From UHGV virus genome UHGV-0040703: a stretch of 12,371 nt of DNA; one strand, written 5' to 3'. A program made the position numbers and the translations under genes. The notes beneath the pieces are model-generated. The model saw nothing but the letters and a program-made list of their open reading frames with translations. It searched no databases and was not told where the DNA came from. Origin of the DNA: a virus. Positions 1 through 12,371 of this stretch are shown here, in pieces. Position 1 is the first letter of the stretch. The number at the start of each line of letters is the position of its first letter.

Positions 1-57
1 AAAACACAACCCGCTACGGGGGAGACTTACCCGAAATCTGATTTATTCAACAAAGCC
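1..57. mobile_element. End (terminal inverted repeat plus adjacent interior) of an IS903-family insertion sequence; the element body lies left of the window
   Basis: Reverse complement of 40..57 is GGCTTTGTTGAATAAATC, the 18-bp terminal IR of IS903 as recalled from Tn903-derived vectors. Sequence beyond the IR differs from the Tn903 IRL end, so this is the other end or a close relative. The IR abuts an interrupted hsdS frame at 58. Confidence 0.6.
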
Positions 58-124
58 CCCCCAATGGCAACCACTCAACCTCAACCCCATCCAGCAATTT
101 TTCCAGATAACTCATCTCGCTCAT
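58..124 (-). pseudogene. hsdS: 5' remnant of a type I specificity subunit gene (hsdS), 22 codons, truncated by the IS end
   Basis: Minus-strand ATG at 124..122 overlaps the hsdM stop (ATGA) and encodes [22 protein letters not shown], which matches the recalled EcoR124-type HsdS N-terminus. The frame runs straight into the IS IR, then stops after 3 codons. Confidence 0.55.
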
Positions 125-1683
125 TTCTGCACCTCGCAGCCTTCAATTTCAGCCACAATCGCATCAATATCTTTGCGCAACTGGTCGATTTTGCTGACCG
201 TGGTTTTCAGTTCTGCATTCAACTCAGCGATATCGATAATTTCGCGAGTATCTTTCGCTTCCACATAGCTGCTCACTGACAGGTTATAGTCATTAGCGAC
301 AACGGTCTCAAACGCGACAGATTTCGCCAGATGAGCAACATCTTCCTTGCTGGCAAATACCTGCATAATCTGTTCGATATGGGCATCGGTCAGGATATTG
401 TTGTTAGTCTCTTTTTTGAATAGCTCGCTGGCGTCAATAAACTGAACGTTGGTATCGGTTTTATGTTTAGACAGCACCAGAATGTTTACGGCAATGGTGG
501 TGCCAAAGAACAGGTTCGGAGCCAGTGAAATCACGGTTTCGACATAGTTATTATCGACCAGATACTGACGGATTTTCTGCTCCGCGCCGCCACGGTAAAA
601 AATACCCGGGAAGCAGACAATCGCAGCACGACCTTTGGCCGAAAGATAGTTCAGCGCATGTAATACAAACGCAAAGTCAGCTTTGGATTTGGGGGCCAGA
701 ACGCCAGCCGGGGCAAAACGTTCATCGTTAATCAGCGTCGGGTCATCGCTGCCAATCCATTTCACCGAATACGGCGGGTTAGAAACGATGGCATCAAACG
801 GTTTTTCATCTCTGAAGTGCGGTTCAGTCAGCGTATTGCCCAGCTTGATATCAAACTTGTCGTAGTTGATGTTGTGCAAAAACATGTTCATACGCGCCAG
901 GTTATAGGTCGTATGGTTGATTTCCTGACCAAAAAAACCTTCTTCGATGATATGGTCATCAAACTGTTTTTTAGCCTGCAACAACAGCGAACCGGAGCCT
1001 GCTGCCGGGTCGTAGATTTTGTTAACGTGGGTCTGCCCGTGCATAGCCAGTTGTGCAATCAGCTTAGAGACGTGCTGCGGTGTAAAGAACTCGCCGCCTG
1101 ACTTACCGGCATTTGCCGCATAGTTAGAGATCAGGAACTCATAGGCATCACCGAACAGGTCAATCTGATGTTCGTTGAAGTCACCAAGTTTTAACCCTTC
1201 AACCCCTTTCAGAACCGCAGCCAGGCGGGCATTTTTATCTTTAACGGTGTTACCCAGGCGGTTACTGGTGGTATCGAAATCAGCAAACAAACCTTTGATG
1301 TCAGCTTCTGAAGGATAACCGTAAGCAGAACTTTCGATAGCAACGAAGATGCTGTTTAAATCTGCATTCAGTCTGTCATTGGTATTTGCTTTCGCAGCCA
1401 CGTTGCAGAAAAGCTGACTTGGGTAGATGAAGTAGCCTTTGGTTTTGATGGCATCGTCTTTAATGTCATCAGTAATTACGCTGTCATCCAGTTTCGCATA
1501 ACAGATACTGTCATCACCGGCTTCAATATAACTGGAAAAATTTTCGCTGATAAAACGGTAGAAAAGTGCGCCCAGAACGTATTGCTTAAAATCCCATCCA
1601 TCGACCGAACCCCTGACATCGTTAGCAATTTGCCAGATTTGACGATGAAGCTCTGCACGTTGTTGAATACTTGTCATTTTCAT
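121..1683 (-). CDS. hsdM: Type I restriction-modification DNA methyltransferase subunit HsdM (N6-adenine), EcoR124-like type IC family
   Basis: 520-aa ORF with AdoMet-binding motif [10 protein letters not shown] and catalytic NPPY (in SNPPYSVKW). N-terminus [25 protein letters not shown] matches the recalled R124-family HsdM. Its stop overlaps the hsdS start. Confidence 0.9.
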
Positions 1684-1822
1684 CCACTTATTTCAGGCTT
1701 ATGTAATTGGATGTGATTCTACAGCAACTTGGATGCTTTAGCAGTTCGGACATTAGGCTACGAATGACCTGCCTAGAGGTTTGTTAAGCCGCAAAGTGCT
1801 GGTGCTTTATGCCTGTGAAGTT

Positions 1823-1853
1823 TATAATTGTGTACACATAACGAGTACACGAG
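1823..1853 (+). promoter_or_regulatory. phd/doc promoter -10 and operator palindromes
   Basis: TATAAT at 1823..1828, immediately followed by the perfect 10-bp palindrome TGTGTACACA (1829..1838) and a second GTACAC site (1845..1850), just upstream of the phd start. Consistent with Phd/Doc autoregulation at palindromic operators. Confidence 0.55.
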
Positions 1854-1859
1854 GTGTTT

Positions 1860-2081
1860 ATGCAATCCATTAACTTCCGTACCGCGCGTGGCAACCTTTC
1901 TGAAGTGCTCAACAATGTTGAGGCCGGGGAAGAGGTTGAAATCACCCGCAGAGGCCGTGAGCCAGCAGTAATTGTCAGCAAGGCTACTTTCGAAGCCTAC
2001 AAAAAAGCGGCGCTGGATGCTGAATTTGCATCCCTGTTTGACACCCTGGACTCCACCAACAAGGAACTGGTTAACCGATAA
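1860..2081 (+). CDS. phd: Phd antitoxin (prevent host death), 73 aa
   Basis: Translation [49 protein letters not shown]... matches recalled P1 Phd. Its stop overlaps the doc start (TAATG). Confidence 0.95.
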
Positions 2082-2461
2082 TGAGGCATATATCACCGGA
2101 AGAACTTATTGCGCTTCATGATGCGAATATAAACCGCTACGGCGGCCTGCCGGGAATGTCAGATCCGGGTAGGGCAGAGGCCATTATCGGGAGAGTTCAG
2201 GCCAGAGTTGCCTACGAAGAGATCACCGACCTTTTCGAAGTCTCCGCCACCTACCTGGTGGCTACGGCGAGAGGGCATATATTCAATGATGCCAATAAGC
2301 GTACCGCGCTAAACAGTGCGCTGTTATTTCTACGCCGTAACGGGGTGCAGGTATTTGATTCACCTGAACTGGCAGACCTTACCGTAGGGGCTGCGACTGG
2401 CGAGATATCTGTATCTTCTGTCGCCGCCACGTTACGTAGATTGTATGGTTCTGCGGAGTAG
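2081..2461 (+). CDS. doc: Doc toxin (death on curing; Fic-fold kinase targeting EF-Tu), 126 aa
   Basis: 126-aa [28 protein letters not shown]... translationally coupled to phd; matches recalled P1 Doc. Confidence 0.95.
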
Positions 2462-2465
2462 ATTA

Positions 2466-2645
2466 ATGGCACGCAAATACAACAAATTGTCCCGTGAAGC
2501 GTTAAAGATGCTTCTTGATGGCGTGAGTCGCCGCAAGGTAAAGCAATACCTGGTTGGTAAGCAAATTGGTGCCAGGACCGCTATTGCTGTGTTATGCCGT
2601 CAGGAAATGGCTGTGCTTAAACAGAGAATGCCGGGCAGCAGATAA
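2466..2645 (+). CDS. pdcB: Small basic protein, probable HTH DNA-binding (post-doc gene pdcB-like), 59 aa
   Basis: ATG at 2466 preceded by GGAG. Position immediately downstream of doc matches the P1 gene order phd-doc-pdcB-pdcA-lpa. Identity is assigned by synteny, not by remembered sequence. Confidence 0.6.
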   Translation: MARKYNKLSREALKMLLDGVSRRKVKQYLVGKQIGARTAIAVLCRQEMAVLKQRMPGSR

Positions 2646-2672
2646 AGCCCAATCAGTGATTAAAGGTGTGAT

Positions 2673-3716
2673 GTGAAAGCCGTAATTACTCCCTTTGTAC
2701 AGAAAGAGCTTGGCCTCGCCACGTTCAAAGTGGATCAGGAGGTCAGAAAGCTGGTGGAGGCTGGCCGTAAATTTATTATGGAGCCGGTGCCGCGTGAGTT
2801 AATCGAGCACATGGAAGACGGCCTCGTTGTTACCGAGCAAACCATGGCAACAAATGAGGCGTTGCAGCCGTTTTTTAACAGCGATGAACTGTTTCGCCGT
2901 ATTGGTGGAATTGACGCGCTGGTGGCGTGGTTGCGTAGGAAAGAGGGTCAATGCCAGGCCGCAGATCGTAGTTGGTGTGACAACCATATTGTCCACGCTG
3001 AACGAGACAATAGCGCTGTGTTGTTGTGCTGGCATCACGATAACCATTACCGGATGCGTGGTTTTAATGAGCTGAAAGAAACGCTGCACAATAATCGCGT
3101 TAACTGGATACTGGATGTCGCCCGTCAGGAAATGGGCCTTTCAAATAGCCATGATTTAAGTATTCAGGAGCTGTGCTGGTGGGCTTTCATGCGCAACATG
3201 ATGCACCTGATGCCGGAAGAAGTCTGCCGCATATCAATAAATAAGATGAAGGCTACTCCGCAGGATAGCGGACCTCTGAAAGAGGCGGATATTCGCCCGT
3301 ATGACGATCGCGCTACAGCATATGTTCAGATGATGGAAGAACGCGCCGCGCCGATGCGTGCAAAAGTATGCCCTGTGGATGTTGACTCCGACCCAGGTAT
3401 GGCGCATTTCAAAATACCAAAACTTCAATCGCTAAAATTGCCCGAGTACATGGACTTTGTGGCTTCCCGTCCATGCTGTGGCTGTGGAGCTGCGGGAGCT
3501 GGCGCTCACATTACGCCTTATATCGTTCGTCATAGTCGATTATGCGCGCATGACATTTATGCTATTCCTCTGTGCCAGTCATGCCAGCGTGATATTGAGC
3601 GTGACCGCGATAATTGGGAGAAGACGCACGGCAGGCTGGCGATGCATCAACGATTGTTCTTTGATTACGCGCTTGGAGTCGGCGCTATCACAAGTCACTC
3701 GTCGAGCGTTAGATAA
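2673..3716 (+). CDS. pdcA: Post-doc protein PdcA-like, 347 aa, with two Cys/His-rich clusters (possible zinc-binding, HNH-like)
   Basis: GTG start at 2673 with upstream AAAGGTG. Long ORF with Cys/His clusters around residues 94-125 and 270-305. Assigned by synteny between doc and lpa. Confidence 0.65.
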
Positions 3717-3717
3717 A

Positions 3718-3760
3718 ATTGCTCTAATGTATTGCTATTTCTTTAATCAAGGGTATTATA
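3718..3760 (+). promoter_or_regulatory. C1 operator overlapping a sigma70-like promoter for lpa
   Basis: ATTGCTCTAATGTATTG (3718..3734) matches 14 of 17 positions of the asymmetric C1 operator consensus ATTGCTCTAATAAATTT. -35 TTGCTA (3732..3737), 16-17 bp spacer, -10 TATTAT/ATTATA (3754..3760). Confidence 0.6.
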
Positions 3761-3804
3761 TTCGTCGTTGATTAGTTGACATGGGCTAATCAGTAGGTGA
3801 CAGG

Positions 3805-4257
3805 ATGTTACTTAACTGGCAGGGACGCCACTTCATGGAAATAAATCACTCACGAATAACATCGTACGAGATTGCGGATTACATGATCCGCACTAAATCT
3901 CTTCTATCAGCGAAAGAACTCGCAGCAATTCTTGAAAAGGAATACCCGCATCTGGATGTCGATAAGCGCGATGTTTATCTGCGCTTAAAGGCTATCGCTG
4001 TGTCTAAGTATTCGTCTGTTTTGATTGATGACAGTACACGCCCACGTAGATTTCAGATCCACTCTCTGAATCCTGAATTCTTTCGCCGTAGCCGCGCTCC
4101 GCGCCGGTTTGATGAAAAACTCCAGAACGAACTCTATATGACGCAGGACGAAAAGGAACGCCGGGAGCACCAGCCTTGGGTAATGGCGCGTCAACTTTTC
4201 AATAAGGTGGCCCGTCAGCACCGTCATTACGGTAATGCCACATCCGCACGTATCTGA
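3805..4257 (+). CDS. lpa: Late promoter activator Lpa (gene 10 product), about 150 aa
   Basis: ORF MLLNWQGRHFMEINHSRITSYEIADYMIRTK... with AGGTGA SD before the ATG at 3805 (alternative in-frame ATG at 3835). Position between pdcA and pacA and an upstream C1 operator fit P1 lpa. Confidence 0.8.
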   Translation: MLLNWQGRHFMEINHSRITSYEIADYMIRTKSLLSAKELAAILEKEYPHLDVDKRDVYLRLKAIAVSKYSSVLIDDSTRPRRFQIHSLNPEFFRRSRAPRRFDEKLQNELYMTQDEKERREHQPWVMARQLFNKVARQHRHYGNATSARI

Positions 4258-4280
4258 TTGATTGCTTGCCCGTTCCGGGC

Positions 4281-4330
4281 CTTTTGACATGTGACTTTCG
4301 TTACCCTCGCGTCAAAAAGAGTTTTATACG
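4281..4330 (+). promoter_or_regulatory. Candidate promoter region upstream of pacA (possibly an Lpa-dependent late promoter)
   Basis: Perfect TTGACA at 4284..4289; imperfect inverted repeat CTTTTGAC (4281..4288) / GTCAAAAA (4311..4318); TTATAC at 4324..4329 about 15 nt before the pacA SD (AAAGGAAG). Confidence 0.3.
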
Positions 4331-4343
4331 AAAGGAAGCATAA

Positions 4344-5537
4344 GTGACCTGGGACGATCACAAGAAGAATTTTGCTCGCCTGGCGCGAGATGGTGGTTAC
4401 ACCATCGCACAATATGCCGCCGAGTTTAATCTCAACCCAAACACCGCACGTCGTTATCTCCGTGCATTCAAAGAAGACACCGGAACAGCGGACAGCCGTA
4501 AGCCAAATAAGCCTGTCAGAAAACCACTAAAAAGCATGATCATTGATCACGCTAATGATCAACGTGCAAGTGATCACATTGTGGCTGAAATGGCTGAAAA
4601 ACAAAGAGTTAATGCTGTTGTCAGTGCCGCAGTCGAGAACGCTAAGCGCCAAAATAAGCGCATAAATGATCGTTCTGATGATCATGACGTGATCACCCGC
4701 GCCCACCGGACCTTACGTGATCGCCTGGAACGCGACACCCTGGATGATGATGGTGAACGCTTTGAATTCGAAGCTGGCGATTACCTGATAGATAACGTTG
4801 AAGCGCGGAAGGCCGCGCGCGCTATGTTGCGTCGATCCGGGGCCGATGTTCTGGAAACCACTCTTCTGGAAAAGTCTCTTTCTCATCTCCTTATGCTGGA
4901 GAACGCCAGGGATACGTGTATTCGCCTGGTGCAGGAAATGCGCGATCAGCAAAAAGACGATGATGAAGGTACTCCGCCTGAATACCGTATCGCGAGCATG
5001 CTAAACAGCTGTTCCGCGCAGATAAGCAGTCTGATCAACACCATTTACAGCATCCGGAATAACTATCGAAAAGAAAGCCGGGAGGCGGAAAAGCACGCTT
5101 TGTCTATGGGGCAAGCTGGCATTGTTAAGCTGGCATACGAACGAAAGCGTGAAAATAACTGGTCAGTGCTGGAAGCAGCTGAATTCATCGAGGCGCATGG
5201 CGGGAAAGTGCCGCCCCTGATGCTGGAGCAAATCAAAGCCGATCTGCGTGCTCCTAAGACCAATACCGATGATGAGGAAAGGCAAACAGCCGTCGGTGGC
5301 CCTTCTCTTGAAGATCTGGACAAAGTTGCGCGAGAACGGGCCGCCAACCGCCGCGCCGATGCCGCATTGTGGATTGAGCAGCGTAGGGAAGAAATCGCCG
5401 ATATCGTTGATACAGGCGGTTATGGAGATGTTGATACTGAAGGTGTATCAAACGACCCATGGCTGGAACAAGACCTGGACGAAGACGAGGAGGAAGACGA
5501 AGAAGTTACCCGCAAGCTATACGGGGATGATGATTAA
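4344..5537 (+). CDS. pacA: Packaging protein PacA (pacase/terminase small subunit), 397 aa
   Basis: GTG start with AAAGGAAG SD; translation [39 protein letters not shown]... The pac hexamer repeats lie inside its 5' portion, as in P1. Confidence 0.9.
4544..4733 (+). repeat. P1 pac site: seven TGATCA/TGATCG hexamers (each with a Dam GATC) in clusters of 3 and 4
   Basis: Hexamers at 4544, 4556, 4571 and at 4667, 4679, 4690, 4728. The 3+4 arrangement flanking the cleavage region matches the described P1 pac site. Confidence 0.85.
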
Positions 5538-7021
5538 TGGCCAGAAGTTGCGTAACGGATCCACGTTGGCGCGAGTTGGTGGCGCTATATCGTTATGACT
5601 GGATTGCGGCCGCTGATGTTTTGTTCGGCAAAACACCTACCTGGCAGCAGGATCTGATTATTGAGTCTGTGCAGGAACAGGGTAGCAAGACATCTGTTTC
5701 GTCTGGTCACGGTACCGGGAAATCAGACATGACTTCTATCATGATCATGTTGTTCATAATCATGTATCCCGGTGCCCGTGCCATTATCGTTGCGAACAAA
5801 ATTCAGCAGGTAATGACCGGTATATTCAAGTACATCAAGATAAACTGGGCTACGGCCACCAGCCGTTTTCCGTGGCTTGCTGATTATTTTGTTCTGACAG
5901 AAACCGCTTTTTATGAAGTTACTGGTAAAGGTGTATGGACTGTAGTACCGAAGGGCTTTCGTCTGGGAAGTGAATAAGCTCTCGCAGGTGAACACGCAGA
6001 TCATCTTCTGTATATTATCGATGAAGCCTCCGGTGTCAGTGATAGAGCTTTCGGTATCATCACCGGTGCTCTTACCGGACAGGATAACCGCATCTTATTG
6101 CTGTCACAGCCTACACGCCCAAGCGGCTATTTCTACGATACTCACCATAAACTGGCCAAGCGTCCTGGTAACCCTGATGGCGTTTATACGGCGATCACGC
6201 TTAACAGTGAGGAATCACCGCTGGTAACGCCAGCATTTATCAAAATGAAGCTGGCGGAGTACGGCGGGCGTGATAACCCTATGTACATGATTAAGGTACG
6301 CGGACTATTCCCTAAATCACAGGATGGCTTCCTTCTTGGACGTGATGAGGTTGAACGTGCGACGCGGCGGAAAGTCAAGATTGCCAAAGGATGGGGCTGG
6401 CTTGCATGTGTGGACGTTGCTGGTGGTACGGGACGGGATAAGTCCGTTATCAATATCATGATGGTGTCCGGCCAGAGAAATAAACGCCGTGTAATCAACT
6501 ATCGAATGCTGGAATACACAGACGTTACAGAAACGCAGCTTGCCGCCAAAATTTTCGCAGAATGTAATCCTGAGCGATTCCCAAATATCACCATAGCGAT
6601 AGACGGCGATGGCCTGGGTAAAGCAACGGCGGATCTGATGTACGAGTATTATGGTATTACCGTACAGCGTATACGCTGGGGTAAAAAGATGCATAGCCGT
6701 GAAGATAAGAGCCTGTACTTTGATAAACGTGCTTATGCCAACGTTCAAGCCGCAGAGGCCGTAAAATCTGGTCGTATGAGACTGGATAAGGGTAATGAAA
6801 CTATTGAGGAAGCGTCGAAAATCCCTGTAGGGATTAACTCCGCGGGTCAATGGAAAGTGATGAGTAAGGAGGATATGAAGAAAAAACTCAACCTGCACTC
6901 ACCAGACCATTGGGATACATATTGTTTCGCTATGCTGGCGGATTATGTTCCTCAGGATGAAGTGCTTAGCGTCGAAGACGAAGCGCAGGTTGATGAAGCT
7001 CTGGCATGGCTTAATGAATGA
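5537..7021 (+). pseudogene. pacB: pacB (terminase large subunit), interrupted by an in-frame TAA at 5975..5977
   Basis: One frame from 5537 to 7021 gives 494 codons, but codon 147 is TAA (..GFRLGSE*). The N-terminal fragment carries Walker A-like SGHGTGKS; the same frame resumes after the stop with [20 protein letters not shown] (Walker B). The ORF track splits it into 5537..5977 and 6098..7021. Confidence 0.75.
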
Positions 7022-7024
7022 ACA

Positions 7025-7067
7025 TTTGCTCTAATGAATTGTGTTTTTTAACTACCGATGTTACATT
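7025..7067 (+). promoter_or_regulatory. C1 operator-like 17-mer overlapping a candidate sigma70 promoter reading rightward
   Basis: TTTGCTCTAATGAATTG (7025..7041) matches 14 of 17 consensus positions. -35 TTGTGT (7039..7044), 17-bp spacer, -10 TACATT (7062..7067). Confidence 0.5.
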
Positions 7068-7173
7068 GAACCTGACCTCTTGCGCCTTGAGGCATTTTCG
7101 GTTTATGCTTATCAGGCACCTCATTAAAACGGGTGCCGGGATTGAGACCCCGGATAATGCAAAAGGCGACACA

Positions 7174-7195
7174 GACGCCAAAAGCGTCTTTTTTT
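7174..7195 (+). terminator. Rho-independent terminator (plus-strand)
   Basis: Stem AGACGC/GCGTCT around loop CAAAA, followed by T7 (7189..7195). Confidence 0.6.
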
Positions 7196-7221
7196 GTGTC
7201 ATGCCATCGCACAGCCATACG

Positions 7222-7340
7222 TAGCGTTTAGCTCAGAGATCAATGGTAGTGCTGGCTGGGCTGCCGAAAGGCAGGCCGGTTCCCTTTTGCGCCGGTAGTC
7301 TCAACCCAGTCAGTGCTACCGCCATTGAGATTGAGACCTC
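7222..7340 (+). ncRNA. Candidate structured regulatory RNA (c4-type antisense RNA candidate) upstream of the small ORF/antirepressor pair
   Basis: Long imperfect helix 7241..7260 with 7304..7326; internal GNRA hairpin CTGCC-GAAA-GGCAG (7261..7274); tRNA-like TAGCTCAG at 7229..7236. Two segments complement the downstream translation-initiation region: CCTTTTGC (7284..7291) with the SD GCAAAAGG (7362..7369), and CAATGG (7241..7246) with CCATTG (7376..7381) at the start codon. Confidence 0.4.
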
Positions 7341-7380
7341 ACGCGGTAGCTCCTTAAATTAGCAAAAGGAGGCTGCCATT

Positions 7381-7602
7381 GTGGCTACTATCCCTACCCC
7401 TGCTCATTCTGAATTTATCTGGCGCTTTTACTCCTGCCAAAAACGTCACTATCACTTCGTTATTGCACCGACAGAAGATGAGGCACGTTCTCAGCTTCCG
7501 GATGCTCCCTGTATTTTCTCTGCCCGCTTTTCTACCGATTCGCGCAATTCTCTCAGTTACTGGTGCCTCCCTATTAACGCTTCTGCTCAGGAGGGACTAT
7601 GA
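7381..7602 (+). CDS. Small protein, 73 codons, translationally coupled to the downstream antirepressor-like gene (icd-like position in an immI-type operon)
   Basis: GTG at 7381 eight nt after AAGGAGG (7366..7372); its stop overlaps the next ATG (ATGA at 7599..7602). An overlapping TTG-initiated frame (7379..7624) is the alternative. Confidence 0.45.
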   Translation: MATIPTPAHSEFIWRFYSCQKRHYHFVIAPTEDEARSQLPDAPCIFSARFSTDSRNSLSYWCLPINASAQEGL

Positions 7603-8711
7603 GAACGTCATTAGTCACCCGTGAAGAGATGATCGAGGCAATTGAACAGCACACTGCCTGTATCAGTACCAGGGATATACCGGGCGTTATTGCCAACTAC
7701 TTCATGATCACCAAACAACTTTACCGGAGAAAGGACAAACACGCGGTTCACCGCATTCTGCTAACCGATATCCGTGAATACCTGCTCGAACAGGGTCATC
7801 TGAATTACGCAACCGTCGCAGCCGAAGCACGCAAGGAGGCACACAGAATGAAAGCAACTAACGTTAAATCAGAAAAAATTTATGCACCTTCAGTTCAGGA
7901 ATCGGAACTGGTGGTTGTTCAGAATCAGCCGGATGAAATTCCCGTTCTGGAATGGCAGGGAGTACGTGTCGTGACAACCGAAACTCTTGCTAGAGGGTAT
8001 GGGGTCGATGAAGCCAATATTCGCAACAATTTGTCTCGCAACCTTGACCGCTTTGAAGAAGGTAAGCATTACTTTCTTCTAACTGGTTTAAAATTAAGAG
8101 AATTTAAGAACAGAGTAACCGGAAGTTACTCTGTTGGTAAGAACGCCAGAAGCCTTACACTCTGGACAGAGCGCGGCGCTGCACGCATGTCTAAGATCGT
8201 GGACACAAATGAAGCATGGGCATTCTTTGAAAAACTGGAAGACAGCTACTTCCGGCAAAAAGAACAGCAACCGGTTGCAATCCCCCAAACATTACCAGAA
8301 GCCCTACGCCTGGCTGCCGAACTGGCTGAACAAAAGCAGCTTCTGGAACAGAAAGCCCACCAGCTAAATCAGCAGCTGGTAGCCGCCGCTCCTAAGGTCG
8401 ATTTTGCCGACCGGGTATCAGTAGCTAAAGGGATCCTGATTGGGAATTTTGCAAAGGTTGTTGGACTTAAGCAAAACGCGCTGTTTGCCTGGTTACGGGA
8501 GAACGGCATCCTGATAGCGTCCGGTGGACGTAAAAATGTGCCGTTCCAGCAGTACATCAACGCGGGGTATTTCACGGTGAAAGAAGTGGTGCTGGATGAT
8601 GAAGATGGCTACCAGATACGGTTGACGCCTCAATTAACGGGTAAAGGCCAGCAGTGGTTGACGCGTAAACTGCTCGATGCTGGCTTGTTAAAACCGGTGG
8701 CGGCTGAATAA
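7599..8711 (+). CDS. ant: Antirepressor-like protein: ORF6N/KilA-N-type domain plus C-terminal KilAC domain, 370 aa, with nested in-frame start at 7848 (287 aa); Ant1/Ant2-type arrangement
   Basis: AGGAGG SD before the ATG at 7599; second strong SD AAGGAGG (7833..7839) before the in-frame ATG at 7848. Middle region VLEWQGVRVVTTETLARGYGVDEANI... resembles the ORF6N/Bro-N fold; C-terminal LPEALRLAAELAEQKQ...FADRVSVAKGILIGNFAKVVGLKQNALFAWLRENGIL...YINAGYFTVKEV resembles the KilAC signature. Confidence 0.65.
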   Translation: MRTSLVTREEMIEAIEQHTACISTRDIPGVIANYFMITKQLYRRKDKHAVHRILLTDIREYLLEQGHLNYATVAAEARKEAHRMKATNVKSEKIYAPSVQESELVVVQNQPDEIPVLEWQGVRVVTTETLARGYGVDEANIRNNLSRNLDRFEEGKHYFLLTGLKLREFKNRVTGSYSVGKNARSLTLWTERGAARMSKIVDTNEAWAFFEKLEDSYFRQKEQQPVAIPQTLPEALRLAAELAEQKQLLEQKAHQLNQQLVAAAPKVDFADRVSVAKGILIGNFAKVVGLKQNALFAWLRENGILIASGGRKNVPFQQYINAGYFTVKEVVLDDEDGYQIRLTPQLTGKGQQWLTRKLLDAGLLKPVAAE

Positions 8712-8718
8712 TGGAAGA

Positions 8719-8740
8719 ATGCCCGGTTGATGCCGGGCAT
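8719..8740. terminator. Hairpin between the convergent antirepressor-like gene and c1 (probable bidirectional terminator)
   Basis: 8-bp stem ATGCCCGG/CCGGGCAT with a 6-nt loop, flanked by AATTTATT on the plus strand and TCTTCCATTATT on the minus strand; lies between the stop codons at 8709..8711 and 8744..8746. Confidence 0.5.
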
Positions 8741-8743
8741 AAT

Positions 8744-9595
8744 TTATTGCGCGCTTTCGGGGTTGTCGTTTACTGGCTGCCCCTTCTTGGTTTTACGGCT
8801 GCGCGTAACTGATGCGGCTGACTTAACCTTTTTCTCTTCGCGAGTGATGGCAATTTGTTTTTTTACATTTTCAATATCTGCCAGGCGATATATTTTTGCT
8901 TGCGGCCAGCGGTCGCAGATGATCGGTTCTATGGAGTCATAAAGGCTAAATTTTGCTTTTTCGAATTCACCGTTGATGATAATTCCATCACGGAGAGTTT
9001 CATCGCAGATAAACACGCCACACAGTGGCACATGGTAACTAACTGATTTACCATCATTGTAGTTAGGGCTACTGGAAATGTAGTGGACGCGCAGCATTGT
9101 TTCGCTAAAGCCGTGTACGCGCATACGGAATTTTTCATCCTCCGGGTACTGCTTCATTAGCTCTTTTGTTGCTTCCAGGTTCTCTATGTATTTCGCACTG
9201 TGCTCATTGATCCCCGCGCTTTTTTGGATGCGAATATCCTTATCAATCAGATGAATAATGCGGCCAGCGGTCATGTTGACGCTGTTCACAGCCTCTGTCT
9301 GATAAGTTGTAACCTTACGCACACCGCGAAGGATGTTAGGCACTGGATATAAAATAGTCTTTGGGATATTGAGGTCTGGGTACTGTTCCAGTTCCCGCGC
9401 CATTAAAGTCCATTTATCAATTTCAGCCTGAATGCTGTCAGTTTCTTTGAACGGTAGAACGACAACCGGGCGTACAGGACGACCGTCGCTGGCTGTATCA
9501 ACGTGTTGGGCGCGTGCAACAGCTTTTTTTAGAAAGAGATCCCTGAAGCTGACGAACTCCTGGTACAGTTGTTCGCCGTAGACATAATTTATCAT
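8744..9595 (-). CDS. c1: C1 repressor of lysis (primary immunity repressor), 283 aa
   Basis: Translation MINYVYGEQLYQEFVSFRDLFLKKAVARAQHVDTASDGRPVRPVVVLPFKETDSIQAEIDKWTL... matches recalled P1 C1; 283 aa as in P1. Confidence 0.95.
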   Translation of the reverse strand: MINYVYGEQLYQEFVSFRDLFLKKAVARAQHVDTASDGRPVRPVVVLPFKETDSIQAEIDKWTLMARELEQYPDLNIPKTILYPVPNILRGVRKVTTYQTEAVNSVNMTAGRIIHLIDKDIRIQKSAGINEHSAKYIENLEATKELMKQYPEDEKFRMRVHGFSETMLRVHYISSSPNYNDGKSVSYHVPLCGVFICDETLRDGIIINGEFEKAKFSLYDSIEPIICDRWPQAKIYRLADIENVKKQIAITREEKKVKSAASVTRSRKTKKGQPVNDNPESAQ

Positions 9596-9689
9596 TGATC
9601 CTCCTCCAGAATTGACATGGCCAATAACGCCCGGCTGAGAAAACCGGTCATTACTGACCTATATTATAGAGGGATCAAACAAAAATAAT

Positions 9690-9706
9690 AGATTTATTAG
9701 TGCATT
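9690..9706 (-). promoter_or_regulatory. C1 operator-like site between coi and c1
   Basis: AGATTTATTAGTGCATT matches 14 of 17 positions of the reverse-complement consensus AAATTTATTAGAGCAAT. Confidence 0.4.
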
Positions 9707-9915
9707 TATTGTGAGTCTAACTGGTTAGTTGCCATGAGATATTCGATTGTGTCAGTGAGGTCATCCAGGTCGTCTTGGGTGATGCGGTACTCCTGATTGG
9801 ATATCTTTGAGTAGTGTTCAGCAATGGCGCGGGCAGCGTCGGTTTCGGCAGGGTCTACAGATAAAGCGTTAGAGCAATGTCTAACGTCGTCGATGGTTGG
9901 TTGAATGAAAGCCAT
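9706..9915 (-). CDS. coi: Coi, C1 inactivator, 69 aa
   Basis: 69-aa ORF MAFIQPTIDDVRHCSNALSVDPAETDAARAIAEHYSK... immediately upstream of c1 on the same strand, as in P1 immC. Confidence 0.85.
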   Translation of the reverse strand: MAFIQPTIDDVRHCSNALSVDPAETDAARAIAEHYSKISNQEYRITQDDLDDLTDTIEYLMATNQLDSQ

Positions 9916-10153
9916 AATTATGCCTCACTGTATTGACAACACAGAGCCTGAAGCTCTGACCTACTGTTTCACCCATGATCCATGCTGGGGTAATCTAACA
10001 ACATTGCGCTGTGTGTAAGATGAGCAATGCATAGCTGTAATGCCGTTGTATAAGGTTTCCCTGTTTGCTCATTTCCTTCTGAGCCGCTCTACAACGCTGA
10101 AGACACATTAAATAGTGAATCCAAAGTCGTATTACGTAACGGCGGCAAAACTA

Positions 10154-10170
10154 TAATTTATTAGAGCAAT
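10154..10170 (-). promoter_or_regulatory. C1 operator (Op99-type), minus orientation
   Basis: TAATTTATTAGAGCAAT matches 16 of 17 positions of the reverse-complement consensus. Confidence 0.65.
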
Positions 10171-10236
10171 TGTCAAACAACTATGAAAAACAATCCAGTT
10201 TTTGGCTGGTGGAGTGGGATTTTTCTCTCAAAATTT

Positions 10237-10253
10237 ATTGCTCTAATAATTCT
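10237..10253 (+). promoter_or_regulatory. C1 operator (Op99-type), plus orientation
   Basis: ATTGCTCTAATAATTCT matches 15 of 17 consensus positions. Confidence 0.65.
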
Positions 10254-10296
10254 TGATTTTTATGCGCAGCTGGACGTAAACTCCTCTTCGGACCTA

Positions 10297-10330
10297 ATAA
10301 CTTCGTATAGCATACATTATACGAAGTTAT
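10297..10330. other. loxP site for Cre recombination (13-bp inverted arms, 8-bp spacer)
   Basis: Exact ATAACTTCGTATA-GCATACAT-TATACGAAGTTAT. Confidence 0.98.
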
Positions 10331-10349
10331 CTTAAGGGTTATTGAATAT

Positions 10350-10479
10350 GATCAATTTACCTGTAAATCCATACAGTTCAATACCTTAGCAGGTCAAATA
10401 GTGATCATTTGATCAAGGTTGCGCTACGTAAAATCTGTGAAAAGTTGGCGGTGTTAGTCCTACAGATTTCGCGTAGCGC
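10350..10479 (+). promoter_or_regulatory. cre upstream regulatory region: Dam GATC cluster and an 18-bp imperfect inverted repeat
   Basis: GATC at 10350, 10403 and 10411 (TGATCATTTGATCA); inverted repeat GCGCTACGTAAAATCTGT (10421..10438) / ACAGATTTCGCGTAGCGC (10462..10479) with a 23-nt spacer. Dam-sensitive cre promoters have been described for P1. Confidence 0.4.
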
Positions 10480-10511
10480 ACTTAGCACCACCAATCAATC
10501 AGAGGTGAAAA

Positions 10512-10733
10512 ATGGGATATTCAACTGCTAAAGTGTCCACTCATCTTGAGCTTGAGAAAAACCGTGGTTACTGGCGGGCAAAAGGGTTTGATCGTGATAG
10601 TTGCCAACTGTCATTATCGCGCGGTGAAGAGAAAATAGAACGCACGCGCGGTCGCTGGCGTTTCTATGACGAGAACCATAAACAGGTAAAGGCAGAGCCG
10701 ATCCTGTACACTTTACTTAAAACCATCATCTGA
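10512..10733 (+). CDS. Hypothetical small basic protein (73 aa) immediately upstream of cre
   Basis: ATG at 10512 four nt after GAGGTG; its stop is 7 nt before the cre ATG. No recognised family; I do not recall it as an annotated P1 gene. Confidence 0.3.
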   Translation: MGYSTAKVSTHLELEKNRGYWRAKGFDRDSCQLSLSRGEEKIERTRGRWRFYDENHKQVKAEPILYTLLKTII

Positions 10734-10740
10734 GTGTTAA

Positions 10741-11772
10741 ATGTCCAATTTACTGACCGTACACCAAAATTTGCCTGCATTACCGGTCGATGCAACGAGT
10801 GATGAGGTTCGCAAGAACCTGATGGACATGTTCAGGGATCGCCAGGCGTTTTCTGAGCATACCTGGAAAATGCTTCTGTCCGTTTGCCGGTCGTGGGCGG
10901 CATGGTGCAAGTTGAATAACCGGAAGTGGTTTCCCGCAGAACCTGAAGATGTTCGCGATTATCTTCTATATCTTCAGGCGCGCGGTCTGGCAGTGAAAAC
11001 TATCCAGCAACATTTGGGCCAGCTAAATATGCTTCATCGTCGGTCCGGGCTGCCACGACCAAGTGACAGCAATGCTGTTTCACTGGTCATGCGACGGATC
11101 CGAAAAGAAAACGTTGATGCCGGTGAGCGTGCAAAACAGGCGCTGGCGTTCGAACGCACTGATTTCGACCAGGTTCGTTCACTCATGGAAAATAGCGATC
11201 GCTGCCAGGATATACGTAATCTGGCATTTCTGGGGATTGCTTATAACACCCTGTTACGTATAGCCGAAATTGCCAGGATCAGAGTTAAAGATATCTCACG
11301 TACTGACGGTGGGAGAATGTTAATCCATATTGGCAGAACGAAAACGCTGGTTAGCACCGCTGGTGTAGAGAAGGCACTTAGTCTGGGGGTAACTAAACTG
11401 GTTGAGCGATGGATTTCTGTCTCTGGTGTGGCTGATGATCCGAATAACTACTTGTTTTGCCGTGTCAGAAAAAATGGTGTTGCCGCGCCATCTGCCACCA
11501 GCCAGCTATCAACTCGCGCCCTGGAAGGGATTTTTGAAGCAACTCACCGATTGATTTACGGGGCTAAGGATGACTCTGGCCAGAGGTACCTGGCCTGGTC
11601 TGGACACAGTGCCCGTGTCGGAGCCGCGCGAGATATGGCCCGCGCCGGAGTTTCAATACCGGAGATCATGCAAGCTGGTGGCTGGACCAACGTAAATATT
11701 GTCATGAACTATATCCGTAACCTGGATAGTGAAACAGGGGCAATGGTGCGCCTGCTGGAAGATGGCGATTAG
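10741..11772 (+). CDS. cre: Cre tyrosine site-specific recombinase, 343 aa
   Basis: Translation MSNLLTVHQNLPALPVDATSDEVRKNLMDMFRDRQAFSEHTWKMLLSVCRSWAAWCKLNNRKWFPAEPEDVRDYLLYLQARGLAVKTIQQHLGQLNMLHRRSGLPRPSDSNAVSLVMRRIRKENVDAGERAKQALAFERTDFDQVRSLMENSDRCQDIRNLAFLGIAYNTLLRIAEIARIRVKDISRTDGGRMLIHIGRTKTLVSTAGVEKALSLGVTKLVERWISVSGVADDPNNYLFCRVRKNGVAAPSATSQLSTRALEGIFEATHRLIYGAKDDSGQRYLAWSGHSARVGAARDMARAGVSIPEIMQAGGWTNVNIVMNYIRNLDSETGAMVRLLEDGD is P1 Cre. Confidence 0.98.
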   Translation: MSNLLTVHQNLPALPVDATSDEVRKNLMDMFRDRQAFSEHTWKMLLSVCRSWAAWCKLNNRKWFPAEPEDVRDYLLYLQARGLAVKTIQQHLGQLNMLHRRSGLPRPSDSNAVSLVMRRIRKENVDAGERAKQALAFERTDFDQVRSLMENSDRCQDIRNLAFLGIAYNTLLRIAEIARIRVKDISRTDGGRMLIHIGRTKTLVSTAGVEKALSLGVTKLVERWISVSGVADDPNNYLFCRVRKNGVAAPSATSQLSTRALEGIFEATHRLIYGAKDDSGQRYLAWSGHSARVGAARDMARAGVSIPEIMQAGGWTNVNIVMNYIRNLDSETGAMVRLLEDGD

Positions 11773-11822
11773 CCATTAACGCGTAAATGATTGTTCTAAT
11801 TCTTTGATATTTATGGTGACAT

Positions 11823-12134
11823 ATGAGAAAGGATTTCAACATCGACGGAAAATATGTAGTGCTGTCTGTAAGCACTAATATTCAGTCGCCAGCCGTCATT
11901 GTCACTGTAAAGCTGAGCGATAGAATGCCTGATATTGACTCAATATCCGTTGCGTTCCCTGTCAAAAGTATGCGTGGTGCTGAACATTTCGTGATGAATG
12001 CCACCGAGGAAGAAGCACGGCGCGGTTTTGCTAAAGTAGTGTCTGACTTTGGCGAACTCTTGGATAAGGTTAACAATGTCCTTTCAATCAGTTCAGCAAG
12101 GTCCAAAGCGTTAACAGCTTCCATGATGAAATAA
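11823..12134 (+). CDS. cra: Cre-associated small protein (cra-like), 103 aa
   Basis: ORF directly downstream of cre with GGTGA before the ATG; assigned by synteny with P1 (cre then cra). Confidence 0.55.
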   Translation: MRKDFNIDGKYVVLSVSTNIQSPAVIVTVKLSDRMPDIDSISVAFPVKSMRGAEHFVMNATEEEARRGFAKVVSDFGELLDKVNNVLSISSARSKALTASMMK

Positions 12135-12158
12135 AAAAAGCCTGGCAAGGAACCAGGC
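12133..12158 (-). terminator. Rho-independent terminator oriented for minus-strand transcripts
   Basis: Stem GCCTGG/CCAGGC around loop CAAGGAA, preceded on the plus strand by A7, which is a U7 tract after the hairpin on the minus strand. Confidence 0.55.
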
Positions 12159-12261
12159 TGCACAAAAGAGCGGGTTTGTGTTCCGCATCCAATCAATCAG
12201 AAAGGAGTATAGCACATAGATACTAAAGTGAAAAAATGTGACTGAAGATAAACAATATAAC

Positions 12262-12285
12262 ATTGCTCTAATTGATTGTTATAAT
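12262..12285 (+). promoter_or_regulatory. C1 operator-like site with adjacent -10 element (Op2-type position after cre/cra)
   Basis: ATTGCTCTAATTGATTG (12262..12278) matches 14 of 17 consensus positions; TATAAT at 12280..12285. Confidence 0.5.
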
Positions 12286-12316
12286 TGGGCCGTGGCGTTA
12301 GTCAACTACGAAGACG

Positions 12317-12371
12317 GGTAGTGACTCCAACTTACTGATAGTGTTTTATGTTCAGATAATGCCCGATGACC
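12317..12371. mobile_element. IS1 terminal inverted repeat and adjacent interior (IRR-type end); element continues beyond the window
   Basis: GGTAGTGACTCCAACTTACTGATAGTGTTTTATGTTCAGATAATGCCCGATGAC matches the recalled IS1 end GGTAATGACTCCAACTTATTGATAGTGTTTTATGTTCAGATAATGCCCGATGAC with 2 mismatches. Confidence 0.8.

Follow-up and report, generated by a model that had tools for sequence, protein, structure and literature searches.

The left end of the 12,371-nucleotide stretch of viral DNA analysed here (UHGV virus genome UHGV-0040703, hereafter the window) is very probably the decayed edge of a type IC (EcoR124/EcoDXXI/EcoprrI) restriction-modification cassette belonging to a P1-like element. 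On this reading, the locus is r-m-, and IS903B marks a breakpoint and forms the left arm of an IS-bounded P1 fragment. An intact methyltransferase gene, hsdM, is followed by the first 22 codons of the specificity gene, hsdS, and then directly by the end of the insertion sequence. The features discussed below are listed with their window coordinates.

1..57, plus strand: end of IS903B (IS5 family, IS903 group), terminal 57 bp, 57/57 identical to IS903/IS903B copies
59..124, minus strand: hsdS remnant, 22 native codons, 22/22 identical to residues 1-22 of the 404 of EcoR124II HsdS (7BST_A)
121..1683, minus strand: hsdM, type IC methyltransferase subunit, intact, 520 aa from the first ATG in a single ORF
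1677, minus strand: alternative, PGAP-style hsdM start, 2 codons 3' of the first ATG
1684..1783, no strand: DNA specific to the cassette, upstream of hsdM; P1, P7 and other elements without hsd become homologous at 1778/1784
1860..2081 and 2081..2461, plus strand: phd and doc (Pfam PhdYeFM_antitox and Fic/DOC), 98-99% identical to P1 phd-doc
12317..12371, no strand: IS1-family end, 96-98% identical to annotated IS1/InsB ends, outside the hsd locus

An EcoR124-type IC system, the P1-type site adjacent to phd-doc and disruption by an IS are all already known, and one more mobile defence system inactivated by an IS carries little weight by itself. There is, however, a caution for annotation, namely that the presence of an intact hsdM at this site does not justify counting a working defence system.

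An intact EcoR124-like methyltransferase gene

The HsdM protein aligns end to end with EcoR124II HsdM (PDB 7BST_D), its best match among all PDB chains, and is identical to it at 518 of 520 residues (99.6%), the two differences being N243D and N479T. In the PDB chain search, HsdM of the type IA enzyme EcoKI reached just 67 bits. The label 'type IC, EcoR124-like', given to this protein in the original prediction, can therefore be taken literally, and the protein groups with type I methyltransferases. The gene had also been described as intact with its methyltransferase motifs, and we find a 520-aa ORF with the Pfam domains N6_Mtase (E=4.5e-121) and HsdM_N (E=8e-17), the AdoMet-binding motif DPAAGSG at residues 225-231 and the catalytic motif NPPY at residues 302-305. 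An exact-protein look-up found the same HsdM in two complete hsdM-hsdS-hsdR loci of other assemblies. A consensus scan of window 1..1900 for promoters and terminators returned counts equal to the shuffled expectation, with nothing upstream of hsdM.

The hsdS remnant and its junction with IS903B

The hsdS start codon (124..122) overlaps the hsdM stop codon as ATGA, and both the hsdM > hsdS order and the stop/start overlap of type IC loci hold in the window. EcoR124I/II (plasmid R124; PDB 7BST/7BTO) shares this overlap, as it does HsdM, HsdS residues 1-22, the P1-like flanking DNA and the position of phd-doc upstream of hsdM. The last native hsdS base is 58, and IS903B begins at 57 and runs leftwards; the cut after codon 22 had been placed with exact coordinates. 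Reading on, the fused frame adds G-L-C and stops at 49..47, giving a 25-aa ORF (124..47) that ends inside the IS. In two relatives that share the junction, the Escherichia coli TUM14664 chromosome and plasmid pE102651_87, PGAP labels the same 66 nt, again next to IS903B, as a partial 'restriction endonuclease subunit S'.

The window differs from EcoR124I/II in keeping 22 of 404 HsdS codons. The 382 missing residues include both target-recognition domains, whose loss had been anticipated, and the central TAEL-repeat region, which is present in the HsdS of relatives, is deleted as well. Neither the ORF list nor Pfam gave an hsdR-like ORF within the window, in agreement with the earlier statement that no hsdR is in view.

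The assignment of window 1..57 to the end of an IS903-family element was likewise correct. These bases are 57/57 identical to IS903 in HK022 and O276 (E=5e-20), and equally to both full 1057-bp IS903B copies in TUM14664 and in pE102651_87. The 18-bp terminal inverted repeat of IS903B, GGCTTTGTTGAATAAATC, lies at 57..40 when read on the minus strand, and the transposase CDS of the relatives ends at the base equivalent to window base 1. In these relatives the IS903B copies are complete at 1057 bp and encode a 322-aa transposase.

Consequences for function

The type I methyltransferase has the composition M2S1 and the nuclease R2M2S1. HsdS is reportedly needed for both activities (Loenen et al. 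2014), since it is said to provide DNA recognition as well as the scaffold for assembly. With the IS903B end abutting hsdS codon 22, a complete specificity subunit, with its two target-recognition domains and two conserved regions, could presumably not be made. Without target-recognition domains, and with no hsdR in view, the window locus would thus be without specificity and without a nuclease. Because the M2S1 methyltransferase and the R2M2S1 nuclease both need the missing HsdS, the locus alone is predicted to be r-m-, supporting neither modification nor restriction and leaving HsdM as an orphan subunit. The original prediction that no methylation or restriction specificity is possible stands for the locus alone; as a general statement it holds only if no type IC HsdS is supplied in trans. 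As restriction and modification would vanish together, the loss of hsdS should not be lethal to the host, which makes it a 'safe' way to lose a type I system.

Truncated forms of HsdS can be functional: PMC12707154 refers to EcoDXXI hsdS::Tn5 and to deletion mutants of EcoR124I (its refs 165-168). Those proteins retain the whole N-terminal recognition domain and the central region, and they dimerise on a palindromic site, whereas the 22 residues left in the window hold neither element. This route of rescue by a half-HsdS is therefore closed, and we rejected the possibility that the 22-aa stub acts like the functional mutants, which depend on an entire recognition domain together with the central conserved region.

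The junction in other genomes

A 160-nt query spanning the junction found a complete match in two of 5,426 complete E. coli genomes and in none of 72,556 PLSDB plasmids. The carriers, identical at 160/160 bases, are the TUM14664 chromosome (NZ_CP135649, Japan) and plasmid pE102651_87 (NZ_CP189663, Gambia). Scanning viral contigs with a 38-nt junction sequence revealed a third carrier, a single IMG/VR contig (UViG_2579779002_000007, hereafter L008), which reaches 318 bp further into IS903B than the window does. The same 38-nt scan gave 0 matches in the genome contig collection and 0 in the metagenome contig collection.

The window carries about 55-57 bp of IS at both of its ends, the typical k-mer overlap of short-read contigs broken at repeats. 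This might suggest that the IS/hsdS junction is an assembly artefact, i.e. a chimeric contig end produced by repeat collapse. Against this, the identical junction occurs in two independent complete assemblies from different countries, and L008 has the junction together with its additional IS sequence, so that we regard an artefact as extremely improbable.

The window itself is nevertheless probably a short-read contig broken at repeats. Since it ends in 57 bp of IS903B on one side and 55 bp of IS1 on the other, in the pattern of a short-read assembler, the absence of hsdR from view is in part a limit of the contig. The IS1 end lies between c8 and ref, at about P1 coordinate 2016/2017, and is absent from the relatives that are 99.8% identical to the window. 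A breakpoint at 12316 common to the window and TUM14664, which would have pointed to a shared rearrangement, was considered and rejected: at 12317, TUM14664, pE102651_87 and P1 carry on with backbone, where the window has IS1.

What adjoins IS903B in the resolved relatives

On the far side of IS903B, TUM14664 has proV, which is unrelated to hsd, and pE102651_87 has a truncated ORF, a resolvase and the Tn5403 transposase; the remainder of hsdS and hsdR are absent beside IS903B in both. A search for a target-site duplication had been suggested as a check. No 9-bp duplication surrounds the hsdS-side copy in TUM14664 or pE102651_87, where the far flanks (GTTTCAGGC / ATAACAAAG) differ from CCCCCAATG. 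The reciprocal junction, in which the 3' part of hsdS would be followed by CCCCCAATG and the left end of IS903B, was sought with a 71-nt chimeric query and is found in none of the 5,426 E. coli genomes or 72,556 plasmids; the query gave IS-only matches with chance similarity in the flank. The best near-match lies at yegS-yegR and was rejected as an unrelated, chance resemblance.

These observations bear on the simplest account of the junction, in which IS903B merely inserted into hsdS, and the rest of hsdS and an intact hsdR lie directly beyond the 1057-bp element in the source genome. Both halves of the interrupted gene are kept elsewhere in this cassette (hsdS::ISEc68 in pXD35003 and hsdM::IS903B in NZ_CP034659), and the window stops 57 bp into the IS, with its own left flank out of view. 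Yet both resolved carriers of the junction are without the 3' part of hsdS, hsdR or a target duplication at this IS copy, and the reciprocal junction did not turn up in either collection. We therefore think a simple insertion unlikely. The suggestion that hsdR lies beyond the IS finds no support in the junction-sharing sequences, which have unrelated DNA there, and is by extension unlikely for the window's own genome. From these relatives we infer that the left-hand structure of the window's genome is the same as theirs. IS903B would then be a breakpoint, at which the 3' part of hsdS and hsdR were likely lost by IS-mediated deletion or recombination.

An IS903B-bounded P1 fragment

TUM14664 and pE102651_87 are 99.8% identical to the window over 1..12316. 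Each also has mat interrupted, 17.5 kb to the right, by another IS903B copy in direct orientation, so that a P1 fragment running from hsdM' to mat' is enclosed by two IS copies. The unit occupies 14001-32575 of the TUM14664 chromosome record extract, with its direct IS903B copies at 14001-15057 and 31519-32575, and 11001-29575 of the pE102651_87 extract. In TUM14664 the unit is 18,575 bp (18.6 kb) long and has a 9-bp duplication, GTTTCAGGC, at its outer ends. The empty site, with the TUM14664 flanks joined by a single GTTTCAGGC, occurs uninterrupted in 5,416 of 5,426 E. coli genomes and lies in the nrdF-proV intergenic region. From the duplication and the contiguous empty site, it follows that the TUM14664 unit entered the chromosome by transposition as a composite element; it is a composite transposon with phd-doc, c1, cre-loxP and pac. 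In pE102651_87, the mat-side IS903B carries a duplication of its own, GTTGGAACG, so this copy is a simple insertion.

The junction-sharing relatives suggest a link between this composite unit and the window, whose IS903B-bounded P1 fragment (hsdM to mat') may likewise be able to move as a composite transposon. The window is a different molecule from the two resolved relatives: hsdM has lost 1 bp in the relatives, pacB 147 is a sense codon there and IS1 is missing at 12317, while the window has an intact hsdM, a nonsense codon in pacB and the IS1 end.

A further proposal, which we hold to be unlikely, is that the window is part of an active IS903B composite transposon that moves several P1 functions together (addiction by phd-doc, immunity by c1/coi/ant, cre-loxP and pac) into chromosomes and unrelated plasmids. 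If true, the replicon carrying such a unit could be stabilised by it and made immune to P1 superinfection. It would also place pac and loxP sites in the chromosome, where superinfecting P1-like phages could start packaging or recombine, so that host genes nearby would be transduced directionally and at high frequency. On this view, the patches of synonymous recombination seen in the orphan hsdM, described below, would record repeated meetings with incoming P1-like elements. That a large stretch of P1 carrying addiction, immunity, cre-lox and pac has moved, as an IS903B composite transposon, into the chromosome of an E. coli strain is an only mildly interesting by-product of this work.

The IMG/VR contig departs from the window at window 9998, and the new sequence (L008 10317-10778) begins with GGAAGGTGCGAATAAG, which resembles an IS5-family terminal repeat. 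If this is right, the point of divergence would mark a further place where an IS has broken this P1 fragment.

Variation in hsdM among the junction carriers

All differences within 1..1860 among the four junction-sharing sequences fall in window 640-1531, in the middle of hsdM. Over 9,998 bp, L008 and the window disagree at 16 positions, every one of them from 938 to 1531. TUM14664 has 10 substitutions and the deletion within 1099 to 1465, compared with 9 differences in the other 10.8 kb. Nearly all of the hsdM differences are at third codon positions, and they form three mutually distinct patches. The pattern resembles the outcome of several rounds of gene conversion, in which the orphan hsdM recombined with other type IC alleles once the IS was in place, the donor alleles presumably being carried on co-resident or incoming P1-like elements. 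Alternatively, for short-read assemblies, the mosaic could stem from a consensus that collapsed two alleles.

The deletion in TUM14664 and pE102651_87 removes 1 bp at the position of window 1465, in codon 73, and the gene is annotated there as 'frameshifted', which is consistent with a dispensable gene. The hsdM of L008 has no stop and no frameshift.

A rival explanation is that the orphan HsdM is still used, and is kept functional, by pairing with HsdS (and HsdR) of another type IC locus in the same cell. Type I families were classically defined by subunit complementation. The protein is identical to that of two complete systems, the gene is undamaged in both the window and L008, and the third-position mosaic (640..1531), as a signature of recombination, implies past co-residence with another type IC hsdM. 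On the other hand, hsdM is frameshifted in two of the four junction carriers, a complete system in the same cell would itself supply hsdM and so leave the orphan copy without selection, and the mosaic may be the consensus artefact of two co-occurring alleles just described. On balance, we judge continued use of HsdM improbable.

The P1-type context of the cassette

The hsd genes sit in a backbone that is syntenic with P1-like (Punavirus) records at 96-99% DNA identity, in the order phd, doc, pdcA, pdcB, lpa, pacA, pacB, ash-icd-ant, c1, coi, loxP, cra, cre and c8. The phd-doc pair, the P1 addiction module and a constant neighbour of type IC hsd loci, starts 177 bp from hsdM. Homology to the hsd-less elements P1, P7, RCS47, SJ46 and D6 begins at window 1778/1784, which corresponds to P1 coordinate 87970 at the end of humD, and the right-hand boundary between cassette and P1 backbone therefore lies at about 1778-1784.

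In intact relatives (pXD35003, NZ_CP034659 and the relative L010), the order is hsdM > hsdS > hsdR, followed by pap and pmgS, with phd-doc on the other side; hsdR carries the Pfam domain EcoR124_C in all three. The hsd cassette thus occupies the interval between pap and phd-doc, where it stands in for P1 pmgT-pmgU-pmgV-upfMNO-hot-lxr-humD. The type IC cassettes of the P1-like phage-plasmids pXD35003, vB_EcoM-673R5 and phi456 share position and orientation with the window, as well as 96-98% DNA identity over hsdM-phd-doc. They differ in that hsdS and hsdR are normally present, whereas the window is cut at hsdS codon 22.

The association has been on record for a long time. Notes in the P1 GenBank entry match P1 84263-84482, at 96-98% identity, to sequence downstream of the hsdR genes of EcoDXXI and R124/3, and 87969-88647 (phd-doc), at 98%, to sequence upstream of the hsd locus of EcoDXXI. 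Type IC loci flanked by P1-homologous DNA are attributed to Tyndall et al. 1997 (reference 364 of PMC12707154), and pmgT..humD is counted, as 'variable region 8', among the eight highly variable regions described in a survey of P1-like phage-plasmids (PMC9603915). Of window 1..2500, ≥80% is present in at least 608 PLSDB plasmids; for the whole window, the same threshold is reached by 273 of 5,426 complete E. coli genomes. The system had been called accessory cargo, which is borne out to the extent that P1 has pmgT..humD at this position, but its presence is no surprise. This variable region has long been known to hold, as its standard alternative content, the type IC hsd cassette, which beside phd-doc is a routine, exchangeable module of P1-like phage-plasmids.

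Other IS elements have struck the cassette. ISEc68 interrupts hsdS in pXD35003 (6635-7615 of the extract) with hsdR downstream, IS903B interrupts hsdM in NZ_CP034659 (6588-7644 of the extract) with hsdS and hsdR downstream, and an IS1 lies in hsdS of phage SJ1. Inactivation of the type IC cassette by IS elements in P1-like elements appears to be recurrent and independent.

Several features of the backbone were observed in passing. The pacB gene (5537..7021, plus strand) has a premature TAA at codon 147 (5975-5977), where TUM14664 has GAA and L008 has the base of the window; a prophage with this nonsense codon would be packaging-defective. An ash / icd-like / ant module lies between pacB and c1 at 7242-8711, its ant gene encoding a 370-aa antirepressor with ORF6N and KilAC domains. 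In P1, c1 directly follows pacB, while the ash-icd-ant module is often present in P1-like plasmids matching the window. An exact 34-bp loxP is found at 10297-10330, upstream of cra-cre, and the P1 pac site is represented by two clusters of TGATCA/G hexamers within pacA (4537-4690); loxP and pac are both intact.

Follow-up and report, generated by a model that had tools for sequence, protein, structure and literature searches.

A probable P1-like phage-plasmid remnant between IS903B and IS1 ends, and its IS903B-bounded relatives

The 12,371-nucleotide stretch of DNA analysed here at its full length (the window) carries P1-type genes between the ends of two different insertion sequences (ISs), IS903B at 1–57 and IS1 at 12317–12371, as the initial annotation had recognized. 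The question is whether this arrangement belongs to an otherwise intact P1-like phage-plasmid or, as that annotation proposed, to part of P1 captured or left behind by IS-mediated events. The window is likely to derive from a P1-like phage-plasmid of the common type that carries hsdRMS, as a fragment in decay with ISs at its limits, and the block is IS-driven mobile-element decay of an ordinary kind. The earlier conclusion largely stands, through a truncated hsdS, a nonsense codon in pacB and relatives that lack an intact P1, but two of the arguments offered for it, the adjacency of hsdM and phd and the absence of ref, do not.

Gene content of the P1-type block

Between the IS ends, the gene order is colinear with P1: hsdM, phd–doc, pdcAB, lpa, pacAB with the pac site, the C4/icd/ant module, c1, coi, loxP, cra, cre, c8 and Oref. 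The block matches P1, P7, SJ46 and RCS47 at 93–98%, and the immunity determinants (c1, coi and operators), lox–cre, lpa and the pac site are all there in P1 order, in agreement with the initial reading of a P1-type set. Pfam matches back HsdM, Phd, DUF968/PdcB, Lpa, Ant and Cre.

On the plus strand, the phd–doc addiction module (phd 1860–2081, doc 2081–2461), identified from open reading frames (ORFs), annotation and a Pfam Phd match, is followed by pdcA (2466–2645) and pdcB (2673–3716; annotation and Pfam DUF968/PdcB), by lpa, which encodes the late promoter activator (3805–4257; Pfam BPP1_LPA, 3.1e-57), and by pacA (4344–5537; ORF and annotation). The pac site lies inside pacA and consists of four plus three TGATCA/G hexamers, at 4537–4576 and 4667–4695. 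An immI-like module on the same strand (7116–8711; Rfam, Pfam and annotation) comprises an isrK-like RNA (7116–7194; Rfam isrK, 59 bits), a C4 antisense RNA (7239–7326; Rfam C4, 75 bits), both above the gathering score, an icd-like gene (7381–7602) and the antirepressor gene ant (7599–8711; Pfam ANT and ORF6N). The c1 repressor gene (8744–9595) and coi (9706–9915) lie on the minus strand (ORFs and annotation). Six C1-operator-like sites were found in the window, against 0.07 expected by chance, with those at 9690, 10154 and 10237 close to c1/coi. A perfect 34-bp loxP site at 10297–10330 on the plus strand (0 mismatches, 0 expected by chance) precedes cra (10512–10733), cre (10741–11772) and c8 (11823–12134), which are on the same strand and supported by ORFs, annotation and a Pfam Phage_integrase match.

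The IS903B boundary and the genomes that share it

Positions 1–57 (plus strand) are the 3′ end of IS903B, a member of the IS5 family, with 100% identity to both IS903B copies of records L003 and L004 and to the 3′ end of both copies in NZ_CP135649; an IS903B transposase is annotated in the relatives. The transposase gene itself lies upstream of the window, whose first base is the final base of the transposase stop codon, and the terminal inverted repeat (...CTGATTTATTCAACAAAGCC) ends at base 57. This is the one IS903B end seen in the window. Next to it, the IS has cut hsdS to a stub of its first 22 codons (59–124, minus strand), recognized by comparing the translation with the N terminus of intact HsdS and annotated as a partial S subunit in relatives. 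The adjoining hsdM (121–1677, minus strand), an ORF for the methylase subunit with Pfam matches to N6_Mtase (4.5e-121) and HsdM_N, is full length, encoding 518 aa, or 520 aa from an alternative in-frame ATG at 1683. The type I restriction–modification set in the window is incomplete: hsdM is intact but orphaned, with no usable HsdS and no hsdR, whereas record L002 has the full hsdRMS.

The initial annotation was correct that hsdM stands where P1 has humD, as homology to P1 and SJ46 begins at window position 1778–1784 and humD lies upstream of that point in both phages. Its view of this replacement as evidence of IS-mediated rearrangement is rejected, because the hsdM–phd junction occurs in 655 of 5,426 complete E. 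coli genomes and in the isolated phage vB_EcoM-673R5. In P1-like phage-plasmids, an hsdRMS module beside phd is one of the standard alternatives.

The IS903B/hsdS junction is confined to 2 of the 5,426 complete E. coli genomes, in both of which the related DNA is 99.8% identical to the window. Neither has an intact P1 at the locus; in both, the remainder of hsdS and hsdR are missing beside IS903B, and replication and partition genes, together with those for head, tail and lysis, are not found beside the block. In E. coli TUM14664, the block forms an 18,575-bp chromosomal composite transposon in the nrdF–proV spacer, in which two identical 1,057-bp IS903B copies in direct orientation enclose a 16.5-kb passenger. 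A 9-bp target duplication, GTTTCAGGC, lies on both sides of the unit, and the empty site, as reconstructed, is uninterrupted in 5,412 of the 5,426 complete E. coli genomes. The second relative, plasmid pE102651_87, is P1-derived, but its overlap with an intact P1-like plasmid amounts to only 24.7 kb, and the morphogenesis regions of the latter are all missing; strain 102651 was published as a genome announcement, in which the plasmid is not analysed. Its right IS903B is a simple insertion in mat, flanked by the 9-bp duplication GTTGGAACG, and its left IS903B joins hsdS to P1-like DNA that is ~6 kb away in the intact reference plasmid. Target-site duplications, proposed as a check in the initial annotation, were thus found at both of these places, in relatives only. 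Both IS903B copies are thus present in the relatives (records L003 and L004), those in L003 being identical to each other. These carrier genomes are rich in ISs: a query with the full window matched 39 places in the TUM14664 chromosome, and five IS1 transposase genes are annotated in pE102651_87.

Identity of the window is 99.84% to the TUM14664 unit and 99.98% to contigs L010 and L011. The sole window-specific difference is base 12288, in non-coding DNA, which is G in the window and A in the four other contigs that cover it. The window most probably belongs to the IS903B-bounded unit of its 99.8% relatives, although its membership in that unit rather than in an intact P1 is a step that we infer.

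The first of the steps shown by these junctions is insertion of IS903B into hsdS after codon 22. In contig L012, a 78-bp remnant of IS903 is followed by an internal stretch of hsdS, which places insertion into hsdS as the first event, and the pattern at the left junction of pE102651_87 fits a subsequent IS903B-mediated adjacent deletion that would have taken the rest of hsdS together with hsdR. A second IS903B entered mat, generating the duplication seen in pE102651_87. Thirdly, the two directly oriented, identical IS903B copies moved the 18,575-bp segment into the TUM14664 spacer by classical composite transposition, creating the new duplication there.

The same observation on L012 would also suit a window drawn from an otherwise complete P1-like phage-plasmid with two simple insertions, IS903B in hsdS and IS1 upstream of ref. 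ISs are, moreover, common in viable P1-like phages; P1 carries IS1 and IS5, and SJ46 carries IS903D. We nevertheless regard a complete element of this kind as quite unlikely, given that both complete genomes with the identical junction lack the hsdS remainder and have no hsdR beside the IS, and that the window is 99.8–99.98% identical to remnants.

The pacB allele and the IS1 boundary

Further evidence for a fragment in decay comes from the packaging genes, which are not both intact. In pacB, the gene for the large terminase subunit (5537–7021, plus strand), comparison with the intact allele revealed an in-frame stop at 5975–5977 that replaces Glu147, the remaining frame being open. The intact allele occurs in every one of the 307 complete E. 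coli records covering this region, and the nonsense allele in none (0/307). The latter was found on 62 contigs with E. coli source names and in 118 blocks of draft or metagenome assemblies; in 51 of the 118 blocks, the longest contig carrying it is 10–20 kb. With this nonsense codon, the fourth step, present in the lineage of the window, no full-length PacB is encoded, making self-packaging of the element unlikely.

The pacB allele bears on the complete phage-plasmid in two ways. A 46-kb Logan contig, L021, links the nonsense allele to an intact hsdRMS, and a more complete element carrying this allele may therefore exist. We do not accept L021 as proof of one: it continues for only 27 bp after the stop codon, as a contig would where the assembly graph branches between two alleles, and the linkage may thus be artefactual. 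Even in a full genome, the nonsense codon would amount to a packaging defect.

At the right end, the Oref operator (12262–12278) and the −10 box of P2ref are followed by the last P1 bases before IS1 (12262–12316 in all, plus strand), as defined by an operator scan, P1 annotation and alignment. The last base homologous to P1 is 12316, and 12317 is the first of the IS1 inverted repeat, so that the junction coincides exactly with the IS terminus. On the P1 map the break is at coordinate 2016, one base short of the −35 element of P1ref and 60 bp before the ATG of ref; in intact relatives, that ATG is 62 bp past the position of the IS1 junction. Positions 12317–12371 (GGTAGTGACTCCAACTTACTGATAG...) are the insB-proximal terminus of an IS1 whose insAB would read on the minus strand; they match, at 100% identity, an IS1 terminus that adjoins a DDE_Tnp_IS1 gene in L009, and, at 94.5%, P1's own IS1. 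Only these 55 bp of IS1 are inside the window, which stops short of ref. The initial annotation had rightly found no ref, but what it took for a sign of rearrangement is an edge effect of the IS1 insertion and the end of the window.

We conclude that this IS1 is a secondary insertion specific to the window, between the two ref promoters (P2ref and P1ref), and its landing there is the fifth step, taken in the window alone. If the insertion is simple, the far side of IS1 should show a repeat of ~9 bp ending in ...ACGAAGACG, and the unit should continue from there with TGGCCATTACCTACTT..., a resolvase/GlxA/MBL island, a truncated ref, a truncated mat and the second IS903B. In L003 and L010, the sequence following the insertion point is TGGCCATTACC.... 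Strain-specific ISs are also found in other draft contigs of the unit: L012 and L020 have IS1 and an IS5-type end, and L006 has a truncated IS903B. Secondary insertions of the kind represented by the IS1 of the window are therefore usual for this unit.

IS1 also forms cointegrates and adjacent deletions, and the right end might instead mark an IS1-mediated replicon fusion or deletion, with foreign DNA past IS1. The IS1 copies in L009 and L012 truncate P1 DNA at other points and the carrier genomes hold many IS copies, both in keeping with such an event; the window is equally compatible with simple insertion, the far end of IS1 lying outside it, and we consider fusion or deletion unlikely.

An exact-pattern search for the P1/IS1 junction gave no match in genome_contigs, metagenome_contigs or viral_contigs, and queries with 70 bp across the junction, run against complete E. 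coli genomes, phages and PLSDB plasmids, matched IS1 alone. P1's resident IS1 was considered as the source of this end and rejected, being located between isaA and isaB at 22.6 kb (P1 22626–23393). The IS1 of the window is at another site, and IS1 at that site occurred in no collection searched. The two elements are of the same IS family, both lie within P1-type DNA and they share 94.5% identity over the visible end, but their sites are ~20 kb apart on the P1 map and they are different IS1 isoforms.

The odd length of the window and its ends, 57 and 55 bp within repeats, suggest that it is a whole short-read contig broken at IS copies. Such ends inside multicopy ISs resemble those of de Bruijn contigs, and Logan contigs L008 and L011 end 27–28 bp inside the same IS903B. 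The bracketing could on these grounds be an artefact of a contig stopping at repeats, with one or both junctions chimeric, and the IS1 junction has no second instance in the collections searched. A contig break at a repeat does not, however, make a junction false. The IS903B/hsdS junction is reproduced base for base in the two closed long-read genomes and in several independent drafts, and the IS1 join falls at the terminal base of the inverted repeat, as in a real insertion; a chimeric origin is very improbable.

Relation to known elements

The decaying fragment is closest to P1 and the P1-like phage-plasmids (Punavirus), in particular the hsdRMS subgroup represented by pHNTH9F11-2 and vB_EcoM-673R5, with the same gene order and 96–98% nucleotide identity from hsdM through c8; phd–doc, lpa, pacAB with pac, c1/coi, loxP–cre and Oref are shared. 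Unlike that subgroup, the window has hsdS cut at codon 22, the pacB nonsense codon and an IS1 between Oref/P2ref and ref, and in the complete genomes most similar to it the block no longer adjoins genes for replication, partition and morphogenesis.

Judged by full-length ORFs and sites, the passenger set (Phd–Doc, C1 and Coi, C4/Icd/Ant, Cre–loxP, pac and Lpa) could work as a cassette, in which Phd–Doc could stabilize the carrier, and C1 and Coi together with C4/Icd/Ant could confer immunity against P1-type superinfection. It is a bolder proposal, and an improbable one, that the IS903B-bounded fragment is a selected transposable cassette that spreads P1 immunity (C1, C4/Icd/Ant), Phd–Doc addiction, Cre–loxP and pac between plasmids and chromosomes. 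Under selection of this sort, hosts would be protected from P1-type superinfection and the carrier stabilized, while a chromosomal copy would serve as a loxP docking site and as a pac start from which an incoming P1-like phage could package neighbouring host genes at high frequency.

Tn903 is the classical IS903-flanked composite transposon, with inverted IS copies and a resistance gene as passenger. The TUM14664 unit resembles it: its two IS903B copies are identical, its target is duplicated over 9 bp and other genomes have a clean empty site. By contrast, its copies are direct and not inverted, and its 16.5-kb passenger is phage-plasmid DNA (addiction, immunity, Cre–lox and pac) with no resistance gene; the window shows one IS903B end. 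A literature search for a described IS903B/P1 composite element returned nothing specific.

Gene loss is known to turn P1-like phage-plasmids into plasmids or integrated elements (Pfeifer and Rocha 2024, PMC10879196), and the cause of their chromosomal integration was left open in that study, with Cre–lox or a transposable element named as possible. The relatives of the window resemble such derivatives in having lost phage functions while persisting on a plasmid (pE102651_87) or a chromosome (TUM14664). What differs is the documented route, in which an 18.6-kb sub-fragment with IS903B at both ends transposed and generated a target duplication; no near-complete element was integrated. This provides a sequence-verified route by which part of a phage-plasmid can leave its replicon, two IS903B copies having placed 16.5 kb of P1 DNA in a chromosome as a composite transposon. 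Matches to P1 markers (cre, c1, phd–doc and pacA) in draft E. coli genomes do not equate to a P1-like prophage or plasmid, and in carrier strains genetic work and transduction that rely on P1 could be affected by a loxP or pac site in the chromosome.

A P1-type block between two IS ends

A single colinear P1-type block fills the window between an IS903B end and an IS1 end, so that the initial annotation, which had placed IS ends on either side of a P1-type gene set, was correct in every point. Positions 1–57 are the last 57 bases of the IS903B 3′ end, finish in the terminal repeat ...CTGATTTATTCAACAAAGCC and have 100% identity to both IS903B copies in the chromosome of Escherichia coli TUM14664. 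Positions 12317–12371 start exactly at the IS1 terminal repeat (GGTAGTGACTCCAACTTACTG...) and have 100% identity to the IS1 end adjoining the IS1 transposase gene in a related contig (L009), and 94.5% identity to the IS1 of P1; the latter occupies another site, 22.6 kb on P1, with isaA and isaB on its two sides. The size of the window and the fact that its ends lie 57 and 55 bp into repeats suggest a whole short-read contig; two Logan contigs (L008 and L011) end 27–28 bp inside the same IS903B. Being such a contig would therefore account for an IS at both ends, but does not make the junctions unreal.

Next to the IS903B end lie a 22-codon hsdS stub, full-length hsdM (121–1677), phd-doc, pdcA, pdcB, lpa, pacA with its internal pac site (4 + 3 hexamers at 4537–4695) and, 3′ of it, pacB. 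An immI-like module (7116–8711) separates pacB from c1; it contains an isrK-like RNA (7116–7194), a C4 antisense RNA (7239–7326; 75 bits) and, 3′ of the latter, an icd-like gene followed by ant, which encodes a 370-aa Ant antirepressor. After ant come c1 and coi, a perfect loxP (10297–10330) with cra, cre and c8 3′ of it, and the Oref operator (12262–12278, from the P1 annotation). Phd-Doc, C1/Coi, C4/Icd/Ant, Cre-loxP, pac and Lpa have full-length open reading frames (ORFs) and intact sites and may still act; judged from sequence, the retained modules may provide predicted addiction, immunity and recombination functions for a carrier replicon. In relatives, an ‘ash family’ ORF is annotated across part of the C4 RNA, at window-equivalent 7243–7362; this call may be spurious.

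Signs of a remnant and the missing neighbors

That this DNA is a remnant rather than an intact P1, as first proposed, is borne out by three features. IS903B cuts hsdS after codon 22, leaving the remainder of hsdS and hsdR outside the window, and the exact IS903B/hsdS junction is present in only two of 5,426 complete E. coli genomes, both with 99.8% identity to the window over 1–12316. In addition, pacB carries a nonsense mutation at 5975–5977, a single-codon change from Glu147 to stop relative to the intact allele. A 61-bp query centered on this stop matched 307 complete E. coli genome records, none identically; all 307 therefore have the intact codon. By contrast, the truncated 146-aa product was found on 62 contigs (source names E. 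coli) and, among draft and metagenome assemblies, in 118 blocks, where the contigs with this allele are mostly 10–20 kb long. Since it would lack full-length PacB, self-packaging of the element is unlikely, and HsdM is probably inactive, an orphan without its specificity subunit. In both complete relatives hsdM is annotated as frameshifted and 1 bp shorter (L003, the TUM14664 locus, 15121–16676; L004, on plasmid pE102651_87, 12121–13676), whereas it is full length in the window and several drafts; decay steps therefore differ between copies. One Logan contig (L021; SRR11484344, 46,401 bp) carries hsdR-hsdS-hsdM in intact form 5′ of the pacB nonsense allele; because the contig stops only 27 bp past the stop codon, this linkage is unreliable. 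It probably stops where the assembly graph branches between two pacB alleles of a single sample, in which an intact P1-like plasmid may coexist with the remnant.

The two missing neighbors cited as further signs of rearrangement, ref and humD, carry less weight. P1 homology ends at 12316, equivalent to P1 coordinate 2016, between the P2ref −10 box (P1 1980–1985) and the P1ref −35 box (P1 2017–2022) and 60 bp 5′ of the ref ATG; in the intact P1-like relative pHNTH9F11-2, the ref ATG lies 62 bp beyond the equivalent point. It is true that ref is not in the window, but because the window stops 55 bp into the IS1 that begins at 12317, ref would be invisible whether or not it is present beyond. Similarly, hsdM does occupy the place of humD: homology with P1, P7 and SJ46 begins only at 1778–1784, where these phages have humD. 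However, the hsdM–phd junction (441-bp query, coverage of at least 80%) occurs in 655 of the 5,426 complete E. coli genomes, and the adjacency, with full hsdR-hsdS-hsdM, is found in ordinary P1-like plasmids and phage vB_EcoM-673R5. Such an arrangement is a standard alternative and does not point to IS activity. Separately, position 12288, which is non-coding, in the P2ref region and 29 bp before the IS1 insertion, is G in the window and A in all four other covering contigs compared base by base (L007, L008, L010 and L013).

Composite transposition and a probable donor-type plasmid

In the TUM14664 chromosome, the block sits between proV and nrdF in the order IS903B, hsdS stub, hsdM through c8, an inserted island, 5′-truncated ref, 3′-truncated mat and IS903B. 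The unit spans 18,575 bp, and its two 1,057-bp IS903B copies are identical and directly oriented. It has GTTTCAGGC on both outer sides. An empty site reconstructed with one copy of GTTTCAGGC was matched as contiguous sequence by 5,412 of 5,426 complete E. coli genomes, many with 100% identity; this demonstrates that the whole unit transposed as a composite transposon. The ~3.4-kb island (L003 27333–30688; also in L004, L006, L007 and L013) encodes a degenerate resolvase, a SnoaL-like ester cyclase, a GlxA/AraC-type regulator and an MBL-fold hydrolase, and in relatives stands where the P1ref promoter and the initial third of ref would otherwise be.

Plasmid pE102651_87 (NZ_CP189663.1), from an EPEC/ETEC hybrid of the GEMS study in The Gambia (PMC12697144), also carries this unit. 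Here, the right IS903B is a simple insertion in mat, as GTTGGAACG flanks it on either side and mat resumes past it; at the left IS903B, the hsdS stub is joined to P1-like DNA found ~6 kb away in an intact relative, a hallmark of an adjacent deletion. Only 24.7 kb of the plasmid is shared with pHNTH9F11-2, and none of the morphogenesis regions of the latter was found in the plasmid comparison. The arrangement in pE102651_87 seems to be of the donor type that gave rise to the composite unit. Across the window and these relatives, the events on record are the insertion of IS903B at hsdS with a deletion, a second IS903B insertion, in mat, composite transposition into a chromosome, a pacB nonsense mutation and an IS1 at the ref promoters. 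The window probably belongs to an IS903B-bounded unit of this kind. The P1-derived plasmid (L004, L014 and L015) also bears chromosome-like cargo: a galF-to-gnd polysaccharide cluster with ABC transporter and GDP-mannose/aminotransferase genes, most of the his operon, the bcsABC cellulose genes, a PerC-family regulator, an autotransporter and several IS1 copies.

Composite transposons flanked by IS copies are established, and so is the decay of P1-like phage-plasmids to plain plasmids or integrated elements, for which the integration mechanism was left open (PMC10879196); one route is documented by the TUM14664 locus. No description of this IS903B-bounded P1 unit turned up in a literature search. 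The unit will not surprise specialists, but it is useful as a worked example and as a reason for care when P1-like prophages are called from marker genes.

Secondary IS events

The window has two base differences from each of the draft contigs L010 and L011. Past the equivalent of 12316, L010 continues for 17 further P1 bases and then enters the TUM14664 island, which begins 17 bp past the point of the IS1; the IS1 is therefore an extra insertion a few bases before the island. The P1/IS1 junction had no match in exact-pattern scans of GTDB genomes, JGI metagenomes and IMG/VR, and junction queries did not find it in complete E. coli genomes, phages or PLSDB plasmids. This IS1 fits a pattern of IS bombardment on the unit, other drafts of which have secondary IS events of their own. 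The left IS903B of a metagenome contig from ENA is truncated ~510 bp from its 3′ end by unrelated sequence (L006 1–60), and pdcB is cut by IS1 in L009. L012 (1–1450) retains only ~78 bp of IS903 next to the hsdS stub, followed by an internal part of hsdS cut by IS1. Both L012 (11330–11675) and L020 depart from the window to a different sequence at window-equivalent 9998, before loxP, and the right end of L020 shows the same gene pattern as L012; in L012, the sequence that replaces everything beyond this point reads as an IS5-type end. The L012-type version is found in GEMS-era E. coli drafts.

Follow-up and report, generated by a model that had tools for sequence, protein, structure and literature searches.

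The large terminase gene pacB in the analyzed DNA, a window of 12,371 nt from the virus genome UHGV-0040703, is interrupted by an in-frame ochre codon, and it is very probable that this reflects a recent pacB null allele of single origin in a lineage of P1-like phage-plasmids, which persists as a plasmid. The element is a P1-like phage-plasmid of the phiW39 type from E. coli, in which one G-to-T transversion would have changed GAA into TAA, and the mutation would have arisen once, and would then have been inherited and spread.

The interrupted pacB frame and its surroundings

The translation of positions 5537..7021 (plus strand) gave 494 codons followed by the natural TGA, with TAA at 5975..5977 (codon 147) as the sole internal stop, which agrees with the original prediction of a single 494-codon frame with TAA at this codon. 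The length of this frame is the same as that of P1 pacB, which is 1485 nt (91722..93206 of NC_005856). When the 1485 nt were shuffled 2000 times, the shuffled sequences contained on average 27, and never fewer than 10, in-frame stops, while the actual frame contains one. This result excludes a chance open frame, and shows that pacB is a genuine gene carrying one lesion. The 347 codons downstream of the stop are fully open and almost unchanged. The PacB encoded here differs from phiW39 PacB only by V128I and E147*, and, apart from the stop, it differs by two residues from the protein of the isolated phage JL22.

To determine the wild-type codon, an alignment to P1 pacB had been proposed together with the original prediction, and this comparison gave glutamate, which is encoded by GAG in P1, by GAA in genes of the phiW39/JL22/RCS47 type, and also by GAA in pEA16-1_1. 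Hence, the alignment with relatives defines the ochre codon at 5975..5977 (plus strand) as G5975T, which changes Glu147 to a stop (E147*). Across 36 diverse PacB homologues (46–84% identity), Glu147 does not vary, and it is part of the motif G-N-E-E-x-L-A-G-E-H. A control probe with the G base detected 360 PLSDB plasmids with the same pacB type, all of which have Glu at codon 147. A stop at this codon was found in 0 of these 360 plasmids, in 0 complete E. coli genomes, and in 0 of the 36 homologues. The original prediction had also considered that reference PacB proteins could end naturally at this position, but all intact relatives have Glu there. The stop is also not conserved among functional homologues, as it would be in the case of programmed readthrough.

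The gene directly upstream, pacA (4344..5537, plus strand), which encodes the DNA-recognition terminase subunit, is intact, with 397 codons and a 1-base overlap with the pacB start, and it matched phrog_1711 terminase with E=2e-204. The pac site is located within pacA (4537..4695, plus strand), and the comparison with the P1 annotation showed that it consists of four plus three TGATCA/G (Dam) hexamers at positions 4537, 4544, 4556, and 4571, and at 4667, 4679, and 4690, spaced as they are in P1. Intact are also c1, cre, and phd/doc, while neither a tRNA nor a suppressor gene was found in the window. The gene order, phd-doc-pdcB-lpa-pacA-pacB-(icd/ant)-c1-coi-...-cre, as judged from the open reading frames and from Pfam matches in identical carriers, is that of a P1-like phage-plasmid (Punavirus), and, as in RCS47, icd/ant is inserted between pacB and c1 (PMC6906374). 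The window is 97.8% identical over 99% of its length to NZ_CP129281.1 and others. Its left boundary (1..57) is the end of an element that cuts hsdS, and which, from its terminal sequence, we take to be of the IS903 type; in one carrier contig (L005) this end is contiguous with the 3′ end of a DDE_Tnp_1 transposase. The right boundary (12316..12371) is an IS1 end, identical to the end adjoining the DDE_Tnp_IS1 gene in the carriers L012/L020.

Domains of PacB and products of the interrupted frame

To place PacB among terminases, the intact allele was compared with profiles and structures. It matched the PHROG profile phrog_2, "terminase large subunit", with E=3e-40, and a Pfam search with PacB and its pieces returned no significant family. 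The searches with phmmer and hmmsearch against PDB sequences gave marginal matches only, to the C-terminus of Sf6 gp2, with the profile match covering residues 424–467, and therefore a fold search was required to place the domains of PacB. The AF2 model of intact PacB had a pLDDT of 88.4, and Foldseek matched it to Sf6 gp2 with E=7e-22, and also to T4 gp17, D6E, and HK97 TerL. The ATPase domain of the model compared to the P74-26 TerL ATPase with TM values of 0.65–0.70, while the nuclease domain compared to the Sf6 gp2 nuclease (5c10) with a TM of 0.68, and also matched the nuclease domains of E217, G20c, and P22. As judged from its sequence and predicted fold, PacB is a TerL protein with an N-terminal ASCE ATPase domain and a C-terminal RNase H-like nuclease domain.

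The Walker A motif, or P-loop, SGHGTGKS (residues 56–63; 5702..5725, plus strand) is located upstream of the stop. Its residues S56, G57, H58, G59, G61, K62, and S63 are invariant in the homologue alignment, and in the model it follows the strand 51–56 and begins the helix 62–76. The Walker B motif LLYIIDEAS (residues 157–165; 6005..6031, plus strand) is located in the same frame, between the stop and the first canonical restart codon; D162, E163, and S165 are invariant in the alignment, and the model has a strand at 157–162. The DNA still encodes both Walker motifs and the C-motif SQPT, which are invariant among the 36 homologues, and the stop separates Walker A from the rest. Hence, the claim that the stop lies between Walker A and Walker B and splits the ATPase was borne out.

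A TerL protein is one uninterrupted polypeptide with both domains, while here it is broken by TAA at codon 147, and the listing of open reading frames cuts pacB in two, 5537..5977 (146 aa) and 6098..7021 (307 aa, TTG start). Translation would stop after 146 residues, with the P-loop kept, but with Walker B, the C-motif, the lid, and the entire nuclease domain gone. The N-terminal fragment (5537..5974, plus strand) is translatable and contains Walker A only. The residual open reading frame (6098..7021, plus strand) begins at the first canonical in-frame start, and it contains the C-motif SQPT and the nuclease domain without Walker A or Walker B. On 57 contigs it was called as a putative protein of 307 aa. 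According to the list of in-frame codons, TTG 6098 is 22 codons beyond the end of Walker B. Since this first canonical restart lies past Walker B, residues 148–187, including the catalytic D162 and E163, are in neither piece. GTG 5970 and ATG 6021 were also considered as restart codons, and were rejected because both are out of frame. These data indicate that pacB of the window is a pseudogene or null allele, which would not encode a functional member of the TerL family.

Carriers of the ochre allele and alternative explanations

The exact 146-aa product was found on 62 contigs, in 118 index blocks, and the host was E. coli wherever it was named. Direct reading confirmed the TAA codon in 11 distinct contigs, which came from NCBI, ENA, Logan, and IMG/VR (L005/L011, L006–L010, L012/L020, L013, L018, L019, and L021). 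They include NCBI drafts from 2014, SRA runs assembled in Logan, and metagenome assemblies from ENA, which differ in projects, years, and assemblers. Among the carriers are GCA_000627965.1 and the sequencing runs SRR11849109 and ERR3357240. The named carriers are wild E. coli isolates, such as strain 1-182-04_S3_C2 and pathogen-surveillance accessions, and there are also metagenome contigs among the carriers. All of them are draft contigs of at most 28 kb, bounded by IS copies. An exact 33-mer with TAA matched one IMG/VR contig, while it gave 0 matches in the GTDB representative genomes and 0 in the JGI metagenome contigs. A 55-nt TAA probe, designed so that each of its 28-mers covers the mutated base, and paired with the control probe containing G, was run with megablast and gave 0 matches both in PLSDB and in the complete E. 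coli genomes. Two other contigs were rejected as carriers: in L014 an IS2 insertion yields TAG, and L015 simply stops at position 5974.

The carriers share one nearly identical pacA-pacB haplotype, with 0–2 SNPs across both genes, while in non-carriers pacB by itself already has at least nine differences from them (10 with the mutated base counted), which points to a single origin of the TAA allele. The fact that, the stop aside, its PacB is two residues away from that of JL22 and one from that of phiW39 suggests that the allele is recent. Among the carriers, at least five different contexts of IS elements and recombination were seen, and their flanking SNP patches also differ. The presence of one allele in these varied contexts indicates that the spread into them came after the mutation; part of this spread may be the clonal expansion of one host lineage.

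The original prediction had offered three origins of the stop, a real inactivating mutation, a laboratory nonsense allele, and a sequencing error, and only the real mutation is supported by the data. Neither the 360 finished plasmids of the same type nor any complete E. coli genome has the allele, and the carriers are all drafts, which could suggest that the true base is G (GAA), and that T is an artefact of one assembly. The chance of this is practically negligible, because a private sequencing error is excluded by the recurrence of TAA in 11 distinct contigs, which come from independent projects and assemblers and are not alike in their flanking SNP patches and IS insertions, and a substitution is also atypical for homopolymer or indel errors. 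Amber mutants in P1 pacA and pacB are present in the literature (PMC10695390), and the allele could by analogy be an ochre mutant made for genetics and grown on a suppressor host. This origin is extremely improbable, because the phiW39-type background has 81% nucleotide identity to laboratory P1 pacB, and the named carriers are wild E. coli isolates, with metagenome contigs in addition. Moreover, classical P1 mutants are amber and not ochre, the flanks contain natural IS903, IS1, and IS5 insertions, and a suppressor tRNA is absent from the window. The open and nearly unchanged 347 downstream codons, and the calling of the 307-aa frame, would be consistent with pacB still working, either by readthrough of TAA, or as a two-piece terminase consisting of the 146-aa N-terminal fragment and a reinitiated C-terminal fragment. 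However, the preservation of the downstream frame is equally well explained by the youth of the allele (0–2 SNPs in pacAB), the residues 148–187 with D162 and E163 are missing from both pieces, and no intact relative is split at this position, with Glu in 36 of 36 homologues and in 360 of 360 plasmids. TAA is the most efficient terminator in E. coli, and we know of no recoding signal for it; hence, a working pacB is very unlikely.

Two further explanations accept the loss of PacB. The mutated T could be what remains, as a footprint of one base, of an IS2 element that was once inserted exactly here and was lost by slippage between GTGAA/TA at the left junction and GTGAA/GA at the right junction, which is a variant of the origin compatible with the preferred explanation. 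In L014 the left end of IS2 (TAGACTGG...) abuts position 5974, and its first base T corresponds to the mutated position; the break of the L015 contig is also at 5974, and IS3-family insertions cluster at codons 128–146. On the other hand, the IS2 allele is on another pacB haplotype, 7–9 synonymous differences away, and a look-up by exact protein favors any insertion that creates a stop here, which is an ascertainment bias. This route also needs extension from a mismatched primer, so that a plain transversion is simpler, and a footprint appears quite unlikely. The IS2 left and right junction patterns gave 0 matches in IMG/VR, and a 63-nt IS2 junction probe matched IS2 copies or pacB separately in PLSDB, but never the junction. 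It is also unlikely, although slightly less so, that the loss of PacB reflects more than decay, i.e., that the truncation was selected because the Walker-A-only fragment interferes with the terminase of superinfecting P1-like phages by poisoning or titrating it, or because the element is a satellite dependent on the PacB of a helper. The presence of the allele in at least five structural contexts and on 62 contigs, the intact pacA and pac site, and the frequency of independent pacB disruptions in E. coli are consistent with selection, and a dominant-negative effect of the 146-aa fragment on incoming terminases would, if true, explain the spread of the allele into many IS and recombination contexts. 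However, a stable, addictive plasmid that carries the allele along in successful hosts would explain this spread equally well, and the other pacB lesions, which are IS insertions, deletions, and frameshifts at varied positions, resemble undirected decay without convergence on one product.

Consequences for the element and comparison with known systems

The preferred explanation, a null allele created by a single transversion, has consequences for the life cycle of the element. A 146-aa product without Walker B, the C-motif, the lid, and the nuclease domain would not be a functional large terminase, and the element's own packaging, that is, pac cleavage and headful packaging by its own products, should fail. 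In P1, pacB is essential, with an efficiency of plating below 1.2e-7 under CRISPRi, and amber mutants have been reported (PMC10695390), while pac cleavage requires both PacA and PacB (PMC10028697). The packaging defect that the original prediction had expected is thus supported by the assignment of PacB as TerL by profile and predicted fold, and by its essential role in P1 (PMC10695390). A functional plaque-forming P1-like phage has its essential lytic genes intact, and here pacB is interrupted; the head, tail, and lysis genes of the element, like its replicon, lie beyond the 12.4-kb window, and pacB may or may not be its only lesion. The element would persist because its plasmid-state functions, which are phd/doc addiction, the C1 repressor, Cre/lox, and the replicon located outside the window, have no need of PacB, and it could possibly be packaged in trans by a PacB-proficient helper. 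Loss-of-function mutations are known to turn phage-plasmids into plasmids (PMC12977533), as in the example of pJIE250-3 (PMC6906374), and the allele is in this sense ordinary phage decay, a known kind of event. It provides a single-nucleotide, dated-looking example of the first step from a phage-plasmid to a plain plasmid: an essential packaging gene has been inactivated, no damage is visible in the remainder of the packaging module, in the pac site, or in the maintenance genes, and the lineage has nevertheless been recovered from dozens of wild E. coli samples. When draft P1-like contigs show a "split terminase", this can thus be a genuine allele and not an error, and the presence of P1 marker genes is not equivalent to an inducible, transducing phage.

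Among known systems, the same gene follows pacA in the Punavirus members phiW39, JL22, RCS47, and SJ46, with 98.4–98.9% nucleotide identity (98.4–99.3% over 1485 nt when many E. coli plasmids are included), but the four phages have uninterrupted pacB genes of 494 codons with Glu147, while here codon 147 is TAA. Other pacB disruptions in P1-like elements of E. coli inactivate the same gene by different mechanisms and on independent haplotypes: IS2 after codon 130 (P0003, 155 contigs), an IS3-family insertion after codon 128 (P0010), IS2 after codon 146 (L014), frameshifts in AP023436.1 (L016), and a deletion of lpa-pacA-5′ pacB (L017). PacB is likewise lost in the pacB amber mutants and knock-down of P1, where this abolishes pac cleavage and plaques (PMC10695390, PMC10028697), but those mutants are laboratory alleles in P1, while the allele described here is a natural ochre in a phiW39-type element, circulating in wild E. 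coli. The defective P1-like plasmids, such as pJIE250-3 and those described by Pfeifer and Rocha, have lost lytic function and kept maintenance, as would be the case here (PMC6906374, PMC12977533). However, the described defective plasmids arose mostly by deletions, IS or transposon insertions, and module replacement, while in the phage genes of this window the lesion is one point mutation, and the packaging module is otherwise intact.

The pacB reading frame and its internal stop codon

Translation confirmed that a single frame of 494 codons, closed by its natural TGA, spans 5537..7021 on the + strand, and that its sole internal stop is the TAA at codon 147 (5975..5977). As the original prediction had placed them, the P-loop SGHGTGKS (aa 56-63) is encoded 5′ of this stop and Walker B, LLYIIDEAS (aa 157-165), 3′ of it. 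The frame is equal in length to annotated P1 pacB (1485 nt). Shuffled versions of the 1485 nt contained about 27 in-frame stops, and at least 10 in each of 2000 trials; 5537..7021 is therefore a true gene carrying a single lesion. The alignment to P1 pacB, which had been proposed for identifying the wild-type codon, also included pEA16-1_1, phiW39 and JL22; codon 147 is GAA in these relatives and GAG (Glu) in P1, and therefore the lesion is G5975T, converting Glu147 to a stop. Apart from the stop, the encoded PacB differs from that of phiW39 by one residue (V128I) and from that of the isolated phage JL22 by two. In an alignment of 36 full-length homologues (46-84% identity), Glu146 and Glu147 were invariant (36/36) within the motif G-N-E-E-x-L-A-G-E-H. 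This motif (aa 144-153, 5966-5995), located just before Walker B, is invariant in PacB homologues from Escherichia through Vibrio, Photobacterium and Shewanella.

Although no Pfam model recognizes PacB, its assignment as a large terminase is firm, based on profile, homologue alignment and predicted fold. The PHROG "terminase large subunit" profile matched residues 33-474 of the intact allele (E=3e-40), and a Foldseek search with the structure predicted for intact PacB, without the stop (mean pLDDT 88.4), returned the large terminases of Sf6 (gp2, E=7e-22), T4 (gp17), D6E and HK97. The N-terminal half of the model resembled the ATPase domain of P74-26 (TM 0.65-0.70), and the C-terminal half the nuclease domain of Sf6 (TM 0.68). 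In the model, strand 51-56 is followed by the P-loop, residue 147 belongs to a short helix (146-149) that comes after strand 135-140 and before the Walker B strand (157-162), and the C-motif strand is 185-190.

The window pacB shares 98.4-99.3% identity with its counterparts in phiW39, JL22, RCS47, SJ46 and several hundred phage-plasmids of E. coli, Salmonella and Klebsiella, and 81% with those of P1 and P7. Positions 71..12316 are colinear with many P1-like plasmids at 96-98% identity, in the order hsdM, phd, doc, pdcB (DUF968), lpa, pacA, pacB, icd-like, ant, c1, coi, cre. The stretch between pacB and c1 (7018-8711) holds a 68-aa ORF, the icd-like gene and the ant (ORF6N/ANT) antirepressor; the icd-like/ant part is absent from P1, but present in RCS47 and pTZ20_1P. 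This stretch is mosaic among contigs carrying the TAA, with an ash-family gene present or absent.

Distribution and origin of the TAA allele

The TAA allele is widespread in draft data and missing from the finished sequences searched. A 55-nt megablast probe, in which every 28-mer contained the mutated base, had no match in PLSDB or 5,426 complete E. coli genomes, while its G version matched 360 plasmids. The exact TAA 33-mer was not found in GTDB representative genomes or JGI metagenome contigs; one IMG/VR contig matched. This contig equals the window from 1532 to 9998, and the two are distinguished only by a patch of 16 SNPs in hsdM and by an IS5-type insertion following 9998. A look-up by exact sequence placed the 146-aa product in 118 index blocks and on 62 contigs, with E. 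coli as the named sources (e.g., strain 1-182-04_S3_C2 and several pathogen-surveillance accessions). The TAA itself was read in 11 distinct contigs (L005=L011, L006, L007, L008, L009, L010, L012/L020, L013, L018, L019 and L021), whose sources are draft assemblies at NCBI (four), Logan assemblies of SRA runs (five) and metagenome assemblies at ENA (two).

The original prediction had allowed for a real inactivating mutation, a laboratory nonsense allele or a sequencing error. Because the same TAA recurs in these 11 contigs, a private sequencing error is excluded, and a laboratory origin is very unlikely, since pacB has a background of the phiW39 type, not that of P1, and the carrier samples are natural; a real mutation is what stands. 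The TAA could also be imagined as a one-base footprint of IS2 excision, by slippage between GTGAA|TA and GTGAA|GA. Indeed, in contig L014 (8433-8468) the IS2 left end (TAGACTGGCCCCC... / TAGACTGGCCCCCTGAATCTCC...) adjoins the equivalent of 5974 (5974|5975), its first base T occupying the mutated position to give TAG and the same 146-aa product, and contig L015 breaks off at 5974. However, the pacB haplotype of L014 and L015 has 7-9 synonymous differences from the window, and exact-protein look-up selects for events yielding this product. For these reasons the match is probably coincidence or a local IS2 preference, and the excision footprint is improbable and unsupported.

The TAA allele arose once and then spread. 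Each carrier has 0-2 SNPs relative to the window across pacA-pacB (2.7 kb), while the nearest non-carriers differ at no fewer than nine sites in pacB alone (10 with the mutated base). Beyond pacAB the carriers are mosaic, with SNP patches in hsdM, at 7000-7500 and past 10000, which look more like recombination tracts than point mutation. L005/L011, which otherwise matches the window, departs from it at 16 positions, and every one of these lies in a patch of about 600 nt in hsdM (938-1531); other carriers have patches at 500-1600, 2000-3000, 7000-7500 and beyond 10000. Carrier structures also differ: hsdS is intact in L018; an IS903-type element lies at position 58 in the window, L006, L009, L019 and L021; L005 and L010 additionally have an IS5-type end after 9998, and the window an IS1 at 12316; in L012 an IS1 sits at 3648 and is followed by a P1-type ref region. 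The allele is thus older than several IS insertions and recombination events, and yet young by the substitution clock, since the 347 downstream codons are open and essentially unchanged.

Both window ends are IS termini, the left (1-57) of IS903 type and the right (12316-12371) of IS1, so that the window has the look of an entire short-read contig with a repeat at either end. The IS903-type copy cuts hsdS directly after hsdM (121..1683, - strand), and therefore this sub-lineage has also lost a working type I R-M system, while L018 keeps hsdS. In the carrier L019 (7592-9553; ENA metagenome scaffold ROBE23-1) ant encodes 253 instead of 370 aa and c1 is split (219 + 54 aa), which reflects either continued decay in this lineage or an error in the metagenome assembly.

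Consequences for packaging

The only product that the sequence can be relied on to yield is a 146-aa N-terminal fragment containing the P-loop alone. The first in-frame ATG, GTG or TTG after the stop is TTG 6098, 22 codons past the end of Walker B, so a reinitiated piece would be without residues 148-187, among them the catalytic D162/E163. GTG 5970 and ATG 6021, considered as restart codons, are both out of frame. A search for tRNA genes within the window found none. In P1, plaque formation requires pacB (EOP <1.2e-7 under CRISPRi; amber mutants are reported) (PMC10695390), and pac cleavage is the joint work of PacA and PacB (PMC10028697); self-packaging would therefore be lost, which supports the packaging defect originally proposed. 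The element is most likely packaging-defective and maintained as a plasmid. The intact pacA (397 codons), pac site (4+3 TGATCA/G hexamers with P1-like spacing), lpa, c1, coi, cre, phd and doc fit stable plasmid-prophage maintenance, and in principle the element could be packaged in trans given a supply of PacB. It is highly improbable that the allele is selectively useful, through helper-dependent mobilization or a dominant-negative N-terminal fragment. The split of the large terminase gene is real and the original reading of it is supported: it is a natural, recent null allele (E147*) of single origin in a phiW39-type P1-like phage-plasmid.

Comparison with other pacB lesions

The pacB gene is hit repeatedly in databases, and the TAA allele is one more lesion of this class. 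Others include IS2 read-through after codon 130 (155 contigs, one of 2.37 Mb), an IS3-family insertion after codon 128 and a further truncation after codon 136. In the 118-kb plasmid AP023436.1 (L016, 8250-10924) both pacA and pacB are frameshifted by indels, while in BFTY01000058.1 (L017, 9712-10001) a deletion of lpa, pacA and the pacB 5′ end joins doc to mid-pacB (window 2504 to 5851); these two P1-like plasmids of E. coli have the same 307-aa C-terminal ORF as the window, but it arises there from different lesions. Contiguous pacB is missing from 59 of the 617 matching PLSDB plasmids. Four truncated proteins (P0003, P0004, P0010 and P0018) represent independent IS3-family/IS2 read-through at codons 128-137 (about 5918-5947), all in the roughly 20 codons that precede codon 147; insertions may be locally favoured here, in a sample biased by cluster membership. 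The TAA allele stands out only as a clean point mutation with a wide distribution. Decay of a P1-like phage-plasmid to a plasmid by loss of function has already been described for pJIE250-3 (PMC6906374), and the same course is discussed in PMC12977533.

Follow-up and report, generated by a model that had tools for sequence, protein, structure and literature searches.

Among the common carriers of resistance genes in E. coli and Salmonella are P1-like phage-plasmids, whose coexistence, exclusion and mutual induction depend on immunity systems. The textbook view recognises a single antirepressor locus under antisense control, immI, and its code distinguishes P1 from P7. In these two phages, immI is located between sim and kilA-repL and is composed, in order, of an operator (Oc4/Op51), the P51a/b promoters, a1 and b1, c4, a2 and b2, icd, and ant1/ant2. 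The C4 RNA of P1 is processed from a precursor by RNase P, and icd, which encodes a cell-division inhibitor, is the upstream cistron required for ant translation. Ant synthesis is blocked by C4 in P1, and the C1 repressor is antagonised by Ant1/Ant2 (PMC8546580, PMC8201110, PMC12197685).

In the isrK-orf45-anrP region of Gifsy-1, a terminator-bearing leader of the isrK family precedes a C4-family RNA (69 bits), after which comes an antirepressor gene. Experiments on this phage demonstrated read-through of the terminator by some transcripts and pairing between a1 and a', and antirepressor translation rose 139-fold when the short IsrK RNA was supplied in trans (Hershko-Shalev et al. 2016, PMC4825925). 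Two pairs validated there by mutation, G28-C162 and G31-C159 (PMC4825925), are exactly a1-a' pairs. Other described loci include the icd/anti-repressor locus of phage D6 (orf83-orf82), as well as the isrK-C4-Rha/antirepressor cassettes of Stx-converting and other lambdoid phages (F039, TL-2011c, phiP27). P4 CI RNA (seqA/seqC) and N15 CB RNA act by premature transcription termination. They are small processed RNAs from the leader of the operon that they control, with targets up- and downstream.

We analyzed a stretch of 12,371 nucleotides of the virus genome UHGV-0040703, hereafter referred to as the window. The segment between pacB and c1 probably represents a second immI-type immunity cassette in a P1-like phage-plasmid, with a pairing address of its own and a doubly locked antirepressor (Table 1). 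The order of its parts is the same as in P1/P7 immI: the operator/promoter region is homologous, the C4 RNA belongs to the same Rfam family, the C4 targets occur twice, once upstream and once at the ribosome site of icd, icd and ant are coupled by an ATGA, and the Ant2 start is conserved. However, the cassette is located in the pacB-c1 spacer, possesses an isrK-type leader with an intrinsic terminator instead of the RF03163-type leader of P1 immI, exhibits a different a'/b' code, encodes an Ant protein with an ORF6N domain in its middle that is absent from P1 Ant, and, in near-identical relatives, coexists with the canonical operon.

The leader, C4, and a2/b2 of D6 are 95-96% identical to those of the window, with no difference in a1, b1, a', b', a2, or b2; however, D6 is devoid of a P1-type C1 operator upstream, has another genomic context, and encodes a Rha-type antirepressor that is not an Ant1/Ant2 homologue. 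In Gifsy-1, the antirepressor ribosome site carries b2, as in the cassette, but neither icd nor a C1 operator is present, the antirepressor is coupled to a small ORF over C4, the phage is lambdoid, and the downstream effect is different (AntQ). The cassettes of the Stx-converting and other lambdoid phages share the leader-C4-target layout (68-70% identity), with their own a/b codes covarying in the same columns as those of the window; they differ by a downstream Rha-family regulator without icd and by the absence of a P1-type operator.

Table 1. Features of the pacB-c1 cassette, with positions in the window.
Feature	Position	Strand	Basis or remark
Inserted cassette	7022..8743	+	1,722 bp filling the pacB-c1 intergenic space; junctions aligned with P1
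C1 operator-like site, TTTGCTCTAATGAATTG	7025..7041	+	Homologous position; overlaps the -35 of the first promoter, like P1 Oc4/Op51
P2c4/P51a-like promoter (putative)	7039..7067	+	Positional homology to the annotated P1 promoter
P1c4/P51b-like promoter, operator-free (putative)	7080..7109	+	Aligns with P1 P1c4
isrK-type leader RNA	7116..7196	+	Rfam RF01394 (7116-7194, full model), 59 bits vs gathering score 50
C4 antisense RNA	7239..7326	+	Rfam RF01695, 75 bits vs gathering score 45
39-codon ORF over C4	7243..7362	+	PGAP name 'ash family protein'; coding status uncertain
C4 target on icd-ant mRNA	7331..7371	+	a2/b2 complementarity, covariation
icd homologue, 73 codons, GTG start	7381..7602	+	NCBIfam phage_ICD_like, E = 2.4e-13
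ant1 homologue, 370 aa	7599..8711	+	ORF6N + ANT/KilAC
Nested ant2-like frame, 287 aa (predicted)	7848..8711	+	P1 Ant1/Ant2 alignment
G+C-rich hairpin	8719..8740	.	Between convergent ant and c1; 9 pairs

Position and distribution of the cassette

Junction alignment indicated that the 24-nt spacer separating pacB and c1 in P1 is replaced by the cassette at positions 7022-8743. The ends of the cassette showed neither a target-site duplication nor a repeat. A spacer of approximately 24 nt, without the cassette, was found in P1, P7, SJ46, phiW39, and 813R1, while IMG/VR contained 62 empty and 28 occupied pacB-c1 sites. The context typical of immI, with sim upstream and kilA-repL downstream, was not found around the cassette, which is instead bordered by pacB and converges on c1. 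Its reading frames are all intact in the window. Its make-up is mosaic: the leader and C4 resemble those of D6, icd that of Ro157c2, and the 3' end of ant that of P1. The adjoining pacB has a premature stop, and this element may be decaying.

The cassette was observed in about 31% of P1-like viral contigs, in 308 PLSDB plasmids, and in 320 out of 5,426 complete E. coli genomes. It is therefore common, and it has already been noted in print: the pacB-c1 insertion was mentioned in passing by Venturini et al. 2019 (PMC6906374), and the cassette gene is labelled 'ant' in the annotation of RCS47. The kind of locus is likewise known from P1 immI, D6, and the IsrK-type cassette of Gifsy-1.

In all three phage genomes with the cassette at pacB-c1 (JL22, RCS47, and 673R5), a full canonical immI was also present (93-100% identity), as part of an immI-kilA-repL locus. 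The JL22 cassette is 99.5% identical to that of the window, and its canonical immI, followed by kilA and repL, occupies a separate locus. Among the 40 best plasmid matches, 38 exhibited two or more ant-like places and 2 a single one. The cassette is additional and not relocated, with coexistence observed in near-identical relatives, the window itself spanning no canonical immI region. An earlier note on this DNA, made from the sequence alone, had proposed that the unit might be relocated or additional, and the second of these terms is the one that held. The same note had stated that pacB and c1 are neighbours in P1 and that immI lies at a distance and is followed by kilA-repL, which was borne out (immI is approximately 44 kb distant from pacB-c1); comparison with P1, which it had suggested, placed no cassette between pacB and c1 in the canonical phage.

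Leader, C4 RNA and pairing code

The threshold of the RF01394 model was passed by the leaders of D6 and RCS47 as well as by that of the window, with the 673R5 variant falling below it. According to a terminator scan, the leader ends in an intrinsic terminator, formed by a stem (7173-7189) and a T-run (7190-7196). Upstream of it are a1 (TTGAGAC, 7142-7148), in the loop of leader hairpin 2, and b1 (GCAAAAGG, 7159-7166), which is single-stranded. The window holds both this terminator and a downstream antirepressor operon, partial read-through in such an arrangement being known from Gifsy-1 only. When genome contigs were searched for isrK leaders with the 14-mer GGGTGCCGGGATTG, only chance matches in unrelated taxa were obtained.

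The C4 RNA, which lies inside the leader of the operon containing icd and ant, was characterized by a long closing stem (7245-7260 with 7305-7320) and a predicted fold of -46.4 kcal/mol. It exposes b' (CCTTTTGC, 7283-7290) in a hairpin loop and a' (GTCTCAA, 7298-7304) as an unpaired segment. A tRNA-like GCCA (7321-7324) is positioned directly 3' of the closing stem and is at most suggestive of processing from a precursor. On the icd-ant mRNA, a2 (TTGAGAC, 7331-7337) is followed by b2 (GCAAAAGG, 7362-7369), which overlaps the icd Shine-Dalgarno sequence AAGGAGG (7365-7371). The a' and b' segments are exact 7- and 8-nt complements of a2 and b2, and match a1 and b1 of the cassette just as exactly. 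In every variant, b2 lay over the icd Shine-Dalgarno, as in P1 and unlike the termination type of P4 and N15.

Covariation was assessed in 20 sequences. Pairing of a' with a2 and of b' with b2 was complete (100%), with compensatory changes in 9 of the 15 pairs; the corresponding values for a1/b1 with a'/b' were 99.7% and 9 of 15 pairs. The internal helices of C4 were also 100% paired, with compensatory changes in 12 pairs. For a'-a2 and b'-b2, the covariation score was 0.565, versus 0.167 for shuffles, none of the 500 shuffles scoring as high, and pairing fell to 53% at most when slid; a1/b1 gave the same results. The cassette code was unlike the P1, P7, and JL22 immI codes. The duplex energy of b' was -10.8 kcal/mol with the cognate target versus -2.9 to -5.9 kcal/mol with non-cognate targets, a comparison that concerns b' alone, since whole target regions offer the short a' loop alternative 6-bp matches, which made its energies uninformative.

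At least five pairing classes were distinguished among the 44 copies at the pacB-c1 site, and all four combinations of a and b variants were found within one lineage. The C4 loop, the putative decoy, and the target change together across the five classes without loss of pairing (100%), which requires that selection continue to act on the interaction between the RNAs.

Promoters and the icd-ant operon

The operator-like sequence TTTGCTCTAATGAATTG agrees with the C1 consensus ATTGCTCTAATAAATTT at 14 out of 17 positions; one of its three mismatches, G7036, is confined to the window and a small number of other copies. Six sites with up to three mismatches to the C1 consensus were found in the window, versus a chance expectation of 0.07, and the other five are presumably at the P1 operator places (beside lpa, in the c1-coi region, and beyond cra). 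The first putative promoter consists of a -35 element TTGTGT (7039-7044), a 17-nt spacer, and a TG-extended -10 element TACATT (7062-7067); at the level of sequence, the C1 operator-like site overlaps this promoter of the operon, which is presumably C1-repressible. The second, operator-free promoter (TTGCGC, 18 nt, TATGCT) likely directs transcription from a predicted start at G7116. D6 and Gifsy-1 have the same spacing between the -10 element and the start, and in Gifsy-1 the published numbering is recovered when counting from position 1 of the isrK match. A generic promoter scan called neither of the two, so that both rest on homology, and called instead a chance site inside a2-b2.

Among the protein-coding genes, the icd homologue encodes a product 81% identical to P1 Icd, and the ant start lies within its end (ATGA, 7599-7602). 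The Ant1 homologue is 57% identical to P1 Ant1 over the full length. This identity is unevenly distributed: amino acids 1-95 are P1-Ant1-like (about 65%), amino acids 116-200 correspond to a swapped-in ORF6N domain (2.5e-18; 66.6 bits vs gathering score 27.8), and amino acids 258-359 form an ANT/KilAC domain (PF03374; 1.5e-31; 109 bits vs gathering score 25.3), this KilAC end being approximately 93% identical to P1. As the middle of the protein differs from that of P1 Ant, C1 is presumed to be its target on the grounds that both of its ends are conserved. The predicted ant2-like start is a conserved internal methionine (Met84), preceded by an AAGGAGG (7834-7840) that is also conserved.

Downstream of ant, the hairpin had predicted energies of -19 kcal/mol on the + strand and -14.6 kcal/mol on the - strand, with weak T-tracts on both strands. 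It was kept in all 23 occupied sites compared, and is probably a two-way terminator. The 39-codon ORF over C4 has the same position as 'orf45' of Gifsy-1. Pfam and NCBIfam searches returned nothing for the ORFs overlaid on the leader (7018-7224, + strand, and 7011-7202, - strand) or for the +2-frame ORF at 7379-7624 (gp121 in the JL22 annotation), and these three were treated as non-coding overlaps of RNA genes.

Most of these elements had been pointed out in the earlier note, and each one that it listed was recovered at its stated coordinates or a few bases away. The C1 operator and promoter that it placed at 7025..7067 were recovered, the promoter by positional homology only, and the structured RNA (7222..7340) turned out to be C4. 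The terminator (7174..7195) is also present, with its stem and seven T residues, but as a part of the isrK-type leader carrying a1/b1 and not as a separate unit. The 73-codon ORF coupled by ATGA to a 370-aa ORF6N plus KilAC protein corresponded to the icd and ant1 homologues, the antirepressor-like nature of the latter agreeing with the profile search, in which both domains exceeded their gathering scores; the hairpin (8719..8740) folds on both strands, as described. The proposed P1 immI architecture was supported by homology of the operator/promoter, c4, icd, and ant, and the suggested antisense specificity of its own by an a'/b' that matches the cassette's targets and not those of P1 or P7.

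Proposed mechanism, alternatives and significance

In the proposed mechanism, the Ant1/Ant2-like antirepressor would inactivate the C1 repressor and would be kept silent in the lysogen by two locks. The first would be transcriptional, C1 bound to the operator at 7025-7041 shutting the first promoter. The second would be post-transcriptional: transcripts from the operator-free promoter would start at about 7116 and mostly end at the leader terminator (7173-7196), while those that read through would be processed to stable C4 RNA, whose b' and a' would bind the b2 and a2 sites of the mRNA and so cover the icd ribosome-binding site. Since ant starts inside the icd stop, its translation would be blocked along with that of icd. 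The a1/b1 of the terminated leader would offer a second copy of the target, titrating C4 and switching Ant on. By analogy with IsrK of Gifsy-1, which differs in lacking icd and in its spacing, the short leader probably acts as such a C4-titrating decoy. As the a'/b' code differs from that of the canonical immI on the replicons that carry both, and among copies at the site, the cassette would define an extra immunity type: the carrier would be protected against superinfecting relatives with the same code, and the cassette Ant would escape repression where the resident element has another code.

A wider reading, which we regard as possible but somewhat doubtful, is that pacB-c1 is a hypervariable 'immunity-type' locus, at which a1/b1, a'/b', and a2/b2 co-evolve and recombine into mutually blind codes, with the leader as an anti-antisense decoy. 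Lifting of C1 repression would then produce a burst of leader RNA, which would titrate C4 and commit the cell to Ant synthesis. If this is true, two differently coded cassettes would give an element immunity to a wider set of relatives, and dominance over a wider set of residents, than a single one, and P1 c4, Gifsy-1 IsrK/STnc1160, and the isrK-C4 pairs of Stx phages would be unified as one switch.

It has also to be considered that C4 could act mainly via transcription termination and not via a translation block, the leader being an attenuator instead of a decoy; premature termination would then result when C4 pairs with a1/b1 in the leader as it is being transcribed, next to the intrinsic terminator, and with a2/b2, as for the C4-like CI RNA of P4 and the CB RNA of N15. 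The location of a1 and b1 directly upstream of a strong terminator is consistent with this, and this terminator is precisely what sets the isrK-type leader apart from the P1 leader. In N15, the antirepressor is under the control of a small processed RNA. The Gifsy-1 authors see a likeness between IsrK and P4 seqA, and between the processed RNA further downstream and CI (PMC4825925). However, we consider this explanation unlikely, because b2 covers the icd Shine-Dalgarno in all variants, a placement required for translational control as in P1 but not for control by termination, and because the growth arrest mediated by IsrK in Gifsy-1 was not reduced by constitutive downstream RNA (PMC4825925). 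The two modes are not exclusive. In P1, the translational block itself leads to Rho-dependent polarity.

Two further explanations were judged highly improbable. That the cassette is the only immI of the element, relocated from beside kilA-repL, is compatible with a window that does not reach the canonical region and with the two plasmid matches showing one ant-like place; it is contradicted by the complete canonical operons of the three cassette-bearing phages, by the multiple ant-like places of the 38 other matches, and by a leader and C4 of the D6/isrK-type lineage, unlike the canonical ones. There is similarly very little to recommend an inert passenger, unexpressed or unselected, left behind by recombination with a D6-like or lambdoid phage: the intact frames, the retention by hundreds of plasmids as well as 320 complete E. 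coli genomes, and the pairing fully maintained in five classes argue against it, even though the mosaic make-up, the extra operator mismatch and GTG icd start of the window copy, and the premature stop in the neighbouring pacB might be expected of such a remnant. Finally, a toxin-antitoxin reading, with Icd as the toxin and C4 as the antitoxin, was rejected, since a stable C4-family RNA runs counter to the requirements of post-segregational killing. The C4 RNA of P1 is the stable partner. The C4-family RNA of Gifsy-1 is likewise the stable partner (PMC4825925).

The doubly locked cassette that we favour leaves the known principle unchanged, and its importance is thus incremental. The data nevertheless represent a clean natural case of three-way RNA covariation, and tie the Salmonella IsrK small RNA to the classical c4 system. 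Overall, a second such locus is present beside the repressor gene in about a third of natural P1-like elements, with at least five codes. With two variable loci, the true number of immunity types would be their product, and predictions of compatibility, superinfection, and induction from sequence should weigh both.

Position and copy number of the cassette

The window is a segment of a P1-type phage-plasmid. Its interval between pacB and c1 was occupied by an immI-type antirepressor cassette (7022-8743), whose elements are listed below together with the neighbouring genes, named according to matching database records. In the P1 reference genome, pacB ends at 93206 and c1 at 93231, leaving a gap of 24 nt, and the immI operon, flanked by the sim genes and kilA-repL, is at a distance of about 44 kb; the P1 layout given in the earlier note (pacB and c1 adjacent, immI distant and before kilA-repL) was thus correct. 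All the elements it had listed here, namely operator and promoter, terminator, structured RNA, both ORFs and hairpin, were present, and its overall reading of a P1 immI-type module next to c1 described a real finding with a supported interpretation.

Features of the window and of the cassette
Feature	Coordinates	Strand	Remarks
Type I methylase gene	121-1683	-	First gene in the window
phd and doc	1854-2461		After the methylase gene
pdcB, lpa, pacA			Between doc and pacB
pacB	5537-7021		Directly before the cassette
C1 operator-like site	7025-7041		TTTGCTCTAATGAATTG; 14/17 match to C1 operator consensus
First promoter (putative)	7039-7044, 7062-7067		-35 TTGTGT, 17 nt, TG-extended -10 TACATT; coincides with P1 P2c4/P51a
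Second promoter (putative)	7080-7085, 7104-7109		TTGCGC, 18 nt, TATGCT; coincides with P1 P1c4/P51b
isrK	7116-7194		59 bits (threshold 50)
a1	7142-7148		Inside the isrK-type leader
b1	7159-7166		Inside the isrK-type leader
C4 antisense RNA	7239-7326		75 bits (threshold 45)
b'	7283-7290		CCTTTTGC
a'	7298-7304		GTCTCAA
a2	7331-7337		Downstream of C4
b2	7362-7369		Downstream of C4, overlapping the icd Shine-Dalgarno
icd homologue	7381-7602		73 codons
Antirepressor ORF	7599-8711		370 codons
Hairpin	8719-8740		Stable on + and - strands
c1	8744-9595	-	Directly after the cassette
coi	9706-9915	-	Beyond c1
cre	10741-11772		Followed by cra

The whole cassette was found by megablast at the pacB-c1 site in phages JL22 (99.5% identical), RCS47 (95%) and vB_EcoM-673R5 (87.5%), and was absent from this site, which is empty, in P1, P7, SJ46, phiW39 and 813R1. 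Searching IMG/VR for the conserved 3' end of pacB yielded 90 P1-like contigs with sufficient flanking sequence, 62 with an empty site and 28 with the cassette. JL22, RCS47 and 673R5 also carried a complete canonical immI (93-100% identity), followed by kilA and repL in JL22, where Rfam detected a second C4 and an RF03163 leader. At least two ant-like places were present in 38 of the 40 best plasmid matches. Because canonical immI is kept in all three carrier phages and these 38 plasmids have more than one ant-like place, the cassette is, judging from relatives of the window's replicon, an extra copy; of the alternatives raised earlier, an additional module was supported and a relocated one is unlikely.

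Two observations concern other genes of the window. The type I restriction-modification methylase gene (520 aa), just upstream of phd/doc, was intact. The large terminase gene pacB contained an in-frame TAA at codon 147 (5975-5977), which is GAA in JL22, RCS47 and 673R5; this codon may leave the element packaging-deficient, or a sequencing error may account for the base.

Leader RNA, C4 and the pairing code

With the curated thresholds of Rfam, both a C4 antisense RNA and an isrK RNA were identified. The intrinsic terminator of the earlier note is that of the isrK-type RNA, with a stem (7173-7189) and seven T. In P1, the C4 loop b' (TCACTAAC) and the unpaired a' (CTGTCAA) are complementary to a2/b2 before icd and to a1/b1 upstream. 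The layout was the same in the window, where exact complements of a' and b' were found twice each; however, a real terminator stands just after a1/b1, whereas the P1 leader has none. The window code was identical to that of phage D6 and unrelated to those of P1, of P7 (b' TCACAATC, a' CTGCTAA; L240, the P7 sequence, 140-500) and of the canonical JL22 locus. The duplex energy of the window b' was -10.8 kcal/mol with its own target versus -2.9 to -5.9 kcal/mol with foreign targets, a gap similar to that between P1 and P7-type b'. The match of a'/b' to their own targets, and their difference from P1, P7 and JL22 immI, support the antisense specificity of its own that had been suggested for the module.

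Several related leaders and codes were observed. D6 (MF356679) has two c4/icd-type cassettes (75117-75444 and 20806-21177), one of the isrK type with the code of the window and the other of the P1 type (88.5% identity with JL22 immI). The canonical immI of JL22 (L007, 3396-3660) has a hybrid code, with a P1-like a' (CTGTCAA) and a P7-like b' (TCACAATC), which indicates that a and b segments reassort at the canonical locus too. The leader of 673R5 (L003, 4117-4195), which represents the commonest cassette class, aligned clearly with isrK-type leaders and kept the terminator, with a score below the Rfam isrK gathering threshold. Moreover, the AUG within the 5' arm of C4 begins a 39-codon ORF (7243-7362), named 'ash family protein' by PGAP; in 673R5-type, Stx and phiP27 copies, its frame runs open into the next gene's start codon. 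Its position is that of 'orf45' of Gifsy-1, which is coupled in translation to anrP and was followed in Western blots by means of an SPA tag (PMC4825925).

Among the 44 cassette copies collected, five codes were observed; within one lineage, two a' and two b' variants occurred in all four combinations.

Codes of the collected cassette copies
b'	a'	Copies	Type
CCTTGGAC	AGGCCAA	22	673R5
CCTTTTGC	GTCTCAA	14	Window
CCTTTGAC	GTCTCAA	4	RCS47
CCTTTTGC	GTTCCAA	3	
CCTTTGAC	GTTCCAA	1	

Covariation was determined on an alignment of 20 different leader-to-start-codon sequences, three of them from lambdoid phages. The a'-a2 and b'-b2 segments were 100% paired, with compensatory changes in 9 out of 15 pairs and a covariation score of 0.565 versus 0.167 for shuffles (0 out of 500 as high); sliding the partners reduced pairing to at most 53%. 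The a1/b1 pairs behaved like a2/b2 (99.7% paired), the single unpaired cell coming from a recombinant copy, and the internal C4 helices were 100% paired, with 12 compensatory pairs. Variation was concentrated in just these six short segments (a1, b1, a', b', a2 and b2), the pattern expected if new specificities that stay self-consistent are selected for. In the recombinant (L069, 5042-5309, minus strand), a1 (TTGAGAC) is mismatched to a'/a2 (GTTCCAA/TTGGAAC), and this copy offers a natural way to test what a1 does.

Coding sequences and transcription signals

The product of the 73-codon ORF is homologous to Icd (81% identical to the P1 protein; NCBIfam, 2.4e-13). An ATGA overlap joins this ORF to the 370-codon ORF, whose product contains ORF6N and KilAC/ANT domains. 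This protein, previously called antirepressor-like, aligned along its full length with P1 Ant1 (E = 2e-131, 57% identity) and is, by this similarity, a true homologue. Identity to P1 Ant1 was about 65% in residues 1-95 and about 93% in the last 140 residues; the middle is an ORF6N replacement, a domain lacking in Ant1 of P1, P7-type and JL22 but common among the antirepressors of many phages, Stx phages included (up to 56% identity). The internal start Met of P1 Ant2 was conserved (ATG 7848, preceded by AAGGAGG).

Six C1 operator-like sites with at most three mismatches were found in the window, versus 0.07 expected from shuffles. The one in the cassette aligned with the annotated Oc4/Op51 of P1 immI; the remaining five lie by lpa, in the c1-coi region and past cra, where P1 also has operators. 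At position 7036 the window has a G; the consensus A is present in JL22 and most of the remaining copies. The G gives the operator three mismatches instead of two, which might weaken C1 control in the window copy. Neither cassette promoter was called by a generic promoter scan, so their putative assignment rests on positional homology.

Proposed control and origin

In P1, RNase P releases C4 from a precursor, and Rho-dependent polarity follows from the block of translation. According to three sources (PMC8546580, PMC8201110, PMC12197685), Ant1/Ant2 antagonise C1, C4 pairs around the ribosome site and thereby blocks Ant synthesis, ant expression requires icd, and P1/P7 heteroimmunity rests on the code difference. 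By homology, the cassette would be shut in two ways in a lysogen, by C1 acting at the 7025-7041 site and by C4, made from the operator-free promoter, acting at a2/b2.

In Gifsy-1 (NC_010392, minus strand), Rfam located isrK at 34316-34240 and C4 (69 bits) at 34214-34131; the latter corresponds to nt 103-186 of the IsrK transcript, in a numbering that reproduces the published landmarks A107 and AUG 119-121, and overlaps 'orf45'. Since its a1 (U26-U32) is paired to a' (A158-A164), the G28-C162 and G31-C159 pairs, proved by compensatory mutation (Hershko-Shalev et al., PMC4825925), belong to the a1-a' duplex; the ribosome site of anrP is where a2 and b2 are located. That paper, whose text mentions neither 'C4 antisense', 'phage P1', 'immI' nor 'Citron', also reported partial read-through past the terminator, a translationally silent long RNA, and a 139-fold increase in antirepressor translation by short IsrK in trans; deletion of the isrK promoter abolished the prophage induction otherwise seen in stationary-phase minimal-medium cultures (PMC4825925). 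Because of these IsrK results, we propose that the 7116-7196 RNA may act as a C4 decoy. In this proposal, the threshold for Ant synthesis would be set by the ratio of terminated leader to processed C4, which would shift once the C1-controlled promoter is derepressed. For P4 CI and N15 CB, RNA pairing controls termination. Pairing of C4 with the leader might likewise control termination here; the Gifsy-1 authors themselves brought up the analogy, likening their system to P4 seqA/CI, but it was unsupported in one of their tests (PMC4825925).

Judged by alignment, the cassette is a mosaic: 7115-7442 was 95% identical to D6, 7409-7723 was 96% identical to the icd region of Ro157c2YLVW, 8361-8695 was 86% identical to P1 ant, and the operator/promoter part aligned with P1 immI. 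No repeats were seen at the cassette ends. More than 100 phages, Stx and other lambdoid ones, also had isrK-C4 leaders, placed upstream of Rha-type regulators. Of 758 PLSDB plasmids with any match, 308 contained at least 80% of the cassette, and at least 80% of its regulatory half was found in 320 out of 5,426 complete E. coli genomes. The best E. coli match, a chromosome record (NZ_CP135649.1, 4058745-4075423; 100% over 7022-7700), has a P1-like segment beside IS903B, apparently integrated or co-assembled, with pacB intact and hsdM frameshifted; it is therefore not where the window comes from.

At the pacB-c1 site, 'ant' has been annotated in RCS47 since deposition, and PGAP annotates Icd-like and KilAC proteins; Venturini et al. 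2019 (PMC6906374) mention the insertion in passing, with RCS47. In the part of the literature that was searched, neither the RNA parts nor the status as a complete second immI nor the code classes were found to be described. Overall, the cassette belongs to a well-known type of system; it is widespread in nature and had been noticed before. What it adds is a full, heterospecific second immI, a polymorphic code with three-way covariation, and a leader that ties the P1 c4 system to Salmonella IsrK.

Follow-up and report, generated by a model that had tools for sequence, protein, structure and literature searches.

The window (the whole stretch of 12,371 nucleotides of viral DNA that was analysed) comes from a P1-like phage-plasmid, of which it forms the immunity region, and is 99.8% identical to phage JL22. 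Between pacB and c1 it carries a cassette in which a C1 operator-like site is followed by an isrK-like leader, a C4 RNA, an icd-like open reading frame and the antirepressor gene ant (Table 1). The product of the icd-like ORF is named Icd-like protein by PGAP, and its GTG start aligns with the ATG of homologues. The stop codon of this ORF overlaps the start of ant in the sequence AUGA (7599-7602, read from the sequence), and by analogy with P1 and P7 the two genes are probably translationally coupled. Ant contains the Pfam domains ANT/KilAC and ORF6N.

Table 1. Features of the pacB-c1 cassette and their positions in the window
Feature	Position	Strand	Remarks
C1 repressor operator-like site TTTGCTCTAATGAATTG	7025-7041	+	Directly after the pacB stop codon; predicted from sequence
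Candidate promoter a	7039-7067	+	-35 TTGTGT (7039-7044), 17-nt spacer, -10 TACATT (7062-7067)
Candidate promoter b	7080-7109	+	-35 TTGCGC (7080-7085), 18-nt spacer, -10 TATGCT (7104-7109)
isrK-like leader RNA	7116-7194	+	Carries a1 and b1, ends in an intrinsic terminator; three hairpins in the fold
a1 box UUGAGAC (DNA TTGAGAC)	7142-7148	+	Loop of isrK hairpin 2; exact match, complementary to a'
b1 box GCAAAAGG	7159-7166	+	Single-stranded stretch ahead of the terminator; exact match, complementary to b'
Intrinsic terminator of isrK-like leader	7173-7195	+	AGACGC-CAAAA-GCGUCU, then a U run; from a terminator scan, equals the RF01394 3' hairpin
C4 antisense RNA gene	7239-7326	+	Rfam RF01695 match
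Predicted mature C4 RNA	7245-7323	+	79 nt, by analogy with the 77-nt C4 of P1
Hairpin 1	7261-7274	+	CUGCC-GAAA-GGCAG, GAAA tetraloop; minimum-energy fold
Hairpin 2	7275-7296	+	Presents b' in its loop; RF01695 match and fold
b' element CCUUUUGC (DNA letters CCTTTTGC)	7283-7290	+	Hairpin-2 loop; complementary to b2 and b1
a' element GUCUCAA	7298-7304	+	Single-stranded linker from hairpin 2 to the closing stem; complementary to a2 and a1
a2 target UUGAGAC	7331-7337	+	8 nt past the predicted C4 3' end
b2 target GCAAAAGG	7362-7369	+	Overlaps the SD GGAGG (7368-7372) of the icd-like ORF; aligns with P1 b2
icd-like ORF	7381-7602	+	73 aa, GTG start; 81% identical to P1 Icd
Antirepressor gene ant	7599-8711	+	370 aa; 57% identical to P1 Ant1

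The operator-like 17-mer differs from the P1 operator consensus ATTGCTCTAATAAATTT by three mismatches, and in an alignment to the annotated P1 genome it is collinear with Oc4/Op51. Six operator-like sites are found in the window, where 0.07 would be expected. Candidate promoter a appears from alignment with the annotated P1 promoter to be the counterpart of the C1-controlled P2c4 (P51a); its hexamers are weak, and a simple promoter scan did not call it. Candidate promoter b is likewise a probable counterpart of the P1 promoter P1c4 (P51b), with a predicted start near 7116, and the isrK match begins at this same position, 6 nt past the -10 hexamer. The leader matches the Rfam isrK family (RF01394) over its full length at 59 bits, versus a gathering score of 50. 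The threshold of the c4-a1b1 family (RF03163), which is passed by P1 (51 bits) and by Gifsy-1 (48.1 bits), is not reached at 7103-7156 (22.3 bits versus 46.7), but the a1 and b1 boxes are present nonetheless.

The C4 RNA, its fold and its pairing elements

The covariance model for the C4 antisense RNA (RF01695) is matched over its full length (model positions 1-87 of 87) and scores 75 bits where the gathering score is 45 (E 1.6e-13); in the same test the c4 of P1 itself scores 68.8 bits. The leader is also collinear, box for box, with the annotated immI leaders of P1 and P7. An initial sequence-only reading of this DNA had proposed an antisense RNA of the P1 c4 type, to be checked by an Rfam scan and by alignment to P1 and P7 c4, and both of these, along with the identity of the downstream products to Icd (81%) and Ant1 (57%), place the RNA in that family; action in trans would follow by analogy with P1 and P7. 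The same reading allowed that the RNA might be a divergent specificity variant, which is probably the case, as its a and b boxes are unlike those of P1 and P7.

In the minimum-energy fold a closing helix, approximately 7245-7260 with 7305-7323, encloses two adjacent hairpins. This agrees well with the long imperfect helix (7241-7260 with 7304-7326) and the GNRA-capped hairpin (7261-7274) that had been drawn on paper, the cap being GAAA; hairpin 2 had been left out. The 88-nt core has a folding energy of -46.4 kcal/mol versus -28.7 +/- 3.2 in shuffled sequences (z -5.6), and none of the 200 shuffles was as good. Compensatory changes occur at 16 of the 23 pairs in 76 homologues. In the alignment of these 76 sequences, 93.1% of the paired cells are able to pair, versus 77.4% in shuffles, and the covariation score of the family members is 0.485, versus 0.188 in shuffles and 0.06-0.12 when the partners are slid. 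All five pairs of hairpin 1 co-vary in the C4 family. The stem of hairpin 2 is invariant in the homologue set since the search pattern fixed it, and it is uninformative on covariation.

Two tRNA-like features relevant to RNase P are found at the ends of the predicted RNA: a GGU at 7245 that opens the closing stem, and a GCCA tail at 7321-7324. The GGU 5' end and the NCC(A) tail are conserved in the C4 family (83% and 53%), NCC being present in 83% of members. PMC5320573 summarises a rule of Hartmann et al. (1995) in which RNase P matures the 5' end at a GGW and a tRNA-like NCC(A) tail follows the closing stem. The GGU and GCCA of the window agree with what has been described of P1/P7 C4 as a substrate of RNase P and may serve the same purpose. 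A different motif, TAGCTCAG, lies at 7229-7236 as the sequence-only reading placed it, but it cannot be regarded as a conserved tRNA-like signal: it is unconserved in P1, P7 and the canonical leader of JL22, and ARAGORN finds no tRNA there. In the predicted fold of the long transcript, positions 7232-7236 of this motif pair with a2.

The complementarity to the SD of the downstream ORF that had been noticed from the sequence is real, and its target GCAAAAGG was correctly located; the pairing element itself was off by one, lying at 7283-7290 and not at 7284-7291. The second element had been taken to be CAATGG (7241-7246), complementary to CCATTG (7376-7381) over the start codon. Both hexamers are present, but equivalent pairing of at least 6 nt between the 5' flank and the start codon is found in 7% of own-locus versus 6% of cross-locus comparisons among 61 non-redundant loci, and pairing of this type is absent even from close relatives with an ATG start. 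The actual second element is a', which pairs with the UUGAGAC of a2. It occupies the same position as a' of P1 (CUGUCAA), and the position of a2 is fixed in the C4 family at +19 to +23 after CAACCC. Similarly, CTACCGCCATTG, which had been considered an internal decoy copy of the target and actually lies at 7316-7327, consists of the closing stem's 3' strand and the GCCA tail. The duplicated targets are a1 and b1, which lie upstream in the isrK-like leader, beyond the interval covered by that reading, rather than within the RNA.

Own-locus and cross-locus complementarity of at least 7 nt was compared at fixed offsets in 63 distinct specificity variants. For the downstream targets, own-locus complementarity was found in 87% (a') and 71% (b') of variants, versus 4% cross-locus for each element; for the upstream boxes it was found in 86% versus 7% (a') and 54% versus 5% (b'). 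In the window all six boxes (a', a1, a2, b', b1 and b2) are perfectly matched. Cognate loop-target duplexes are predicted to be more stable than non-cognate ones. The a'/a2 and b'/b2 pairings are short, at 7 and 8 nt. No loop-loop contacts are seen in the minimum-energy co-fold of C4 with its target, a result that is uninformative because the method cannot represent kissing interactions, and when mature C4 is co-folded with either the icd leader or the isrK-like RNA, only -2.5 and -3.7 kcal/mol, respectively, are gained, through end pairing. The SD of icd is itself predicted to be partly hidden within a local hairpin (7345-7355 with 7366-7377), and some control may therefore act in cis. A potential third target in cra (TTGAGA at 10552-10557 and GCAAAAGGG at 10578-10586) shows no co-variation and is taken to be fortuitous; both P1, which does not have the cassette, and L083, whose C4 has another b allele, carry the identical site.

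Considering the family membership, the covarying structure, the six matched boxes that co-vary family-wide, the order and homology of the genes, and the match to the operator, it is very likely that the region at 7239-7326 is a C4-type antisense RNA gene and that the cassette around it is a second, immI-like one in a P1-like phage-plasmid.

Regulatory model and alternative readings

The regulatory logic of C4 was established in P1 and P7 during the 1990s, and by analogy the role of C4 in this P1-like plasmid prophage would be to hold the antirepressor operon off. Transcription would begin near 7116, 3' of the C1 operator-like site. Part of it would end at the isrK-like terminator, producing an RNA of approximately 80 nt that carries a1 and b1, and the remainder would continue through C4, icd and ant. 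Cleavage by RNase P 5' of G7245 and 3' trimming near 7323 would then release a stable C4 RNA of approximately 79 nt, whose b' and a' elements could pair with b2 and a2 on the mRNA of its own operon. The pairing at b2 would mask the SD of the icd-like ORF; if icd is untranslated, the overlapping ant would be untranslated as well and an early end of transcription would be expected. With the antirepressor off, repression by C1, and hence lysogeny, would be kept. The a1 and b1 boxes of the leader may compete for C4, whether they act in cis or are carried on a free isrK-like RNA, so that the block could be relieved. RNase P processing, translational repression, coupling or polarity and the action of Ant on C1 are presumed here from work on P1 and P7, and trans-activation by the short leader RNA is presumed from work on IsrK of Gifsy-1.

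A different account of the same region is that it is an mRNA leader with alternative folds that acts in cis only, in which translation of a short ORF from the AUG at 7243 opens the ribosome site and no free trans-acting RNA is made. A model of this kind has been proposed for isrK-orf45-anrP of Gifsy-1, where orf45, which starts at the AUG of C4, is translated, and the authors explain the homologous region mainly by alternative structures in cis and a translated leader ORF (PMC4825925). In the window, the AUG at 7243 opens a 39-codon ORF that ends at 7362, adjoining b2, and both the local hairpin predicted at the icd SD and the pairing of a2 with 7232-7236 in the long-transcript fold would suit such a mechanism. 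However, this ORF stops 19 nt short of the icd start, with no overlap, and has no conserved length or frame among homologues. The kept GGU 5' end and NCC(A) tail (83% and 53%) point to the release of an RNA, the homologous RNA of P1 and P7 is a processed trans-acting repressor, and the Gifsy-1 study itself detects a processed STnc1160 RNA of ~80 nt and suggests a CI-like role for it (PMC4825925). We consider control in cis only to be unlikely. The same ORF has also been read as a gene for a 39-aa protein of the Ash family (7243-7362), the RNA fold then being incidental. PGAP/RefSeq annotates WP_071527722.1 as an 'ash family protein' on an identical plasmid sequence, and the translation matches the Pfam profile Phage_ASH (PF10554) at 29.1 bits versus a cutoff of 26. 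Yet the AUG at 7243 has no preceding SD and lies inside the closing stem, ORFs opened by this conserved AUG differ widely in length, from 14 codons to over 95, the loop of hairpin 2 measures between 8 and 16 nt in homologues, and the length from the start of the stem to CAACC varies by single nucleotides, with homologues divided 46, 15 and 15 among the mod-3 classes. Substitutions preserve base pairs and not codons. Among the homologues, matches to PF10554 are confined to those in which the frame is by chance the same, and translated non-coding isrK-C4-a2-b2 leaders of other loci fill positions 1-99 of its 107, suggesting that what the profile captures is for the most part a translated RNA locus. 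With both frame and covariation evidence against a conserved protein-coding frame, the 'ash family protein' is rejected as extremely improbable.

It could also be argued that the cassette is an inactive leftover of an immI duplication or acquisition and that its RNA features are non-functional, since related phages already have a canonical immI elsewhere and the neighbouring pacB in the window has a nonsense codon, so that the plasmid copy may be decaying. We give this very little credence. None of the six boxes has a mismatch, and the two ORFs are uninterrupted and retain the coupling overlap. Among 5426 complete E. coli genomes, 437 have the segment, mainly on plasmids, and in 265 of these the coverage is at least 80%. 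In the alleles at this site, C4 and the target boxes have changed in a coordinated way, a pattern that requires selection.

A possible second immunity switch

A canonical immI with different a and b boxes is also present in the P1-like phages JL22, RCS47 and D6; D6 has two modules, and its window-type module is at another site. At the pacB-c1 site, near-identical backbones carry three allele combinations in which every target box changes in step with the C4 elements, the b of the RCS47 allele being GUCAAAGG. The C4 copy described here is a previously uncharacterised specificity allele of a well-known phage antisense RNA. Judging from the boxes, the second module should not cross-react with the canonical immI module. 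We suggest, tentatively, that JL22- and RCS47-like phage-plasmids may run two non-cross-reacting C4 antirepressor switches, the second of which would be mobile, have at least three heteroimmune alleles and possibly provide an extra layer of immunity. If a different input drives the second switch, a layer of immunity or anti-immunity not recognised so far would be added; C4 could, for example, be titrated by free isrK-like RNA, or by a superinfecting element, whether a relative or a satellite. Should this be true, the layer would help to decide the coexistence or mutual induction of P1-like plasmids, many of which carry resistance genes.

In itself the C4 copy matters little, as a standard Rfam scan recognises the RNA. 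The practical value is one of annotation, because the inspected records label the segment as hypothetical ORFs or as 'ash family protein' instead of naming an isrK-like RNA gene and a C4 RNA gene. Once annotated correctly, the segment would reveal a second antisense-controlled antirepressor switch in P1-like plasmids that are widespread in E. coli. The series of alleles at the pacB-c1 site shows cleanly, in a natural setting, how an antisense RNA and its targets change specificity together, and it could serve to predict heteroimmunity among P1-like plasmids.

Comparison with known phage systems

The cassette has its parts in the same order as immI of P1 and P7, starting here with the C1 operator-like site and the two candidate promoters and continuing with a1, b1, a U-rich hairpin, C4, a2, b2 over the SD, a 73-aa Icd and an overlapping ant; in P1, as here, b' is in the loop of hairpin 2 and a' is in the linker that follows. 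The boxes themselves differ, a being UUGAGAC and b GCAAAAGG in the window, UUGACAG and GUUAGUG in P1, and UUAGCAG and GAUUGUG in P7. The site is also different (sim to kilA-repL in P1 and P7, pacB to c1 here), and the module in the window is of a type additional to the canonical immI, as in JL22 and RCS47. The P1 leader scores 35 bits for isrK, below threshold, versus 59 here, and 51 bits for c4-a1b1 versus 22 here. The Ant of the window exceeds Ant1 of P1 by 23 aa and carries an ORF6N domain.

The isrK-orf45(STnc1160)-anrP locus of the Salmonella prophage Gifsy-1 has the same order of isrK (79 bits) followed by C4 (69 bits), with a1 and b1 inside IsrK, a2 after C4, and b2 over the SD of the antirepressor gene. 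In Gifsy-1 the isrK terminator is leaky, a processed RNA of ~80 nt has been detected, and IsrK in trans activates the downstream antirepressor approximately 140-fold (PMC4825925). Such trans-activation, like the binding of Hfq by an isrK RNA, is known only from Gifsy-1 (PMC4825925). It differs from the window in that there is no icd, the ORF from the C4 AUG reaching the start of anrP and acting as the coupling ORF; in its boxes, a being UUGGCGU and b (A)UCACCG; and in its host element, a lambdoid prophage. The published mechanism for Gifsy-1 stresses alternative folds in cis and activation by IsrK, and not repression by the C4-like RNA (PMC4825925). The CI RNA of P4, compared here from published descriptions, acts by premature termination of transcription of replication genes and not by an icd-type block of a ribosome site (PMC3632133; PMC4825925). 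IsrK as the a1/b1-bearing partner of C4 is not a new link, as the relation of IsrK and C4 to P4 seqA/CI, P1, P7 and N15 has already been noted (PMC3632133; PMC4825925). The same literature names structural homologues of C4 and IsrK; in each, the small RNA is cut out of a leader and pairs with sequences that lie on both sides of it, upstream as well as downstream (PMC3632133; PMC4825925).

The C4-type RNA and its leader

An Rfam scan of the whole window at the gathering threshold returned two matches: a C4 antisense RNA (RF01695; full model, 75 bits with the gathering score at 45, E 1.6e-13) and an isrK-like RNA (RF01394; 59 bits against 50). The c4 of P1 itself scores 68.8 bits in the identical test. 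The element is an ordinary C4 family member that Rfam detects, with a specificity of its own, and the family and general logic proposed in the sequence-only reading are borne out. The isrK-like RNA lies directly 5' of C4; it includes both a1 and b1 and has a terminator of its own.

Folded in isolation, 7239-7326 is predicted to form a closing stem enclosing two adjacent hairpins (7261-7274 and 7275-7296), at -46.4 kcal/mol. Dinucleotide shuffles give -28.7 +/- 3.2 (z -5.6), with none out of 200 equalling the real sequence. The long helix and GAAA-capped hairpin proposed earlier are both present in the predicted fold. The full interval of that proposal, 7222-7395, gives a z of -4.4. The C4 RNA structure is supported by covariation: in a 76-sequence alignment, where the hairpin-2 stem is invariant by construction, having been fixed by the search pattern, compensatory changes are found in 16 of 23 pairs, paired cells amount to 93.1% versus 77.4% in shuffles, and the covariation score is 0.485 versus 0.188 for shuffles and 0.06-0.12 for slid partners.

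P1 C4 starts with GGU and ends with ACC, and the aligned window positions are G7245 and C7323, giving 79 nt; the closing stem pairs 7245-7249 with 7316-7320 and is followed by GCCA. Among family members, 83% carry NCC after the stem and 53% NCCA. Judged from sequence, these termini and the NCC(A) tail fit the rule reported for P1/P7 C4 as an RNase P substrate (Hartmann et al. 1995, summarised in PMC5320573). The motif TAGCTCAG, correctly placed at 7229-7236 and once suggested to be tRNA-like, lies within the leader portion predicted to be removed; it is not conserved in the leader alignment and ARAGORN finds no tRNA. That suggestion is wrong.

Upstream, a C1 operator-like 17-mer aligns with P1 Oc4 and is one of six window sites matching the P1 C1 operator consensus with at most three mismatches, versus 0.07 expected; the other five are found ahead of lpa, around c1/coi and close to the end of the window. 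Weak counterparts of both P1 c4 promoters are seen in the alignment, and transcription from the second candidate would begin near 7116, where the isrK match begins. The P1 leader scores 35 bits with the isrK model, which is below threshold, and 51 bits with c4-a1b1; in Rfam, isrK and c4-a1b1 are two overlapping families for what seems to be one element. The C4 clan of Rfam includes c4-a1b1 only, not isrK.

Positions of RNA and control features in the window
Feature	Position	Strand	Remark
C1 operator-like site	3718-3734		
C1 operator-like site	7025-7041		aligns with P1 Oc4
C1 operator-like site	9690-9706		
C1 operator-like site	10154-10170		
C1 operator-like site	10237-10253		
C1 operator-like site	12262-12278		
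candidate promoters	7039-7067, 7080-7109		
isrK-like RNA	7116-7194	+	RF01394
a1	7142-7148	+	within isrK match
b1	7159-7166	+	within isrK match
intrinsic terminator	7173-7195		closes isrK-like element
C4 RNA	7239-7326	+	RF01695
b' CCUUUUGC	7283-7290	+	hairpin-2 loop
a' GUCUCAA	7298-7304	+	linker
a2 UUGAGAC	7331-7337	+	
b2 GCAAAAGG	7362-7369	+	overlaps SD
icd SD GGAGG	7368-7372		
SD hairpin (predicted)	7345-7377		

Pairing elements and their targets

The window leader is collinear, box for box, with the canonical leaders of P1, P7 and JL22, and the a and b elements were assigned by position in this alignment; a1, b1, c4, a2 and b2 are all annotated in the P1 record. The pairing was assessed in C4-like loci gathered from viral contigs by a search pattern whose sole fixed parts are the hairpin-2 stem and CAACCC. 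For 63 loci with distinct b-loop/a-linker combinations, we compared each locus with its own flanks and with those of other loci, scoring the fraction of comparisons that gave a complementary stretch of at least 7 nt. In the downstream flank, b' finds such a match in 71% of own-locus and 4% of cross-locus comparisons and a' in 87% and 4%; in the upstream flank, the values are 86% and 7% for a', and 54% and 5% for b'. The offsets downstream of CAACCC are constant: +19 to +23 for a2 and +47 to +57 for b2.

Of the two true complementarities, the sequence-only reading found the one between b' and b2 and missed that between a' and a2. By exact-string check, the SD-overlapping GCAAAAGG stands where it was placed, while its complement CCTTTTGC (7283-7290) had been placed one base off. 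CAATGG (7241-7246) and CCATTG (7376-7381) are also where described, but pairing of the 5' flank with the start codon is not a conserved feature (7% own-locus versus 6% cross-locus in the same test), and it is wrong as the second pairing element. The supposed internal decoy CTACCGCCATTG (7316-7327) consists of the closing stem's 3' strand and its tail; the real decoys, a1 and b1, lie upstream of the proposed interval 7222-7395.

In the predicted local fold, the icd SD pairs with CUCC (7350-7353), and the loop of this hairpin exposes the first b2 bases. Such a hairpin would favour loop-loop first contact with b', and would imply some cis masking of the ribosome site. A third target, considered in cra at 10552-10586 (+) and consisting of an a-like TTGAGA and the 9-nt b-like GCAAAAGGG 26 nt apart, is probably due to chance, as it is identical in P1, which is without the cassette, and in a locus with another b allele (L083), with no co-variation.

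Coding versus RNA

In RefSeq, window 7243-7362, right over the C4 RNA, is annotated as an 'ash family protein' of 39 aa, and Pfam PF10554 (Phage_ASH) matches this translation with 29 bits. Against a coding reading, the segment varies in length by single nucleotides across homologues (46, 15 and 15 in the three mod-3 classes), the loop of hairpin 2 is anywhere between 8 and 16 nt long, and the conserved AUG opens ORFs of 14 up to more than 95 codons. The Pfam matches are limited to homologues or C4 variants in the same frame, and the translated non-coding isrK-C4-a2-b2 leader of two other loci (L004 and L029) fills positions 1-99 of the 107-position profile. By the length, ORF and Pfam evidence, what is conserved is therefore the RNA, and the PF10554 profile appears, from these translations, to represent largely a translated RNA locus.

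A second module and its relatives

The 601 bases around C4 match E. coli plasmid pE102651_87 at 100% identity, phage JL22 at 99.8% and the P1-like phages RCS47 and D6 at about 95%; out of 5426 complete E. coli genomes, 437 have the segment, which is nearly always plasmid-borne. The gene order is phd-doc, pdcB-like, lpa, pacA, pacB, cassette, c1 (opposite strand), coi, cra and cre. The ORF 3' of C4 encodes 73 aa with 81% identity to P1 Icd, and the next gene encodes a KilAC/ORF6N antirepressor with 57% identity to P1 Ant1, its AUG overlapping the icd stop codon (AUGA, 7599-7602). The JL22 GenBank record has a TTG-start ORF, gp121 (window 7379-7624), that overlies the icd-like gene (7381-7602) in another frame, and labels ant 'roi' and the C1 repressor gene (window 8744-9595) a hypothetical protein. 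Within pacB, codon 5975-5977 reads TAA, where the near-identical pE102651_87 has GAA, and the terminase gene is broken up into ORFs of 146 and 307 aa; the stop is either a genuine nonsense mutation, in which case the phage would be defective, or a sequencing error. A GC-rich hairpin with a 9-bp palindromic stem (ATGCCCGG...CCGGGCAT, 8719-8740) occupies the 32 nt that separate the convergent genes ant and c1, and is likely a bidirectional terminator that would restrict antisense read-through into c1.

C4 here belongs to a second immI-like module in P1-like phage-plasmids, an isrK-C4-icd-ant module at 7020-8745 inserted between pacB and c1. The canonical immI beside kilA/repL is also present in JL22, RCS47, D6 and 673R5, and Ro157c2YLVW records match both cassette queries. 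The two modules differ in their boxes within each genome compared: JL22 (loci L123 and L124), RCS47 (L128 and L129) and D6 (L130 and L131). In JL22 the canonical boxes are UUGACAG (a) and GAUUGUG (b), and those of the window type UUGAGAC and GCAAAAGG. Duplexes between loops and their cognate targets are the most stable. Canonical modules are themselves mixed in specificity, that of JL22 (L123) joining the P1 a box to the P7 b box, and further canonical b boxes, ACUUACG and ACGAAUG, occur in D6 (L131) and 673R5 (L133). The pacB-c1 site carries at least three alleles, whose C4 backbones are near-identical: the window type, one with b = GUCAAAGG in RCS47 (L128) and L083, and one with a = UUGGAAC in a further locus (L096); in each, every target box has changed along with the C4 elements. 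In D6 the window-type RNA module lies elsewhere, after ref and before pmgF, ahead of a different antirepressor. The RCS47 record annotates the canonical c4 and leaves the second site blank. What role two C4/antirepressor switches, predicted not to cross-react, would have in one plasmid prophage is a point of some interest.

By analogy with the P1/P7 model, C4 would pair through a' and b' with a2 and b2 and so block the ribosome site of icd, with ant blocked in turn by coupling and polarity; the leader with a1 and b1 would compete for C4. The relation of IsrK/C4 to P4 seqA/CI, P1, P7 and N15 is already known (PMC3632133, PMC4825925) and is not new here. Gifsy-1 has the same order, with Rfam matches of 79 bits to isrK, 69 bits to C4 and 48 bits to c4-a1b1; its a1/b1 lie inside IsrK and its b2 covers the anrP SD. 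In this locus (L126, 34131-34316, minus strand), 'orf45' of the published isrK-orf45-anrP opens with the AUG that lies at the 5' end of the C4 match, and for this reason the processed RNA of about 80 nt detected there, STnc1160 (PMC4825925), probably corresponds to C4. IsrK supplied in trans raises anrP translation about 140-fold (PMC4825925). The Gifsy-1 locus supports the competitor role of the a1/b1 leader.

Follow-up and report, generated by a model that had tools for sequence, protein, structure and literature searches.

The open reading frame at 7599..8711 very probably encodes the antirepressor of a complete immI ('anti-immunity') operon of the P1 type, carried on a P1-like phage-plasmid, and is read from two nested in-frame starts. 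All positions refer to the window, the whole 12,371-nucleotide stretch of DNA that was analysed. The window represents a P1-like phage-plasmid and is 99.8% identical to phage JL22 over the ant region. We observed sequence features, homology to P1 and conservation, from which we infer initiation at both starts, an Ant1/Ant2 complex and C1 binding. The gene is a close relative of the P1 antirepressor gene. It presents a known arrangement in a new variant and does not reveal a new mechanism.

Two starts in one reading frame

The reading frame and its start signals are as follows.

7599..8711, + strand: ant1-type ORF (long isoform), 370 aa, calculated mass 41,989 Da; the stop codon ends at 8711
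7848..8711, + strand: nested ant2-type ORF (short isoform), 287 aa, calculated mass 32,270 Da
7589..7594, + strand: long-form Shine-Dalgarno AGGAGG, 4-nt spacer before the ATG at 7599-7601; lies within the 3' end of icd
7833..7839, + strand: short-form internal Shine-Dalgarno AAGGAGG, 8-nt spacer before the in-frame ATG at 7848-7850

The sequence-only reading had placed one start at ATG 7599 behind AGGAGG and a second at the in-frame ATG 7848 behind AAGGAGG. Both are present in the sequence, and the internal Shine-Dalgarno and start region reads CACACAGA. The ORF contains 17 in-frame ATG, GTG or TTG codons, and a Shine-Dalgarno is found upstream of 7599 and 7848 only. With both strands counted, a window should contain the pattern AAGGAGG-N5-10-ATG 0.12 times by chance; at least one match occurred in 22 of 200 shuffles. 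We estimated the chance of finding it in one 1.1-kb ORF, on one strand and in one frame, at roughly 0.002. Homology aside, the internal Shine-Dalgarno and ATG are therefore probably not fortuitous.

The ant1 start overlaps the stop codon of the upstream ORF (icd, 7381..7602) as ATGA. Because of this overlap, the long form (Ant1-type) would probably be made from ATG 7599 by ribosomes terminating on icd, through translational coupling. Predicted folding leaves the long-form start region (7589-7601, including the ATG) mostly paired, with a mean unpaired probability of 0.14, which fits a dependence on coupling to icd. The short-form ribosome binding site is comparatively open in the predicted fold (unpaired probability 0.56, the 81st percentile of ORF windows). 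The short form (Ant2-type) would be initiated at ATG 7848 through its own strong, accessible AAGGAGG.

Homology to P1 ant1 and ant2

BLASTP aligned the whole length of the long isoform with P1 Ant1 at 57% identity (E 2e-131). The sequence-only reading took the P1 antirepressor to be two proteins from one frame, and the P1 annotation agrees: ant2 (48937..49731) is nested in ant1 (48688..49731), and 249 nt separate their starts. An identical offset (83 codons) lies between 7599 and 7848. The pairwise alignment that the sequence-only reading had proposed supports it: Met84 pairs with the residue annotated as the start of P1 Ant2, in the conserved peptide RKEAHRM. The nucleotide context of the internal start differs by one base between P1 (AAGGAGGCACATAGAATG) and the window (AAGGAGGCACACAGAATG), and the homologous P1 position carries a ribosome-binding-site annotation in X15639.

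In P1, a heterodimeric complex of Ant1 and Ant2 is the antirepressor, and its synthesis is repressed by c4 RNA (PMC8546580). The icd gene is apparently needed for ant expression (PMC8201110). Transferring from P1 by homology, we infer that both isoforms are made from the 7599..8711 element. On the P1 model, the two forms would assemble with each other, bind the C1 repressor and relieve repression.

An apparent match in protein size turned out to be coincidental. The 370- and 287-residue products had been set against sizes of about 42 and 32 kDa for P1 Ant1 and Ant2. The P1 proteins are 347 and 264 aa long, with calculated masses of 38.7 and 29.0 kDa, so 42 and 32 kDa would be estimates from gels, and for proteins shorter than those encoded here. 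What agrees with P1 in an informative way is the 83-codon offset, not protein mass.

Conservation of the internal start

We analyzed homologous copies carrying the first 83 codons. AAGGAGG is unvaried in all 172 of them, with codon 84 reading ATG in 167 copies and GTG in the other 5. No homologue lacking the internal start was found among these copies. In 170 aligned sequences, 128 of 249 coding positions are variable, and AAGGAGG falls within one of the two longest invariant runs (8 nt). The homologues form only two clades, so the invariance of AAGGAGG partly reflects shared ancestry. A scan of species-representative genomes found just 6 loci, every one in Escherichia-type contigs, and deeply diverged homologues were thus not at hand.

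We rejected chance or a purely coding-driven motif as the main explanation of the internal AAGGAGG-ATG. A related proposal, which we consider unlikely, is that only the long protein is made and that the motif is kept for the encoded R-K-E-A-H-R-M at the end of the N-terminal domain, not as an initiation site in this element. The motif does sit in a conserved peptide, and public annotations of the variant give a single CDS. A between-clade synonymous comparison is underpowered: 4 of 5 degenerate codons of K79-R83 are identical compared with 24 of 52 overall, and selection for the ribosome binding site cannot be told apart in it from selection for residues K-E-A. However, the third positions of AAG and GAG are constant in the 170 sequences, although third codon positions are the most variable class (36/60 and 19/39 polymorphic sites). 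The only change at codon 84 is ATG to GTG, which is still a start codon. The internal site also has a perfect 7-nt Shine-Dalgarno at optimal spacing and is predicted to be accessible. Finally, P1 annotation places the ant2 start, together with a separate ribosome binding site, at the homologous position, and an Ant1/Ant2 complex is reported for P1 (PMC8546580).

A second proposal concerns ribosome movement. Internal Shine-Dalgarno-like sequences have been proposed to pause ribosomes, but none of the results points specifically to such a role here. We find it extremely improbable that the main role of the internal sequence is to pause elongation, or to help ribosomes re-initiate when translation has ended early, in place of being a regular independent start. 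The motif and a start codon at optimal spacing are kept together without exception (172/172 copies), and the P1 precedent accounts for the feature without an extra assumption.

Domains of the two predicted isoforms

Pfam searches and the position of the internal start divide the long isoform into three features.

7599..7847, + strand: N-terminal extension, long form only, 83 aa, four predicted helices
7944..8198, + strand: ORF6N domain, residues 116-200 (Pfam PF10543, E 2.5e-18)
8370..8675, + strand: KilAC/ANT domain, residues 258-359 (Pfam PF03374, E 1.5e-31)

Both domains lie C-terminal to residue 84 and hence within the short form, which bears out the earlier expectation that the 287-aa product retains them. 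In short-isoform numbering, ORF6N spans Ant2 residues 33-117 and KilAC spans 175-276. The short isoform matches the architecture of stand-alone ORF6N-KilAC antirepressors (~250-290 aa), and the long isoform departs from it by the added extension. The short form would thus be a self-contained ORF6N-KilAC antirepressor, and the long form would be the same protein plus an 83-residue helical module confined to the P1 lineage. The full ORF product matches PHROG 63, 'anti-repressor Ant' (E 1.3e-135). NCBI holds an identical 370-aa protein named 'phage antirepressor KilAC domain-containing protein', and a protein search with the short form listed near-identical 370-aa proteins alone.

The extension had been described as having no obvious family. 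This description holds for Pfam and NCBIfam, in which residues 1-83 match no model, but the extension falls inside PHROG 63 (E 3.7e-40) and is ~61% identical to the P1 Ant1 N-terminus (P1 residues 1-93). Its family is very narrow, with 16 representative clusters among 1.84 billion proteins in an exhaustive search. A word-indexed protein search with the extension returned mainly truncated or partial proteins, including chromosomal fragments. We set aside three other candidates. A match to bL9 among solved structures (E 0.008), the sole match in that sequence search, is spurious; an apparent 695-aa relative, P0171, is a low-complexity repeat artefact; and an Lpa-Ant fusion found with the extension as query is explicable by a deletion.

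We modeled residues 1-93 with AlphaFold2 using a shallow alignment of 9 sequences. The low-confidence model (pLDDT 65.5, pTM 0.41) has helices at 8-20, 27-41, 47-64 and 70-92, and a single-sequence model of the full-length protein has a pLDDT of 39. From these two low-confidence models, the internal start may lie at a domain boundary, after the last predicted helix of the extension and before a stretch of ~30 residues that the full-length model shows as non-helical.

The domain content raises the question of whether the short protein alone is functional, with codons 1-83 acting in effect as a coupling or leader ORF that is in frame by chance and the 370-aa product contributing nothing by itself. 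The architecture of stand-alone antirepressors is already complete in Ant2, icd of phage D6 is directly followed by an antirepressor that lacks the extension, and the extension has no detectable relatives outside P1-like elements. We nevertheless judge this reading very unlikely. In both clades, nearly every complete copy keeps the frame open and fused, and polymorphism falls mostly on the third base of codons, indicating that the peptide is under purifying selection. Between the clades, 55 of 90 residues are identical even though about half of the codons for shared residues differ. P1 Ant1 is also reported as part of the active complex.

An exchanged middle region and a possible modular joint

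The C-terminal 140 residues are ~90% identical to P1 Ant1 (BLASTP), and the KilAC portion is the only part with ~86% DNA identity to P1 ant. Over the middle region (P1 residues ~95-215), the BLASTP alignment is gapped and too weak to count as homology. We found no Pfam match in the P1 Ant1 middle region, where the window has ORF6N. Some other copies with the window-type extension carry a P1-type middle region, so the mismatch to P1 points to domain swapping within the family. Since ORF6N replaces the P1 middle region, Ant1-Ant2 complex formation or target specificity could differ from P1, given that the P1 middle domain might mediate Ant1-Ant2 or Ant-C1 contacts. The variant represents a natural domain swap in which the extension and nested start are retained and the middle domain is exchanged. 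It could serve to ask what the long isoform adds to P1-type antirepression.

The same extension precedes four different types of middle region, and in one protein two occur in tandem. In a tblastn search against phages, 354 phage records matched the middle region, and the ORF6N domain is present in stand-alone antirepressors of many phages. Judged from these sequences, the internal start coincides with an apparent recombination joint between the extension and exchangeable middle regions. A more speculative model, which we hold only tentatively and think somewhat doubtful, treats the nested start as a modular joint: a P1-lineage extension, always fused downstream of icd, would have recombined with interchangeable and otherwise self-sufficient antirepressor bodies, with the internal ribosome binding site and start codon unchanged where they join, and the long/short pair, more than any one antirepressor domain, would be the selected unit. 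If this model is true, the extension might set the stoichiometry, stability or C1 targeting of any antirepressor plugged into it.

The operon around ant

The following features surround the antirepressor gene.

7025..7041, + strand: C1-operator-like site TTTGCTCTAATGAATTG ahead of the operon, followed closely by a possible promoter; putative function
7116..7194, + strand: isrK-like leader RNA (Rfam RF01394, 59 bits against a gathering score of 50)
7239..7326, + strand: C4 antisense RNA gene (Rfam RF01695, full-length model, 75 bits against a gathering score of 45, E 1.6e-13)
7331..7369, + strand: C4 target sites, a2 TTGAGAC at 7331-7337 and b2 GCAAAAGG at 7362-7369
7381..7602, + strand: icd homologue, 73 aa, GTG start (NCBIfam phage_ICD_like, NF033153)
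8719..8740, + strand: G+C-rich terminator-like hairpin between the convergent ant and c1, nine-pair stem with six G-C pairs; putative function
8744..9595, - strand: c1 repressor gene, convergent with ant; its counterpart is annotated c1 in RCS47 and C1.100 in JL22

The 17-mer at 7025-7041 departs from the P1 C1 operator consensus ATTGCTCTAATAAATTT at 3 positions. Six C1-operator-like sites were found in the window compared with 0.07 expected. This candidate operator is placed like P1 Oc4, upstream of c4. The isrK-like leader has an intrinsic-terminator-like hairpin (7173-7189) and a T-run at its 3' end, and its sites a1 (7142-7148) and b1 (7159-7166) are perfect complements of single-stranded segments of C4. 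The a2 and b2 sites are perfectly complementary to C4 positions 7298-7304 and 7283-7290 (7 and 8 nt). The b2 site overlaps the icd Shine-Dalgarno AAGGAGG (7366-7372), and the a2/b2 arrangement is the same as that of the annotated P1 sites. Over 63 aligned residues, the icd product shares 81% identity with P1 Icd (E 1e-39); the gene's 222-nt length and its 4-nt overlap with ant1 are as in P1.

In a prophage, C4 antisense RNA would hold off synthesis of both antirepressor forms through pairing at a2 and b2 that spans the icd ribosome binding site. In P1, C4 pairing also keeps transcription from running on into ant. The c1 product is the presumed target of the antirepressor.

Other copies and related systems

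The ant copy in the window sits between pacB and c1, not at the canonical position between sim and kilA-repL. In the sampled loci, the pacB-c1 context is shared by about 54 of the ~84 copies that have the window-type extension, and the extension is present in 577 PLSDB plasmids. RCS47 and pTZ20_1P are examples of resistance-carrying P1-like plasmids in which this locus has been noted. Venturini et al. (2019) described the insertion as two short hypothetical ORFs and an antirepressor gene (PMC6906374). Many P1-like plasmids bear two or more such modules with differing C4 antisense specificities. The pacB-c1 copy could form an independent second anti-immunity channel.

One of the closest known systems is the c4-icd-ant operon of P1/P7. 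It has the same 83-codon nesting of ant1 and ant2, and its internal start likewise consists of AAGGAGG, 8 nt of spacer and ATG. The two systems also share a homologous 83-aa extension (~61%), a KilAC C-terminus (~90% identical), an icd of the same length that overlaps ant1 as ATGA, C4 with a2/b2 targets spanning the icd ribosome binding site, and an upstream site that resembles a C1 operator. They differ in that ORF6N stands here in place of the P1-specific middle segment, which makes the products here 23 aa longer, and in that the P1 module lies between sim and kilA-repL. The C4 recognition sequences are TTGAGAC (a) and GCAAAAGG (b) here and TTGACAG and GTTAGTGA in P1. The leader upstream of c4 matches Rfam isrK here, not c4-a1b1.

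An isrK element is also found in Salmonella Gifsy-1, where isrK RNA is followed by a short ORF (orf45) that is translationally coupled (AUGA) to the antirepressor-like gene anrP (PMC4825925). In the window, the isrK-like element precedes a recognisable C4 RNA and itself contains stretches complementary to that RNA, and a nested antirepressor start is not reported for anrP. The c4-icd-antirepressor region of phage D6 is 94% identical to the window over 143 nt at its c4/icd 5' region, and icd overlaps the antirepressor start. The D6 antirepressor, orf82 (313 aa, Rha/Roi/KilA-like), lacks the extension, and we saw no counterpart of the nested start in it.

Stand-alone ORF6N/KilAC antirepressors from lambdoid, Stx and Gram-positive phages have the same domain order as the short isoform, and their N-termini fall within about 8 residues of its own. 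One of them, orf23 of Salmonella phage S137 (262 aa), is collinear with the 287-aa short isoform in tblastn. These proteins have no 83-aa extension and no nested start, and those examined have no icd or C4 context.

The 'ant' locus of RCS47, pTZ20_1P and JL22 is the same locus as that in the window, with 95-99.8% DNA identity and the neighbours pacB and c1. Public records of this widespread locus, like Venturini et al. (2019), give one CDS only and omit the ant2-type product and the C4 RNA. The CDS is named 'ant' in RCS47 and misnamed 'Roi DNA binding protein' in JL22. JL22 gp121, the CDS annotated over icd, corresponds to an overlapping ORF in another frame (7379..7624).

A nested start in ant

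The ant frame from 7599 stays open to a stop ending at 8711. The sequence-only reading had proposed that it contains a second in-frame start with its own Shine-Dalgarno motif, yielding a 287-aa product that keeps both ORF6N and KilAC. We confirmed both starts by reading the sequence and located the domains with Pfam.

7599, plus strand: ATG of the long form; AGGAGG at 7589-7594, spacer 4 nt
7848, plus strand: internal in-frame ATG; AAGGAGG at 7833-7839, spacer 8 nt
Residues 116-200: ORF6N
Residues 258-359: KilAC

Only 7599 and 7848, among 17 in-frame ATG, GTG or TTG codons in the ORF, are preceded by a Shine-Dalgarno motif. AAGGAGG-N5-10-ATG is expected by chance 0.12 times in the window when both strands are counted, and we estimate its in-frame chance occurrence within this single ORF at roughly 2 per thousand. 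Both Pfam domains begin after residue 84, and the 287-aa product therefore retains them. A Pfam search of residues 1-83 matched no family.

A nested start is itself textbook P1 biology. In the P1 reference genome, ant1 (48688..49731, 347 aa) and ant2 (48937..49731, 264 aa) are nested in frame, with the same 249-nt distance between starts as in the window. In the older P1 record X15639, a ribosome binding site is marked 8 nt before the ant2 ATG. BLASTP aligned the window protein to P1 Ant1 at 57% identity (E 2e-131), without gaps across residues 1-83, with RKEAHRM conserved and Met84 opposite the P1 Ant2 initiator. The DNA at the internal start reads AAGGAGGCACATAGAATG in P1 and AAGGAGGCACACAGAATG in the window. 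The shared offset, gapless extension and Met84 match thus support the P1-type nested-isoform interpretation, with two corrections. First, the 83-residue extension, described earlier as having no obvious family, is related to the N-termini of P1/P7 Ant1 and falls within PHROG 63 ("anti-repressor Ant"; E 3.7e-40). Second, sizes of about 42 and 32 kDa, given for the P1 antirepressor, had been matched to 370 and 287 residues. This fit is coincidental because the P1 proteins calculate to 38,667 and 29,040 Da and the window proteins to 41,989 and 32,270 Da. We conclude that the window ant follows the P1 ant1/ant2 arrangement, in a copy that has been relocated, has a swapped domain and differs in antisense specificity.

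Conservation of the internal start

We collected 172 copies of the extension from two viral-contig scans, one genome scan and phage records. Homologues lacking the internal start, which the sequence-only reading had named as counterevidence, were absent from this set. AAGGAGG was present in 172/172 copies, and codon 84 was ATG in 167 and GTG in 5; ATG to GTG is the sole substitution there that keeps a start codon. An alignment of 170 sequences was variable at 128 of 249 coding positions, and AAGGAGGC was among the two longest invariant runs, with variable spacer and flanks. The copies form just two clades, one at least 90% identical to the window and the other about 60%. Degenerate codons were identical between clades at 4/5 positions in K79-R83 versus 24/52 overall, an underpowered comparison.

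The internal motif could be kept purely as coding sequence. Three observations speak against this explanation: the P1 ant2 precedent, the strict co-conservation of Shine-Dalgarno motif and start codon, and the changes from ATG to GTG. The extension could instead be a mere in-frame coupling ORF, but its polymorphism is biased to third codon positions (36/60 and 19/39 variable sites) and its fusion to the antirepressor is conserved. A pause-site role for the internal Shine-Dalgarno motif is not needed, as the data are explained without it.

The extension family is very narrow: 1.84 billion proteins yielded 16 representative clusters. It occurs in 577 PLSDB plasmids, nearly all from Escherichia or Salmonella, and at 6 loci among species-representative genomes. 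Many P1-like plasmids carry the extension-bearing module in 2-4 copies (2-4 places per PLSDB record), as do viral contigs IMGVR_UViG_648276648_000009, 2713896909_000009, 646311924_000007, 651053023_000001 and 2703718869_000013. The usual set is a canonical P1-type immI plus a pacB-c1 copy; divergent pairs sometimes occur.

The start lies at a domain boundary

The window-type extension precedes four different middle regions, of which three are ORF6N variants and one is the P1-type segment, and divergence begins a few residues past Met84 (KATNVK versus KASKPD). In one homologous protein (P0168, 467 aa), the extension is followed by a P1-type and an ORF6N region in tandem. A low-confidence AlphaFold2 model of the extension has four helices, the last spanning residue 83 into the first short-form residues; residues 84-115 are non-helical in the full-length model, at very low confidence. 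Together with the middle-region swaps near Met84, these features place the nested start at a domain boundary.

We found relatives of the ORF6N region in 354 phage records, including genes that carry a stand-alone antirepressor annotation. For orf23 of Salmonella phage S137 (262 aa), the N-terminus falls no more than about 8 residues from the Ant2 start. The 5' part of the c4/icd region is common to the window and phage D6, but the D6 icd directly precedes an unrelated antirepressor that lacks the extension. Copies also combine leader type (isrK or c4-a1b1), extension type and genomic context in different ways. Ant2 is equivalent to an entire antirepressor; Ant1 is that protein plus a lineage-specific module. 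Separately, two homologues (P0033/P0034) join an Lpa N-terminus (PF25716) to Ant1 sequence starting at about residue 56, which a deletion across pacA-pacB-c4-icd would explain.

An immI-type operon surrounds ant

The module around ant is a complete immI-type operon.

7025-7041, plus strand: putative C1-operator-like 17-mer, by similarity to the operator sequence
7116-7194, plus strand: isrK-family RNA (Rfam, 59 bits)
7142-7148, plus strand: a1, repeat of the a2 sequence, within the isrK-like element
7159-7166, plus strand: b1, repeat of the b2 sequence, within the isrK-like element
7239-7326, plus strand: C4 antisense RNA (Rfam, full-length, 75 bits)
7331-7337, plus strand: a2 (TTGAGAC), perfect complement of a C4 single-stranded segment
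7362-7369, plus strand: b2 (GCAAAAGG), perfect C4 complement overlapping the icd Shine-Dalgarno motif
7381..7602, plus strand: icd homologue, GTG start, 73 aa (NCBIfam phage_ICD_like)
8719-8740: hairpin between ant and c1

The icd product and P1 Icd share 81% identity across 63 aligned residues, and the icd stop and ant start overlap as ATGA, as in P1. The C4 fold exposes two single-stranded segments, each perfectly complementary to a site downstream. The window contains 6 C1-operator-like sites versus 0.07 expected.

P1 and other copies have a c4-a1b1 element upstream of c4, where the window has the isrK-family RNA. This RNA holds perfect complements of both C4 single-stranded segments (TTGAGAC and GCAAAAGG) and therefore takes the place of that element; it apparently also fills its role. 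The comparison suggests that isrK-type RNAs and a1b1 leaders represent one regulatory part in two alternative forms. Gifsy-1 isrK-orf45-anrP is a named example of an isrK-type RNA locus.

We also compared a/b targets 215-385 nt upstream of each ant1 start in homologous loci L003-L170 (7283-7369 in the window). Many combinations exist among P1-like elements: a-site variants include TTGACAG, TTAGCAG, TTGAGAC and TTGGAAC, and b-site variants include GTTAGTGA, GATTGTGA, ACTTACGA, GTACATGA, ACGAATGA, GCAAAAGG and GTCAAAGG. Every pair found had a perfect complement in the C4 region of its own locus; for 24 window-type copies that form one group, the fixed-offset script detected no complementary pair. 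Antisense specificity alleles are far more numerous than the classical P1/P7 pair.

Proposed mechanism

By analogy with P1, C4 RNA in the prophage would pair with a2/b2 and occlude the icd ribosome binding site. Biere, Citron and Schuster reportedly found in 1992 that the C4 block also keeps transcription from running into ant. Once C4 control is overcome, icd ribosomes would arrive at the ATGA overlap and initiate the long form. Pairing is predicted over most of the ant1 ribosome binding site (unpaired probability 0.14), consistent with coupling to icd translation. The ant2 site, comparatively open (0.56, 81st percentile), may draw ribosomes independently. icd is apparently required for ant expression (PMC8201110). 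The two P1 products are reported to form a heterodimeric antirepressor of C1 (PMC8546580), and the P1 annotation note concurs. For the ORF6N-type variant, we infer that both isoforms would be produced and C1 bound. The window variant offers a natural experiment on the long isoform's contribution.

Gene order and annotation

Escherichia phage JL22 matches the region at 99.8% identity and phage-plasmid RCS47 at about 95%; the two are P1-like (Punavirus). Their annotated order is doc - pdcA - pdcB - lpa - pacA - pacB - [ant module] - c1 - coi, and ant therefore sits between pacB and the convergent c1. Venturini et al. (PMC6906374) noted the RCS47-type insertion as two short hypothetical ORFs and an antirepressor gene.

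The value of the window ant finding lies in the annotation of public records, which list one CDS at this locus. The JL22 record (L089) names the antirepressor (8300-9412) "Roi DNA binding protein" and annotates neither C4 RNA nor ant2. Its gp121 (8080-8325), over icd, matches window ORF 7379..7624; icd is the other frame, 7381..7602. An identical 370-aa protein in NCBI is named "phage antirepressor KilAC domain-containing protein".

Three further features of the window were observed. pacB (terminase large subunit, 5537..7021) has an in-frame TAA at 5975-5977, where the codon in JL22 and RCS47 is GAA (Glu147). Either a nonsense mutation or an error in sequencing accounts for it; a genuine stop would leave the element packaging-defective. 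A 520-aa ORF at 121-1683 (minus strand), directly left of phd/doc, encodes a type I restriction-modification methylase with HsdM_N and N6_Mtase domains. JL22 and RCS47 annotate lxr/hot/humD at that offset, and the window departs there from its closest phage records. Downstream of c1-coi, at the P1 cre position, lies an ordinary-looking 343-aa tyrosine recombinase (Phage_integrase domain; 10741-11772, plus strand).

Follow-up and report, generated by a model that had tools for sequence, protein, structure and literature searches.

An IS1 end behind the predicted ref promoter of a P1-like phage-plasmid and the conserved leftward terminator beside it

The right-hand end of the window (the whole stretch of viral DNA analyzed here, 12,371 nt) brings a promoter overlapped by a C1 operator face to face with the terminus of an IS1 element. 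A short distance to the left lies a predicted terminator for leftward transcripts, with no leftward gene in view that it could serve. This arrangement, which was pointed out in a first-pass annotation made from the sequence alone, raises two questions: how did IS1 come to lie behind this promoter, and what would the terminator terminate?

The answer that we consider probable is that IS1 inserted behind the ref promoter P2ref, in a slot that repeatedly receives mobile DNA and is flanked by an ancestral boundary terminator, and that the window would end within IS1 because the assembly broke in this repeat. The properties of C1 binding, P2ref activity, termination efficiency and IS1 polarity used in this explanation are taken from the literature on P1 and IS1.

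Identity of the window and of its right-hand junction

The window belongs to a P1-like (Punavirus/IncY) phage-plasmid, of which it represents the immC–lox–cra–cre–c8 end. The gene order c1–coi–(lox)–cra–cre–c8 agrees with the P1 annotation, and the backbone is P1-like: in the whole-window comparison, backbone matches to P1-like plasmids began at positions ~53–71, and the region from ~58/71 to 12316 was 97–98% identical to these replicons. The segment 11700..12316 was 94.7% identical to P1 1395..2016 in the alignment, and 99.8% identical to IncY plasmids, including NZ_CP032890 and ~25 others among the matches listed. The coordinates of the features identified are summarized in Table 1.

Table 1. 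Features of the window, and breaks of the backbone in related loci (the latter in P1 coordinates)
Feature	Position	Strand	Basis or remark
IS903, terminal 57 b	1..57	-	100% identical to annotated IS903 of P7 and other phages
c1, C1 repressor gene	8744..9595	-	282/283 identical to a 283-aa product labelled PF27008 Phage_P7_repressor_C1
coi	9706..9915	-	ORF and P1 annotation
cra	10512..10733	+	P1 annotation: 73-aa ORF upstream of cre
cre recombinase	10741..11772	+	PF00589, E = 8.9e-33; aligned to P1 cre
c8, 103 aa, "establishment of lysogeny, putative"	11823..12134	+	corresponds to P1 1518..1829, annotated c8
Low-diversity block (c8 3′-end, terminator and ~55 bp beyond)	12090..12215		pairwise diversity
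Intrinsic terminator (predicted) for leftward transcripts	12129..12159	-	stem 12139..12159, U-tract 12138..12129
Promoter-like site TTTTCA-17-TGcTATACT (extended −10)	12206..12234	-	promoter scan; P1 1930..1902
P2ref promoter (predicted)	12257..12285	+	−35 12257..12262, −10 TATAAT 12280..12285, TG before −10
Oref, monovalent C1 operator (predicted)	12262..12278	+	17-mer ATTGCTCTAATTGATTG identical to annotated Oref, P1 AF234172 1962..1978
Predicted 9-bp IS1 target site ACGAAGACG	12308..12316		from the known IS1 duplication
IS1 (IS1X2-type), IRR end	12317..12371	-	55/55 identity to IS1 copies in E. coli
insB, last 13 codons	12332..12371	-	CDS orientation and stop from an annotated IS1X2 copy (L099)
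Backbone break	P1 1918		Tn21-type IR
Backbone break	P1 2008		Tn1721-type IR
Backbone break	P1 2026		3.3-kb cargo island; in L008 also an IS21-family element inside the island
Backbone break	P1 ~2027		Tn5393-type IR
Backbone break	P1 2069		ref replaced by another gene
Breaks inside ref	P1 2199, 2506, 2615/6		Tn3-family ends, including Tn3 of P7

The c1 gene of the window is an intact 283-aa ORF located in cis with the operator described below, and its counterpart in NZ_CP032890 is annotated as "phage repressor protein C1". The exact C1 protein was present in 15200 blocks of the assembly collection, and the exact c8 protein in 5798. It was the c8 gene, ending at 12134, that the first-pass annotation had named cra; according to the P1 annotation, cra is the ORF upstream of cre.

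The window begins with 57 b of IS903 and closes with 55 b of IS1. Since these IS ends are of approximately k-mer length on both sides, the window looks like a short-read contig collapsed in repeats and stopping in them at both ends. Two marks of decay were also observed in the window: hsdM is flanked by the IS903 end (1..57), and pacB contains a nonsense codon.

The site facing IS1 is homologous to the annotated P2ref of P1 (1957..1985), and we predict on this basis that it is the ref promoter of this family, overlapped by the C1 operator Oref. The promoter scan identified ATAACA-17-TATAAT with a TG before the −10 hexamer (score 10/12). Six matches to the C1 operator consensus were found in the window, compared with 0.07 expected, and the site at 12262..12278 fits the consensus ATTGCTCTAATAAATTT and overlaps the predicted sigma-70 promoter. 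The proposal that a C1 operator with a TATAAT points rightward into the IS1 inverted repeat at 12317 was borne out by the homology to Oref and P2ref and by the IS1 end 31 bp downstream. The corresponding region of P1 was reportedly characterized by Windle, Laufer and Hays in 1988 and annotated by Lobocka et al. in 2004.

The window and P1 share an operator identical over 17 bp, a TATAAT that begins 1 bp after it, a location ~125 bp downstream of c8, and the presence of c1 in cis. The −35 region and the upstream spacer, in contrast, diverge: in the lineage of the window the hexamer is ATAACA and 4 bp are missing, and the window shows AGATAAA in place of the H-NS core CGATAAA that was reported for P1. 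The window also carries a private A-to-G change at position 12289. A further difference is found downstream: in P1 the promoter reads into the ref leader with P1ref, an attenuator hairpin and ref, whereas in the window it reads into IS1.

A second C1 operator in the conserved block, suggested by the inverted repeat 12190..12201 / 12267..12278, was considered and rejected, since 12190..12201 only fits the right half of the operator, which is poorly conserved (11/17 overall).

The 55 terminal bases of the window contain the inverted repeat of IS1, GGT(A/G)(A/G)TG..., followed by the 3′-end of insB. IS1 copies in many E. coli genomes share both over 55/55 positions, and for 583 records the best match to this 55-mer was at least 99% identical. 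The backbone alignments of all relatives end at 12316, and GGTAGTGACTCCAAC starts at 12317. The annotation of one IS1X2 copy places the transposase CDS on the opposite strand, with its stop 15 b from the same terminus; the end at 12317 is therefore the IRR (insB) end of the element, and insAB′ reads leftward, toward c8 and cre.

The junction corresponds to P1 2016/2017. It is located 31 bp downstream of the −10 hexamer of P2ref, directly before the predicted −35 hexamer of P1ref (P1 2017..2022) and ~60 bp before the start of ref (P1 2077). The proposal of the first-pass annotation would have been contradicted by canonical P1 carrying IS1 at exactly this junction, with ref downstream of it. The resident IS1 of P1, however, is annotated at 22,626..23,393 (22.6–23.4 kb), between isaA and isaB, a location also given in Table 1 of PMC6906374, whereas the IS1 of the window lies between P2ref and the predicted P1ref −35.

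The P2ref–IS1 junction had no match in 50,697 phage records, 72,556 plasmids and 5,426 complete E. coli genomes, and scans of contigs from viruses, genomes and metagenomes with exact and degenerate patterns did not reveal it either. Among the 20 listed loci with an exact c8 or C1 protein, none had IS1 adjoining c8.

The c8–ref interval as a landing site for mobile DNA

We compared the window with 98 related loci, 80 of them taken from IMG/VR and the others obtained through look-ups of phages, plasmids and assemblies. In these loci (Table 1), Tn3-family transposons, IS elements and cargo have repeatedly entered the interval between c8 and ref. Since this slot has been hit repeatedly in this way, the IS1 of the window represents a private, yet ordinary insertion.

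The location agrees with the hot spots for transposons and accessory genes described for P1-like elements (Pfeifer et al. 2022, PMC9600943; Venturini et al. 2019, PMC6906374; ref::Tn3 of P7), which share with the window a mobile element in the c8–ref–mat region. In other members of the family, Tn3, Tn21, Tn1721 or Tn5393-type ends, IS21 or the 3.3-kb cargo are found within tens of bp of the window site. An IS1 at precisely P1 2016/2017, by contrast, was found in no other searched record. In the legend of Fig. 2 of PMC9600943, a "Ref family" gene is listed among the neighbours of, or proximal to, elements carrying ARGs in P1-like phage-plasmids.

Several contents of the slot could be distinguished. 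In one locus (L022), whose breakpoint and flanking sequence are shared by 15 of the 80 IMG/VR loci, the place of ref is taken by a leftward 370-aa Ant/KilAC gene, which ends ~215 nt to the right of the terminator. In the lineage closest to the window among those examined (99.8% identity up to the junction), the sequence after P1 2026 is a 3.3-kb island located between P2ref and ref. The minus strand of this island carries a resolvase remnant as well as SnoaL, AraC/DJ-1 and MBL genes, and the ref gene beyond it is 5′-truncated (P1 2306..2700). Two further loci (L061 and L072) have a related type of intergenic region with an intact ref.

These data bear on the fate of ref, a C1-repressed gene of the lytic cycle that encodes a nuclease in P1 (PMC4713147). 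It had been proposed that the gene driven by the promoter was displaced, or that the promoter now transcribes into IS1. The promoter is indeed that of ref in P1 and does point into IS1. IS1 may have displaced ref, but this cannot be asserted, since in the closest relatives examined P2ref is already separated from a truncated ref by cargo; judging from these sequences, ref may have been uncoupled from P2ref before IS1 arrived.

If the promoter behaves as in P1, it would be silent with C1 bound. Upon inactivation of C1, transcription from P2ref would cover a leader of ~25 nt before passing through IRR into IS1, in the antisense direction relative to insB. Whichever way it is oriented, an IS1 insertion is polar, and the DNA beyond the element would thus probably lose its control by Oref. 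IS1 transposition is raised by transcription entering from outside in the sense direction (PMC12428005).

The insertion is also of some small interest for the genes involved: IS1 would sit between ref and the promoter by which C1 controls it in P1, and prophage induction would send antisense transcription into insB. Ref itself reportedly stimulates the excision of IS1 (Lu, Lu and Gottesman, 1989).

IS1 generates 9-bp target duplications. A simple insertion would therefore have left a second copy of ACGAAGACG after the other end of the element, and the predicted right junction would read from the IRL end AGTAAGTTGGCAGCATCACC through ACGAAGACG to T(G/T)GCCATTAC, with the backbone continuing behind it. 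For a recipient of the cargo lineage, the predicted order is GGCAGCATCACC-ACGAAGACG-TGGCCATTACC, and for one of the ref lineage ACGAAGACG would be followed by TTGCCATTAC. A search for such a junction (IS1 IRL, a duplication of 8–10 bp, and T) yielded 23 metagenome matches, all of them unrelated GC-rich environmental sequences.

A different origin of the IS1 end, which we consider possible but rather unlikely, is an IS1-mediated rearrangement (an adjacent deletion of ref or cargo, an inversion, or a cointegrate) of which IS1 would mark the edge; the DNA beyond it would then be unrelated to the c8–ref slot, and the 9-bp duplication would be missing. Such an event would be in keeping with the heavy remodelling of the phage-plasmid (the IS903 end next to hsdM and the nonsense codon in pacB), with the fact that many relatives are large cointegrates of 120–370 kb with several IS1 copies, and with the mobile elements lacking flanking direct repeats that were reported in P1-like plasmids (PMC6906374). 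The predicted right junction (IS1 IRL, ACGAAGACG and T) was not found in the contig scans either, but this result carries no information, since the left junction was also not found in the collections searched. The content of the window does not separate a rearrangement from a simple insertion.

Read as a simple insertion, the junction represents an ordinary structural variant at a contig end, a new allele in which IS1 occupies a hot spot already described for a known element, and it matters little by itself. It adds one more case of the c8–ref slot of P1-like phage-plasmids gathering mobile DNA.

The leftward terminator and the conserved block around it

The minus strand at the end of c8 shows the arrangement expected of an intrinsic terminator, that is a G+C-rich stem-loop with a U-tract directly behind it. 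On this strand 8 base pairs form the stem, one of them G-U (−13.5 kcal/mol), and the U-tract that comes next reads UUUUUUAUUU and overlaps the stop codon of c8; behind the plus-strand stem lies GCACAAAAG, which contains no U-tract. This terminator is also predicted in P1, at 1855..1835 (minus strand). The terminator pattern scan gave three sites, with 1.5 expected, and is thus not above chance by itself; the hairpin and the A-run, however, were present in all 98 loci, including those of P1, P7, SJ46 and RCS47.

The terminator perceived by the first-pass annotation is thus real as a stem with a U-tract, although its limits (12133..12158) are better given as in Table 1. The suggestion that it has no visible gene to terminate holds for the window and for P1, but not for the family, in some lineages of which leftward Ant/KilAC or cargo genes occupy the slot. 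Any link between the terminator and the IS1 event has to be abandoned: the structure is ancestral and family-wide, and it predates the insertion. Leftward transcripts leaving IS1 would nevertheless meet it, as had been proposed, given the leftward orientation of insAB′ in the comparison with the IS1X2 CDS.

Among the sequence variants, the A-run comprises 5–9 A, and every variant keeps at least 5 A abutting the stem. The stem of P1 is of nearly equal stability on both strands (−15.0 vs −15.6 kcal/mol). Its only change, a plus-strand G-to-A in the lineage of the window, produces a C-A mismatch and a stability of −10.9 kcal/mol in the plus-strand stem, while the minus strand retains a G-U pair; this fits use of the minus strand.

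The hairpin lies within a block of ~125 bp which shows the lowest diversity in the ~900 bp analyzed (pairwise diversity 0.007–0.028, computed on the 79 unique sequences from the 98 loci). The values were 0.009 for the hairpin and 0.018 for 12135..12215, compared with 0.158 and 0.018 for the third and second codon positions of c8, respectively, 0.090 for the third positions of cre, and 0.172 for the spacer between the block and Oref. The block is therefore about as conserved as second codon positions, which the current P1 annotation does not explain.

In a blastn search of plasmids with settings for distant matches, the block was found only in P1-like plasmids, next to c8 (697 records, all but one with at least 90% identity), and no distant homologues were detected outside this group. 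The six breakpoints found between c8 and ref, which are independent of one another, all lie outside the block (P ~0.08), and in one locus (L018) a deletion of most of c8 halts at its left edge. The strong conservation around the leftward terminator, seen across 79 unique variants and 697 plasmid records, is part of what may be of interest to specialists.

Two small ORFs in this region were examined and rejected as genes. The first, a 50-aa minus-strand ORF (12263..12111) running through the hairpin, starts in the variable spacer with its indels (4 bp relative to P1), and the polymorphism of the A-run shifts its frame. The second is a plus-strand ORF behind an AAGGAG motif (~12200), for which there is no start codon at a usable distance.

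We favour the reading, based on sequence comparison, that the hairpin acts as a boundary terminator. It is the first minus-strand terminator predicted by the pattern scan downstream of the leftward genes of the slot, and was read as a boundary terminator for this reason. Such a terminator would stop leftward transcripts coming out of the variable slot, and would thereby protect c8–cre–lox–immC against antisense transcripts. The sources of these transcripts would be the Ant-like or cargo genes in other lineages, and read-through from insAB′ in the window.

Several observations do not sit easily with this role. P1 and most of its relatives, in which ref and mat are on the plus strand, have no annotated leftward gene. 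A boundary function alone does not obviously explain conservation at the level of second codon positions over ~125 bp, and the block, reaching ~40 bp into c8 and ~55 bp past the hairpin, is more extended than a terminator needs.

A candidate small RNA and other readings of the hairpin

The excess of conservation raises the tentative and, in our view, doubtful possibility that the terminator belongs to an unannotated minus-strand RNA of P1-like elements, ~65–70 nt in length (from ~12199 to 12130). A promoter-like site with an extended −10 (TGcTATACT; hexamer at 12211..12206 in the window and 1907..1902 in P1) is predicted on the minus strand ~47 nt upstream of the terminator, in both the window and P1. 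The candidate RNA would start ~7 nt after this −10 and end at the U-tract. It would begin with an unpaired 5′ segment (UGAUUGAUUGGAUG), continue with a small internal hairpin, and finish with the terminator hairpin and its U-tail, an arrangement resembling an sRNA of the Hfq type.

The −10 hexamer is invariant among the sequence variants, with the TG missing in only two loci (L088 and L097), but the −35 varies (TTTTCA, TTTTCT, TTTTTA), and the number of promoter-like matches in the region (5, vs 2.3 ± 1.7 in shuffled sequences) is not significant. The minus strand of 12125..12205 folds with −22.6 kcal/mol (z = −2.8), and 1 of 200 shuffled sequences was as stable. The candidate lies inside the block of lowest diversity (0.018 vs 0.158 at the third codon positions of c8), in which no breakpoint out of six was found, although P is only ~0.08, and at whose left edge the L018 deletion of c8 stops. 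The sole change in the stem, which pairs on the minus strand only, also points to a transcript of this strand.

Other features of the alignment are less favourable to an RNA. Compensatory covariation is lacking, the internal hairpin carries two changes, each in a single locus, that are opposed to each other (that of L039 favours the plus strand, that of L045 the minus strand), and the conservation continues ~40 bp past the predicted 3′-end of the RNA into c8. A search of 9500..12371 (both strands) against Rfam 15 gave no match at E <= 1, the P1 annotation shows no RNA at this location, none was found in the literature searched, and the candidate has no known target.

In its architecture, and in this respect only, the candidate resembles the C4 antisense RNA of P1 immI, which is likewise short, phage-encoded and ended by a Rho-independent terminator. 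The two differ in that they have no sequence or Rfam relationship, that the candidate would be intergenic whereas C4 is antisense, and that the candidate is a predicted transcript. If it proved to be genuine, it would enlarge the set of regulatory RNAs of a phage that is among the best studied. The existence of such an RNA would be compatible with the role of a boundary terminator, and we favour the latter as the reading that would suffice for the window.

We regard it as improbable that the hairpin serves the plus strand, as a 3′ stabilizer or processing site of the cre–c8 mRNA, with the U-tract of the minus strand as a by-product of the A-rich c8 stop. The equal stability of the P1 stem on both strands (−15.0 vs −15.6 kcal/mol), the variable length of the A-run (5–9 A) and the extension of the conservation into the 3′-end of c8 would agree with this function. 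However, the plus-strand stem has lost a pair in the lineage of the window (C-A; −10.9 vs −13.5 kcal/mol), no U-tract follows on this strand, and at least 5 A abut the stem in every variant.

An assembly artefact, i.e. a chimeric join of the end of a P1-like contig to an IS1 k-mer, is hardly credible: a sequence that begins 57 b into IS903 and ends 55 b into IS1 is typical of de Bruijn contig ends, but such ends come from real reads spanning a unique/repeat junction, and the break coincides precisely with the first base of the inverted repeat of IS1, GGTAGTGAC, as at a true end of transposition.

Conserved block at the 3′ end of c8

Among 79 unique P1-like sequences, the diversity minimum of the cre–c8–Oref region lies in a block at positions 12090..12215 (approx. 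1786..1911 in P1, AF234172), in which diversity is 0.007-0.028, in contrast to 0.158 at the third codon positions of c8. The coding part of this block comprises only the last approx. 15 codons of c8, the rest being non-coding, and its low diversity is beyond what the current annotation accounts for.

A 12-nt inverted repeat (11/12 complementary) was also observed, with one arm within the block (12190..12201) and the other (12267..12278) within the C1 operator Oref. The match of the block arm to the operator is confined to the right half, which is weakly conserved, and the repeat may have arisen by chance.

Surroundings of the ref promoters

In P1, an H-NS core site, CGATAAA, has been reported upstream of ref (PMC4713147). 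The lineage of the window differs from P1 in having AGATAAA in its place (12247..12253), as well as a spacer between this motif and Oref that is shorter by 4 bp. Position 12289 carries a private A-to-G substitution (TATAATTGGG, vs TATAATTGAG in the compared relatives with the same intergenic type), placed 4 bp past the −10 hexamer of the promoter P2ref and close to the expected transcription start.

At 2046..2063 in P1, between P2ref/P1ref and the start of ref, GGCGGCCATTAGGCCGCC and a subsequent T8 run form a strong terminator on the plus strand, presumably the attenuator that Windle et al. 1988 described. This terminator is absent from the window, because its position is beyond the IS1 junction.

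Elements inserted at ref

Three distinct Tn3-family ends (Tn3, Tn1721-like and Tn21-like), present in P7 (L013), SJ46 (L014/L057) and the related locus L042, all join the backbone at one position, P1 2615/2616, at the 3′ end of ref. The position looks like a sharp target hot spot for the Tn3 family. One lineage has, in place of ref, an oppositely oriented antirepressor gene of the Ant/KilAC type, equal in size and domain type to the ant-like gene of the window.

Window boundaries and the pacB gene

Features of the window and of locus L022
Feature	Coordinates	Strand	Remarks
IS903 end, 57 b	1..57		100% identity to IS903 of P7
hsdM	121..1683	minus	neighbour of the IS903 end
pacB, large terminase subunit, 494 aa	5537..7021		premature TAA at 5975..5977
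ant-like gene	7599..8711		
Ant/KilAC-type antirepressor gene, 370 aa	L022 2554..3666	minus	also in 14 further IMG/VR loci

The window is bordered by the IS903 end and, at the opposite side, by 55 b of IS1, and it therefore looks like a complete short-read contig with a repeat at each boundary.

The in-frame TAA of pacB is codon 147, which is GAA (Glu) in the relative L103; this codon aside, PacB matches that of L103 without difference. The stop codon may render the element packaging-defective, i.e. a phage-plasmid on its way to becoming a plasmid by decay.
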